Shown here: one piece after another, positions 1 through 64,000 of the stretch
Layout of the letters: the number at the start of each line of letters is the position of its first letter
How positions within the stretch are numbered: position 1 is the first letter of the stretch
Assembly: GCA_038087875.1 (NCBI GenBank)
Contig: CM075990.1
Location: 9,610,001 to 9,674,000 of the forward strand
Origin: Malacoraja senta
Lineage: Eukaryota
Direction of reading: 5' to 3'
Length of the DNA: 64,000 nt
Program-made: the position numbers and the translations under genes
The notes under the pieces: generated by a model
Seen by the model: only the letters and a program-made list of their open reading frames with translations
The model's database searches: none
What the model was told of the DNA's origin: nothing

Positions 1-196
1 CCAGCATTTTGTGTCTATCTTCAATGTAAACTAGCATCTGCAGTTCCTTTCTAAACACCACGTATCCTAGGATCCAGGCCATCAGATCCAGAGGACTACT
101 TCAATTTTGGCCCCATTAGTTTGCCTTGCAGCTTTACTGAGGTGATAGAGATTGTTTTTTCTTCCCTGCCTTATGCTGCTTGATTCTCAATTCTTA

Positions 197-409
197 AGGG
201 CCTGTCCCACTTGTGCGTCATTTACGCGACACGATGCACGATGCACATGTCGTGAAGCGCACGTGATGCGCGCATGGTGTGCATTACGCGCGCATGGTGT
301 GTGGTGGCGTAAGCAGTGACGCGCACAGCGCCCCAGGATTTTGGGATTCACAAAATCTTCGCACGCCACCTGCGTGACGCGCAAATGACGCCCAAGTGGG
401 ACAGGCCCT
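197..409. mobile_element. PIF/Harbinger-type MITE (non-autonomous DNA transposon)
   Basis: About 32-bp terminal inverted repeats (AGGGCCTGTCCCACTTG...CAAGTGGGACAGGCCCT, 2 mismatches further in), flanked by TTA at 194-196 and 410-412; CpG-rich interior. Confidence 0.8.
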
Positions 410-479
410 TTATATTCACAGAGGGATAAAGCATGGAAACTGGCGCTTCCACTCTCCGAGTTCACAGTGACCTACAATA

Positions 480-790
480 TCCATTTATACCAACCCAACA
501 TTAGCCCCATTTCTTTCTCCCCATATTAACTTTTCAGATTCTACTACTCATCTACGCACTGTTGGCAATTTCCATTGGACAATTAGCCTACCAACCTTTG
601 GAATCACCTATCCGATAGCATTGTGATGTTACCTTCACTAGCACAGTTCAAGACTAACTTGCACGTGCTTTGAGGAAAGTGGAGCACCTGGAGGAATCCG
701 TATGGTAACCAGGAATATGTACCAGAGCCCACACCAGAGCAACACATGGCACAAGACAGGTGACCACTGATTTTGGGGGCAATGAAAAAA
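480..790 (-). mobile_element. Degenerate V-SINE/HE1-like SINE
   Basis: Resembles the reverse complement of the SINE core seen at 44130-44385 (ggaaagtggagcacctggaggaatcc...); boundaries approximate. Confidence 0.4.
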
Positions 791-974
791 GTGTGCAAAT
801 AAATCATAGCTCTGTCTGTTCTCTGAGGTACAAGGTCCAAAGGCACATTTCAAAGTATACTAATTCTCCCTGGTATCCTTGTTGGTATTTATCTCACAAC
901 CAACAGCTTAAAACACTTTGAGTCATTATTTGGTCATTACCTCTGTTACTAGGGTTTGTTCTTCATCTCCAGCA

Positions 975-1060
975 CTTCCCTCTCCATCCCCTTCCCTCTC
1001 CCTCCCCTCCCCTCCCCTCTCCCTCCCCCTCCCCTCCCCTCTCCCTCCCCTCCCCTCCAC
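975..1060. repeat. C/T-rich low-complexity tract ((CCCT)n-like)
   Basis: Runs of ccctccc/cctcccc; G-runs on the minus strand. Confidence 0.85.
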
Positions 1061-3274
1061 ACCTGGCTAGCAGCATGGTGCACCTACAAATGTTCTGCAG
1101 TTCCCAAGGCAACTCCAACAGAATCTCCAAACTGCAGTCTCTGCCACTAAGAAGGTGGTCGGTCAATGGAAACTAAATAAACCTACTTGGAATCACTCCA
1201 CTTGAATGGGACCTATCATACATTCCTTCAGCATTGTGATAGTAGCTTAACCAGCGCAGTTCAAGAAAGTGCTCACCACCACTATCTCAAAGATAAATGA
1301 GGATTGACAGTGCATACTAGCCCTGGTAATATGGCATAATTCCATAATAAAACTAAAATATTGACATTTGAGGAGGTCTTTATTGGCGACTTTACTTTTT
1401 TTAAGTGCTCCTGATGTCTAGATTGAAACTTTGAGCTGATTCCCCAGAGTGTATTAACATTCTTAATTAGTGTATCTGCCTTTTAATTAATTTAAAATAT
1501 AATTTATGCATTAACTTCATAGAGTGAGATGTTGTCAGCTGACACCAGGTAGATGTGGTTTTGGAAGGATATTCGTGGATTGTAAGTTTAAGGTGTTTTT
1601 TTCAATTCGCAAGATCTGGGGATTGCTGGTAAGAGGGACACTAATTACTCATCCGTAATTTTCTTTCAAAACATGATGTATTTCACTAGGATCCCAAGTT
1701 ATGACAGTGCCTATGGGGTGCCATTAACTATGATTTCCAGGATTTTAACCCAAAGGCAAATGTGAAATATGTTAAGTTTGAACTGATGGATCCCTTGTGT
1801 TAATGCTGTATGTGCCTGCTGCCAATGTCATGTGAGGTGATAGGGACCAAAGTTAGAGGCACTTCAAATTCCATGACATCAGCTGAGAATGAAGCGGAAT
1901 CAGCTGAGAATGAAGTCAGGTTGTAGATAAGGGTGACGAGTGGATAATTTTCAGATTCCAGGATCTGCAGTTTTATTTATTTTCCACTAGAAAAGTTGAC
2001 AAAACTAATAACTTTTATCAGATGGGTTAAAAATAAAGTTTTCTTCTTTGCTCTTTTGCTGAAACAATATATACTTTGATTTTGCAGTCAAATATTTTTT
2101 TAAAGTTGCCCTGAAAGTTCTATGTCAAGGCACAACAATTAGATGTACTATGTAAAGTTCAAATTAAACTTGTCATCAAGCTTACTGTGTCATCTTCCCA
2201 CTGTAAATCATTTTGTTGAAGGTGCTAATTTCAAGTTTTTATCAGTATTTCAGCCAGTTGGTTCTTGTTTACGCATGAGTTTCATAACTAAGTGCAGGGA
2301 AGTCACAATGCAATCCATTCCAGGGATCCCCAGCTCTGAACAGGAACATTTCCAGGTGGGGAGATTTTGACAACTAAATTCCTATAAGCAATAAAGCACA
2401 AAAAAACCTCACATCCTTGGCTCTCAAAGTAGAGGAAAACATAGAGGAAAGAAACTGATACGCAAACCTCAGAGAGAAAGAAATTAAGGTTACAAAGTGA
2501 CGTCAGCCAGTGAAAATAGGATGTGTCTCTTAAAAAACACTTATGGTTGCTGCGCCATGAGTGAGAGAAACGGTTTCTCAATACTTACTGGGGAATGGTA
2601 TACACGCATTCCCGACAAGTTAGTGCCTTAAATAAACTGTGTGCGGAGAGATAATGCATGTGAAATGACAGCCAAGCGCAGTGCCTGCAATGTGTGGACC
2701 GCCTGCAATGACACCTGTCATTGAACCGATTGCTATTTTCGGGCATTGAGTAAGTTGGGATTTGCCTTCAGCTCTCAACTCGGCGAAGTAGCAACGCAGG
2801 ATCACAAAGACAGACTTTTGCACATCGCGGGCAATGCAGGGCAGTTTTTAGCAGCATTGATCATTCTGTAGGTTGAGAAAACCATACAGGGAAGACTCAA
2901 CTGCAATTAGAAGCCACATCCTGTGAGATGTCTTAGATTTCAGTTTAATATTAGTATTTATTAACGTTGATTCTGAACCATGAGAGTCTATTGAGAGAAA
3001 TAAAATTATAGCTGACCTGTGCTTCCATTATTTGGTAATGTCTGATTATTGTGCAAATATTGTCAGGGAGTCACACTGATTGAAATAATTGTCATTTAGT
3101 TATCAGAAAATAAGTGATTGTAAACAACAACTCATAGAGCAAGTCTACACCACTTGGCCCGTTAAGCCAGCTCAGTCAGTGATCTGCCAATCTTTGGCAG
3201 GTTGCAGTCAGTATGGACAAGCTATTATTTTACATCAATGAAAGGAAGGTCAGGGAGTTATCGTTGTCTAATAC

Positions 3275-3510
3275 AAGACAATACAATAGAACTTTATTCA
3301 TCCCAGGAGGAAAATTGGTCTGTCAACAGTCATAAAACACAAGAAACATGAAACATGAAATTAAAGTGACGAGTGGAAAGGATTGGGGATGTGCAAAGAT
3401 TGGGAGGGTGGAGGGGAGTCAGTCTACCCCATGACAGAAGGGGAGGAGTTATACAGTTTGATAGCCACAGGTAAAAAGGACCTCCGTTGGCGCTCTGTAC
3501 TACATCTGCA
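3275..3510 (-). mobile_element. LINE 3' fragment, probably Rex1/Babar-like
   Basis: Reverse tail aatacaatagaactttatt followed by a coding-like segment (ggaggagttatacagtttgatagcc); family call from pattern memory only. Confidence 0.35.
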
Positions 3511-6294
3511 AACTACATGGTCATGCCCTACAAGATGACAATCACAGGGATCATTGACCTTTCTTTTTATCTGTCATAAAATGCACACGCTGTTATTTCC
3601 AATGACACTAATTTCTTCCAAACAATCTTGATAAGATTGATACTTTTTTAATAATTGAGATTTATATGCATAGTCAGTGTGATTCATCTACATTGTCAGC
3701 AATAATTGCGCTTTGCACAAGTGAACTTGTTCCATTGCACATCTTCTCACAAAGCTTCCTCTGAGTATCGGGGTCCAGTATGAAGTTTGATCCAATATTA
3801 ATTCTCCAATCAATTCATCAAGGTCATTGCATTGCTGATTATGGGAGTTTATTATGCATATTTTGGCAGCTGCATTTCCTAAGTTACAGAAGCGCATACA
3901 CTTGGAAAGTATGTCAATGATTGTAAATCACTAAGGCTGTGACAAGTACTGGTGGAATGCAAGCTCTTCCACTATTAAATGCTACAGTGCAAATCTCCTC
4001 ATTGTCCCTGTGAGTCTTACACCACAAATATTTTCTTTACCATGCCAATTGGGCCCACGAAAAGTGCTTTGAGTTTCACACTAGTATTGGAGATTCCAAA
4101 ATATATTGCACTTAAATCGAGAAGATAGATTGGATTAAATTAGTTTGTATTCCCTTTTGTACATTAGATGGAACCATAGAACTAATGCATTACATAAGGA
4201 GGCATTTAGCCCACCTAATTCTACCACTAGGCCCTTCTCCAGAAACTTGCACATTTGTCTCCACCAAATATCCCCTCTTGCAGGTCACGATGAAGCATGC
4301 TTCCCACCACATCTGCAGGTAATGCATTGCAGATTCTAATTGCATGTTGCATAAGTGTTTTTTTGTCAATGTCTCTCCATTTTTGTTTTTGCTGTTACCT
4401 TTAGTTTTCAATCACTCTATCAAAGCCCCCCCCCCCCCACCCACTCTGTTCATATCCCTCATCATTTTTTAATATGTCAATCAGCTTCCTCCAAAGAAAA
4501 CAGTCTTTTCTTAGGTAGACAAAAGAAAACAGCCTTTTCTTGTCTCTCCATGTAACCATAGTCCCTCATCTCAGGAACCAAACTCGTTAATCTTTTGTGG
4601 ACCTCTTTGACATCTACCTGTGAAAATCTTGTCCCTGAACTGCAGCAGCTTGGGGGATTACTTAGTTTTAAGATCACAAGATTGAAGTTTATGAAGCACA
4701 AATGCCGGCCTAATTTGTTGATATTACTTGGAATTTCATGCTGGAAATGAGCGAAACGGTTAATGTTTATCTGATGAATGGTCATTGAACTAAAACATAA
4801 AATCTATTTCTCTTACCACAGATACTGTCGTGCTAATTATTGACAGCATTTTTTGTAATATTTTGTATTTCCAGCATCTGCAGTGCTTGGCTTTTAAAAT
4901 TTAATGCTGCACAGCTAAAAGATTACAAGGAGGGCCCTGACCCAAACCATCACCTGTCCATTCTCTTCTGATTCTAAATGTTAACTGTCCATTCCTTCTA
5001 CAGATGCTGCCTAACCTCCTGAGTTTGTTTTGTTATGTACTAGCCACCAATCATCTTGACATGCTGTTCAATTGTCATAGTAATACAGCACAGAAATGGC
5101 CCATTTAGCCCTCTAGATCCATAGTGACTGTTTGCTCATCCACACTAATCCCATTTCCCCTCATTGGGTTCACATCCTTCTGTGCCTTGCCTAGTCAACT
5201 GCCTCTCTATGCCTCTTGAACACAGTGCTGGTATTTGATTCGACCATCTTCTCTGGCTTCAGATATCAACTACTCTGCAAAAAATATTGGTCGGACCTTA
5301 TTTCAGTCCTATTCTGGACATGTTTTCCTAATGCACTGCTTCACAAACAAGAGTCACCTTTTGATATCTGACTCACTATTGCTGTTTAAGCAAGAGCAGG
5401 CTATTCAGCAAAGGCATTGCGGCTAACCTCTGTGTAATCCCCACCCAATAACTCATGGCGTCAAAATCAGGATTTGGACAATGACAAATTTTCACTGCTG
5501 CAATGCCAGGAGTTGTACAGCTCCTATAATCAGCTATCTAGTGGCATTATCCAATAAGTCACCCACATATAATTGTCTTCGTTGTCTTTAGCTATTTGAA
5601 TCTGAATCTGCGTTCTACATCCCAATAATTTTGTCCAATTCTTTTGGTCATCTCTATACTTTTGGTCATCTCTATACTTTTCGAGGCATTTTTCTCTGCT
5701 GTTACTGGATTGCAAGGTTGATGTTTACGGCGGACATTGGGACATGAGGGAAAGTAGGACACCTTGAATAAATAGTTGATTTCTTTTTCACCTGAGAAGT
5801 TTTGGGGCATTTGAATCTGCCTTTAAACAAGTCAACATTCTGTACTGAGTTTCTTCAGTGTAGATGGGATTTGAAGACACTTACTTGTAAATGGATATTT
5901 AAAAGAACAGTGATTTATAAGTGTGCTGGTAGCTTTTGTACACAAATTGTTAGCTGCTAGTTTCTGAGTAGGATTGACTTCACCTCCAATTACTGACCTT
6001 AGTCATGTTGACCTAATATTTCTTCTTTCAGGGTTATTGGGTAAATTCAGCACAAATTCAGCAAAAGTTTCAGGTGTGATTGTGTCCAGCTTAGGGTTTT
6101 GCTCCAAACTGGTTGCATATTGTCAAGTGCAAAGATTGGGCATGGACCAGCACAATTGTACAGTTGTTTGTGTAATTTATAAATATTTTTTTGTATATCC
6201 CTGGTATATTTACGATGTGGCTTCATTAACAAAGCAGAAAATGTATTTTTACAAAAAATATTTTTTTGTCAATCTCTTAACCTGAGACACAATT

Positions 6295-6440
6295 TTTGGG
6301 GTGGGGAGATTGCAACCTTCACGTGGTCCGCCCTGTTTCTACGAATGCAATCAACCTGGTGTGCACAATTAAATAAGATCAAATAGAACAAGTTGTCCTA
6401 CAACTTTAGGCTGTGCACGCCATACGCAAGAATAAGAATA
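6295..6440 (+). mobile_element. Short unclassified retroposon (copy 1)
   Basis: Highly similar to 63151-63282; AAGAAT-repeat tail; TSD AGACACAATT at 6285-6294 and 6441-6450. Confidence 0.75.
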
Positions 6441-6980
6441 AGACACAATTCATGAATCATAACTGACTTTCTGAATTCAGCAGAACCATTTATTGGTATC
6501 ACTTGTGTATAATGGTCAAATTGGAATATATTTTTTTCATATTTATATATTTTGGAAAATTTCCCATTAATGTCATTTATGCCTATTAATATTTTAAAGA
6601 ATATCCTGAATGGGTGCAATTAGCAACAACGTGTCAAGATAATTAATTCTTCTGCAGTATCATTAGTTTTATCGCTGAATTCTACCACAATGTTTTAAAA
6701 ACTAGCTCCAGTTTCAGAAACAATTGACATTGGGTGTAACTCCAACTGAACATTTTTCAATCTCATGCTCCAGTTTGGCTGATTTCATTGTTCTGATAGT
6801 AACAGATCAACTAAACACAGATCACATCTGGGTGAGTGAACATAAGAGTTCATTTTTTCCAACCAAAACTTAAACATGAGATAATGATTCATTTATTTCA
6901 TATGAAGGAGATTTTAAAAAATAGTGCAAAATAATGAGTTTAGCATCAAATCACAGATCCTTTTAATTGGATTATTCCAG

Positions 6981-7132
6981 GTGCGGAAGCGAGGGAAGGC
7001 TTGTAGAGGCGGGCTACGTGAGAATGATATCCTCGTGACCATCAATGGAAGATCTTGCAGTGGAATTTCCCATGCAGATGCCATGAACATCATAGACTCT
7101 TCAGACGGGACTCTGCGCATCTGGGTCAAGAG
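6981..7132 (+). CDS. SYNPO2L: Synaptopodin 2-like, internal exon encoding the C-terminal part of the PDZ domain
   Basis: ttccag|GTG acceptor and AG|gtacta donor, 152 nt, phase 0 to 2. Encodes VRKRGKACRGGLRENDILVTINGRSCSGISHADAMNIIDSSDGTLRIWVKR, a typical PDZ segment. The upstream exon with the PWGF motif was not found in the window. Confidence 0.9.
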
Positions 7133-7900
7133 GTACTAAACACGGACAGTGCAAAATGTAAAAACTTGAGTTCCTTTATTTAAGCAGTTTATCAATCCTT
7201 AGATTTTTTAATGTTTGGGCAAACCCAGTTAAGGTTGTTCAATGATAAAAGAATATGATAGAGTGGGTGCAGAAATGTTAATCCATCTGTTTGGAATTCC
7301 GGGGTCTCTCAACACTGCAGTGGTGAAATATTACCCATAGATTCTGTCCTTGCTTATTATTCCAGGCATGTCAACCTAGTTAAGTACTGAAATGAAGGTG
7401 AGATGAACATCATGTTTATTACTCTCACTGGCCAAGTTCTCCAGGGTGGAAAAACTGCAACTAGCAGAAAGTTCAACCCTTCTGGTCTTAGGGAACACTT
7501 TAGTGGGAATGTGTCATAAAGTGCATTCAAGGGTGAGATATATTAGGGATGGATAGGTAATCAGGCAAGGGAGGATATGGTCAGATCCGACTGGACGGGG
7601 TTATATAATCACCTTCTGCCTTTATGTTCTTTAAAACGCCCAACACGCCCTCGTCCCCTCCCCACAACCTCAGCATCTACAAAGCCCCATGCGGTTTAAA
7701 AGTTTATCTCTGTAACTTGGCTGAAGGGACTGAGAGAGAGTGACTTCGCATTTTTGAACCCATGACGGGCGTTCTTACCCACTGATTCCAGTCCAGCCTG
7801 TGCCAGCCACTGAGATGCCACTAATCCAGGAGGGTGCTAGTCTATCCCTGGTTCAATTGTTCCATCGCTTCTGATCCCAGTAACTTGAATCCTCTTCTAG

Positions 7901-8799
7901 GATTTCGTGCAGCCCGGCAACTGGCAGCTTTCAATCTGAGACCAGCCCGGCCACCGCCCCCTGTGAACGGAGCCAAGAAACTTCAAAAGTGCCCGGGCTA
8001 ATGCGGGAGCCCCCCAGTGTGAAGCCAGAGGCGACCCGCGGCACCAGCAGGCTCCGGGCTCAGCCCGAGTGTTACACCTCGCCCCCGGACAGCGAGGCGT
8101 ATTACGGTGAGACAGACAGCGACGCGGATCACACGGCCAGCGAGAGGCAGCGGAGGCAGAAGAAGCGTTGGCCGGGTCCCAGGGCGCCAGTGCGAGGATC
8201 GGCGGACGAGGCGTCGGAGCAGAGCGAGTACGACAGCGCTCCGGAGCCCGTGTGGAGCGACTGCCGCTCCCCTCTGAACCCCCTGTCGCCGGAACCAGCA
8301 GCATCCGCCTGTCTGGATCATCCCAGCCTCGCCCAAGGGGCAATCCCGAGGATGTTTCAGCCCAGGAAGGTGGAAGCCAAGATTAATATCTGGCAGCCCA
8401 AGGTGGAGATGGCTACTTACCCCAAGCCTGGTCTCGCCCACACTATCCTCACCGCCAGCAGCCACGCTCACCCCACTCCCTGTTACCCTACCACCAACCC
8501 CAACTATCCCAACTACCACCCCAACACCAACCCCAACTATCCCAACACCTGGTCTGCCCAGTCCAGCGGCGAAGATGTCCCTCTGCGTCAGGGTATCCTG
8601 GGCACGTCGGAAACTGACAGCGGCTTCCAGGAGGTACCTGCCCAGGCCGGCTCACCTGAGCAGAAGCTGCTACCGACCGCCAGCCTGCCCAGCTTGCCTG
8701 GCCTGAGGGGGACACAGCTGGTGCCCATGGTGGGCCCAGTGAACAACCCCGTGGACGAGGTGCTAATCACCACCTACAAAGAGAAAGCCAAGCAAGCCA
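7901..8799 (+). CDS. SYNPO2L: Synaptopodin 2-like, internal exon
   Basis: cttctag|G acceptor and A|gtaagt donor, 899 nt, phase 2 to 1 and compatible with both neighbours. Contains SYNPO2L-type motifs SPPDSEAYYGETDSDAD and LVPMVGPVNNPVDEVLITTYKEKAKQA. Confidence 0.92.
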
Positions 8800-9475
8800 G
8801 TAAGTTTTTTTTAGTTACCTTCTAAGATAGCCTCAAATAATTTTAAACCTCCGATGCTCTGGGCTTTTCTGATGTGTTCAATGTGCTGCTATTAAGGGGA
8901 ACATGAGAGGTTTAGAGGATATGAGGTAAACTCTCTGAAAAGCGTGTCAGTTGCTGTCTGTTACTTGATACTCTGTGTGATCTTATGGTCAAGACTTGAA
9001 AACAGTTGTTTAAACATACCCATGAAAGCTTCGTGCATTTATATATATTTTTTTCGAATTTACTGCAGTAGTGCTATCCTTTAAAGCTTTCGAATAAAAC
9101 AAAGTTCTATTAGAAACATCTAGCAGAAAAATGGATTACCTTGGGATAATTATAGGGTGGGATGGATGTAAGTGTTGTTCTCAGGTACATACAGGTTCCA
9201 CTGTATTGGTGTGACAATGGTTTAATATAGCAACCCTTGTCAATGAGATTTCTAGGAAGAGACCAGAAAACTTTGGAAGTAAGATTTGGTGATCAAGTCA
9301 CTGGCGATAAGAACGATAAAGTAGGGTCATAAGGTTAAGGGCATTATAGGGAGTTTTAGATTGCTAGATTGTGATGGCTGCAAGATGTGTAGGGATGGTG
9401 GTAAAGGGAATGAGAGAGCATGGTGTCAGAAAATCCAAGGTTGGGCTCAGGAAATTGAGGCTTTAGTAAGGGTGT

Positions 9476-9595
9476 CATCGGTTATGGGAAGAAGGCAGGA
9501 GAATGGGATTGAGAGGGAAAGACAGGTCAGCCATGATTGAATGGCGGCATAGACGTGATGGGCCGAATGGCTTAATTCTGCTCCTAGAACTCATG
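9476..9595 (+). mobile_element. CR1 LINE 3' tail fragment
   Basis: cagccatgattgaatggcgg...gggccgaatggcttaattctgctcct tail shared with other CR1 copies in the window. Confidence 0.7.
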
Positions 9596-10039
9596 AAGGC
9601 TTGAGGAAGTTGCTTCCAGTATTGAAATGCCATTGAAGAGAGTTGAGGATAAAGAGGATTTTTTTTTTGTCTAACATTCATGAATTGCTGACACTAATGA
9701 CCTATTTAAACTCCAGCATTTAAAATTAAACCTGTCTTAAATTATATATGGAGACAAGAATTATCCTCTTAATATTGCTTACTGCCACACTTTGCAGCCA
9801 CCGTCTTTTTTCCACTGGGGTCAATTTATAGATCTAAAGTATATTCAGCTTTTGACCATGTTTACTTGACTTTTGAAACAATGTTTTCTTGCTTATCCCA
9901 CAGTTATGAGTATGAAAAGTATTTTAATGACATCACTGCCTGAGACTTTGACACATTTCATTCTTGTGTCAATCGGCACAATTTTTCTTTTAGCTTTACT
10001 TGTCTGAAAAAAATCTCTTGAAGGCCGGTTTGAGCGCAG

Positions 10040-10160
10040 ACAGATGCTTAAACTCATCACACAACTAGTTGGTATGTAATGGGTAAAAATAGTCAAACGG
10101 ACAGAAGTTCTCAACCGTCCTTTTGTCTGGTCTGACAAGGGGAGTAAAAGGCGATAAGAG
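10040..10160 (+). promoter_or_regulatory. Candidate muscle promoter of the short SYNPO2L isoform
   Basis: E-box CAGATG 10041-10046, MEF2-like GTAAAAATAG 10083-10092 (1 mismatch to consensus) and GATAAG 10153-10158, directly upstream of the candidate alternative first exon. Confidence 0.45.
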
Positions 10161-10199
10161 AACTTGGCAGACTTAAGAGTCTTGGGCTCACTCCAGTTT

Positions 10200-10323
10200 A
10201 TGAGTGATTACAGTGTCTATATGGAACTGAGGACACAAAGTAATACTCCAAAGATTAACAGAATGCAGAGATCACAAACTGAAGAACCAGAAAAGAAAAC
10301 CAGCAAGCATCAAGTTTATGCAG
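10200..10323 (+). CDS. SYNPO2L: Alternative first coding exon of a short, PDZ-less SYNPO2L isoform (CHAPb-like)
   Basis: ATG at 10200 (or 10221), open for 41 codons: MSDYSVYMELRTQSNTPKINRMQRSQTEEPEKKTSKHQVYA. CAG|gtattt phase-1 donor joins 16821 to give ...VYAELHRSES, echoing the ...FYAELQRAES junction recalled for the mammalian short isoform. Confidence 0.7.
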
Positions 10324-12939
10324 GTATTTGAATGTGTACATACTTTTAAAGTGTTAGCTAATTTTACTGTGAATGGTCTACAATTAATTTTTGTTCTATC
10401 CTTAAAAGTCTTACAATTGAAATTAGTTTCATGCCTGTAACCCAAGGTAAGATGGAAGGTCAACATTTCAGCACCAACTTATTTTATTCAATGTGTTTTA
10501 AATATTTACTGCAAGAGTATGGCAATTTCAGTTTACTCCTTTCCACAGAAACAAATACTCAAAAGGTTGTTAGCCTTGGTATATCTTACACAGTAAAAAT
10601 GATAGATGTACAGTTTCAATACCAATTGAACCAAAGATGTTTGCTTTGCAAATCATCACTTTGTGACTGCAAATATTTACTCAGCTAGACTCTGGTGGTG
10701 TGGGTTTTTCTTTGAGAACGTAAAGAAATTATCTGGCTTTATTTTTCAACCCTGGGCATGTTATTGATAGTGAACAGTGACATTTTACAATGTTTCAGGT
10801 CTCCAGTGTTTACAACTGGTGGGAGAAGAGGGAGAGGTCCTGTTGCTGGTGGTTGGTTGTAGCAAAATTAACATGAGCTCCTTAAATTTTTGAAGAGCCC
10901 TTTTTTCCCCCCAGTGTTTCATGCTTTAAAATAGACTTTTTTTGCCAAAGTGAAATTGAATTATGATAACTTCTGGGTGATATTATGTAATTCCAGAACT
11001 TACACTGTGGTTTTCTTGAAGTGATTCACCCCTGCGTGCCTGAAACGATTTTTGCATCCGTTTTGCACAGGATGCAGCAATCCCAGCCCAATGCCCCTTT
11101 TGGAACATTGCAGGAAAAATTGGACTAAATTGTCCTGGGAACAACTCTTGGGACAATGATGTCTTAATACTGCAGATTTTGATTAGGACACTTTGGCCTT
11201 ACACCCACACTGCACTGATATACCCCATGCTCCAAGACCTTGGTCCGAAACCTCTCTGATCTCCAAACTGTGCTTCCGTCCCGTTGGTCCGGGCCAACAA
11301 GACAAATGCCATGAACCCCCAAAGTGATGTCAACCCCTACACTTCAAATTGGTTTATCTTGTGCGATTTGGTGAACCCAATGATCCCATGAGATCCTTGG
11401 GGGGGGGGGGGGTTCCACTTATTCTTCCCCTCCTCTCCACTGGCCACTCATCTGATCATTATACCCCAATTCTGGGCCTCTGTCCTTTCTTTGCCAACCC
11501 CTTCTACCGGTCCTGATTTTTGCAGAATCCCTTCCTGGTCACATTCCTTGCCTTGACCCCTGGCCCGGAACATGCTCAATTCCAGGTGATATCCAATTAC
11601 AAAATCCTACCACAACCAACCATCTAGCATATCCATCTGGGTGCAATAAAATTTCCAGGCAGCAGTTTTTATTGGTTAGGTTTCCATTTCATTACCATTC
11701 ATGATAAACTAAATCTTTATTACAGTACATATATATTAATCTTTTTCTCTCCCAGGAGGGGTCCGGGCCCCTCAAATAAGTTTGTCTCTTGAATTGGCTT
11801 AAATATTCAATTGATGCATTTGAGCAGACTCCATGATTGTTCTTATACCCTTTTTATACCAATGTTATAGAAAGAGCAACTCATTAGCTGATCAAAAAGA
11901 AACATTTAATATTTCTTCAATAGAAATGATCAAAATGAAATCAGCTGAACCTATAGCAAATGGATATGTTTCAATATCCTAGTAATATATCAATAGTTAA
12001 TAAATGCAATTGTTTTTCCCAAACACGTCAGCACTTAACACATTGATACAATGTGCAATTCATTGAGGCTGGAATGTTACCCTTTCTCGCAGAATAAATT
12101 GAGATTACCTCATAGAAGGTCAGCTGGAAAAATAACAGCAACATTTTAAAACATCGATCAGAAATGTGTTTTGAGGATACTTCCAATAAACTTGCTGTGT
12201 AATAATTTTTCCTCAATCATCTGAAGATTCATTAATGTTAGCCTCCAGTCTGTCAACATTCTTCTGCAATTTTGGTCATGCGTTTTTTTGACATCTGGGC
12301 AGCATTTATTGCCCATCCTTAATTGGCCTGGAGAAAGAGATGATGAATCACTTTCTTCATTCAATGTTATCTTTCTTGTGAAGGCTGCTGAGTCCCTGAT
12401 AGTAATTACCTTCTTGAATGTTGCTGGAGTCATGTTCATTCACCTGCCTTGCACTTTGTCAATGGTCGAAAAGTGTTGAGGTGTTAGTGAGTCACCCACT
12501 GATAATACATAGCTTTGGACCTGCCTTTGTAGTCGCCATCCTGAAGTGGCTGATCCAGTTCAGTGAAGACACAAGGAACTGCCAATACTGGTTTACAAAA
12601 AAAAAGGACAACATGTGAAGAAGGCCTTGACTCGAAACGTCAACTATCCATGTTCTCCAGAGAGGCTGTCTGACCCACTGAGTCACTCCAGCACTTATTT
12701 TTTGTCTTTTTTTGGTCCAGTTTATTTCCTGACTAATGCTGACCACCAGAAAGTAGATGACGTGGAACTCAGAAATAGTAATTCTATTGAATATCAAGAA
12801 GTGGTTAAACACTCTCTTGCTGGAGATGACCATTGCCTGGCACTTCTGTGGTACAAATGTTACCTGCTACTTATTAGCTCATGCTGAATGTTATCCAGCT
12901 GTGTTTCAAGCAAGGAGGTATAAACTGGTCATCTTTTTT

Positions 12940-13930
12940 GCTGAGGAGTTATGAATGGTATTAAACATCCTGCGTTTTCTTGTAATAGCAGGGTGGTCAC
13001 TGATGGAGCTGCTGAATATGGCTGTGTCTTGGACTCTCTTCTTGGGAACTCCAGCAGTACTCTCCTGGGGCTGAGATGATCAGCCCCCAACATCCACAAC
13101 CATCTTGTATGGTGCAAAGCATGATATTGACCATTGAAGTGTTTCCCCCCCTTACAGCCCATTGACTTTAGTTTTACAAAGCTTTTTGATGTCACACGTA
13201 CTATCATGATGACATAGCAGTCACTCTCATCGCAATGTGAAATCAGTTCCCTGGTTCTTGTTGGGACAAAGTCTGTCATGGAACCCAGCCATCCTGGTGA
13301 ATGTGAGACAGGAGGTAAATGGAGAGTATATACCATTGGATAGCACTGTCGGCACCTTCCATCGCTTTAGAACAAGCACCGGTCGTGAAATTTCATGTAA
13401 ATATATCATGTCACAGATAGGTCATCTCCAGAGGAGGAGTCTATGACTCCCCAAAGCTATTCCGCTATCTAAATGCAACTCAGAAGCATAACGTCATAAT
13501 CTTTACCTGCCTAGAGTGGTTCAGTGCCAGGAATTTTGAAGAAGCTCAACACTATCCAGGACAAAACAGGTCATCATTTTGTTATCATTCCATCCACCAC
13601 CCTAAGGATTCACACCCTTCAATAACAAGTGCATAATTACTGCAAACTGTGGTCCATTGGCAAGAATCCTTTGGAAGCATCTCCTAAACCAGAAAGTCCA
13701 CCATTGGAAAGTCAAAGATAGCAGATGACTGTGAACAGAACCACTTCCAACCTGTTTAAGTGTTAAGTGTTAATCCTGTTAAGTGATACTTGCATGAAGC
13801 TTTGCTGGGACAGAACAACGAAAAAGCACAGTGGAAGTACCTTCAACATATAGATTTCAGTGGTGTATAAATAAGGCAGCTCAGGGGTAATTTGAGATGA
13901 GTATTTAATGTTGGTCTTATCTGTGATGCT
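12940..13930. mobile_element. Old, degenerate LINE fragments (both orientations; family unresolved)
   Basis: Segments such as gaagctcaacactatccaggacaaa and cattccatccaccac recur at 51000-51870; related tails lie at about 1080-1340 and 12290-12560. Confidence 0.45.
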
Positions 13931-14392
13931 TATATCTGGGGAATGGAAAAAAAAAACATACTTGATGATTGCTCATTGTATTTTTCACAAAGTCAAGGTG
14001 AGGTCTAGTTGCTTCTTGGAAGAAGCAGAACTATAGGCAGGGGGTATTTTCACTGAAGGAATCCAGTCCCCACCTCTAAGGTATAAAATAACTTTATCCT
14101 TTTCGACTTCAGATGAATTCTTCTCGATTTATCCTGTTGCAGTTTTATCTTCCTGCCACTGATGTACTGCAGTGTCCCCAGTGGTGAAATGTGGTATAAC
14201 AGACCAATGAGGTTCTAATCAGCGAGTTCCTTTCTAATAAAAGTAACTTGTAATTTATATTTGGGAAGTTCACAGGCCACTCATGGAGATGGGAGATTGT
14301 GAATCTGGAAAACATATTTGTAAACACCCTGCCTCTGGCATCATTCCATCAGACTTACGTTCTCATACCTCAGAGCACCACATGAGCAGATT

Positions 14393-14486
14393 GGGTCTGA
14401 AGAAGGGTTTCGGCCCGAAACGTTGCTAATTTCCTTCGCTCCATAGATGCTGCTGCACCCGCTGAGTTTCTCCAGCATTTTTGTGT
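14393..14486 (+). mobile_element. Penelope-derived short element with hammerhead-like core
   Basis: CTGAAGA-A-GGGT-TTCG-GCCC-GAAA-CGTT at 14397-14424; 13-bp TSD ACATGAGCAGATT at 14380-14392 and 14487-14499. Confidence 0.8.
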
Positions 14487-15100
14487 ACATGAGCAGATTC
14501 CACAGGTTCTCAGTCTGACATGTGCACCCTTTACACCACCAGGTGATCAATCCTCAATAGGTGGTTTGCCCCTTTACATCAATTCACCAGCACAGTGCCT
14601 AACCTGTGCCTTAGAAGGAACATACAAGTTCAAACAATGGAGGTACAAGAGACTATAGATGCTGGAATCTGCAGCAAAAAGCAAATTGCTGTAGGAATTC
14701 ATCGGGGTGGGCAGCATCCGTAGAAAGAAGTGAATTGTCGATGATTTGGGTCAAGATCCTCCATCAGGATTGAGAGTCGATTACTTTCCCTTCACAGAAA
14801 CGTCAACCATTCCCTTCTGTCCACAGATACTGCTCAACCCGTTGAGTCTCTCCAGCAGTTTATTTACTTGAGGTCACACAGTCGATGTGCTTCTGATCCC
14901 GTCTGAGCTTTAGTGCACAATTTGGCCAGAGAAGCAGGGTTTTTAATCTTACATCTCGGGCACTATCTTTGCTCAGCTACTCAAAGACACTTAGGGCAAT
15001 CAGCTTTCCATTTCTTTGCCAATCCTACTCAGTCTCTGTGTGGAGATCATTTAATGCAGCTGGCATCATTGATTCGCCTGGTCTGCATGTATTTCCTCAG

Positions 15101-15437
15101 CCGCAGTGGTGTAGTTGGCAGAGTCGATGTCTTACAGTGCCAGAGACCCAAGTTCAATCCTGTCCTCAGGTGCTGTCTGAGGAGAGCTTGCATGTTCTCG
15201 CTGTGAATGCATAGGTTTTCTTCAAGTGCTCCAGTTTCCTCCTATGTTCTAGACAGGCAGGGTGGAAATTGGGCACAGGAAATTGCCCCTTGTGATAGAT
15301 TCTGGGAGCACTGATAAGAATTTGGGGAGAATAAATAAAATCGATTAATGCAGTCTATGTGTAAAAAGGTGGCTGATGACCAACAAGGAACTCAGTGGGC
15401 CGAAGAGGCTGTTTCTATGCTGCATTCTCTATGACTC
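15101..15437 (+). mobile_element. tRNA-derived V-SINE (HE1-like)
   Basis: A-box-like TGGTGTAGTTGG, B-box-like AGTTCAATCC, V-domain-like core (gcatgttctc...ggttttc...gctccagtttcctcc) and CR1-like tail. Confidence 0.65.
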
Positions 15438-15734
15438 AGATCACAGAATGCAGATACACTGTTGAGTTTCTCAGGGTTTCGAGGCGGTCTTTTAATTTTC
15501 AAAGAATGTGTTAAAGCATTTCATTGTGAAGATTAAGTCAGTAGTGTGACAAAGACTTTGCCCATGGGTTGTTGAAAGAAATATTTTGTGTATAAATGCC
15601 AGCTATTTAAATAATTAATCTTGGTGTTGCTAAATACAGGGCGATGGAAAATTAAGTAACTCCTGTGTATAGTTACTGTATACCCTCCTGGTTCAGGTAT
15701 GGTTTGTGTTAGTAACGACATTGTCAACTCATAC

Positions 15735-15828
15735 GTCTGAAGAAGGGTTTCGGCCCGAAACGTTACCTATTTCCTTCGCTCCATAGATGCTGCTGCACCC
15801 GCTGAGTTTCTCCAGCATTTTTGTGTAC
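15735..15828 (+). mobile_element. Penelope-derived short element with hammerhead-like core
   Basis: Near-identical to 14393-14486; core at 15737-15765. Confidence 0.8.
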
Positions 15829-16820
15829 CCCCAGTATCAATGCAGCTTCTGAGGAAGGCAGCCATCAAGGATTTGGGTCCTTTGCCATTAGGATAACCCA
15901 TTGTTAATTGAGATGAGCTTGTGAAATATAATCCCATTTTAATTTGGGATATACTGCAGCCACTTTGTGCTCAACAAGGGATCACCAACATAATAACCAG
16001 GTAATCGACGTAAGTGAAGTAGAAAACGCTAGAGTTCTGATGAACCTGAAATATTAACTCTGTTTCTCTCTCTTCAGATACTACCTGACCTGCTGAGTAT
16101 CTCCAACATTTTCTGTTTACATTTACATTTATTCAGCATTTTGAGTTTCTATTTTGTTTTTTTACTGGTATTATTTGGGTGATCAATATTGCCCTGGGCA
16201 CCAGGGAGAATGCCATGTCCCTTTTTCTATGACCACCTGAGAGGGAGAAGGTTTATGACCTCATTTGAAATTCTGCAACAGAGCCGTATCCCTGTGGAGA
16301 ACCAGTCTAGTTTTTTGAGCTTTGATTTTGGGGTGGTATTTGTACCCAGAATCTGACTCGGAGAGCACCAGCTCACTGAGAGTTAATATCAGGCAGCAGA
16401 ATCGGAGGAATCTCCACGCTGTCTTACGCCATTACTTTGTTCCCCTCTGATGGTAATTCTCCATAAGGGCAGAAGATTCAAACCACGACACTCCTTTTTT
16501 CCACTGTCCTGGACCGAGATACTGTCCAACACTTCACAAACTGAGATTACAACAAGCATTTTGTTTAAAACAGATCTTTCATCACTTCTCAGTTAATGTC
16601 TTCCATATCACTTTCCATTTGTGATTAAAACCAATGTAGCATACCATGAAGAATATGTGAGGGATTGTTGTTGTTTTGAACAAGGCTGATTAAGGAAAAT
16701 ACCCTTTGGAGCTGCGGGATTATTTTGTTACACTTGGAATCTCGGATGTATAATTCTCTTGTGTTCACAGTAATGTTTCAGAAGCTTATTAGTTTATTCC
16801 TTTGTGTTCTGACATTGCAG

Positions 16821-19750
16821 AGTTACATCGGAGTGAAAGTGTGCAGGAGAAGCAAGCGAAGGAGGCCAGGACAAAATGCAAGACCATCGCATCTCTCCTC
16901 ACCTCTGCACCAAACCCTCACTCAAAGGGGGTTCTTATGTTTAAGAAGCGCCGTCAAAGGGCAAAGAAGTACACCCTCGTTAGTTATGGAAGTGTAGACG
17001 AGGAGAAGCAGAGTATGGACGAGGACGGGGAACTGCTGCCTACCAGTGAGTCTGAATTTGACGAAGAGGCGTTTTCTGATGCAAAAAGTTTGACAAATCA
17101 GTCAATGGGATCAGACTGGGACAGTTCTTACCTGGACATTGAAAAGCCCAAATCTGAACCCCATGGTCTAACTGCAACCAAAGGGAAGGGTGTTATATTA
17201 TTTGAACATCAGAGACAACGAGCAAATGAATATGTATTGGAGGAACCTCCAATTCAGACACAACACAATCTACCAATGAAACCAAAGACAGAGGCTGAAG
17301 TGATGAGGTGCAGCACAATGAATGGAGTCCCTGCCTGGTCCAGGAGTACGACTGCGTGTGCTGGGAATCCAGCCTCGGACCCATTGAACTACTATTCAGA
17401 AATGAATCTGTCGCCAATAGTACGTGCAGAGACCAGTTTGCCAAGGCCGAGTGGGCAGCACCATTCACAGCACATCGTACAAGGTCCCCCTGGCCTACCT
17501 GGGGTGGCAAATTGGACAGCAAGACCATTTACTCCAGGTTGTCAACAGAGCCATGTGAGTCCTGTACACTCTGTCTGTGCTCCAGTGCTATATCGACAAG
17601 GTACTACGAATACAGCTCCTGTCAAACCCTGGGAACAAGCTGCTGTGCAAAACAAACCCACAAAACCTTTCTCACCTCCAGCAGCGGCAGTCGCCAGGCC
17701 AACTGTGAATGCCATCCCTCAACCTGAACCAAAGAAAGCTTCAGTGCCAATGAGAATGGGAACCCATTATTTGCCAGCAGCTGTTTTAATATCAGCACCA
17801 CCACCACCACCTGCTGTGATGCCACATCCACCTCTTGTGATGTCACCACCACCTGCTGTGATGTCACCACCACCTGCTGTGATGTCGCCTCCACCTCCTG
17901 TGATGTCACAACCATCTGCTGTGATGTCAGCTCCACCTCTTGTGATGTCACCACCACCTGCTGTGATGTCACCACCACCTGCTGTGATGTCACCACCACC
18001 TGCTGTGATGTCACCACCACCTGCTGTGATGTCACCACCACCTGCTGTGATGTCACCACCACCTCCTGTGATGTCACCACCTGCTGTGATATCACCTCCA
18101 CCTCCTGTGATGTCACCACCTGCTGTGATGTCACCTCCACCTGCTGTGACGTCACCACCAACCACAGCCACTTTACCATCGTCTACAACAATGACAACAG
18201 AATGCACAGCGATGCCAACACTGGCCGCGGTGACCTCGCCAAAGCCGGCGGTGATGGTGTCATCAATCATGGCGATGTCACCACCATGCGCAGCAATGTC
18301 AGCAGATTGTACCATGGCATCACCACCAGCTGCAGTGATGTCACCACCACCGGCAGTGATGTCGCCGCCACCTGCAGTGATGTCACCACCACCATTGATG
18401 ACGTCACTATTCACAGCAACTCCATATTCGCCACCTCAGGCTCCGGTCACCAGCACCGCTACCTTTCGCATTTCCTCAACATTGCTGCCACAGAAAAGGA
18501 GCGAAGCCCCTCCTGAAGCCGTAGTGAACGCTCCTTCCATTGCGAGCACGTCATCAACAGCTTGGACATCCAACCAGCCATCTGAGAGCTTGGCCACAAG
18601 AGAGCAACGAATTTCAGTGCCCGCTTCTAAAACTGGCATTTTGCAAGAGGCACGTCGCAGAAGCACCAGGAAGCCGATGTTTACAAAGACTGAACAGAAA
18701 AAAACCTCACCAAACCCTGAACTTCTTTCCATGGTACAAAACCTGGATGAAAAGAAGCCAGATCATATTGGAGCAGGATTTGAATCAGGACCTGAAGAAG
18801 ACTTTTTGAGTCTTGGTGCCGAAGCTTCTAATTTTATGCAGTCTCAGGCACGCAGGCAAAGTATACCTCCTCCAGTAGCCCCAAAGCCTCATTTAAAGCC
18901 TCAGTTAGTTGGCGGTTGTTATCCGGTGGTGAATGGAACCGATACATCAGCAACCCTGCAGTCGAAAGGAAAAGGGGCAGAACTTTTTGCAAAGAGACAA
19001 AGTCGCATGGACAAATTTATTGTTGATTCAGTGCCAACCCACTCTTCCCAGCCAAGAGGACCATCTCCCACTCCTTCCCTTCCTGCTACATGGAAATATT
19101 CTCCCAACATCCGGGCTCCACCACCAATCGGTTATAACCCCATTTATTCCCCATCATATCCATTAGCAGCCAGCAAGTCCCAAACAATCCCCAAAGCAGA
19201 GAAGAAGTGGAGGCCAGGAGGGAACCAAAAGGTGGGAATAAAAGCCATTGATTTCATGAGACGTCAGCCTTATCAATTAAATCCGGGCATGTTCAGTTTC
19301 GATGAATCCACCTTGAGATCACAAGGGTGGTCAGGATGTGCTCCAACCACGCCACAAGGCCAACAATCCTTTATCTCCACAAAGCAAGTCCCTGTGAAGA
19401 CAGCAAGAGCGTTCGAGATCAGACGCTTCTCAACCCCAGTGCCGACCATCACTCCCACAGTTATTGCCCCGCGGTCAGCCACCACACTCGCTGAACCTGT
19501 GTGGATGTCGGCGCCAAACTCCCCCCCACCGGTATCAGCCAAAGTATCTTACAGCAATGGGCTGGCTCACCAACACTGGAGAGCAGCTGGAGACAGTTCG
19601 GAAGTGGCCTTTGAACCGTCAGTTCTTCAATTCCCGTCCAGGGAAGATATGCAAAAGAAGCCATCGGTCCCCACCCCTAGACCGAGGTTCTCAGCTGTGA
19701 GAGGTGGAGGCGGTGGACATACATGGAGACCTGGTTCAATCCAGGAATGA
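16821..19750 (+). CDS. SYNPO2L: Synaptopodin 2-like, large terminal coding exon
   Basis: ttgcag|AG phase-1 acceptor, open to TGA at 19748-19750. Synaptopodin-family blocks KCKTIASLLTSAPNPHSKGVLMFKKRRQRAKKYTLVS, PTSESEFDEEAFSDA, KTGILQEARRR, SPNPELLSMVQ, GPEEDFLSLGAEA, GKGAELFAKRQSRM, WKYSPNIRAPPPIGYNP and PRPRFSA..WRPG. Adjacency to MYOZ1 supports SYNPO2L rather than SYNPO2. Confidence 0.95.
17800..18400 (+). repeat. Coding 21-bp minisatellite (CCACCTGCTGTGATGTCACCA; PPAVMSP heptad)
   Basis: About 17 units at 17800-18160, a degenerate spacer, then 3-4 more units at 18320-18400; a few 18-bp units; frame preserved throughout. Confidence 0.95.
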
Positions 19751-19834
19751 AAGAGTGTTTGTGCATTCTTGATTCTTAGTGGATAGGTGAAGAATTTCCA
19801 ACAAAAAGAGGACTCTGATCCTGATAGAAAAGGA

Positions 19835-20200
19835 AGATTTACATTTATGTAATCACCTCTCTGGACACCCCAAATTATTTACAGTTTTGATGTGCGTCAC
19901 AGTGTAGGAAGCACAGCAAGCTCCCATGAGTAGCAATATGATGGTAACCAGATTATCTGGTTTTAGGTTTTAGTTGCGGGGTAGATTATTAGCCAGGGTG
20001 CGCAGGTTTTCCCACCCATGTTTTTTTTTGTTTCAAATTGGCACCGTGCCCTCTTGAACATTCATCCAAGTGGGGCAAATGAGATGGTCTCTGTAGGGCC
20101 CCTGGTAGAGCAGAGCTGTTTCAGTCCTGCACTGGCATATGTTGACATGTAGTCAAGTCTCTGAGAGGGACAAAGACTCACGCATTCAAGAACGCTGCCA
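19835..20200 (-). mobile_element. Degenerate ancient SINE (possibly DeuSINE/SacSINE1-like) in the SYNPO2L 3' UTR
   Basis: Motif order (ttacatttat..., acagcaagctccca, accagattatctg, ttagccagg, cctgcactgg, tcaagtctctg) resembles a shark SINE from memory; a related remnant lies at about 16170-16380. Confidence 0.35.
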
Positions 20201-23200
20201 CTTGCATCTAAAGACCTGCCATTCTAAATCTAAGTGATTTTTCATAGAGCTCTATAATAAGGATTTACAACCATATAATGTTGTTTAAAATTTAATAGTT
20301 AATTGTTTTGCATTAACTGCAGGAATAGACCTCTTTATATCCAAAAAATGCAGCGGAGATGGAGATGGAGGTCATCTTGAGGTCTCTCTATGCATTGCAA
20401 TTCTTTATTAAAACCTGTCAGAGTTCTGATTGATAAAACACAGTGGGCCACAGAATGAAATATCTTTCTTCCCAGAATATCTTCCTTGGAACACAAAGGA
20501 AGCACATCATCATGGTTTACAATTAGCTGAATTTACACCGTGTAGTGTGACATTGATATATTTATGAAAGATTCTTTTTCAGTGCACATGGAATTCCATT
20601 TTTTACTGTGTGATAAGCAATACATACACATTCAATGTTTCAACCGAACAAGCAGAAATTCCCAGAGCAATGGAAAAGGATTTCAAGAGTGAATATTTTC
20701 AGAGGAATATATGGATTTGGTTAAGTTCCTGGTAGTGGTGCCTAGCGTGAGTTATGAATGATCACACCAACAATCGCAGGCACGTGGCAATAGAATTAGA
20801 TTGTTATTCCTGTTCGGCAGCAGACTGATTGTGATGACATTTTGGGAGGTAAAGATAAACATCAGGAGATTCTCAGGAAAATCCAACACAAAATGGTGTG
20901 ATTGTTCTTTCTCAGACAAATGCTGTATCTGCAGTTGAGGAAACAGAACCAACTCCGGCGCGGTTGATTGTCAGTTTCGACTTGTTTCTAAATTAATCTT
21001 CCATTTATATAAAGGGTGACTGAGTTGTCAATGATCTGGCACCATACTTTCAAGTGGAATTGAGCTTTAATTCATCAATTGTGTAATACCAGTTAGCTCT
21101 TAAGGATAGGTGCAATGTCCATCCACTCCAAATTTACACGGACAAATTTCCCATTGTTGCCACCTTTAGATATTGTTCAATTGTCAAACTGGAGTGAAGA
21201 CGTCGTCACCTGATCACACACTTAGCTGATCAATCATGTGCCGTGCTTCAGATGTAAACACCACTCTATCAAAGGACAAAAATTGCTCCGATAAAGTGCT
21301 CTAACACATTTCAGTGGGAAAATACAAATTGTATTATTTATTCAAATCACGCAATTTGTTCCTAAGTTATACTCGGGCAGAGCCAAATACCAACTGTAGA
21401 TCTTATTATTGATAACAACATACTCTTAATGATAAAGCTAATTTTTGGAAGCCAGAGTGCAAAATGTGCAGTGCTATTCTTAAACAAGTGATATAAAACG
21501 GACTGTATTTGTTGCTAAACAATTAAGATGTATGAAGACATGGTTACATTGTGATGATATGAAGTAACTATGGTCAGAAATGAGGGAATCGATTGGAAAT
21601 GCAAGGCAGATTGGATCAGATGGGACATGGGTGATCTTGGTTTCTGTATGTAGAGATGGGAAGCAGAGTAAATGGAACTGGGGATTAGTTCAATAATTTG
21701 AGCTGGTTTAAGGTGTAATGTTCGATAATGCAAGGGTTAATCATTTGCAAAGATTAATAATTTGTAAATGTTTTCTTCATGCTATGGGTTTTGCCCAACC
21801 ACTGAGACTTAACACATATTGGAGTTCAGTAGAAAAAATCTTCACTTTTTGCAATTTCACACAAAACTGATAAGTGCCTTGATTATTAGCATTGCCAAAC
21901 TGAAGAGTTTAATATCAGTTTTGGCTTGCAAAGCTACTGTGATTTGAAAGCCGTCAATCTCACTTGCTTTACTGTAATTCTCCATCATCACTAATTTGCA
22001 TTTAGCTTTGAAGAAAATGGGCTCAGGAGATTTACGGTAACTCGTGTTCTTGTTCGATTGCTCTCTTCATGTGTCCTAGTGAGGCTCTACACAAAACATT
22101 CAGCAAGGGATGAATACCAAATCATTCAATAATAACCTGGAAATCAAAGGCAAAATATTGGATCTGGAAATATGAAATAAAAACAAAAACTGCTTGAAAT
22201 GCTCATTGGCATTAATTCTGTTCCTCATCACAAATAAACAATAACTCTGGATCAGGTTTTCGAGATGAAGTTCCATTGCCAAGCTGTTGACCTTAAATAG
22301 TTAATTGTTTTTCCCCAGATAAGCTGCCAGGCTGACTGAGCATTCCCAGCACCTTTTGTCTTTAATTCTCAGTCATTTCCAGACAAAAGCGCCTTTACAG
22401 GGTCTGAGTGCTTTGTTAGGAGTGTCTTTGGAGCTACAGATTTTCCATAAATGAATAACATGCATATCCCCATATAGGTTTTATAGCACTTTGGCTACTG
22501 TAAGTGAAGCAACACAGCTCTGCACTTTACGAATACCAATAGATGTGTCTTATTCATTAGATGTTTAGCCTTTGTGCAAATTATATGCATTTCTTGCAGT
22601 TTTAATGTTCACTGTGCTATGTATGCTGATGTAAAATAATAAAATGTGAATAATTGATACATTTGAAGGTGCTGTGAGAATGAATATGTGACTAGCAGGT
22701 GTGGAGTGGGTTACAACTGCATCTTTGGAACAAGCTAAGGTGGGCGATGAAGGACATTGTTTGGCTCTTTTCAAAGGAGCTGGATCATTATCTTCCCAGG
22801 AATATCGACATATCAATGCACAAGCACACCTTTTGTTCTTTCTTGCTCTAAGGCTGTGAGTCTTCCAAGATGGTCTGGAATCTGCAGGAATTGCAAATCT
22901 CCAAGAAATTGCTGGATGAAACTCTGGGAAAACAAATTTCAGGGACAACAAAAATATATAACAATGTAGGGCAAATAGATTGCTTGAAGAATGGAGATTA
23001 TGCAAAGAAATCTCCAGGAATATAACAGTCCAGAGCTGGTAACTGATAATTTCCTTCTTTGAAGAAAGTTTAGTTTTATTTGCTGCAAAGATGGGGACAA
23101 TTTACCCTTTTCATTTTTTTATTGGATGTGGGCATTCCTTTTAATGACGTATCCCTAATTATCCTAGAGAAGGCTTCTTAGAAATTTCTTGAGACCTTCT

Positions 23201-23419
23201 GATGAAGGTACACCTTGGTTCAGGAGTTCCAGCTTTTGAACCAGTGGCAAAGTAGGGATGGAAATTATGTTTTCAAGTCTAAATAGTCTATGACTTGGAG
23301 TAGAAAACCTGCAACTGGTGGCTTTCTCTTACATCTATATGCTTCTACATAGCAAAGATTGCAAGTTTAGAAGGTGTTAGCCTGGGTGACTAATTGTGTA
23401 TTTTGTGGATAGTGCAAGT

Positions 23420-24010
23420 TGGGTCTATTTTCTTTGGTGTTTAGAAGAATGTTTGGGTCTATTTTCTTTGGTGTTTAGAAGAATGAAGGCTTACCTTATT
23501 GCAACATATAAGGTCCTGGTGAACCCCTTACTTTAAAAAGAACATGGTAACATTGGAGGCTGTCCAAAGGAGATTCCACGGGCAGGATTGTCCTGAAAGA
23601 AAGGTTAGATGGTTTGGTTTCATTCCTTAGAGTTTAAAAAACGGAGTCATGACTTTTTCAAATCTAGAAGATCTTAAGGGGGCTTGGCAGGGTAGATATT
23701 GGGATGTTTTCACTAGTAGAGAGTCATGAACAAGGTTACAAGATAAGAGACCAATCATTTAAAAACTGAGATACATGGAAATTCTTCTTTCAGAAGGTAG
23801 TGAATGTCTGGAATTATTTTCTCCTATGATGGCCAGATCGTTAGATATATTTATATAATATGATAAATATTAACAGATCAAGGAATTGAGGACTAAGGGG
23901 AATAGGTACAGAAGAGGAGCAGAGATCAGTACAGATCAACTGTGATTGTGTTGAATGGGAGGGCAAGTTTGGGACCTGATGGCCTACTTGTGCTTCTCTT
24001 TCCATGTGTT
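23420..24010 (+). mobile_element. Degenerate CR1 LINE 3' fragment
   Basis: ttggaggctgtccaaaggagattc (LEAVQRRF-like) and a CR1 tail ending gatggcctacttgtgcttc. Confidence 0.6.
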
Positions 24011-24559
24011 CTTGTAAGGGTTTTACTGAGGTCACCTTCACACTGAATTCGTAAGGTGGTAGGTTCTGAACTCTTACTTTCCTGTATTTTATGATTCCAG
24101 TGAGCGGACCACAAAGTTGTTCCCACGCCGAACTTGTAGATGGTGGAAAGGCTTTGGGGAGAGGGCAGATGAGTGACTCGCTGGAGCCTTGATGACTGGG
24201 AATGAAGGGGAATTCCATCCACGAGGGAGGGATTTGCTCGTCTGTTTTGGGCACAGCCTTTCCCATTGTGAAGTGACGGGGGCAAAGCAGGGTATTGTTT
24301 GTGCTGGCAATTCTTCCAACAAGGCGCAGCAGGCAGACGGATATGTAGCAATCCATCGTCAGCTCGCAACTGCCAGGTTCCCCGCTGCCTAGGAGCAAGG
24401 TGACGTAAGGGATAAAATTACCTCCAGCGATGGACAGAATGAAATCAAAGTAGGAGTCAAACATGAAGGGAACTGCGAACCTGTCACAAAACACACAAGG
24501 ATTATTGACCGGGCAGCTGTCATGAATACCAACAGGGGCAGTAAACATACTGTAGCATT

Positions 24560-25830
24560 GAGCTCAAGGAGCAGGTTAGCACATCATATGATAACGTGAA
24601 GCGTTGCAACCCACCATGTGATAGTGCACCACTAACAGTACGTAGTATGAGCCCACACCATGCACACCACTAGTGAACAGTGTGGCAGTGGACAGGATAC
24701 AACAGTGGATAGGACGTGTGACTGAACTGCCAGACAGTGTACTGTGTGACCGTAGACAGGGTGGGAGGATACACTGCCTGATGGTATATAAGTTGTGAGA
24801 GTGCACTTGCTGATGGTGTATAATGTGAGAATTTGCAGGGGTGACGGTAGATAGAGTTCCACCTAACAAGGGGACTGCCAGGCAGTGCTCGGCAAGGGAG
24901 TATGTCAAATACATTGCATGTCAGTACAGTGTGACAGAACACAATCTGATGAAGCAAACCCTGTAAGAGGAGAGTATGAGTGTGACAGGGCACTGTATGA
25001 AGCCTTGTGTGTCTCGAACAGGTGATATTATTCTGCTCAACGTATGCCAGGGCAACATGTGACAGTGCAATGTGTGAAGGTGATGCACTGTATAATTTGA
25101 CCAAACATCGAGTGACAATAAACATCGATTTGAAAATAAAAGTGTGTTTACATATTTACAATATGTCCATTTCCATCAGAATATATACTGTATATAAATC
25201 AAATTCAAATTAAAACACAAGCAATCTAGTGACGGTGCAGCTTTCAATAATAATTTCAATAATAAATGTTAGTATCATGTGTGACAATGCACCTTGTGAA
25301 AGAAAGAGCATAACTTGTGACAGAGTGCTGTGTAACAATAATGTGAAAGTGCCACAATGAAGCATGTGAGAGAACAGGAGTGCAAGATGTGACTGACGAC
25401 AGGACAGCCAAAAAACACTTGACAATTACATCGGTACAATGCATTATGTGATTTTGTAACATGACGGTTTGCTGGAACAAAGTACGACAGTGTAATGTGT
25501 GACACTGCTGGGCATGGCTGTGGAATAATACAATGCGACTCGACAGCACAGCTTGCAACACTTACAGGCTGATAGAGCAATGAGTTTCAGTGCACCATTT
25601 GATAACAAAACAGTGCAACAAACATGACAGGGCCACATAGGAACAAGCAACATTTGAGAGAATAACACGTGACAATGCATGAAATGCAATAATGCAACTG
25701 GTGACAACACAACGTGTGATAATATTCAATGCCATGACATGCATAACAGAATGCATGACAGCACAAAATATGGCAGTGAAATGTGTATCAATGTGACTGC
25801 ACTGTATGTGACAGTGGAGTAAGTGGTCTG
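24560..25830. repeat. Degenerate GTGACA-rich satellite-like region
   Basis: At least 14 TGACA occurrences with recurring flanks (tgtgaca, gcaacatg, cagcac); a short similar patch at about 27760-27900. Confidence 0.6.
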
Positions 25831-26685
25831 CTGCCCGGACCTGTGAATGGCCACCCAACAGAAGGTGATGAAGAAGGGTCCAGACCGAAAAATCATCTGT
25901 CCATTTCCCTCCACAGATGCTGCCTGACCTGCTGAGTTCCTCCAACAGTCTGTTTTAGTGCTCAAGATTCCAGTATCTGCATTATCCAGTGTCTCCTTTG
26001 ACCAACCTGCCCTCCGCAGGCACCTTAAAGGAGAGGAGCATGGAGCTGAAGTGCGACCAAAAGTTGAAGAGTAGCCTTTTCAAATACTTAAACTGGGGCT
26101 GAAACCTTTCACTTTCTATGTAAACACAGACACAAACTCCTCCAGACTACAATAATATTTGAGGGGTTGGGAGTCCACGAACCAAATTAAAACCCCCTGC
26201 AGAGCATTGCTCTGTGTAATTCTCTCCATCCCAAGTCTGTAAAGGGAGAGGGCACCCATGGAGGGAGACCTTCACTGGGGATCCCCCTTAATACCTAATG
26301 GCAAAACAGTCTGAAGGGGCATGTCCAGATTGCAGATAAGAGTAATGAATTGGAGAGTATGCAGGAGTAACCTGCACAGGAAATGCTTCCATGTGGTTTG
26401 GAAGAGCACAGTAGTCAATTCTAAGGGAAAGCTCATATTCATAGATCCATAAAGGAATAGGAATATTTGGAAACATTCTCTTCAGCCGATCTCGTCCATG
26501 CTGACCAAGATACCCTAATCTGATTTGCCTGTTTTTGCCAATATGCCTCTAAATCTTTGCTATCCGTGTACCTGTCCAAATGTTTTTTAAACATTATAAT
26601 TACACCTGTCTCTATCACTTCATCAGGCAGCTCATTCCATAAATCCACCATCCTCTGTGTGAAAGACATGTCTCTCACATCTTAT

Positions 26686-27178
26686 AGTCATAGAGTGATA
26701 CAGCGTGGAAACAGGCCTTTTGGCCCAACTTGCCCACACCAGCCAACATATCCTAATTACACTAATCCCACCTGCCCACGATTGGTCCATATCCCTCCAA
26801 ACCTGTCCTATCCATGTACCTGGCAAACTGTTTCTTAAAAGTTGGGATAGTCCCAGCCTCAACTACCTCCTCTGGCAGCTTGTTCCATACACCCACCACC
26901 CTTTGTGTGAAAACGCTACCCCTCAGATTCCTATTAAATCTTTTCCCCTTCACCTTAAACCTATGTCCTCTGGTCCTCGATTCACCTACTCTGGGCAAGA
27001 GACTCTGTGCATCAACCCGATCTATTCCTCTCATGGTTTTATACACCTCTATAAGATCACCTCTCATCCTCCTGCGTTCCAAGGAATAGAGTCCCAGTCT
27101 GCTCAACCTCTCCCTATAGCTCAGACCCTCCAGTCCTGGCAACATCCTCGTAAATCTTCTCTGTACCCTTTCCATCTT
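26686..27178 (-). mobile_element. CR1 LINE (HER1-like) ORF2 C-terminus plus 3' tail, nested in an older CR1 fragment (about 26470-27470)
   Basis: ORF 26762-27175: MERVQRRFTRMLPGLEGLSYRERLSRLGLYSLERRRMRGDLIEVYK...TRGHRFK, the canonical CR1 C-terminal domain; tail actctatgactat. Confidence 0.92.
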
Positions 27179-27536
27179 CTTTAAATCCTTCCCCTCTCAC
27201 CTAAACCTATGCCATCAGTTTCCATCTGCCTACCCTGGGGAAAAAACAGTGACAATCTACTGTGACTATCTATGCTCTTCAGAATTTTATAAACCTCTAT
27301 ATCACACATAATCTTCTCCAAAGCTTTACCAAAGTCCATTTAGACGTTGCCTGCTGCCTTGCCCTCATGAATCCTCTGTTACCTCCTCAAAAAACACAAT
27401 CAATTTTGTGAGATATGGTTCCCTCACAAAGAAAGCCATGCTGACTATCACGAATTAGTTCTTGCCTTTGCAAATGCAGATAAATCCTGTCCCTCAGAAT
27501 CCCTTGCAAAAATGTACACACCACTGATGTTCACCT

Positions 27537-27673
27537 AAGGTAGTCTGAAGAAGGGTCTCGACCCGAAACATCACCCATTCCTTCTTTTCAGAGATGCTGC
27601 CTGACCCGCTAAGTTGCTCCAGCATTTTGTCTCTACCTTCGATTTAAACCAGCATCTGCAGTTCTTTCCTCCA
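27537..27673 (+). mobile_element. Penelope-derived short element with hammerhead-like core
   Basis: CTGAAGAAGGGTCTCGACCCGAAAC from 27545; 15-bp TSD CACTGATGTTCACCT at 27522-27536 and 27674-27688. Confidence 0.8.
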
Positions 27674-28849
27674 CACTGATGTTCACCTCACAGATCTGCA
27701 GTTCCCTGGCTTGTCCTTGCAGTGGGATGAATGGCCTTTTTCTATCCTGTCTAGCACAAAATACAATGAAGCATCACGTGACGGCAGCATGCAGCAACAT
27801 TAGATTGAGAGATAGTGCAATAGTGCAACATGTGAACGCACAGCATGTAACAAGAGCCAGCTCAACCTGAGACCGTATTAGAGTACTATGTGATGATATT
27901 TTGATTCATTGCAGGGCAACATAATTATCTGACTCCAATCAGTACCACTTAAGCCCCGACTGTTGGCAGCAAACAGAACGCTAGAGAGCAAGTGGACTCG
28001 AGAAGGTCACAGCCCGGAACAGGTGCATGAAGCTGGATTCCAGAGCAGGAGAGGGGTTGCTGGATAAGAATAATAACATTCTTTATTCCAGAAATACTGT
28101 ATACTATTTGCATTTGGCTCCAATTTTGGTATTTTTGCCCATGAGATACTCGTTTTCATTTATTATTGTCCTGTGTAACAAGTTGCAGTGAAAAGCTTTG
28201 TTTGCGTGCTATTCGATCAAATCACACTGTATATGAATATAATCAGGCCATACACAGGCAGAAAAGGTGGAGCAAAAAGAAAAATGCCAGAGGAAAAATA
28301 CAGTTGTGTGTTGCTCTGGTAAATAATACCTGGATTACAGCCCAAGTAGGAGAAGATGCGTAGATTTAAACATGAAGAAGGCAACAAACAATCTCTGCAG
28401 CTCCCCTTCATGAAGAGTGACACAAGGACCACAAGTATGATGCAGGCCCACCATGCCTTTGCAGGCTCTCAACAAGAGCATTGCTCTTTCCTTCTCTCTC
28501 ATAGCTCTGGAAACTATGACTTATTAAAATTGCCTTTGGAATTTTCCTTTCATAGTTGCATGACCTGGATCATTATAAATGGATAAACTCATTATCCTCA
28601 TCTCCCCTTTGGTTCTCGTACTATTCACATAAAATCTGTGTTAGCTCCTAAGCTTCCAGTGCAGGCAATATTTCATTACCTTTCATTTCATCGTGCCTTT
28701 CCAATATGACTCTTTTATAATACTTGAAAACCAAAATAAAGCATCAGTGGAGCCATGTCACAACTCACAACAATATTGTTATTTCAGTATGAGTGCTTGT
28801 TGGAGAGTACTCACCTCATACTACCCAAAGTCACTGCTCTCCCTATCCC

Positions 28850-29340
28850 CATCTCCTTTCCCCCCCCCCCATATTGTCTGCATCATCGTTTTCAATTTTC
28901 AATACGCAAAAAAATCTCTCCAAATGCCAACTTATTTTTTCATTTCTACTTCACACTTCCTCGTACTCTCAGTCCCTCACCTTTCCCTCTTGTTTTCCTC
29001 CTCCTTCTCCCTCTTCCTATCCACCCACTTTTTCCTCATCCTCTTTCCTAACCTCTTTCGTTATTCTCTCACTCTGTCCTTCTTCCTCTCTCGCTATCCC
29101 TGTCACACGCACCATTCCCCAATCCCCAATCCCCCATCCCCTCTTCTCACTCTCCTTCCTTTCTCCTGATCTTTACCTTTCTCTCTACATTTCTCTCTCT
29201 GCCTCCTCCACATTTCTATCCACCTTTATCATGCCCTCTCTATCCTTCCTACCGCTCCTTTCTCTTTTCTATTCCCTCTCCTCTCTCTACAATCCCTTAT
29301 ATTTTCACTTATTGCTCCCTCTTTCATTTTCCTCTATTAC
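28850..29340 (+). repeat. Long polypyrimidine (CT-rich) tract
   Basis: About 490 bp strongly depleted of G on the + strand. Confidence 0.85.
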
Positions 29341-29604
29341 AGAGGGACATAAGAAATAAACTAGGGTAAGCCATTTGGCCATGATATGTGCTATGTTCCT
29401 CAGTCCTCTGTACCATATTCCTCAATCAATCTTTGATTCCTTTAATATCCAAAATCCAACCTTCACTGTTTTGGACAGATATTGAATGAATGAGCTTTTA
29501 GTTAGAGAATTACACACTTTAGATGAAAAAAATGTCTTCCCATGTAAGTCCTGAATGCCTAATAAATATAATCGATATATTAAAACATCAACTCTTCGTT
29601 CTTG

Positions 29605-30374
29605 TTTAAGAAGGAACTGCAGATGCTGGAAAAATCAAAGGTAGATAAAAATGCTGGAGAAACTCAGCGGGTGAGGCAGCATCTATGGAGCAAAGGAATG
29701 GATGACGTTTCGGGTCGAGACCCTTCTTCAGACTGATGTGGGGGTGGTGAGGGCGGGAAGAAGAAAGGTAGAGGGGGAGACAGTGGGCTGTGGGAGAGCT
29801 GGGAGGGGAGGGGAAAGAGGGAGAAAGCAAGTACTACCTGAAATTGGAGAAGTCAATGTTCGCTGGGGTGTAAACTGCCCAAGCAAAATATGAGGTGCTG
29901 CTCCTCCAAGGTGGGACTCACTCTGGCCATGGAGGAGGCCCAGAACAGAATGGTCAGATTCGGAATGGGAGGGGGAGTTGAAGTGCTGCGCCACCGGGAG
30001 ATCAGGTTAGTTATTGCGAACTGAGCGAAGGTGTTGGGTGAAGCGATCGCCAAGCCTACGCTTGGTCTCACTGATGTAGAGCAGCTGACACCTAGAGCAG
30101 CGGATGCAATAGAAGAGGTTGGAGGAGGTGCAGGTGAACCTCTGCCGCACCTGGAAATACTGCTTAGGTCCTTGGATGGAGTCAAGGGGGGATGTAAAGC
30201 GACAAGTGTAGCATTTCCTGCGGTTGCAAGGGAAAGTACCAGGGGAGGGGGTGGTTTGGGTGGGAAGGGACAAATTGACCAGAAAGTTACGGAGGGAGGG
30301 AGAAAGTTGCGGAAATCCAAAAGGGGAGGAGATGGGAAGAAGTGGCCAGTGGTGGGATCCCGTTGGAGGTGGCG
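29605..30374 (-). mobile_element. 5'-truncated Penelope-like retroelement (GIY-YIG endonuclease remnant plus 3' terminal repeat)
   Basis: CNRRKCYTC linker, NLFYCIRC..LLYISETKRRLGDRFTQHLRSV GIY-YIG signature and AQHFNSPSH; frameshifted or interrupted. 15-bp TSD AACTCTT(C/A)GTTCTTG at 29590-29604 and 30375-30389. Confidence 0.9.
29704..29731 (-). ncRNA. Minimal hammerhead ribozyme-like motif in the Penelope 3' end
   Basis: Minus strand reads CUGAAGA-A-GGGU-CUCG-ACCC-GAAA-CGUC: both catalytic boxes, a 4-bp helix II, a palindromic ACGU helix III and a GUC cleavage triplet. Helix I pairing is weak. Confidence 0.65.
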
Positions 30375-30494
30375 AACTCTTAGTTCTTGATGTCCCATTC
30401 GTGCTTCCACAAAGTCAACCCCAAATAATTTTGTGTCTTTCAATGCAATTATCTCTTGTGTTTTGAAATATGAGACAATAAAAGATTTTTTAAA

Positions 30495-30830
30495 GATAAA
30501 AGGTGCTGGAGTAACTTAGCGGGTCAAGCAGCATCCCTGGAGAACATGGATAGGTAACGTTTAGGGTCAGGACCCTTCTTCAGACACATTGTGCTTGTGG
30601 GTGTGTGGGTGGGGGGGGGAGGGGGGAGAGAAAGCTAAAAGAGAGAAAGGGCAAGGCAATAGCTGCACAGGCTAGGGCTTTTTTTGATAGGCGGATGGTT
30701 AGACAAAGGCAAGAGATGAAAAATAGTTGTGAGACGAAAAGATTGAGCAATTGCAACTGTGAATCCAGAGGAAGGAATCTAGGTGCAATGTCGGTGGAGG
30801 GGAAGTGCAGAAATTGGTACACGTCCAGGT
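30495..30830 (-). mobile_element. Penelope-like 3' fragment (older subfamily)
   Basis: Reverse tail gctggagtaacttagcgggtc...gacccttcttcagac followed by purine-rich element body. Confidence 0.6.
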
Positions 30831-31179
30831 GGGGCATGGAGTAGGATGAGCAGTGAAAGATGGTCTCACAGACCTCCTGTCAGAGAAAGGAGGTGAACCT
30901 ATTTAAAGTAGGCATATCTTGAGAATATTTATTTATTTATTTAATCAGTAGTAGATCCTTCCTTGGGTAAAGAAACCAGATGAGTAATGTTATTCCAGGT
31001 GAGATCTCACCAGTGCCAAATGTAATTTGTAGTAAGACCTCTGGTACTCAACTCATATTACAATGAAGACCAATATACCATTTGCCTCTTAATTTCATCT
31101 TATTTTACCTTTAAATTTACAATTACTACTGCAATTCACAGGAGGTTATTTTATTAAATTAGGAAATGACAGTAGTTAA

Positions 31180-32110
31180 ATTGATCATTTGTAAAGCCTT
31201 TTGCCCTGCACAAATTACCTCCCCTGAAATACACCTGGCCCCACGTAGTCTCTATCCCGACCAAACTACATCCTGACCCACTTAAGTTACCTCTGCCAGA
31301 ATTACACCCCATCTCGTTTAAAGCTGGCTGATCTTTATCTGAGGTACACAAAAATGCTGGAGAAACTCAGCGGGTGCAGCAGCATCTATTTTCCAGCATC
31401 TGCAGTTCCTTCTTTAACACTTTGATCTTTATCTGAAATGTACTTACTTTACCTGAATTTATACTTCACCTGACTCACCCCACCACACTTGAACTACAAT
31501 GTGCCGGCCGGATTTGAACTACATCTCATCCAAATTACGTCCTGCCTTCATTACACCTGCTTCACTTGAATTACATAATGTTCAAACTGGTCGGTATCTC
31601 ATATGAATCATACCAACCCAAACCATATCCATCTTAAACTGCACCTCATCTAAAACGCACCCAATTGTACTTGAACTACACCTGCCCAAACCATAGCTCA
31701 ACCTATTTGAAGTACACCTTGTCCAACTACACCCTGCCCCATTTAGTAAAACCTGTCCAAAGTATATCCCATTCCATTAAAACAATGCACTTCCCAATCT
31801 ACCTCCCAACTCATTTGAACTACACCATGCTCAACTTGAAATAGGCCCTGCCCAGGGTCTCGACACGAAACGTCACCTATTCCTTTTCTCCAGAGATGTT
31901 GCCTGACCTGCTGACTCCAGTATTTGTGTCTGTCGCCTGCCCAAACTATATCCTGCCTCACTTGAACCGTACCTACCCAAAGAATGCCTGGCCAGGCTCT
32001 GCCCAATTTACAATCTGCTTGATTTACACATCCAAATTAAATCCCTCATGATTTAAAATTTGTTTGATTTATACCTCTCCTGACACTAGGTTTACACTTG
32101 CCTAATTTAT
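31180..32110. repeat. Degenerate minisatellite (AACTACACCTG/AATTACACC motif)
   Basis: Repeated ttgaactacac, aattacacc and caaactacatcc units; interrupted by Penelope-derived inserts at 31343-31422 and about 31850-31930. Confidence 0.6.
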
Positions 32111-32199
32111 ACTGGGATTCTCGTTTGTTCTACTCAGCCTATGTCAAAGTTCAAGGAGGGGAATGGTGTCCCTGGTGTAGACACACAAGAATGTGAAAA

Positions 32200-32480
32200 C
32201 TGTTAATTGGTGTACTTTCTTGGCCATAGTTTCAATGTGACTGGTCCAGGACAAATTGTTGAAGACAATCAACCATCTCTACTTCGGCACCATTAACGTA
32301 GACTGGGATGTGTGTACTGTTTCACTTCCTGAAGACAATCACTATCTCCTTTGTCTTGCTGACATTGAGAGAGAGGTTGGTGTCATGGCACCAAGATACC
32401 AGCATCTCAATCTCCTTTCTGCACTCCGTCTCGCTGTATTCGATATCCGGACCAATATGGTGGTGTACTGGCAAACATGA
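32200..32480 (-). mobile_element. Rex1/Babar-like LINE RT fragment
   Basis: Minus strand reads ...NLSLNVSKTKEIVIVFRK (from ctcctttgtcttgctgacattgagagagaggttg), typical of this RT region. Confidence 0.55.
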
Positions 32481-33129
32481 TGTTAATCAATGAGAAAATC
32501 AAACTTGATGTTAGTTAAGGTCAATAACATTTCATCAGAACATGTATTCTTTCCACGGATGCTGAATGACCTGCTGAGTATTTCCATTTTTATTATCGAA
32601 TACACACGTCTTGGTTGGAGGGAACAGACATTATCTGGGGCTAGACACCAAATACCTAGATACATCAAAGATTTGAGAAAGATAGACCTAGGTATCAATG
32701 GGCAACATGTCTTCCAATAATATGTTGCTGAGGGACAGAATATAAATGAGAAACAAGAGGTGACCAGAATGGATTATTGTGAAGATTGTAAACATGAGTT
32801 TGAGAAAAAAAACATAGTGATAGAATTTCCAACCCAGATAAGAATGTCACCAGTGTTTCATAATGTAGAGGCACGACAGAGAAGTTCTTGCTAGGATCCA
32901 TGCATTCTGAAAGTCCTGGGCTCATGGTCTGCAATGGCCTTTTCTTGCATTCCATGGTGAGAAAAAGGATGTCCATGACATTACATGAATGCTGGTTTAC
33001 AAAATCAATGCAATCACATTGATATGTGGCTGCAGATCTTCAGCGGAGCTGAATTGTTTACGCTAACATATGTAGTCAGGTGCCATCCCACTCTACAGGA
33101 GTTAGGAATGGTAACTCTGTAGATGATTT

Positions 33130-33701
33130 CGCTCTTGCCTCAGCTGGGGACATTGTCACTTCCAATAACTCACTCACCTCCCTGGGCAGCACCTGTTAAC
33201 TTAGCACAGGGCAGGAAGCAAATATGTCAACTTCCTGGCTTCAATACTCAGTACCATTGTACACGAGTCAGCAGGGGAGCAGCAAGACTTTGTTTTGTTA
33301 CTTGAATAAAAAGCAACACACATCTTGGAAATTCTGACCACAGTTTACTGCTTTGCGATTGAATCACAAAAACAGTTCCTCGCCATTCTTCACACCTTCA
33401 CTCCAATTTTGTTTGTTTGTTTCCATCTTAACATCCAAAGTTTGAAGACTGCTTACATACATGGTTTTATCTGTGTCTCTGCTATCTGAGACCCTTGGTT
33501 CAATACTATATATATCTCAATGATGCACATGCGAGAAAAACATTTGGAATCAAATTCGCTGCACTTTGCATCAGCACTTGGTGCTGTGCAGACACAACTC
33601 CAGTCTATCCTTTCTCCACAATCTCTACGGTTTATCCCATGAAGACCTTGGTTTAGCAAGCTTGGAGGCGAGCCTGCAATATCCCAGCAGATTTTTAAAA
33701 G
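33130..33701 (+). promoter_or_regulatory. Candidate MYOZ1 promoter and non-coding first exon (donor at 33701/33702)
   Basis: E-boxes CAGCTG 33141 and CACCTG 33190, TATA-like CTATATATAT 33506-33515, and a perfect AAG|GTAAGT donor about 420 bp upstream of the acceptor at 34121. Confidence 0.55.
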
Positions 33702-34148
33702 GTAAGTCACCACAAACATCTTATAATAAGATAATGTTGGATAGTCTTGGCAATGGTTGTATATCCCTGGATTTGTAAGGAGTAATGGATCTTTGGTTCA
33801 GAGTTTTATGTGGTTGACCTAATATAAGGGTAACTGTTCTTTTTCAATATCTTTGTCATATAAATGTTTGTCTGCAGAAAATAGGAATAAGACTGAACAT
33901 TTTATTCACTTTCTTGCATGCATTCCCTGTTGTGTTTTCAGTATGTGCTCAATATATCAAGATCAAAACATTTGTGTTTCTTAAGTCACTAATTTTGGAG
34001 TACTTAATGAGAATCAGACAAAATGTGAATGCTTTTGGCAGTAGTTAGAAATGTTGGAAATGTTACCCCGGGTATAAATGTCATTGCCAATGCGTGTGGT
34101 TTCTTTTCTTCACCCTTCAGTGGCAAGAAAGGATAGACTCCATCGACC

Positions 34149-34224
34149 ATGCCGTTAGCTGGGACACCCGCGCCCTCCAAGAGGAAAAAGTCGTCGAGAA
34201 CCATTATAACAACGTTGAAGGATG
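34149..34224 (+). CDS. MYOZ1: Myozenin-1 coding exon 1 (exon begins at 34121)
   Basis: cccttcag| acceptor; MPLAGTPAPSKRKKSSRTIITTLKD matches the MYOZ1 N-terminus (MPLSGTPAP..); G|gtaggt phase-1 donor. Missed by the ORF track. Confidence 0.92.
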
Positions 34225-34591
34225 GTAGGTCGAGGACATGAGAATCACTCCACACACATCGAGGATCACAGCCCTCCCTATAAAGATACCAAGCTCTTCC
34301 AAAAAAAGCTGAAGCGGTTACTCGGATTACAGGGTCATTTATCTTGGTGCTTGTATTTATCCGCAGCTGATTTGCAATGCGGTAAACTGTGAAATGGCGT
34401 GTCTGCCTCATGCCGGCATTTCTATGATTAGTTGTGGTTGATATGATATAGCTGGCCTTTTTTTTTGTTTGTGAGGAGTTTTGCAGGCTGAGTCTTATTA
34501 ATAAACACCTAATTTCCCTCTAGATTAAAAAAAAAAACCAGTCACTGATTGATTGACACCCCGACAATGAAACATTGAATATTTTTGGAGT

Positions 34592-34684
34592 TAGACAAAA
34601 GTTGCTGGAGAAACTCAGCGGGTGCGGCAGCATCTATGGAGCGGAGGAAATAGGCAACGTTTCGGGCCGAAACCCTTCTTCAGA
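34592..34684 (-). mobile_element. Penelope-derived short element with hammerhead-like core (UUCG subfamily)
   Basis: Reverse complement of the 14393 and 15735 elements; followed by a 17-bp tandem duplication GATATCCTTTTAATCTG. Confidence 0.75.
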
Positions 34685-35007
34685 TATCCTTTTAATCTGG
34701 ATATCCTTTTAATCTGAGCCTCCTGCAAACTTTGATTTTAAAAAACCCCGTGCAGAGCCAGAGATCTCCCCTCTCCTCTCAGGAGTACACGTCAGTCCTT
34801 CGAGCTGGCGAATGCAAACAGCTGAAGATATATTTGATTTACGGAGTGCAATGTCTGTAATATTTGCCGCGCTGGCCTGTAATTCCAGCCTGAGTCCAAG
34901 GCGAGAGGAATTGGCGAAGCGCAGTTCCCAATAAATACCCAGCGCCAAAGGTGGGTCTCGCTGTCACTAATAATTCATTCACTGTTTTAAACAATTTTCT
35001 GTAACAG

Positions 35008-35177
35008 GCGGGGCCGAGATTAACTTCGGGAAGAAGATCAGCATCCCTCGGGATGTGATGTTGGAGGAACTGTCCCTGCTGAAGAATAAAGGGTCGCAGA
35101 TGTTTAAAGAGCGGCAGCGCAGGGTGGAGAGGTTCATCTATGAGTCACATCCCGACGTCTTTCACCCAGATTCGATG
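35008..35177 (+). CDS. MYOZ1: Myozenin-1 coding exon 2
   Basis: aacag| acceptor; GAEINFGKKISIPRDVMLEELSLLKNKGSQMFKERQRRVERFIYESHPDVFHPDSM (calsarcin signature); ATG|gtaggc donor. Confidence 0.96.
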
Positions 35178-37019
35178 GTAGGCATTTCTTCCTTCAGGAT
35201 GTTACCAGTTAAAACCCAACCTCTAATGCTGCCTCTGAACAAATCTTGGAAACAACATGTTCCCACATATATTTCCCACTCATACTACCTCTCCATTTCT
35301 CCTTGTGTATTTTCTAATGGCTGATAGTGAACATCTACCATTTAAGATAAAGGGAATCCCAATACAAGATGTGGTCATTTATATGCTGGTGTGGAGTAGC
35401 CGCAGGATGTTATCACATCTCCAGCCTCGTCCCAATGATATATACGCCTTCATCTTCAGGATCACAATCCAGGTGAAGGATCTTAATCTGAAATGTCGAC
35501 CATCCATTTGCCTCCACAGATGGTGATGGATCCAATGACTTCCACCTGTGAATTGTTTGTTGCTCCTGATTCAAGCAGCTACACCCTCTTGTGTGTCAGC
35601 ATCCTCAGGTACTAGGTATGCTAACCTGAACATAGATGTTCAAGTGGCTTCACCCTAACCACATCATGCACTGTTGGGACTAATCCAAAGCATCCCCGAG
35701 AGAGAAATTATCTCTGACTTTCATCCTCTGCTGTTAAGGTCCGTCTCAATTGATTGTCCCCTGGCCGTTCTAACCACACCTCTGACAAGAAGGATGAGGT
35801 CCCACTTATACCAAGATGGACACCCATTTTCAGTCTACCCTTTCCATTTCCCAACCACACAAAGCAGGACTTAAGGATTCCACTCAATCCTATGATCACA
35901 CCGCATTGATAGTTCCATTTCCCCCATAAACCAAGCTCCTATCGTCCATAAAGCCAATCTTCTGTACCCTTACTCCATTCTCACTAAACATCCACATCAA
36001 CTTCTCTTCCAGATACCCATGTGTGTTATGGTAAGTGGTCCCACCTCCCCTTCATAACCAACATGATCAACTTTAAAACTGCAAAAATTGGCATTTCTCC
36101 CAATTAACTGTTTAACAATACTGCCCAATCATTGTATCACATCTTTGCATACTGTTTTTGGGTAATACATTTTTATTATATGTCCTCCAAAAAGGTGTAT
36201 TTGCATTTTGTGGTGAAAAATGAAAGAAATATTTTCCACATAATATAAAGAAATGATTATATTTGTCAATTGGATTGAAATTTCTGTAGACAGGTTGATA
36301 TTCAGAGCCGTCTCTTCTTGAGTTGAAGAAGACATGGAATAAAATGAAAATAACATCAAAATGAGAAATCCCCTCATCCAGAGAATGGATTTTGTCCTAT
36401 AGGGATATTTAATTTGCTAATAGTTTAAAATGAGGTTTGGACAGATTAATAAAATATTTTAAAATAAAGTGTACTTTTGCTAGTGTGGCCCAACCCAAAT
36501 ATTACAGATTAGAAACTATTTTTGCTGAACATGGTTAAAAAAAAAGAAACCCGAAACTACAGTAACAAGAGGAATGGGAAGAATAGGATAGCCACTGGAA
36601 ATAGCGACCAATAGTGAACCTATCATTATAATATGGATTCTGTGTACACAAAGCAATTATAATACTATCTTCAGTGAGAGAGACATGTTCCAAGGCATAC
36701 TGAATGAATTCATATTGAATTGACTCCTTAGATTTTGTGCACCTGACAGCCTCTGCATGATATACTTCACTCCTGATTTTAAGCCATATTGAATGTTTTG
36801 CAAGCATACTTTACACAATGCCAACTTGTATCACAATTTCAAACATGCCAGATCTGCTCACCGTCTGATTTAATCCATCTGACTGACATTCAGCGTCATT
36901 TTCACCCATATCCAATTTGTATTCTTTTCATTTTCTTTTCTCTTGAAGTTGATGCATAAATTAATGTTATCACCATGTTGGGTTTGGATTAAATTAAATT
37001 TTACAGAATTTTAATCCAA

Positions 37020-38385
37020 GAAGAGGATTAGGCTGAGGAGAGACCTGATCGAAGTATATGAAATTATGAGTGGCATACATCGTCATGCAGATTGAATTAA
37101 TAAAGTTGGAAAAAAAGAGCCAAGAGAATGAATTCATGGGGTGCATTTAGGATCATTTTTTAGAAGAATATATTGTAGAGCCAGCAAAAAACAGGTTACC
37201 TTGGATCTGATAATAAGTAATGTAGCAGGTTTTTAATTAATAACCACAGAGTAAAAGATCATAGTATGATAATATTTTATAATTAATTTGGGAGGGAGAA
37301 ATTTGGGTCAGAAACAGTTGTGTTTAACTTAAAGCAAGGAATTACAATTAATGTGGATTTAATTGGCTATCGTTGACTGAACTGATAAATTAATGGGGAA
37401 GACAATTGATGATAGGCAAATGGGTAAGAAGGTAATTCATAACACTCAGCAGATTAATCATAGTAAGGAGAAACATTTCCATGGAAAGGATGAACCAAGC
37501 AGAGCTAACCAAGAAATTGAACAAAGGTATTTAAAGAGAAAACATATAGAGGCAAACATCAGCAGTGGACCTGAAGACTGGGATACATTCGGCATCAGAC
37601 AAAGGAGGGAAATCATAATAATAAATAGAGGAAATAAACTATGAGAGCAAATGTATGGGAGTGTAAACCTGGACAATAAGAGGTTCTTAAAGGAAGAATT
37701 AAGTCCCTGATCATTGGCCCCTTAAAGAATGAGCTTGTGAAATAGTTTTGAGGTAGAAAGACGTGGCAGAGGAATTAAACGGAGAATTTGCACCCATTTT
37801 TATATTGGAAGATACTACAAACATCCCATTAATACTGAATGACGAAGGGAGAAATTAAATACCATCACCATCACAAGAGATTTAGAATGAAGCCAACTAA
37901 TGGGGTGAATGGCTGATTATTTCCTGGTCCGATGGCTTTTATAATAGAATCCTAAAATAAATAGCTATTGAGGTAATGGATGCATTACTTACAGTATATC
38001 TTTCACAAATCCTTTGGTTCTGGAGAAATGTCACATGACTAGACAACTGCCAATTTGACACCCATACCCTTAAGATTCTTTGGGGGTTCGGCAGGAAAAC
38101 ATTGAGAGGATGTTTCCTCTCGTGGGGTATATGTAATGCAGCCATCAATCTCAGAAAGATGGGAGGGCTGCTGTAAGCTTGATGTCTCTCACACGTACAT
38201 GAATCTTTAGAACTTCTTATCACAGAGAACTGTGGGCAAATGTCTAATCAGTAAAGGAATCAAGACTGATGGAAAGTGGTATCCAGGAATATTATCCGGG
38301 TATCAGCTTTGATCCAACATTTCTTGATAATGAATGGCGGTCCAAGCTTGATGGGCTAAATGACCTACTCCTGTTCCTCCTTCTG
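37020..38385 (+). mobile_element. Highly degenerate CR1 LINE ORF2 fragments
   Basis: ggagagacctgatcgaagtatat (GDLIEVY), ttggatctgataataagtaat (LDLII), and a CR1 tail at about 38330-38380. Confidence 0.55.
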
Positions 38386-39359
38386 ATGGCGTCTGGTCTT
38401 ACAGAAGGTTAGAGGTCTGAACAAGAGATTAAAAACTGATTATAAATTGACCGCTTGGTCCCTACATGAGATGCTTTCCAGAACTATTCCTTCTTTTTTC
38501 TTTTTCTTTTCTAAGTTTAGTAGTCTTGAAGTCAGACAATGAGTGAATGCTAAATGCATTGACCTGAAGTTCCATTGCCGTTCAAAAGTGGATCAATATC
38601 CGTCGTGGAGACAGGATATGCAGACTGATGCTTTTAGCACTCAGTGATACTGATCTTCTATGGAGCAAATTAAAGTTCAAATTTAGTCTCTGGGAAAGAA
38701 TTATCAGAACATGAAAGTTAACTAAAAAGACATATACAAACAAAACTGAGAAAAGTGAAATTAAATTTAAACAGGAGTAAACCAGAATCAATGGAACTAT
38801 GATTCCTCTATAATTAGTAGATACCAGACTAACAGGCTGGATCAATGCTATCCAAAGGGCCACGCTATCCAGTTAAGTACAGAGTAATTTATGGTCATTG
38901 GTACAACTACAAATATCCGTGTTGCTATATACTTGTAGTCTACAGCAAAGGGCAGATAATTTTATGCCTCACTTTGCGGATACTATTAAAATCACATTGC
39001 ATCTGGCTTTAGCCATCTACAGGGATTAGTGATGCAGAACAAATTGTGTTTAATAATAAAAAAGACTGTTACTATAAGTAACATGTTGGCTGATTAGATA
39101 TATACCTCATCTGTCAACAAGGTCATTCATCACAATCATTGTTCTTATGATGCCGACAAGCAATTGATAGTATCGCGTGGAACAGGTGAATAGACTAGAA
39201 GTGCCTTGGTTCATCTTTAATGACAAAATAGAATAATGCAGAAGAGAAACTTTAATGCACAGATTTACAGGTTTTTAATGCTGGTATAATGTAGATCTGG
39301 ATATGGATAAAGAATTCTCAGTAACCAAATTGGCAATTAGTTCATAGTTAGTGGACTAA

Positions 39360-39560
39360 CAGTGACACAGCTGTACAGCGCCAGAGACCTGGATTCAACC
39401 CTAAGGGTGCAGTCTGTACGGAGTTTATATGTTCTCCCTGTGATCAGGTGGGTTTTCTCCAGATGTTCCGGTTTCCTCCCACATTCCAAAAACGTGCAAG
39501 TTTATAGGTTAATTGCTGGACTCAGTGGGCGAAGGGTCTGTTTCTCTAAACGAAACTAAC
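39360..39560 (+). mobile_element. V-SINE (HE1-like), partial
   Basis: cagcgccagagacctggattcaacc...ggttttctccagatgttccggtttcctcccacattccaaa core. Confidence 0.65.
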
Positions 39561-40049
39561 CTAATTTCAGTATTGGATGACGCCATGGAGGAGGGATATA
39601 TAAATATTGATCCACGAGCGTCTTATCAGGACATATGAGGTTGGGATGGGAGACTGGAATGACTTAGGATGGGTTATTGCAATGAAAGAACACAATTTAT
39701 TTGATAATCGAAAATAATTTGTCCAGTGGATTATGTAACCTATTTCCAGTTCATTGCTCAAATGTAGAAATCCGAAGGGAAAATATATCAATTACTAAAA
39801 CAATGGTTTGAGGAGAATGATGGGATGATGGCATTGGGTGAATTGCAACTCAATAGAAGACCATTTCCAAATGGAGTAACATGAGGATGGCAAATACCTA
39901 AATGAAAGAAAGGACATGGCTCATGGAGATCTAAAAGGGAAATGTGTCAGGGAGAGATATTCAGGTTGGTCTGTGGTAGACTTTGATAAGACTATTGGGG
40001 AAATATTTTGAGAGGAAAGTTTCATCTCACTCTATAGTTCTTCCATTGA

Positions 40050-40550
40050 CAGCATTTCCATAGATAGTGAACTATTCCAAGGTTCCTGGACACTGTTCCT
40101 CTTCTGGTTTAATGTGGACGCAACCCAGACCATCACGCAAACCAAATCTCCTTTCCATTGACTCCATTTGCACTTCACGTTGTCTCTGGAAGGCCACCAG
40201 CATAATTAAGAACCAGTCTCACCCCGGACACTCCCTCTTCTCCTCTCACTCATCAGGTATAGAAGTGTGAAAACATGTATCTCCAGATTCAGGGACAGTT
40301 TCTTCCCAGCTGATATCAGGCAATTGAACCATCCTATCACTAACTAGAGAGTGATCCTGACCAACCATTGACCTCATTGAGGACCCTCAGATGAACTTTA
40401 ATTGAATTTTTACCTTGCACTAAACATTATTCCCTTTATCCTAGATCTGTACACGCTTGATTCTAATCATGTATAGTCTTTCCACTGACTGGATAGCACA
40501 CAACAAAAAAACGTCACTGTACCTTGGACACGTGATAATAAACCAAACTA
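40050..40550 (+). mobile_element. Rex1/Babar-like LINE 3' fragment
   Basis: KATSIIKNQSHPGHSLFS..SG motif (ORF 40067-40270) and tail cacgtgataataaac. Confidence 0.6.
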
Positions 40551-40808
40551 AACGAAACTAATGGACATGACAACTCTCTGTTCCCCGACCTTTTTCTGCA
40601 TTTACCCAATTTATCCCTGAACATCCTACAACACTTCCATAGCTGGAAATACAATAAAGCCTTATTTAAAGTAGGAGTTGATACATGAGATCTATAGTTC
40701 AAGTTGAATTGAAACCAACCAGAAACCAAATCTTCTTATCCTTGGACACTGTTTATTGTGAGTTTAAAAGTTTCTTGTTTTTTTTTCTTTGCTATTTTAA
40801 TTTTCCAG

Positions 40809-41061
40809 GAAAACTTTCAGAAATACCTTCCTGGGTCTGGTGTTCTGCTGACGACTGGGCCAGGTGGCGTTCAGATAATGGACTCCAAATTCCAAAGTGG
40901 GTACAGCCAGTATGGTACACATGCAAAGGGCACAGCACCAGCACCATACCCCAAACCTCAACATCTTGCTGCTGTCTCCGGGATCATTGGAAAACATGGA
41001 AGTGGCCAAGGAGAAGGAGGAAGCGGTGAGGCTGGAGGTGCAGCGGGAAGTGGGGTTCATG
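40809..41061 (+). CDS. MYOZ1: Myozenin-1 coding exon 3 (Gly-rich region)
   Basis: ttttccag|GAA acceptor; ENFQKYLPGSG...GEAGGAAGSGVH; G|gtaagc donor; 253 nt, phase 0 to 1. Confidence 0.92.
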
Positions 41062-42501
41062 GTAAGCATGTGAACGAGATTCACCCTAACAAAACCAAAT
41101 AGCTTTGCAGAAAGTGTTGAAGACCCGAGGAAATCACACTTGAGCCTGGTCAGTAAACATGCGAGGTTCTCTGAAGCTGTTCACCTGTCAGAGTCTAATT
41201 CACCTCATGATACATGTTTGAATTAGAGTGAGGGATTAATGGGGATAATAGATGGAAAAACCAAGGGGCAGTTTTGTTGTGTCTTAGAGTGAGAGAGGTC
41301 AATCTATCTCCGAAGAGTCACCATTCTAGTGACCCCACAGTCTTCAGAAGGCTTGGAATTGCCAATGAGAATGAGACATCCATGTGGCTTGAGTATTAGA
41401 TGACATGTCTACATTTTACACAGTGAGCAGAGCTGCTCAGAAAATAAAGATGCTAACCAATTTGAAAGTAATTTAAAACGTGTATGAAGCTCAGGCACTG
41501 AGTTAGTTAAAATTGTATTTATCTGGCCAAGAAACAGCAACAGTAATGTTAACCCAGACCAATGTATGTAAAGTTAGGAAGTAAAATGGTTCTTATGGTG
41601 TCTTTCAAAACTTCAAAATATCCCAGCAACATTTTGCAGCCAATTAACTTATTTTGGAATTGTTTCTTAGTTATGAATGGATTGAACTGCTTCATATATT
41701 TTCCAGAATTGCATTATTTTTTTTGTCAGGATTTTCATAGAATTTGTTATTTGTGAAGAACTTGGGAAAAGTGAAGCAATTCTTATCTTTCAACCAATTG
41801 GTAACAAAAAGGAAGCATATTTTTCTGGACATCGTTGGGAATGTGTCTGGCAGTGACAATGGCATATTTATGTCCCTGCCGAACTAATGAGAAGACAATG
41901 TTGGGTCTTCTTCTTGAGTCGAGGTGCTGCAGGCCAATCGACAGATGGGACTTGAGCAAGCTACCTGAAAACTCTTCGCAACAACTCCAGATTGTGGTCA
42001 TTGGCCTTACTCTCTGGAGAATAGGAAGATAATTATCAATCTACAGCTTGCTTATGATTGTATTTAGCTGCAGGGCCCCCTCGGATAATTGGTCTCAAGT
42101 GTTTAGGGAGCCAGGTTGATGATTTGACTCATGAGTAGCCAATGAAATTAGACATAAAGTTCATGTCATAGGAGCAGAATTAGGTCATTCGGTCCATCGA
42201 GTCTACTCTGCCATTCAGTCATAGTTGGTCTATCTTTCCCTCTCAACCCCATTCTGCTGCCTCCTCCCCATAATCTTTGATACCCTTACTAATCAAGAAT
42301 CTGTCAATCGCCACTTTAAAAATACCCAATTACCTGGCCGCCTCATTTTAGATTCACATCTCATTTTTCTTAACACTGGCGAATCTTACTTAATCTTTCC
42401 TCATAAGGCAATTCCACCATTCCTGGAATCATATAACCTACTTCTACATTTATTTCATGTTATGTCTTTAAAGGCCCAGGAACTGTGTAAATCCAATTGC
42501 A

Positions 42502-43570
42502 CTCTTCTCCCTGTATATTCTCCCCTTAGGCCAAGTCATTCAAAGGCACGGTATTTCCTTCCATTGTTATGCAGATGATACACAACTCTATCTCCCCCTG
42601 AAGCCCAAAAACCGATCAAATTTACTTAACCTTATCCACTGTCTCGAGGATATAAAGTGTTGGATGGCCCAGAACTTCCTCCAACTAAACGAGAGTAAGT
42701 CTGAGGTCATCCTTCTCGGCCCCTCGGACTCAATCAAAATGATAGCAGGCAGCCTTGGAAGCCTTACCCCACTACTCAAACCTCACGTCAAAAATCTTGG
42801 CGTGATATTTGACTCAGCATTGAAATTTGACAAACAAGTCAATGCCGTGGTAAAAGCTAGCTTCTTTCAGCTTCGGACGATAGCTAAAATAAAACAATTC
42901 CTCCAGTTTGATGACCTCGAAAAGATCATCCACACATTTATCTCCTCCCGCCTCGATTACTGCAACTCCCTTTACACTGGCATCAGCCAATCTTCCCTGT
43001 CCCGCCTGCAATTGGTCCAAAACGCCGCAGCGTGACTCCTGATGGGCACCCGAAAAAGGGACCACATCACCCCGATCCTGGCCCCTCTCCACTGGCTCCC
43101 TGTGCAGTTCCGAATAAATTTCAAGATCCTTCTTTATGTCTACAAAGCCCTTAACGGGCTGGCCCCCACTTACATCAAAAGTCTGCTTACCCACCACACC
43201 ACCTCCAGGTCCCTCAGATTGGCCGTCTTGGGGTTACTGAACATCCTGCGGTCTAGGCATAAGCTCAGGGGCGACCGCGCCTTTGCGGTTGCAGCTCCTA
43301 GACTGTGGAACAGCATCGCTCTTCACATCAGAACTGCCCCCCCATCGACTCCTTTAAGTTGAGACTTAAAACTCATCTCTACTCTCAAGCCTTTCTTGAC
43401 GTCCTCTGAGGGAGGGCTATATGTATGTATTTATGTATGTACTTAATCTATGAACCAATGTTGTATAACGTTAGTACCTCCACCAATGTAAAGCACTTTG
43501 GCCAACGAGAGTTGTTATTTTAAATGTGCTATAGAAATAAAAGTGACTTGACTGTGTATAGTGACTTGAC
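42502..43570 (+). mobile_element. 5'-truncated L2-clade LINE (RT C-terminal half plus 3' UTR)
   Basis: LFSLYILPLG..FHCYADDTQLY (YADD at 42568-42579), VKNLGVIFDS, SRLDYCNSL, LQLVQNAAA*, HITPILAPLHWLPV; one in-frame stop at 43033-43035; L2-type tail gtaaagcactttg...aaatgtgctatagaaataaa with TGACT repeats. Confidence 0.92.
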
Positions 43571-43715
43571 TGGTAATCTTTCATCTCTGCTCTCCTGGTG
43601 ATCAGGATTATGTGAATGTTAAAGTGGCATTATCAGGAATGTTAAAATGGCATCATGTTTAAATGCATGATTGCTCAGCTGCTCACTTTTTACTGTGCTG
43701 TTTGCTCCCTGGCAG

Positions 43716-43902
43716 GTGGTGGTGGTGATGATGGGAAGGGAGCTGGAGCAGGAGGCAAAAAGCACACATCGGTAATCAAAACCTACTTATCACCCTGGGA
43801 ACAGGCCATGGGGAATGATGCGGATCTGAAGTCCACCATGAATCTTCACATGGCGTTACCAGGTTCTGCAACCAAACGTCATGCCTACAAGTGTTTCAAC
43901 AG
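43716..43902 (+). CDS. MYOZ1: Myozenin-1 coding exon 4
   Basis: ggcag|GT acceptor; GGKKHTSVIKTYLSPWEQAMG...YKCFNR; AG|gtgagg donor; phase 1 to 2. Confidence 0.96.
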
Positions 43903-44129
43903 GTGAGGTTCCTGTCATAAAGTGAACAGAAGGTGTGAGAACTAGTTACCAAGTAATTAAATCACATTGACGGAGATGTTTAACCTCTTCTCCTTTGGTT
44001 GATTATCTGTCCAAATACAGGAAATGAAGATAAGGGAGTAGGATATGGGTCAAAAGGATGGGAGAGATGTGGCATATGGGTATGAAATCCACTCTGTCTG
44101 GAGTGAAAATCCTCCCAGCTCAATCCCAG

Positions 44130-44385
44130 TTCTCGCTACTTCTATGTAATCCCACTTTCGCATCCACTCCCTACGTATTAGGGACAATTTTACAGAGGCC
44201 AATTGATCTAAAAACCTACACATGTTTGGGATGTGGGAGGAAACCAGAGCGTGGGAAGGAAACCCACACAGTTACAGGGAAAACATGCTAACTCCACACA
44301 GACAGCACCCGAGTTCAGGATCGAACCCGGGTCTGTGGCGCTGTGAGGCAAAAGCACTACCAGCTACGCTACTGTACCACCCTGT
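44130..44385 (-). mobile_element. V-SINE (HE1-like)
   Basis: B-box GGTTCGATCC on the minus strand (44318-44327) and V-domain-like core. Confidence 0.7.
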
Positions 44386-45984
44386 GTGCATGAGGATAGT
44401 GATTTTGACGTACTTTTCACCGAATTGTGCAGATATTTTACAAAACCCTACAAGGCAGATTGATTATAATGTGAATGACTACGTGGTCCAAAAAATGGTG
44501 GCTCTTGGATTACATTTATTTTAGTGGGAGAAAGGAAAGGGTATTAAAGCTTAAGTGACTGGAGGGCTGCAACTGAAAGATTTCACATGGTTCCTTTCTC
44601 TTTGCAACATACATGAATATCTGGGATTTAAATGCAGAACTGCGATTGTGGACTTAGCCAATGATTCCAAAACAGGTAGTGCAGCTAATAGTGAAGAAGA
44701 ATATCATAGAGATCATGAAAGTTTAAATGACATAAAAGAGGCAAATGTAATTCAGTCAGGATTAGTGTAAGATAATGCCTTTGAGCAGGGCAAACAACTA
44801 ATGGGGTCACAATGAAAAACAGCATACAAAAAAAAAAAGTTGAGAAAAACTGGCATTATGGGAGTGCACCTCAACAGAAGGTAATAAAGTGGGGATTAGT
44901 GATACTTGCCTTAAGTGTTTCAGACATTATAAGAGTAGAAAGGCAATGCTGGAACTGAAAAAAAATACTTCGCATACAGTTAGGGTATTATGTACAATTC
45001 TGGTCCCCGACGCCATGCTTCGACAGTGACCACATTGACACTCGCAATAGGGTGAACTCACATGGTTTAGTCCATTTACAGTGGTAAGCAAGTCCAGGAC
45101 CCCATGGGGGCACTGTCCCTTGCCATCAGAGTGCATGTGCGATGACGTTGGCAATCTCGGGCTTGTCCCAGCAGCTTAGGCCTGGTCTTTGAAGGAGGAA
45201 GCTTGGCAATCTCAGGCTTCTACCTGCAATTCACCCCCGTCTCGAGAGGAGCTGCTGATGGTACAGGATTCTTCCTGGCAGCTCAACTTTGGATTTGGCA
45301 AGGCGACACTGGAGGTCCCTGGATTATTCCGGCAGCCAGTCTTTGCCTCTGTGTGTGTGGGCGCAGTCCCTCGTTGTCTGTGGGCACGTAGAGATTCTGG
45401 CAACTCCGGCTTGCCCTGGCCACCTACTCTTAGCCACAGGTAGAGGTGCTGGCTAATTAGGGCTTCTTTCCTGGCGGTCTAGTCTTAACTACACAGTGGC
45501 GCTGGTGGTCTTGGGTCTGTCCCAGTGGCTCAGTCTTCCTTGTATCTGCAACAGGAGAACACAACTGGGAGGGAGGCGGCCCACTTTGTTTCCCTTCCTC
45601 CCATCTTCCTTCTCCTTCTTCCACTTTCTCTTCTGCTTCCTCTCTCATCCTCTCCCTTCTCACAATCTCCCTCTCTGGCTTGAAATCCTGGGTTTGAAAG
45701 AGAGTAGGCTGACAAACTAAAAAGTGGCCAACCAATAGTAATAATTCTGGGAATTGGTCTCTCCTGGTCGGTCAGCCTGTTAAAGGGATCAGAGCTGCAC
45801 CCAAGAGAGGGGGCGCTATCACAAAGGGTATGATAGCTCAAGAGAAGAGTTCTGAGGAAATTTACTATGGTTTTACCAGGCTGGAGAATTATAGTTACAT
45901 GGGGAGACCAATCAGGCCAACATTGTTTACTTTGGAACTGAAGACCCAAATTAATTGAGGTGTTCAAATTTATGAGAAACTATT

Positions 45985-46265
45985 AGGCACAGTGGCACAG
46001 CTAGTTGACCCACTGCCTTAGCACCAGAGACCAGGTTCAATCCTGATCTTGCTTGCCATCCGTGTGGAATTTGCATGTTCTCTTCTGACTGCATGGGTTT
46101 TCTCTGGTGCTTTGATTTTCTCCCACATCTTAAAGACATGCAAGTTGCTAGATTAATTTGCTGCAATGTGTAAGTTAGTGGTAGAATCTGTGGTGCAAAA
46201 TTGTGTGGTTAATGATTGGTATGGTCTCGATGAGCTGAAGGACCTGCTTCTGTGTGGCATCTAAG
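45985..46265 (+). mobile_element. V-SINE (HE1-like)
   Basis: ggcacagtggcacagc head, GGTTCAATCC B-box, conserved core. Confidence 0.7.
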
Positions 46266-47778
46266 TTTAAAGGTACGTAAACAAATGAAGTTTTGTTTTC
46301 TCTCTCTTTTTCTTTATTTGCATCATTTGGTTCCTTCCAAATTCTAACAGAATTTGTCCAGGCACCAAAGTGGTTTCTTATAGTGAATTCCTCCAAGAGG
46401 CTAGCATATGATTGTTTTCACATGCATTGAGTTACCCAAGAGATTGAAGAAGTGACAGTGAAGAAGTGCAATAGATACACATATGGACCTCCTAAAGGCA
46501 CTTCATGAGTAACCAAAGTGCATCAGTAACCACATCAGAATTAATCAAAAAACTGAAACTTATGATTTTAAAGAGATAACATGGCCACATAATTGTCTTG
46601 AGATTGGAGGCAATGATCATGGTGATTATATTTCTGAATGAAGTAAAATATGCATTGGAGTTTTCCTGGGATTAATAGTAGGACCAATGTTTTTTTTTTG
46701 TTATTTGTGTTTAGGGAATTTAATTTCAAAGTTTACAGTTGATATGAATCTTGGTAATGTGAGCCAATATACAGTATGCAAATGAATGTGAAATGGTTCT
46801 CTTTGGGAATAACAACCTGGAGGAGCAGTGTCATTTGGTTCTGATTTGAGCATGTGCTCGATCAGAGGACCCCTGGGAGTCAACGATACAACTCTTTGTG
46901 GATGCAGGGCAAGTTGATCAGGGTAGAAACAAGGAACTGCAGATGCTGGTTTACAAACAAGGACACAAAGTGCAAGGGAATGAAAAAGGACCCAGTGGGT
47001 CAGGCAGCATCTCTAGAGAACATGAATCTCTGGAGAACCAAGAGTTGCTGCCTGACTCGCTGAGTTATTCCAGCACTTTGTACTGAAGTTGATCAGGGTG
47101 GTTGGAAAAGTCCATGGAATACTTCCTTTGCAAACGCAGACATTGAATGTGAAAACAAAGCAATGCCACACTTTTATACATTGCTTCTTAGGTCATAGCT
47201 GAAATACTTGCTGCCAGACCTTAGGAAGCATGTCAGGTATATTGAGGAAATAAAGAGAATTATCAATGATGAAGCACTTTATCTGTTATCTAATTAGATG
47301 TGCTGGGACTGTTCTGCTCACACCAGGAGGGAAATGGGTTCAAAATGGCAAAGAGCTGTGGTGCAATAAGGAGGTGAAAATTATTTTTTCTGCCAGTGTG
47401 GTGGTAAGCCACAATGAACAGATTAAAAACAATGGGAATGGAGGGGATACTTCTTTCAATTAGGGCTTTGAAGAGATGGATCCTTTGAGCTAGTCCCATA
47501 CTAACTTTTAAAAGAAAAATTGATAGACACTGGAAGTAGATTGATATGCAACTTTACACTGGTGGAAAGTGGGACTAAATTGTTTATCATATGTGGTGGG
47601 GAAATGATGGGCTAAATGACCTCAGCCAAATTTAGAAACAGACAAACTGTGGAACAATTCAGCGTGGTTCTCTCTGCTAATGTTTTCTGTACTTTCAATT
47701 TCAAAACCTATTTCCATCCATTAAGAGCAGCATGAGGTGGTGTTCCCAGATCAGTAAAACCATTTCCTAATTCAGCGA

Positions 47779-47966
47779 TAGACACAAAATGCTGGAGTAA
47801 CTCAGCGGGACAGGCAGCATCTCTGGAGAGAAGGAATGGGTGATGTTTCGGGTTAAGACCCTTCTTCAGACTTCATACGTCAGAGATGCTGCCTGTCCCG
47901 CTGAGTTACTCAGCATTTTGTGTCTACCTTTGGTTTAAACCAGCATCTGCAGTTCCTTCATACACA
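47779..47966. mobile_element. Penelope-derived insert made of an inverted plus a direct tail copy
   Basis: Fold-back structure; 14-bp TSD TCCTAATTCAGCGA at 47765-47778 and 47967-47980. Confidence 0.8.
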
Positions 47967-48496
47967 TCCTAATTCAGCGACTACTCTTGGTCAAGTGACT
48001 AATATTTCACCAATTACCATCTGGGCAGGCAGCTCATGGACAGTTATAACATAGGAAATACATATATCTTGTATATGGAAATAGGAGAAGGCTGTTTAGG
48101 CTCTCAATTCTGACATTAAATATCATTCAATCACATTTTTTGCCCAATTCCATATCCCTTGATCTCTTTCAAAATGATGATTACATTCTGAATATTAACA
48201 AATAATTACTCTATGCATATCTGTACGCATCCATGATGGATGTTTTTACTCTTCATTACACCCAAGATGTTCAATCATTTAGAAAATGGCTATCTACCCT
48301 GTGGAGGTGTCCAGGGAGCAGGTTAAGGCTATTTCTGTTGGCATTTTCATTTAACATGCATGTGAAGTAAGCCGGTGTATTGTAAATGTAGCCTAAGGTA
48401 CTTATGTTCTATCTCCCTTGTTCCTCTACTTCTCCATCTCAGACCTGGGTAGCATGTTGTAATTGCCGAAGTTCTTTTCCAGTTAGAAAATGTCCA

Positions 48497-48623
48497 GAAA
48501 GAACTGCAGATGCTGGTTAAAATCGAAGATAGACACAAAATGTTGGAGTAACTCAGCGGGTGAGGCAGCATCTTTGGAGAGAAGGAATGGGCGACGTTTC
48601 GGGTCGAGACCCTTCTTCAGACC
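48497..48623 (-). mobile_element. Penelope-derived short element with intact hammerhead-like core (48593-48620)
   Basis: Minus strand CTGAAGAAGGGTCTCGACCCGAAACGTC plus the standard tail. Confidence 0.8.
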
Positions 48624-49728
48624 AGAATGGGGTACTCAATTTTCTGACCCAAGAGCAATCCCTTGCCATAGCACTAAGTTCAGCATGAAACCACCAGATC
48701 CCAACCTTTCCACCACATTTTGACATTCTGTTGGTGCAGTTCATTCTACCCTGAAAATGAATGAAACACTGGATTGTGGAAAGAATGTGGAACCACTGTT
48801 TTCTGATGAAAGGATCCTGCTTTCAGGAATGTTTTCATATTTCTCTTGACCTCTTTGAGCAAAACTAGATAATATAAGCGAAAGCCCTGTTTCGGGTGTC
48901 TATATTTGTATGAGCAACCAGAATCAGAGCCAGGAATGAAGTGAGGAAACATATCAATATGGTAAACATTTCTAAATGCCAGTTGTTAGTTGACTGGTAA
49001 ATGTCTGTTACAAGGTATTAAGGATTGTCAAATATGAGGCTGTTGTCACAAGCCAGTCCTACTCTCACTGATTATCGGATCCAATGTGCAGCTTAAAGGA
49101 GGTGCAGGTAGTTGCTAGAGACCATTCCAAGAAAATTGGTAGAGTGAAGGTGGTGGTAGTAGTGGTGATGGCTTGGGTAAAAGACATTATGTGTGTAGAA
49201 AATACTTGTGTCACAAGTCTTGTTGCTTTGAACAGTTGCCCAGATTGCACTGTCTTCTGTAACAAAGACCAGCTGGCCAATAACCAGCCCACTCTTCAAC
49301 TAGAAGATGATTAACAAATACAGGCTCAGAGAGAGCAGAGCTAATTTTGTAGCCACCAATAAATGTAGTGTAATATGGACATGACAGAACAGTTTTGCAC
49401 GTAACCGTCGAAAAGATGATGAGAGTTTCAAAATTACACTGCCAGAAGTCTCTAATATCTGTGTGACCTGATCAGTATTCTTAAATTAGACTGTTGCCCT
49501 GTGACTTGATATAGCTGTGTCACTGGATATGGTGGCTTAGTTTTGAAATCCATCCACATTCTTCCAGTAGAGCTGCCTCACTTAAAGGACTTCAGACTCC
49601 TTGGAAAATAAAATAAATATCAAATGCATTTCTGCAAAAATTGCGCCATATTGGGAAGTACTGGCAGTACGGAATTAAATAAATGGATGACAATCCAATG
49701 GTTTACATTAATAATCCAGAGAAAAAAA

Positions 49729-49972
49729 GACACAAGGTGCTGATTCAACGGGACAGGCAACATCTCTGGAGAACATGGATAGGTGACATTTTGGGTTGGG
49801 ACCCTTCTTCAGACAGTATTATTTATTCCTGGCCCTAATTTCCGTGTCTGAAGAAGGGCCCCAACCCAAAACACCACCTATCAATGTTCTCCAGAGATGC
49901 TGCCTGACCCGCTGAGTTATTCCAATACTTTGTGTCTTTTTTTGTAAACCGGCATCTGCAGTTCCTTATGAC
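49729..49972. mobile_element. Inverted pair of Penelope-derived tails
   Basis: Arms about 49729-49814 and 49846-49936 with a spacer of about 31 bp. Confidence 0.7.
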
Positions 49973-50059
49973 TACGTTTTATTGCTCTAATGCAAAATCT
50001 CCTCAATGTGTGCCTGCTTTGAAGAAGTTCTCATTTGTTTGAAGAAGGGGCCTCTTCTA

Positions 50060-50830
50060 TCCTTATTTCATACTTTTGATGTTTTCATCGCTGGCCTTTA
50101 TCCAACCATCTGTCAATTGAAACCACCCTCAATAATAGCCATCTATCGCTTGTGTAGGAAAGAACTGCAGATACTGGTTTAAATCAAAGGTAGACACAAA
50201 ATGCTGGAGTAACTCAGGCAGGACAGGCAGCATCTCTGGAAAGAAGTCTGAAGAAGGGTCTCGACCTGAAATGTCACCTATTCCTTCTCTCCAGAGATGG
50301 AATACTTACTCCAGCATTTTGTGTCTACCTTCCATCTATCACTTGCCAGGCCGTGTCCTGCCCCCATCTCTCTTCTAGCTTTCTTCCCCTTACGACAATC
50401 AGTCTGAAGGCCCAGATCGAGTGGATGTGAAAAGAATGTTTCCAGTATTGGGAGAGTCTAGAACCAGAGGGCACAGACTCAGAATAAAAGGACGTACCTT
50501 TAGAATGGAGATGAGGGGCATTTATTTAGCCGAAGGGTGGTGATTTGTGGAATTCATTGTCAGAAATGGCTGTGGACGCCCAGAGATTTAAAGCAGAGAT
50601 TGATAGGTTCTTGATTAGTAAGGTTATGGGAAAAGGCAGGAGAATGTTGAGAGGGAAAAATAGATCAACCATGACTGAATAGCAGAGTAGACTTGATGGG
50701 CCGAATGGCTTAATTCTGCTCCAATGTCTTTTGGTTGAAGAAGAGTTTCGACCTGAAACGTCACCTATCCACATTCTCCAGAGATGCTGCTTGACCTACT
50801 GAATCACTCCAGCACTTAGTGTCTTTTTGT
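50060..50830 (+). mobile_element. Nested cluster: older Penelope 3' end interrupted by a fold-back Penelope insert (50153-50331) and a CR1 3' fragment (about 50412-50725)
   Basis: TSD CCATCTATC(G/A)CTTG at 50139-50152 and 50332-50345; CR1 ESRTRGH-coding segment and tail. Confidence 0.7.
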
Positions 50831-52248
50831 CATTAAAGTCAAGCCAGGAGATCAGCCTGGGTTCAGTAAAGAGAGTGGAAGGGTATGCCAGAAATAGTAC
50901 TAGGCATACCTAAAACCGAATTGCCAACATAGCAAAGTTGCAATATTAACTACATGAATGCCAAAAATATGGTTCAGTTGTCTTGTAAACAACAGTCAAA
51001 CTCAACTTTTTGCCATCCTGCGTCTGTAAATTAGCCATGGGAAACATTAATCAAAGGAAAATGCTCCATCATTTGGAGCCATACTTCTCCAGGAAGATGG
51101 CTTTAGTTGCTGTAAGATAATCATCGCGGTCTCATGATTCCAATAAGATTGTAACCTCGGCACAATTATTTTCAGATGCTTCATTAGGAATGACCATCTC
51201 CAACGTGGGACAATCTAACCGCACCTTTGAAATCCAGTGACATTGCTATCACAGTTCTTCAGGATCAGCAGTCTAGGGAGTCACCATTTACTAGAAATTT
51301 AGCGAGACCACTCACATAAATGAAAAACAGATCCAAAGTTAAATGTCCTGTAGTGAATGAATCACATCCTGATTCCCAAAACCATTCCACCATCTGCAAA
51401 ACACAAGTCAGGAACATTATGGAATATTTACAGATGAGGGTTGCTTAATCAACACCTGAGGAGCTCAATATTATCTCAGATAAAACAGGGTGTTGGATTG
51501 ACATATTATTATATAATCATTCCCTCCTTCCACCACTGCCACCATTTTCAAAATGCAATGTAATTACTCAATTTGGTTACTTTGAACAGCACCTTATAAA
51601 TCTAATACCTCATCACCAATAATGACAAGGAACGTATGTACATAGCTATGTACAATATCGATACGTTCCCTTCCAAATGATAAACCGTTCTGCCTTGGAA
51701 ATTATTTGTATTTTTGTCATTGTTACTGGGGTTTAAATATTTCAATTCCATATCAAATGGTACTGTGGAAGTACTTTCATAATACAGCACATCAAGGTGA
51801 TTCACCATCCCGACTTAAGGGCAATTAGTGAAGGACAATAAGTGCTGACATTGTGTTAGCAATGGCCACTTTCAATGAATGGAGATATTAAAATCGTGGG
51901 GCATCTGATTTTTTAATATAATTGTTACTTTTGTAAATTATGTTCTTTTAAACAGCTTTGCAACTATTTACCTTGAAGCTGCAATACAGGTGCTTGCTAT
52001 TTGCTCCATTGTGTCCGTATAAGAGGTTTATGCTCCAAATGAGCATCCTTTCACATTCATCCTGTTAATATTTCTATTCATTATTTTTCTTGCCTGTTAT
52101 TGTTGCTGACTTGTTTACATTCCAAATGACGACAGAATGTTATTATTCGTAAAGGATGAAAGAAAGATCAGGAGTCAATTTAAAATATTGTCCGAAAATA
52201 TTGTCCGATGTAATAATTAAACTCAAACATGTTTAAAATCCCTTGCAG

Positions 52249-52480
52249 AACTGCAATGCCCTATGGAGGGTTTGATAAGGCAGCGAAACTGATGACTTTT
52301 CAGCTCCCAGAATTTGAGGCAGCTCTTCCAGAACCCGAGGCCATGCTTGTGTTCCACCAAGATATCAGCACTCGGCCTAATTTTAACAGGACCCCTCTGG
52401 GCTGGACTCCAACAAGCACAGAGAATTTGGTTAACCTTGGAATAGATCTCGAGTTTAACGCTGAAACTGATGACCTGTAG
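52249..52480 (+). CDS. MYOZ1: Myozenin-1 last coding exon
   Basis: ttgcag|A acceptor; RTAMPYGGFDKAAKLMTFQLP...RPNFNRTPLGW...ETDDL*; C-terminal E[ST][DE][DE]L PDZ-binding motif. Spliced CDS is 918 nt, giving 305 aa. Confidence 0.97.
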
Positions 52481-52726
52481 AGGCCTTGGAAAAGTGCCTT
52501 GAAGCCATCTGTTTCGAGCACTCAATTGGTGAGTGCTCAGGAGCACTTGGAAAATATTGGATTAGAAGTGACACTTGGCTATAATCATCACTGCATAAAA
52601 TGTGTATTCTTTAAAAGCTGGTTGCTTCGCTCCCCCATACATTATCAACACATTTTGTAACTTTACTGTACACTCATCTTGAACAACTTTTTGGGTTCCT
52701 GTGACACATGGGATCCACATTATTTA

Positions 52727-52812
52727 AATAAAATCAAATATGGTGGATATACATTTATGCCTTACAGATGCCTCTATTTATTGTTGGGCAAATATTTTCT
52801 AAATGAAATAAA
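52727..52812 (+). terminator. MYOZ1 polyadenylation signals (AATAAA at 52727 and 52807)
   Basis: Two AATAAA hexamers 250-330 nt after the stop; T-rich tract downstream of the second. Confidence 0.6.
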
Positions 52813-52989
52813 ATGTTAACAAAATCAGTCTATTTTTTTTCTGTACAAATTCACTCAGGCTGTTTGAAGAACAGTTACAGGTTGCGGTACTTTACATTGG
52901 AAGCAATTTTCCCAGTCTAAGGCTAGAGTAATACAATACTAGATCCTACCTTCCAGAAGAAAAATCACCGACATGCCAGGTGTCGCTAT

Positions 52990-53640
52990 TCTATTTGGAA
53001 AACTTACAACCCAAGAATATGAACATTGAATTCTCAAATTGTAGGTACCTACCCAACAGCCCGCCCCCCCACCCTTTTTCTCCCCCTTCCCCTCGCTTCC
53101 TTGTGTCCCACCTAGATTCACACACATTTCTCCCCTCTCCGTCTCATTCCACCTGCAGTCGTTCCTGTGGCTTCACAATTCACAACTCTTCAATCCTTAT
53201 CTCGCACTTTTTGCTTTTTCATCCCTGACCTTTCTCCAGCCATCTGCCTATCACACCCCCCTCACCTGTATCTCTTCTAACTTTCATCCCTCCCCACCAT
53301 CCCTCCCCACCAAGGGGTAAGCCATTTAGAATGGAGACAAGGAAACACTTTTTCACACACAGTTGTAAGTCTGCGGAATTCTCTGCCAGAGGGCGGTGGA
53401 GGCCGGATCTCTGGATACTTTCAAGAGAAAGCTAGATTGGGCTCTTAAAGATAGCGGAATCAGGGGATATGGGAGAAGGCAGGAACAGGGTACCGATTGT
53501 GGATGATCAGCCATGATCACATTGAATGGCAGGGCTGGCTCGAAGGGCCGAATGGCCTACTCCTGCATCTATTGTTTATTGTCTATTGTCTATAATCAGT
53601 CTGAAGAAGGGTCTTGACCCAAAGCATCACCTTTCCATGT
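52990..53640 (+). mobile_element. Penelope-like 3' region interrupted by a CR1 3' fragment (about 53312-53592)
   Basis: Pyrimidine-rich Penelope-like body, CR1 tail ending in ctattgt repeats, then tcagtctgaagaagggtcttgaccc. Confidence 0.7.
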
Positions 53641-55069
53641 CACGCTAAAGGCTCAGACTCAGAGTGTTTCAGTATGGTTTTGCACTCTCTCCCGCAACAA
53701 GTTTTCTGCAACTATGAAAGAATACACAATATAACACGAAAGTGACCTTTTGTCAGTCACAATGCCCTTTGTCACAATGTCTGTGCTGAACATGATGCAA
53801 ACCAACTCGAATCTATCTGCATGTGATCCATATCCCTCCATTCCCTGTGTATTCATGTGTCCATCCAAAAGTCTCTTATCCACCAGTATCGTATCTGCTT
53901 TAACTACCATTCCCAGCAGCGCATTCCAGGCACTCACCACTTTTACACCACAGTGTAAAAAAAAACTTGCCCAGCAAGCCTCATTTAAACTTTGCCTCTC
54001 TCACCATAAAGCTAGCATTTGATATTTCCACCCTGAGAAAAAAAAGTTCTGACTGTCAACTCTAAATGTGCATTAATAATTTTATACAGCATAGATGTTA
54101 TGCACTCAAATCACTACCTAAAGTTAATAGCGGTGGACAGAAAAATGGTCATCAATGAATAAGCTTCAAAACAAGAGCCAGAAAAAATATGATAAATAGT
54201 TAAAGTGAATAGGCAGTGTGTTGTAACTGCACAGTTAAATTAAATGGTTAATCTCCCAAAACATTCACTCCCTGTAAATTGGTTCTACTGAGCATGTCAT
54301 GGGAAGGACCAGTTCCATTGTGCAGACCTCCATGAACCTCAACCCTGTTGGTAAGTGAAATTAAAGTAAGACCAAGAGAAGAGAGCCAAGGAAATGCAAC
54401 AGACATTAGAATATCTCATAGGATGCAGAGATGTTGAAGAGAGCTGCAGCTGATAAATCCCATACAGATTAGTGGTCCATAAACGGGAGACCTAACTTCA
54501 AATACTGACATAAAGGTCCATGTGATACATGTAGGTGCTTAAACCAGATAATTCATGGTTCAATTTGATATTTGCACATGCTATTTAGTTAACCTCAAGA
54601 GTCAGTCATTTGTTCTTAAAAATTGATTCACCAACAATAAAAGAAATGTATTGTGTTGAAGGAATCAGTTGTCAAGGTAACACTGTTGCAACACAGAAAT
54701 GTTGGACTTGCACAATTCAAACATTAACAAACAAGAGCTAAAATGGATACTGCCTGACCTTCAAGTCATTCTCACATTCCAATGAAAATAGCTACGAGTT
54801 TAGGTTTCAAAGCACTGTTAATAAATATATAGATGGAAGTTTAACCAGAAAAGCTGTAATTTTGGCTGAGGGAATCTTTAAAAATAGGCAATGGAATTGA
54901 CTGCATATTAAAAACACTCCAGCCCTTATACACATTCATAATATACCAGCTTAATACCAGCCATCCCACACACACTTTACTGATCAGTCTGTTATAAGCC
55001 TGCCTATCATACACCACTTGCATTACACCAGATCACTAAAGACCCATTTGGTACACATCCCTATTACGG

Positions 55070-56030
55070 ATGGTGGTGGCGTGTTATAGATGACGATAGC
55101 ATGGTTGTGCGGTCTCATGTCTTGTAGGATTGAGTGTGGCTCACGAGACCGCTGTGCGAGCCACACACGTGGGAGCAGTGGGGGCACAGGAAGGCTGCTG
55201 TTGGAGGATTTAGGCCTGCAGCCTTCCTCCTGCCTCTGGCACGAACGAGTCAGTTTTGACGATTGTCTTCAAAACTGCTGACCACCTTCCTAGTGGATGT
55301 ATGCCAGCCAGTCCTGTCACTGGCATGGGGTTTCATTTCTTTTGGCGGCTAGGCCTGCATGCTGGAGGTGGTCCTTTATGCAGTCTTTGAACCGTTTTAT
55401 TGGGCTTTGACCCTGTGACAGAACTCTGCAGGAGTTGACGAGACATGTGGGATTCATCCATCCGGATCACATGGCCTGTCCCATCGAAGCTGGGCCTTTA
55501 TGATCATTGCTTCGATGCTTGTGAAGCCAGACCGGTCCAGCACTTCCTTGTAGGTAACCCTGTAACGAATGCTCATGATGGACTGCAGAGAGTGCACGTG
55601 GAATTTCTCAAGCTGGCAGATGTGTTTCCTGTACAAGGTCCATGTTTCACATCCATACAGCAAGCTGGAGAGTACTACAGCTTTGTAGATTTTCGGACTA
55701 GTTGACAGCTCGATGTTATGGTGGTTTAACACCTGTGCTTGGAGTCGACCAAGTACTTGATTGGCCTTGCTGATCCTGGGCAATATTTCCTTGTCCAGCG
55801 AGCCATCAGAAGATATCACGCTGCCCAAGTACTTGAAAGCATCAACTGTTTTCAGCTGTGTGTTCTCAATGTGTACACATGGTGGTGGCACTGAAGAGCC
55901 TTGTGCTGGCTGGCTGGTGGAAGACCTCTGTCTTATTGAGACTGATATTAAGACCAAACAGCTGTGCCGCTTCTGCAAATCTGGACACGATAAATTGGAG
56001 ATCAGACTCCTTGTGTGCCATGAGGGTACA
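55070..56030 (-). mobile_element. RTE-clade (BovB-like) LINE fragment
   Basis: FKYLGSVISSDGSLDKEI..RISKA, KIYKAVVLSSLLYGCETWT and QLRW motifs (ORF 55454-56044). Confidence 0.85.
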
Positions 56031-58789
56031 ATGCCATAACACACCCAGTCATTTCACATCGTGCCACACCACTCCCTTTATTCACCTGTTACATACCTAT
56101 TCATGACACACCCACTCGATTACATGCCCTTCTTCTTGAACAGTCCCTCAGGATCAAGGATGATTTGCTTCCATACCAGTTTTTAGGATTCAGAAATGAC
56201 TGATTCGGATGAAGATAAACACAAAATGCTGGAATTAATCAGCAGGTCAGGCAGCATTTCTGGAGAAAATGGATACGTGAAGTTTCGGGTTGGAACCCGT
56301 CTTCAGACTGATTATAGTAGATGGCCGCGGGGGGGGGGGGGAGTGGTCACTGGAAGCGAGAAAAAAATACAGACAAATCGGTACCGGCAACAGTTGACCT
56401 GAGAATGAGGCTGTTGTCTGAACCACAGATTCTTCCACAGACACCACAGGAGATTCGCTCTTATTCACAGAAGAGTTTTAAACTCTTTCTGATCTTCAGT
56501 CTTTTCTGATCACACCATGGAACGATAGAAAGTTATGGTGTAGTAAGAGGCCAATCAACCCAGTCCAGCCAAAAAATGATCTATTTAGATTACTCCCACT
56601 TTGTAGCTCGAGGACCTTTGTCTTGAAGGTTACATCTCCTTACGTTATCCACAGATCTTTTAAATAGGGACCGTTTCTGCCTTAAATCATATTTACAGGA
56701 CTCATCTTCTTTCCATTCCAGTTCTCCTTGAGTCAAATGCATGTCCAACCCTTTATGGCCATCTTTTTCCCATCACAGCTTGATCATTGGTTGCCACGCT
56801 AACACTCTACATTTACTGTACCTCAATAAATGTATAGGCTCTTAGCTTTCAGCCTAGAGCTAAACATGTAGAGGAACACATGAATGATTTCTTCTAACAT
56901 CATTAACTCTTGTTGATCAGCTTGTATATGGGTGTTTCCGTAAATAAGGGTACCAACCTGTGACATGGGTGTCCAAATTTGAAAGATATTAAATTATAAC
57001 AAAATACCACAGCATTGAAAATGGGCCTACATATGATCCTTTTGAGCTAATTTGTGATCAAAATCGACCAGAATTTGACCAAACTTTAATACTTTCAAAA
57101 TTTGAAATATAAACAAGAAAAAAACATTATTTATAAATTTACATTTTCTTTTAATATACATAAATGAAGAAGAATATAGTAACCTTTTCATCAAATTCTA
57201 TGTTAATTTACTCAAAATTTGCCCAGAACCAAAAGCATCTGTGTAGACAGGAGCATACTTTCAACGAGGCATGTCATTATCTGGGACCAGATCACTTTCG
57301 ATTCCCTTCGCTATAGTGCACACACTTTACAACAACATAGTAACAAGCAATGAAAGTTTAACAGAATTTAAACATTTATATAGTAAACAAGACGTAACAT
57401 TTACTAGAAAAGAACGAAAAAGTGCAAAAAGATTTTTACTAACCAATGATTCCAAGCAAAAAAAAGTGAACAGTGTTATTCAGAGCAGTGAGCTTACAAC
57501 GTCTCTTATACTGATTTCTAAGCTCCCTTACAAAATGTCGGCACGTAACCCACCACGAGGCCCGTAGTTCAGGTCAGGGTTATTACAATAAGGCCTTGGG
57601 TTTAACCAGATATGTTTTCAGAGAAAGCACGTTCTCTCTCATCTCTTCATTGTTCCGCTAGGTTTGTTTCCATCCCTAATCTGCCTCACAGTTTAATTGC
57701 CACAGGCAGATCTTCTGAACAATTCCCAATTCAGAATTCCATGATCAATCAATTTTAAACAACCAAATCCTTCAGATTAATTTTATTATCAGCCTCTGGC
57801 TTGATACTCCCTTCCCATTTTCAGAGGGCTTCACAGACCATTAACAGCTCCTGTAATATGGCCATGTCAAAATATCTGTTAAGGCTGAAAACATTGTCGA
57901 TTTTTCTATTTCATGATGGTTGTACTCCTGTACTCTGAGCAGTCAATTGGACTTTTCATTAAAACTGACCCCAAACGTTTACTCTGCTTCCATTTCTAAA
58001 AATGCTGCCTAACCTATTGAGTGTCTCCAGCGCTTTCTGGCCTTATCGCTGGCACCCATGTACTGAATAGATGGAAAAAAATAGAAAAGATGGAATTTTG
58101 ACTTAATCTGGTAAGTACAACCTTTAGAAGCATTTGTAGGCTGATGTTTGGAATGTTTGGTCCGGTGTTTTCTCTTGTAGTTGCTATTTGGATTGGAACA
58201 GCAGGGGGGGCTATTGATGGCTAGTGGGGAATTATTCACACAATGAAAACCTGTTGGGTTGCAGAATGACTGAAATAATAAATTGACAATGCTTAGGAAA
58301 CTTACACTTAAAATAGACATAACTAATTAGCTGCTAACATCACCTGCAAAATCTGGTCTTTTGGAAAGTTTGGAACTGAATTGTATTGGGCCTGACACTG
58401 CTACATATTATTTCCTCGGATTATTCAGTGGGATAGGCAGCACGGCACAATAATGAACATTTCCTCTCGTAACCAAATAGCATGTATTAATTAACTGTGT
58501 TCTAAAAATTACTATTACTTCCCCAATTTTATTTGGAATTCACTCTGTTACTGATTTATTAGAGATGTTTTTTAAAAAAGAGGACAAACATGTAGACAAA
58601 AAAATCCAGCTGCTAAAGGCTTCCAAAGTTAGGCAGGGAGTCTGTGTTCATTCCTAGTGTTTTCACCAAATAATAAAGGCTGAAGCATCTGTATACAAAC
58701 AACACTTATGCTCTATGAAACACTAGCATCGATCTTCCATCATTATTTTCATTCTTCTTTGACAGTCTGAACATAAGACATGCTGTATG

Positions 58790-59180
58790 AGTAGAATTAA
58801 GCCATTCGGCCCATCGAGTCTACTCTGCCATTTGATCATGGCTGATCTATTTTTCCCTCTCAACACCATTCTCCTCATAATCTTTGACACTCTTACTAAT
58901 CAAGAACCTATCAATCTCTGCTTTAAAAACAGCCAATGTATTAGCGTCCACAACCATCTGTGGCAACGAATTCCACAGATTCACCACCCTCTGATAAATT
59001 CCTCCTCATCTCCATTCTATAGGTACGTTCTTGTATTCCAAGACTGTGGCCTCTGGATCTAGACTCTCTCATTACTGGAAACAACCTGACCACATCCACA
59101 TCTATCTAGGTCTATCATTTTCTGGTAGGTTTCAATGAGATCCCCCCTCAACATTCTAAATTCCAATGAGTTCTGACCCA
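58790..59180 (-). mobile_element. CR1 LINE 3' fragment
   Basis: Reverse complement of the CR1 tail seen at 50412-50725. Confidence 0.75.
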
Positions 59181-60109
59181 GAGCTTTTTAATGGAAAAAT
59201 ATCCAACCTCCACTTCCAGACAAGATCGCTCAGCATTTGTAGCTGAGCTAAAGGGCCGAGATAATGCTTGCATTAGTACTTGGTCTAGCACCAAATCATT
59301 ATTGATTAATCCACTGAAGTAAAGAACAGAATGGGCTTTGTACACAATATCTGCAAAGCAAAGGTACTATACTAATCTGCCACACTTTAACATCATGCCC
59401 TCTGTAAAAAAAATGGTTCATGGTGAGACCCTGAAAATGAGGTCCATTTCCCTTTCTTTGAGAGCCACTTTTCAATGAAGGCAGTGGTGAATTTCATCAT
59501 GTCTCCTTTACTGAAAGGTAGCACCTGAGGTATGGGAAGTGATTCTATATTATCAGGCACTAGCTGCCCCATCTGGGGTAAAGATTGCTGATCCCACATT
59601 GATCTCATCAGTTACCTTAGAATCCATTGTGAAGCAAGTCACCCATGACCTTGAAAAAATGCTTAAGATGACCCCAAATCCTGCTGATTGGAAATAGTGA
59701 TCACTGACATACAATTGCTTTCAGCCTCCTGCCTATAACACTTGCACTAAATCAAGCTGTATTCACAGCCTCTCTTCAGTCTATATCCCAGGCAAAAGAA
59801 TACCTCCTGCAAAACTGCAGTCTCTTGTGGAGCATTCCCCCATGTCTCAAGAAGCCAAGCCTCTTGGCAGCATTTGTGTCTCAAATTATCACATTATATG
59901 GTGAATCTAATTTCTCCTACACCCTAGATGCTATTCAGAGAAATATATTCGCTGAAAAAACACCCAGCCAGAGAAGATATTTAGAGTTGATTAAATACTT
60001 GGTTAAAGAGAGGAGTGTTAAAAAAGCTGTTAAAAGTTTCAGAGCAGTGGAGAGGTAAACTAGTCTGAGGACAGGAATTGTAGGCTTTAACATCGTGAAG
60101 CCTGTGGTC

Positions 60110-60427
60110 TTTGGTAAGAAGAGGCCGACTTGGGAGCTCCATGCTGCGGAGAGAGTTTGAACAGCCCCGATGCAGGAGTTTCGATCACACCGGGAGCTTC
60201 GATCGTCGGCTCCAGGCGGTTTGATTGCCCCGACTGCAGAAGAACAAAGAGGAAGAAGATTGAACTTTATTGCCTTCCATCACAGTGAGGAATGTGGAAT
60301 TCACTGTGGTGGATGTTTATGTTAACTTTTATGTGGTTGTGTGTCTTGGTGCTTTTCACTTAGTAGGGCAACCCAAATATCACTGTACCTTAATTGATAC
60401 GTGACAATAATCTGACCTTGACCTTGA
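60110..60427 (+). mobile_element. Unclassified retroposon 3' end
   Basis: CpG-rich head with repeated ttcgatc; tail gtgacaataa...(GACCTT)n resembling the tail at about 40530. Confidence 0.45.
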
Positions 60428-60569
60428 AAGCAAAGCCACTAATGGTGGATTATCAAAGAATGGACTGGACACCAATTAGAGGGTCAATTAACCTGATAAA
60501 GTTGTGGAAATCTTAAACATAGCCCCTCGAAGGATATAAAATCAAGGAAGAAGGATATCATAAGAAGGA

Positions 60570-60960
60570 GACACCAAGAGACTGCAGATGCTAGAATCTT
60601 GAGCAAAAAACAGTGTGCTGGTGGAATTCAGTAGGCTAGGCAGCATCTGAGAAAGGAAATGGACAGATGACATTTCAGGTCTGGTCCCTTTTGATGGAGT
60701 AGGGCGAAAAATATGGAAAAGAGAGGCAGGGGTGGGGCAAAGCCTGGCAAATGATAGATTAATACAGGCGAGGGGTGAGTGATTGGCAGGGGTGTAGATA
60801 CTGATAAAGGCAGGAGGTGAGGAGAAAAAAGCAGTCCGATAAGAAGAAGAGTGAAATGTAAAGCCAGAGGGAAGAGAATCCAGGTGGAACGGGCACAGGA
60901 GAGGAGGGATATGTTTAAAACAAAACTTTGTCTTACTAGTAGCCAATGTATTTCAGTAGA
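60570..60960 (-). mobile_element. Older Penelope-like 3' fragment
   Basis: Reverse tail gagactgcagatgct...ggcagcatctg, degenerate core, purine-rich body. Confidence 0.55.
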
Positions 60961-63150
60961 TACGGTGGGCATGGAGCAAAAGAGGATAATGTGAGACAGA
61001 CTTTTAGATGAGTTTAAATCTATGGAGGTGGATAAAGGGCTCAGCCAATAATGTACTAGAAAGGTTTATTCCAGAGTAGGAGGAAAAAGGTGGAGATTTC
61101 AGCAGCAGAACCGAGACAGGAATGGGCAGTTAACATTACAAGGGCAAAAAAGGGTAGACATTGTGGTGGAGGCTAGAGGTTCAAAATACCTGAAACCAGT
61201 TTGCAGATTTTATTCAAAACAAGGTTACCAAGGTGAAACATTCCACGTGCGACTTGAAGAACTGTCTTAGACGCGAGTTTTGATTTCTTTATCTTTATTG
61301 CCAGAGTAGGAACAGATTCAATGTTTAATTTGCCTGATGTTAATTGATGAGTAACATTCACCTTGCAATATTAATGTGACAAAGAGTCTGGCAGGTTCCA
61401 AAAAGTTGATTAGCGAGTAAAATGGTTGAGTATGTACTTAATACAATAGTGTCTTGAATTGATTGCAAAGATTGATCTTAATGAAAACTCACATATAAAT
61501 CAAGTACTAATGATTCATCAGTAGAATAATACAACTTCAGAGACATAGTGAATGGAGTGAACTTCCCAGTCATGAAAAACCCACGATCTGCAGCTGGAGT
61601 TACATTGAATTAAAATATCATTAGCTCAATATCATTTTATTTGAGTTCTCTGGTGGTTGATGAAAGAAGACATCCTCACTCAGTTAATAATGTTCAAGAA
61701 ATAATTACTGTGAGTTCATTGATTAAAAATCAATTCTTCATTCACTGGATAAAGAAGGTGTGCAATGTGATGAAGACAAAGTAATAGCTGGTTACTGGAT
61801 AAGTTGATTAACAAATAAAAATGCAGACATAGGAAACTGAAGTAAAAACAGACGATGCAGAATAGCATCAATAAAGAAAACACATTAAAAACAGGAGACC
61901 ATCTGGTCATACCTCGCCTTCGTTATTTCCTGATTCTGTACCTCGTATCCGCTATGCTCCAAAATCCCACAGCCTTAGACTCCCAAAGCGTCCAAAAATT
62001 TCCATCCCCAGTCTTGAATAGTTTCATTTCAGTCCTGAATTTCAAAGAGTCAAACCTATTTTTAAAATTACGGCTATATGTTGTACAATATGCCCCTTTG
62101 CTTTGTCCTCTTACTTGAGGTTATGCAACAGTGAATCATCTAATTTATTCTGAACATAGCTATGGATGATTTACATGGAGTTACATGAAATTGATAGATG
62201 AAGAACAGGATATTTGACCCAAAGTTCATGCTCTATACATAAGCCTCCACCTGACACTCTTCACTGTGTCCTTTCTATAGACCTTCTATTTTTTTTCTTC
62301 TTAATCATTTTGCCAAGAATGCAACTGTGTTATTTGCCAGAACCATTCTCTGTGGTCATGGATTCCACATTTTTCCCACATATTTGGGTGATACAGACAA
62401 GAACAGATTAAATCAGCAGACCACAGCTGGGTAACATCATGGCATTCACTGTCTGAACTCCTCCTTGAATAATGGGCCCTTTAAGTGATGAGCTATATAC
62501 CACCAAGGAGTCAAGTACTACTTTATTTAAACAATTATATTTAAAGCTTAAGGACTCCTGCCAAATTGTTATTTTGCCTTTGGAAGTGAATGTCTCAAAT
62601 GAATATTATGTAAGAAGAATTTTGAAATGGATCAAAGGAACATTTTCGCTCTGTGGTTTGATTGTGATTTGACCTTGCATCAAGACACAAAAACTTCCTG
62701 TAGCTTTGATCACAGAATAGTCAGAATCATGACAGAAGCTCTTTCAAACCAGACACAGAATGTGGTTTGTGACTGTGCCAAATGGAAGCTAAACTCAGCC
62801 AGCATATCGGGTGAGAAGCTGAGTCATCAGAATAGAATCAACATTTAATTGCTAATGATGTACTTAAAAGAGTTGAATTTTTCATCCTAGCGTTGTCAGG
62901 TAATACCAATAAAAAACAAAAATGTGATTTAGTGTCAGGAATGACTTTGATACAGTTGTTGAAGTTATATATTCCAACTCTGAGTTTTGGCTAAGTACAA
63001 ATTAATTCAAAACGGGTTAGAACTAGAGAAGCATTATAAACTTCAGCTCCCAACTTGACAGTGCCAATGCAGTCAGAGCAATTTAAACAAATTCTCCTAA
63101 AATTACAGTTTGTAACACAAATTTAAATAGATTAACATCTTGTAAAAGTG

Positions 63151-63282
63151 GGGAGGGAGATTGCAACCTACATGTGGTCCACCCTGTTTCGACTAATGCA
63201 ATCAACCCGACGTGCACAAAGAAATAGATCAAATAGAACAAGTTGCCCCACAACTTTAGGCTGTGCACGCCTTCGCAAGAAG
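63151..63282 (+). mobile_element. Short unclassified retroposon (copy 2)
   Basis: Matches 6295-6440; 14-bp TSD ATCTTGTAAAAGTG at 63137-63150 and 63283-63296. Confidence 0.78.
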
Positions 63283-64000
63283 ATCTTGTAAAAGTGCAGA
63301 CGCAGACTATAAGAGGAAACACAAACTTTGCACATTATTATTCAAAATCTTTTATAAGCTATAACTAAGTTTATCACAGTTGTAGAAATATATGTGTATA
63401 TAGTTTAAATATATTTTTATTAATAAATCAGTCCCAAATAAATCATTGTTAAGCCTCCTAGGTTTCAGTTACTCAAGCACTTTGTGTCGTTTTCTGTAAA
63501 CCAGTATCAGCAGTTCCTTGTTTCCACACTGAGAAGCACAGGTACAAAATGTACTCTAGTTGGGAGAGATTTCCAAGCTCATCTCCAATTGTAACCCAGT
63601 AACAGCACCGATTACAAGCTGAAAGCCGGGGATGCCACATTTTACTTAAAGCTCAGCAGAAGATGAGGAGTGTATGGTCGAAAAACCTGAAAACTAGAAA
63701 TCAGAATAAAAACTTGAAAAGGATGAAAATACTCAACTGAAATTCTGTAAATGAAATGACAGGAGTAGGCAGAAACAGTGGGTCTGCCAGGGCAGTTCTG
63801 TTTATGGTTTTTGAAAAGGTATTTCAGTGGGACAGGGAAGGGTCTCGACCCGAAACATCATCCATTAGGTTGTGTGATAGGAGCAGAATTAGGCCAATCA
63901 GCCCATCAAGTCTACTCCGCCATTCAATCATGGCGGATCTATCTCTTCCTCCTAACCCCATTCTCCTGCCTTCATCCCATAGCCCTTGACACCCGTAATC

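Follow-up and report, generated by a model that had tools for sequence, protein, structure and literature searches.

The SYNPO2L locus of the skate Malacoraja senta raises the question of whether a cartilaginous fish possesses a separate first exon, with its own promoter, for a short isoform lacking the PDZ domain. The gene SYNPO2L (CHAP) is among the loci linked to atrial fibrillation and heart failure. The C-terminal part of its product has been described as associated with the Z-disc and actin, and disease phenotypes in mouse and human models are affected by the ratio of the long PDZ isoform to the short one. The long isoform CHAPa (977-978 aa) is encoded by four exons and the short PDZ-less isoform (mouse CHAPb, 749 aa; human, 753 aa) by two, the first of which is unique to it; the mammalian long and short isoforms have distinct transcription start sites (TSSs) and promoters, and reporter assays have validated the promoter of human isoform 2 (PMC5716575, PMC11477451, PMC13759299). 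Embryonic or stress-biased expression of the short isoform is known for mouse and human only (PMC5716575, PMC13759299), and zebrafish and chick have been described as expressing only the long form (PMC5716575).

We analyzed 64,000 nt of M. senta DNA (GCA_038087875.1, contig CM075990.1, 9,610,001-9,674,000, forward strand), hereafter the window, in which a sequence-only reading had proposed a CHAPb-type first exon for a PDZ-less isoform. Comparison with other vertebrates makes it likely that the region ~9665-10329 is an internal muscle-type alternative promoter together with a first exon, orthologous to that of CHAPb/SYNPO2L isoform 2 (B). The proposed exon agrees with the known short isoforms in its location, its phase-1 junction and its YA/E end, and its ATG, frame and donor are conserved in cartilaginous fishes.

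The SYNPO2L gene and the candidate exon

Judged by its protein matches, the host gene is an orthologue of SYNPO2L (synaptopodin 2-like). The protein search with the terminal-exon product returns elasmobranch synaptopodin 2-like proteins as top matches (E = 0), that of Rhinoraja longicauda being the closest, and exons 2 and 3 of the window align to Pristis SYNPO2L. Exon 1 is located upstream, outside the window. The PDZ residues are encoded in exons 1 and 2, and Pfam finds no PDZ domain in the terminal-exon product. The terminal exon begins with AG TTA CAT, is contained in a long open reading frame (ORF, 16802-19750) and ends with a stop codon at 19748-19750. In the long isoform, the junction between exon 3 and the terminal exon reads ...KQA-K-LHRSES.

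Features of the SYNPO2L locus in the window (all positions are those of the window)
Feature	Positions	Strand	Content	Basis
Long-isoform exon 2, second half of PDZ domain	6981..7132 (start approximate)	+		Pristis alignment
Long-isoform exon 3	7901..8810	+	phase-1 donor a/gtaagt	Pristis alignment, direct reading
Upstream part of conserved module, putative promoter/enhancer	9665..10040	+	A/T-rich and other invariant stretches	
E-box	10041..10046	+	CAGATG (CANNTG)	invariant in 6 chondrichthyans; CAGTTG at matching snake site
Mini-exon (rival exon end)	10044..10071	+	9 codons from ATG (MLKLITQLV) + G; donor GTATGT at 10072-10077, phase 1	
MEF2-like/TATA-like element	10083..10092	+	GTAAAAATAG	six-species and snake comparison
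Candidate exon ORF	10200..10323	+	41 codons + 1 base	direct reading
ATG 'M8'	10221..10223	+	MELRTQ...	TATGGA conserved, snake included
Conserved coding core, ATG 'M22'	10263..10323	+	ATG + 19 codons (MQRSQTEEPEKKTSKHQVYA) + G	
Splice donor of candidate exon	10324..10329	+	GTATTT, exon end CAG/GT	GT invariant in 6 chondrichthyans and snake
Shared acceptor	16815..16820	+	ttgcag	direct reading
Terminal SYNPO2L exon, both isoforms	16821..19750	+	975 codons past split Glu/Lys codon + stop	

The candidate exon sits inside the 8-kb intron between the end of exon 3 and the terminal exon. The ATG at 10200 opens 41 codons (MSDYSVYMELRTQSNTPKINRMQRSQTEEPEKKTSKHQVYA), which are followed by an extra G at 10323 and then by GTATTT. 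This G and the AG of the terminal exon form a Glu codon, giving the in-frame junction ...HQVYA-E-LHRSESVQEK... that continues to the stop. The donors at 8810 and 10323 are both in phase 1, so both fit the acceptor at 16821. The 41-codon ATG exon with a phase-1 donor joining the terminal exon in frame, as put forward by the sequence-only reading, can therefore be read directly from the DNA. The predicted product sizes of 1017 aa (ATG 10200) and 1010 aa (ATG 10221) correspond to the earlier estimate of about 1010-1017 aa, to which a third start at 10263 adds a product of 996 aa. The 41-codon length describes the skate ORF correctly and does not describe its ancestral extent, as the ATG at 10200 is specific to skates and the conserved core comprises 20-34 codons. 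Within this single sequence, the pattern TAYGCNGGT (Tyr-Ala-G/GT) occurs three times in the window, with 1.75 expected, and ~0.1 is expected on the plus strand of the intron. Taken in one sequence, the coincidence of ORF and donor is weak and not better than chance; it is conservation across species that lifts it above chance.

Other features of the window accompany the gene. Inside the terminal exon, a long array of PPAVMSP-type heptad repeats (~17800-18400, plus strand) fragments BLAST alignments into numerous overlapping segments and would likewise disrupt the assembly of transcripts from short reads. At ~35.0 kb (~35024-35155, plus strand), a conserved exon encodes a myozenin/calsarcin-like sequence, ...EINFGKKISIPRDVMLEELSLLKNKGSQMFKERQRRVERFIYE. 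The exon probably marks MYOZ1, which would then follow SYNPO2L on one strand; this arrangement is also that of the snake locus and of mammals, whose MYOZ1-SYNPO2L neighbourhood has been described (PMC11477451). On the minus strand, an ORF resembling the C-terminal part of a reverse transcriptase (26813-27190) represents a LINE-type repeat unrelated to the alternative exon; retroelement copies at the snake locus resemble it (tblastx, 41% over 126 aa).

Conservation in cartilaginous fishes

The window was compared with the SYNPO2L loci of Rhinoraja, Pristis, Narcine, Callorhinchus and Rhincodon (whale shark). A tBLASTn search of the peptide in other sharks and rays, suggested by the sequence-only reading, yields matches at the orthologous site, between exon 3 and the terminal exon, in 5/5 loci. 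Peptide identity is 83% (aa) in Rhinoraja, 63% in Pristis and 46% in Narcine, and the matches in Rhincodon and Callorhinchus have E values of 7e-4 and 2e-3 in a small database. The in-frame ATG at 10263 and the GT of the donor are kept in 6/6 species. The donor is preceded by TAT-GCA-G in 5/6 and by TAT-TCA-G in the whale shark, so that the peptide ends with ...KHQVYA-E in the skate, ...KHQIYA-E in Pristis, ...HHIYA-E in Narcine, ...NRHIYA-E in Callorhinchus and ...KHLSYS-E in Rhincodon.

The whole intron is alignable among batoids. Against Callorhinchus, a chimaera, alignment within the gene is limited to the coding exons, to a single block that precedes exon 2 and, within intron 3, to positions 10007-10365 only (blastn, E 5e-17). 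In shark and chimaera, alignability stops a few tens of bases past the donor. Among the 100-nt windows of the four batoids, 9807-9906 is the most conserved (0.95 vs an intron mean of 0.67), and 10062-10161 and 10259-10358 rank second and third (0.91 and 0.90). Short stretches are retained individually as well. A.AATGC.GA, which contains the ATG at 10263, is kept in 6/6 species, TATGGA (~10221) in all except Narcine and Callorhinchus, and TTGGTATGTA (10067-10076) in all except the whale shark. GGGTAAAAATAGTCAAAC (10081-10098) is also kept, apart from a few variants: Callorhinchus has TGG instead of GGG, the whale shark has TAAT instead of TAGT, and Narcine shows a gap of 4 nt.

The three in-frame ATGs differ in their distribution. 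Among the six cartilaginous fishes, the ATG at 10200 is found only in the window and Rhinoraja. The ATG at 10221 is present in 5/6, with indels that shift the frame in the whale shark and Callorhinchus, and is replaced by ATA in Narcine. It is probably the ancestral 'ME' start; an 'ME' start is common to the skate M8 form, frog, marsupials and an upstream in-frame ATG of the snake. The ATG at 10263 has an A at -3 and is invariant in 6/6, and the 61 nt from it to the donor contain neither an indel nor a stop in any of the six. In the four batoids, the stretch from the A/T-rich element to the in-frame ATGs contains no out-of-frame ATG; in the whale shark and Callorhinchus, one precedes the conserved ATG.

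In the six-species block, parsimony changes at codon positions 1/2/3 number 14/16/19 and pairwise dN/dS is mostly 0.4-1; neither test gives a clear coding signature in the candidate peptide, and the conservation could therefore equally act at the DNA or RNA level. By these measures the peptide is weakly constrained and nearly free to vary, and conservation concerns the ATG, the reading frame, the Tyr-Ala end and the donor.

Searches of protein collections and annotations gave the following picture. The 41-aa peptide has 0 matches among 1.84 billion representative proteins (phmmer), a result that is uninformative since short isoforms cluster under long ones. The first 330 aa of the terminal exon retrieved short forms from carp, frog, eel and Logan assemblies and no skate transcript-derived fragments. 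No CHAPb-type model is among the NCBI Gnomon isoforms examined from Mobula, Scyliorhinus, Chiloscyllium and Latimeria, which do contain other N-terminal variants. In three Mobula and two Latimeria models, an alternative first exon is annotated that joins exon 3 or exon 2 (MGIAGIMGIKQE-RMTSSPATG being one instance), and tblastn finds no counterpart of these variant peptides in the window. Fish SYNPO2L may have more than two promoters, as the human gene has three TSSs.

The upstream module and the short isoforms of bony vertebrates

Conservation extends upstream of the exon. Taken with the exon block, the region 9665-10040 has 64.6% identity to the whale shark locus over 856 nt (E 6e-79). The sequence-only reading had pointed to MEF2-like, GATA and E-box motifs here, and these fare differently: the E-box and the MEF2-like element are present and conserved as far as the snake, whereas the GATA motif (GATAAG, 10153-10158) exists only in the two skates (the window and Rhinoraja) and was rejected as a conserved element.

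The core TAAAAATA of the A/T-rich element is invariant in the six chondrichthyans and the snake, and the base that follows is G in 6/7 and A in the whale shark. Compared with the MEF2 consensus YTA(A/T)4TAR, both GTAAAAATAG in chondrichthyans and ATAAAAATAG in the snake match at 9/10 positions, position 1 not being a pyrimidine. The element GTAAAAATAG is a putative MEF2 site and could equally be a TATA box. The distance of this A/T-rich site (TAAAAATAG) to the donor is 219-249 nt (239 in the skate, 219-240 in the other cartilaginous fishes and 249 in the snake). In the window and in each of the six loci, the composite motif CAGNTG-N30-50-TAAAAATA(A/G) has a single occurrence, which in every case lies at the orthologous site and on the strand of the gene. 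No other occurrence exists in the 577 kb scanned, and shuffled sequences give 0.34 in total. The snake keeps the E-box (CAGTTG) but not the ATG embedded in it, which argues that the hexamer is a putative factor-binding site rather than a start codon.

Two further conserved tracts were observed. An acceptor-like tract at 9880-9903 (plus strand; ttttcttgcttatcccacag) lies 168 nt upstream of the donor at 10071, inside the most conserved batoid 100-nt window. A cassette exon of 168 nt between cccacag at 9903 and this donor was rejected, as it would be interrupted by a stop in frame and the whale shark lacks the AG; we read the tract as putative promoter or enhancer sequence rather than exon. A second deeply conserved non-exonic block (2433-2812, plus strand) is situated in the intron upstream of PDZ exon 2, with 69% identity to the whale shark (E 3e-49) and 65% to Callorhinchus (E 6e-30). 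It contains GTGAYGT.AGCC (TGACGTCA in the skate; CRE/AP-1-like), TGAAAATAG, CATTCC/GGAATG (MCAT/TEAD-like), CTTAAATA and a CACCTG E-box, and by these motifs it looks like a putative muscle enhancer.

Short isoforms were retrieved from several bony vertebrates. A search with the N-terminal region of the snake protein gave five candidates, two of which are marsupial X2 isoforms. In these marsupials (Macrotis/Dromiciops), the first-exon peptide METFK...ERQDQPYAE is joined to LQRAES of the terminal exon. The corresponding pairs are MPCCPGVDATIKHLDQPYAE, ending ...KHLDQPYAE, and LNRGES in the snake Crotalus adamanteus, MEHCD...STDNLYAE and LHRSES in the frog Staurois, and MRSFTSPGEVEHERHIYAE and LHRGES in grass carp X2. 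A Logan contig of 903 nt encodes ...NTVYAE followed by LPRGES; it is too short to hold the intron and is thus presumably cDNA. The exon end ...[IVLP]YA/E is common to the chondrichthyan exon and the marsupial, snake, frog and carp isoforms, so the 'YAEL' junction that the sequence-only reading had given for mammals is present in the retrieved proteins. The chondrichthyan M22 form, MQRSQT..., also resembles MRSFT... of carp. The many partial bird proteins beginning with AELHRHES were rejected as evidence of a short isoform, as AE also results from reading through the acceptor (ttGCAG/AG).

Among bony vertebrates, the promoter DNA compared was that of the snake only. In the snake locus, the annotated alternative exon occupies 6001-6058, with the terminal exon ~3.7 kb downstream, and is preceded by CAGTTG (5763), TCCATCACC and ATAAAAATAG (5808-5817), in the same order as in chondrichthyans. 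TATGCAG/GT is common from chimaera to snake. An nhmmer profile of the chondrichthyan block has no significant match in the 54-kb snake locus; the evidence for homology with bony vertebrates thus consists of short motifs with their order and spacing, together with the exon/peptide end.

Interpretation of the conserved block

The only annotated chondrichthyan short isoform has a different exon end. This Ensembl protein of Callorhinchus (A0A4W3HDB7, 'Synaptopodin 2-like a', 874 aa) starts with MTMSVVKLF-E-LHRSES, and its first coding exon, at 15183-15209 of that locus, is the exact orthologue of the skate mini-exon, whose ATG at 10044 lies inside the E-box. Like the skate candidate, it is a PDZ-less two-exon model with a start in the same conserved block and a phase-1 splice to the same acceptor; unlike the candidate, it uses the mini-exon and not the ...IYA/G donor 233 nt downstream. 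If the short isoform of cartilaginous fishes were generally built in this way, with ATG 10044 and the donor at 10071/10072 (MLKLITQLV-E-LHRSES, 985 aa), then 10200-10323 would be intronic or would end at a minor alternative 5' splice site. The use of this donor in the Callorhinchus annotation favors such a structure, as does the retention of the ATG, the 28-nt length and GGTATGTA in 5/6 chondrichthyans, and dual donors have a precedent in another human SYNPO2L first exon, which has two alternative donors 80 nt apart (PMC11477451, PMC13759299). However, in the whale shark the third codon is a stop and GCT replaces GGT, so that the GT donor is lost, and the snake has neither the ATG (its E-box being CAGTTG) nor GGTATGT. 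No comparable peptide exists among the retrieved bony-vertebrate short isoforms, all of which end with ...YA/E and match the downstream donor, and the invariant E-box and A/T-rich element would come to lie within exon and intron instead of in a promoter. We consider the mini-exon unlikely to be the general first exon; the donor at 10071 could be either an alternative 5' splice site of chondrichthyans or their actual one.

The block could also be a purely intronic muscle enhancer (E-box and MEF2) serving the upstream promoter of the PDZ isoform or MYOZ1, with the ORF and GT unused in cartilaginous fishes. It would fit this role that parts outside the ORF (10041-10160 and 9807-9906) are conserved as strongly as the ORF, that no codon-position bias is seen, and that the isoform sets and protein searches inspected gave neither annotation nor transcript-derived support in elasmobranchs. 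Yet an enhancer needs neither an invariant GT after TAT-GCA-G nor an invariant in-frame ATG 61 nt upstream of it, nor freedom from indels and stops over a divergence time of ~400 million years. Moreover, the homologous ...YA/E end is an annotated exon boundary in bony vertebrates, and conservation in shark and chimaera ends a few tens of bases past the donor; a pure enhancer is in our estimate quite improbable. Lower still is the probability of a chance ORF beside a chance GT in a slowly evolving intron, an explanation that agrees with the YA-G/GT pattern being no rarer than expected in a single sequence and with the alignability of the entire intron among batoids. It would have to account for the only block of intron 3 reaching the chimaera, for windows among the top three in batoid conservation, and for exon ends matching annotated ones in four bony-vertebrate lineages, and we regard it as highly improbable.

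For an internal promoter with a first exon, the reading that we prefer, transcription in the skate would start downstream of the E-box and the A/T-rich MEF2/TATA-like element, the 5' end of the exon (TSS) probably lying between ~10110 and 10200. Translation would start at 10200 (skate-only), at 10221 (the old 'ME' start) or at 10263 (universal in cartilaginous fishes). The exon would end at 10323 in phase 1 and be spliced to the common terminal exon, and the predicted product of 996-1017 aa would lack the PDZ domain and the exon-3 region and retain the whole C-terminal part. MEF2 and bHLH factors may bind here, and any embryonic or stress-related regulation is putative.

The two-promoter design of SYNPO2L probably dates to the jawed-vertebrate ancestor, as the sequence-only reading had supposed: if the short-isoform exon, its ...YA/E junction and the E-box/MEF2-like core are indeed conserved from chimaera to amniotes, the design is ancestral to jawed vertebrates. 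More tentatively, at somewhat below even confidence, we suggest that the layout of the internal promoter itself (E-box, ~40 nt, TAAAAATAG, ~220-250 nt, ...TAT-GCA-G/GT) has stayed nearly fixed since that ancestor, from chimaera to snake, while the peptide drifts freely, in which case the view of fish and birds as having CHAPa alone would be wrong. Should this layout be real, the A/T-rich element and the E-box would represent the ancestral switch for the 'fetal' PDZ-less isoform, and the same switch would probably lie behind its re-activation in stressed mammalian hearts. What is new here is the cartilaginous-fish orthologue of an already known alternative promoter and first exon, and its value is for evolution and annotation. 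It would add a missing first exon and isoform to the SYNPO2L models of skates, rays and sharks, reduce the candidate regulatory sequence to a core of a few dozen invariant positions, and run counter to the description of non-mammals as expressing the long isoform alone (PMC5716575).

Compared with mammalian CHAPb (isoform 2/B, CHAP753), the skate exon has the same position as a unique first exon between exon 3 and the last exon, the same phase-1 splice to the common terminal exon and the same PDZ-less product, and it shares the junction ...YA-E-L(H/Q)R.ES with the marsupial Gnomon X2 proteins. It differs in that its peptide, outside the 'ME' start and the terminal ...YA, is almost wholly dissimilar, and in that skates have an extra lineage-specific upstream ATG. 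With the isoforms of grass carp (X2), Staurois and Crotalus it has in common the exon end and the short length (19-34 codons), and the H-I-Y-A/E end of carp recurs in Callorhinchus and Narcine. The carp, frog and snake isoforms are database gene models, whereas the skate exon is unannotated in the records examined and its use is inferred. As in Crotalus, the E-box, CCATCAC and TAAAAATAG follow each other upstream in the same order and spacing. An E-box paired with an A/T-rich MEF2 site is typical of classical promoters and enhancers of striated muscle. The skate module resembles them in having CANNTG ~40 nt from the TAAAAATA core, both invariant across the sampled jawed vertebrates, and departs from the MEF2 consensus in its first base, which here is G or A.
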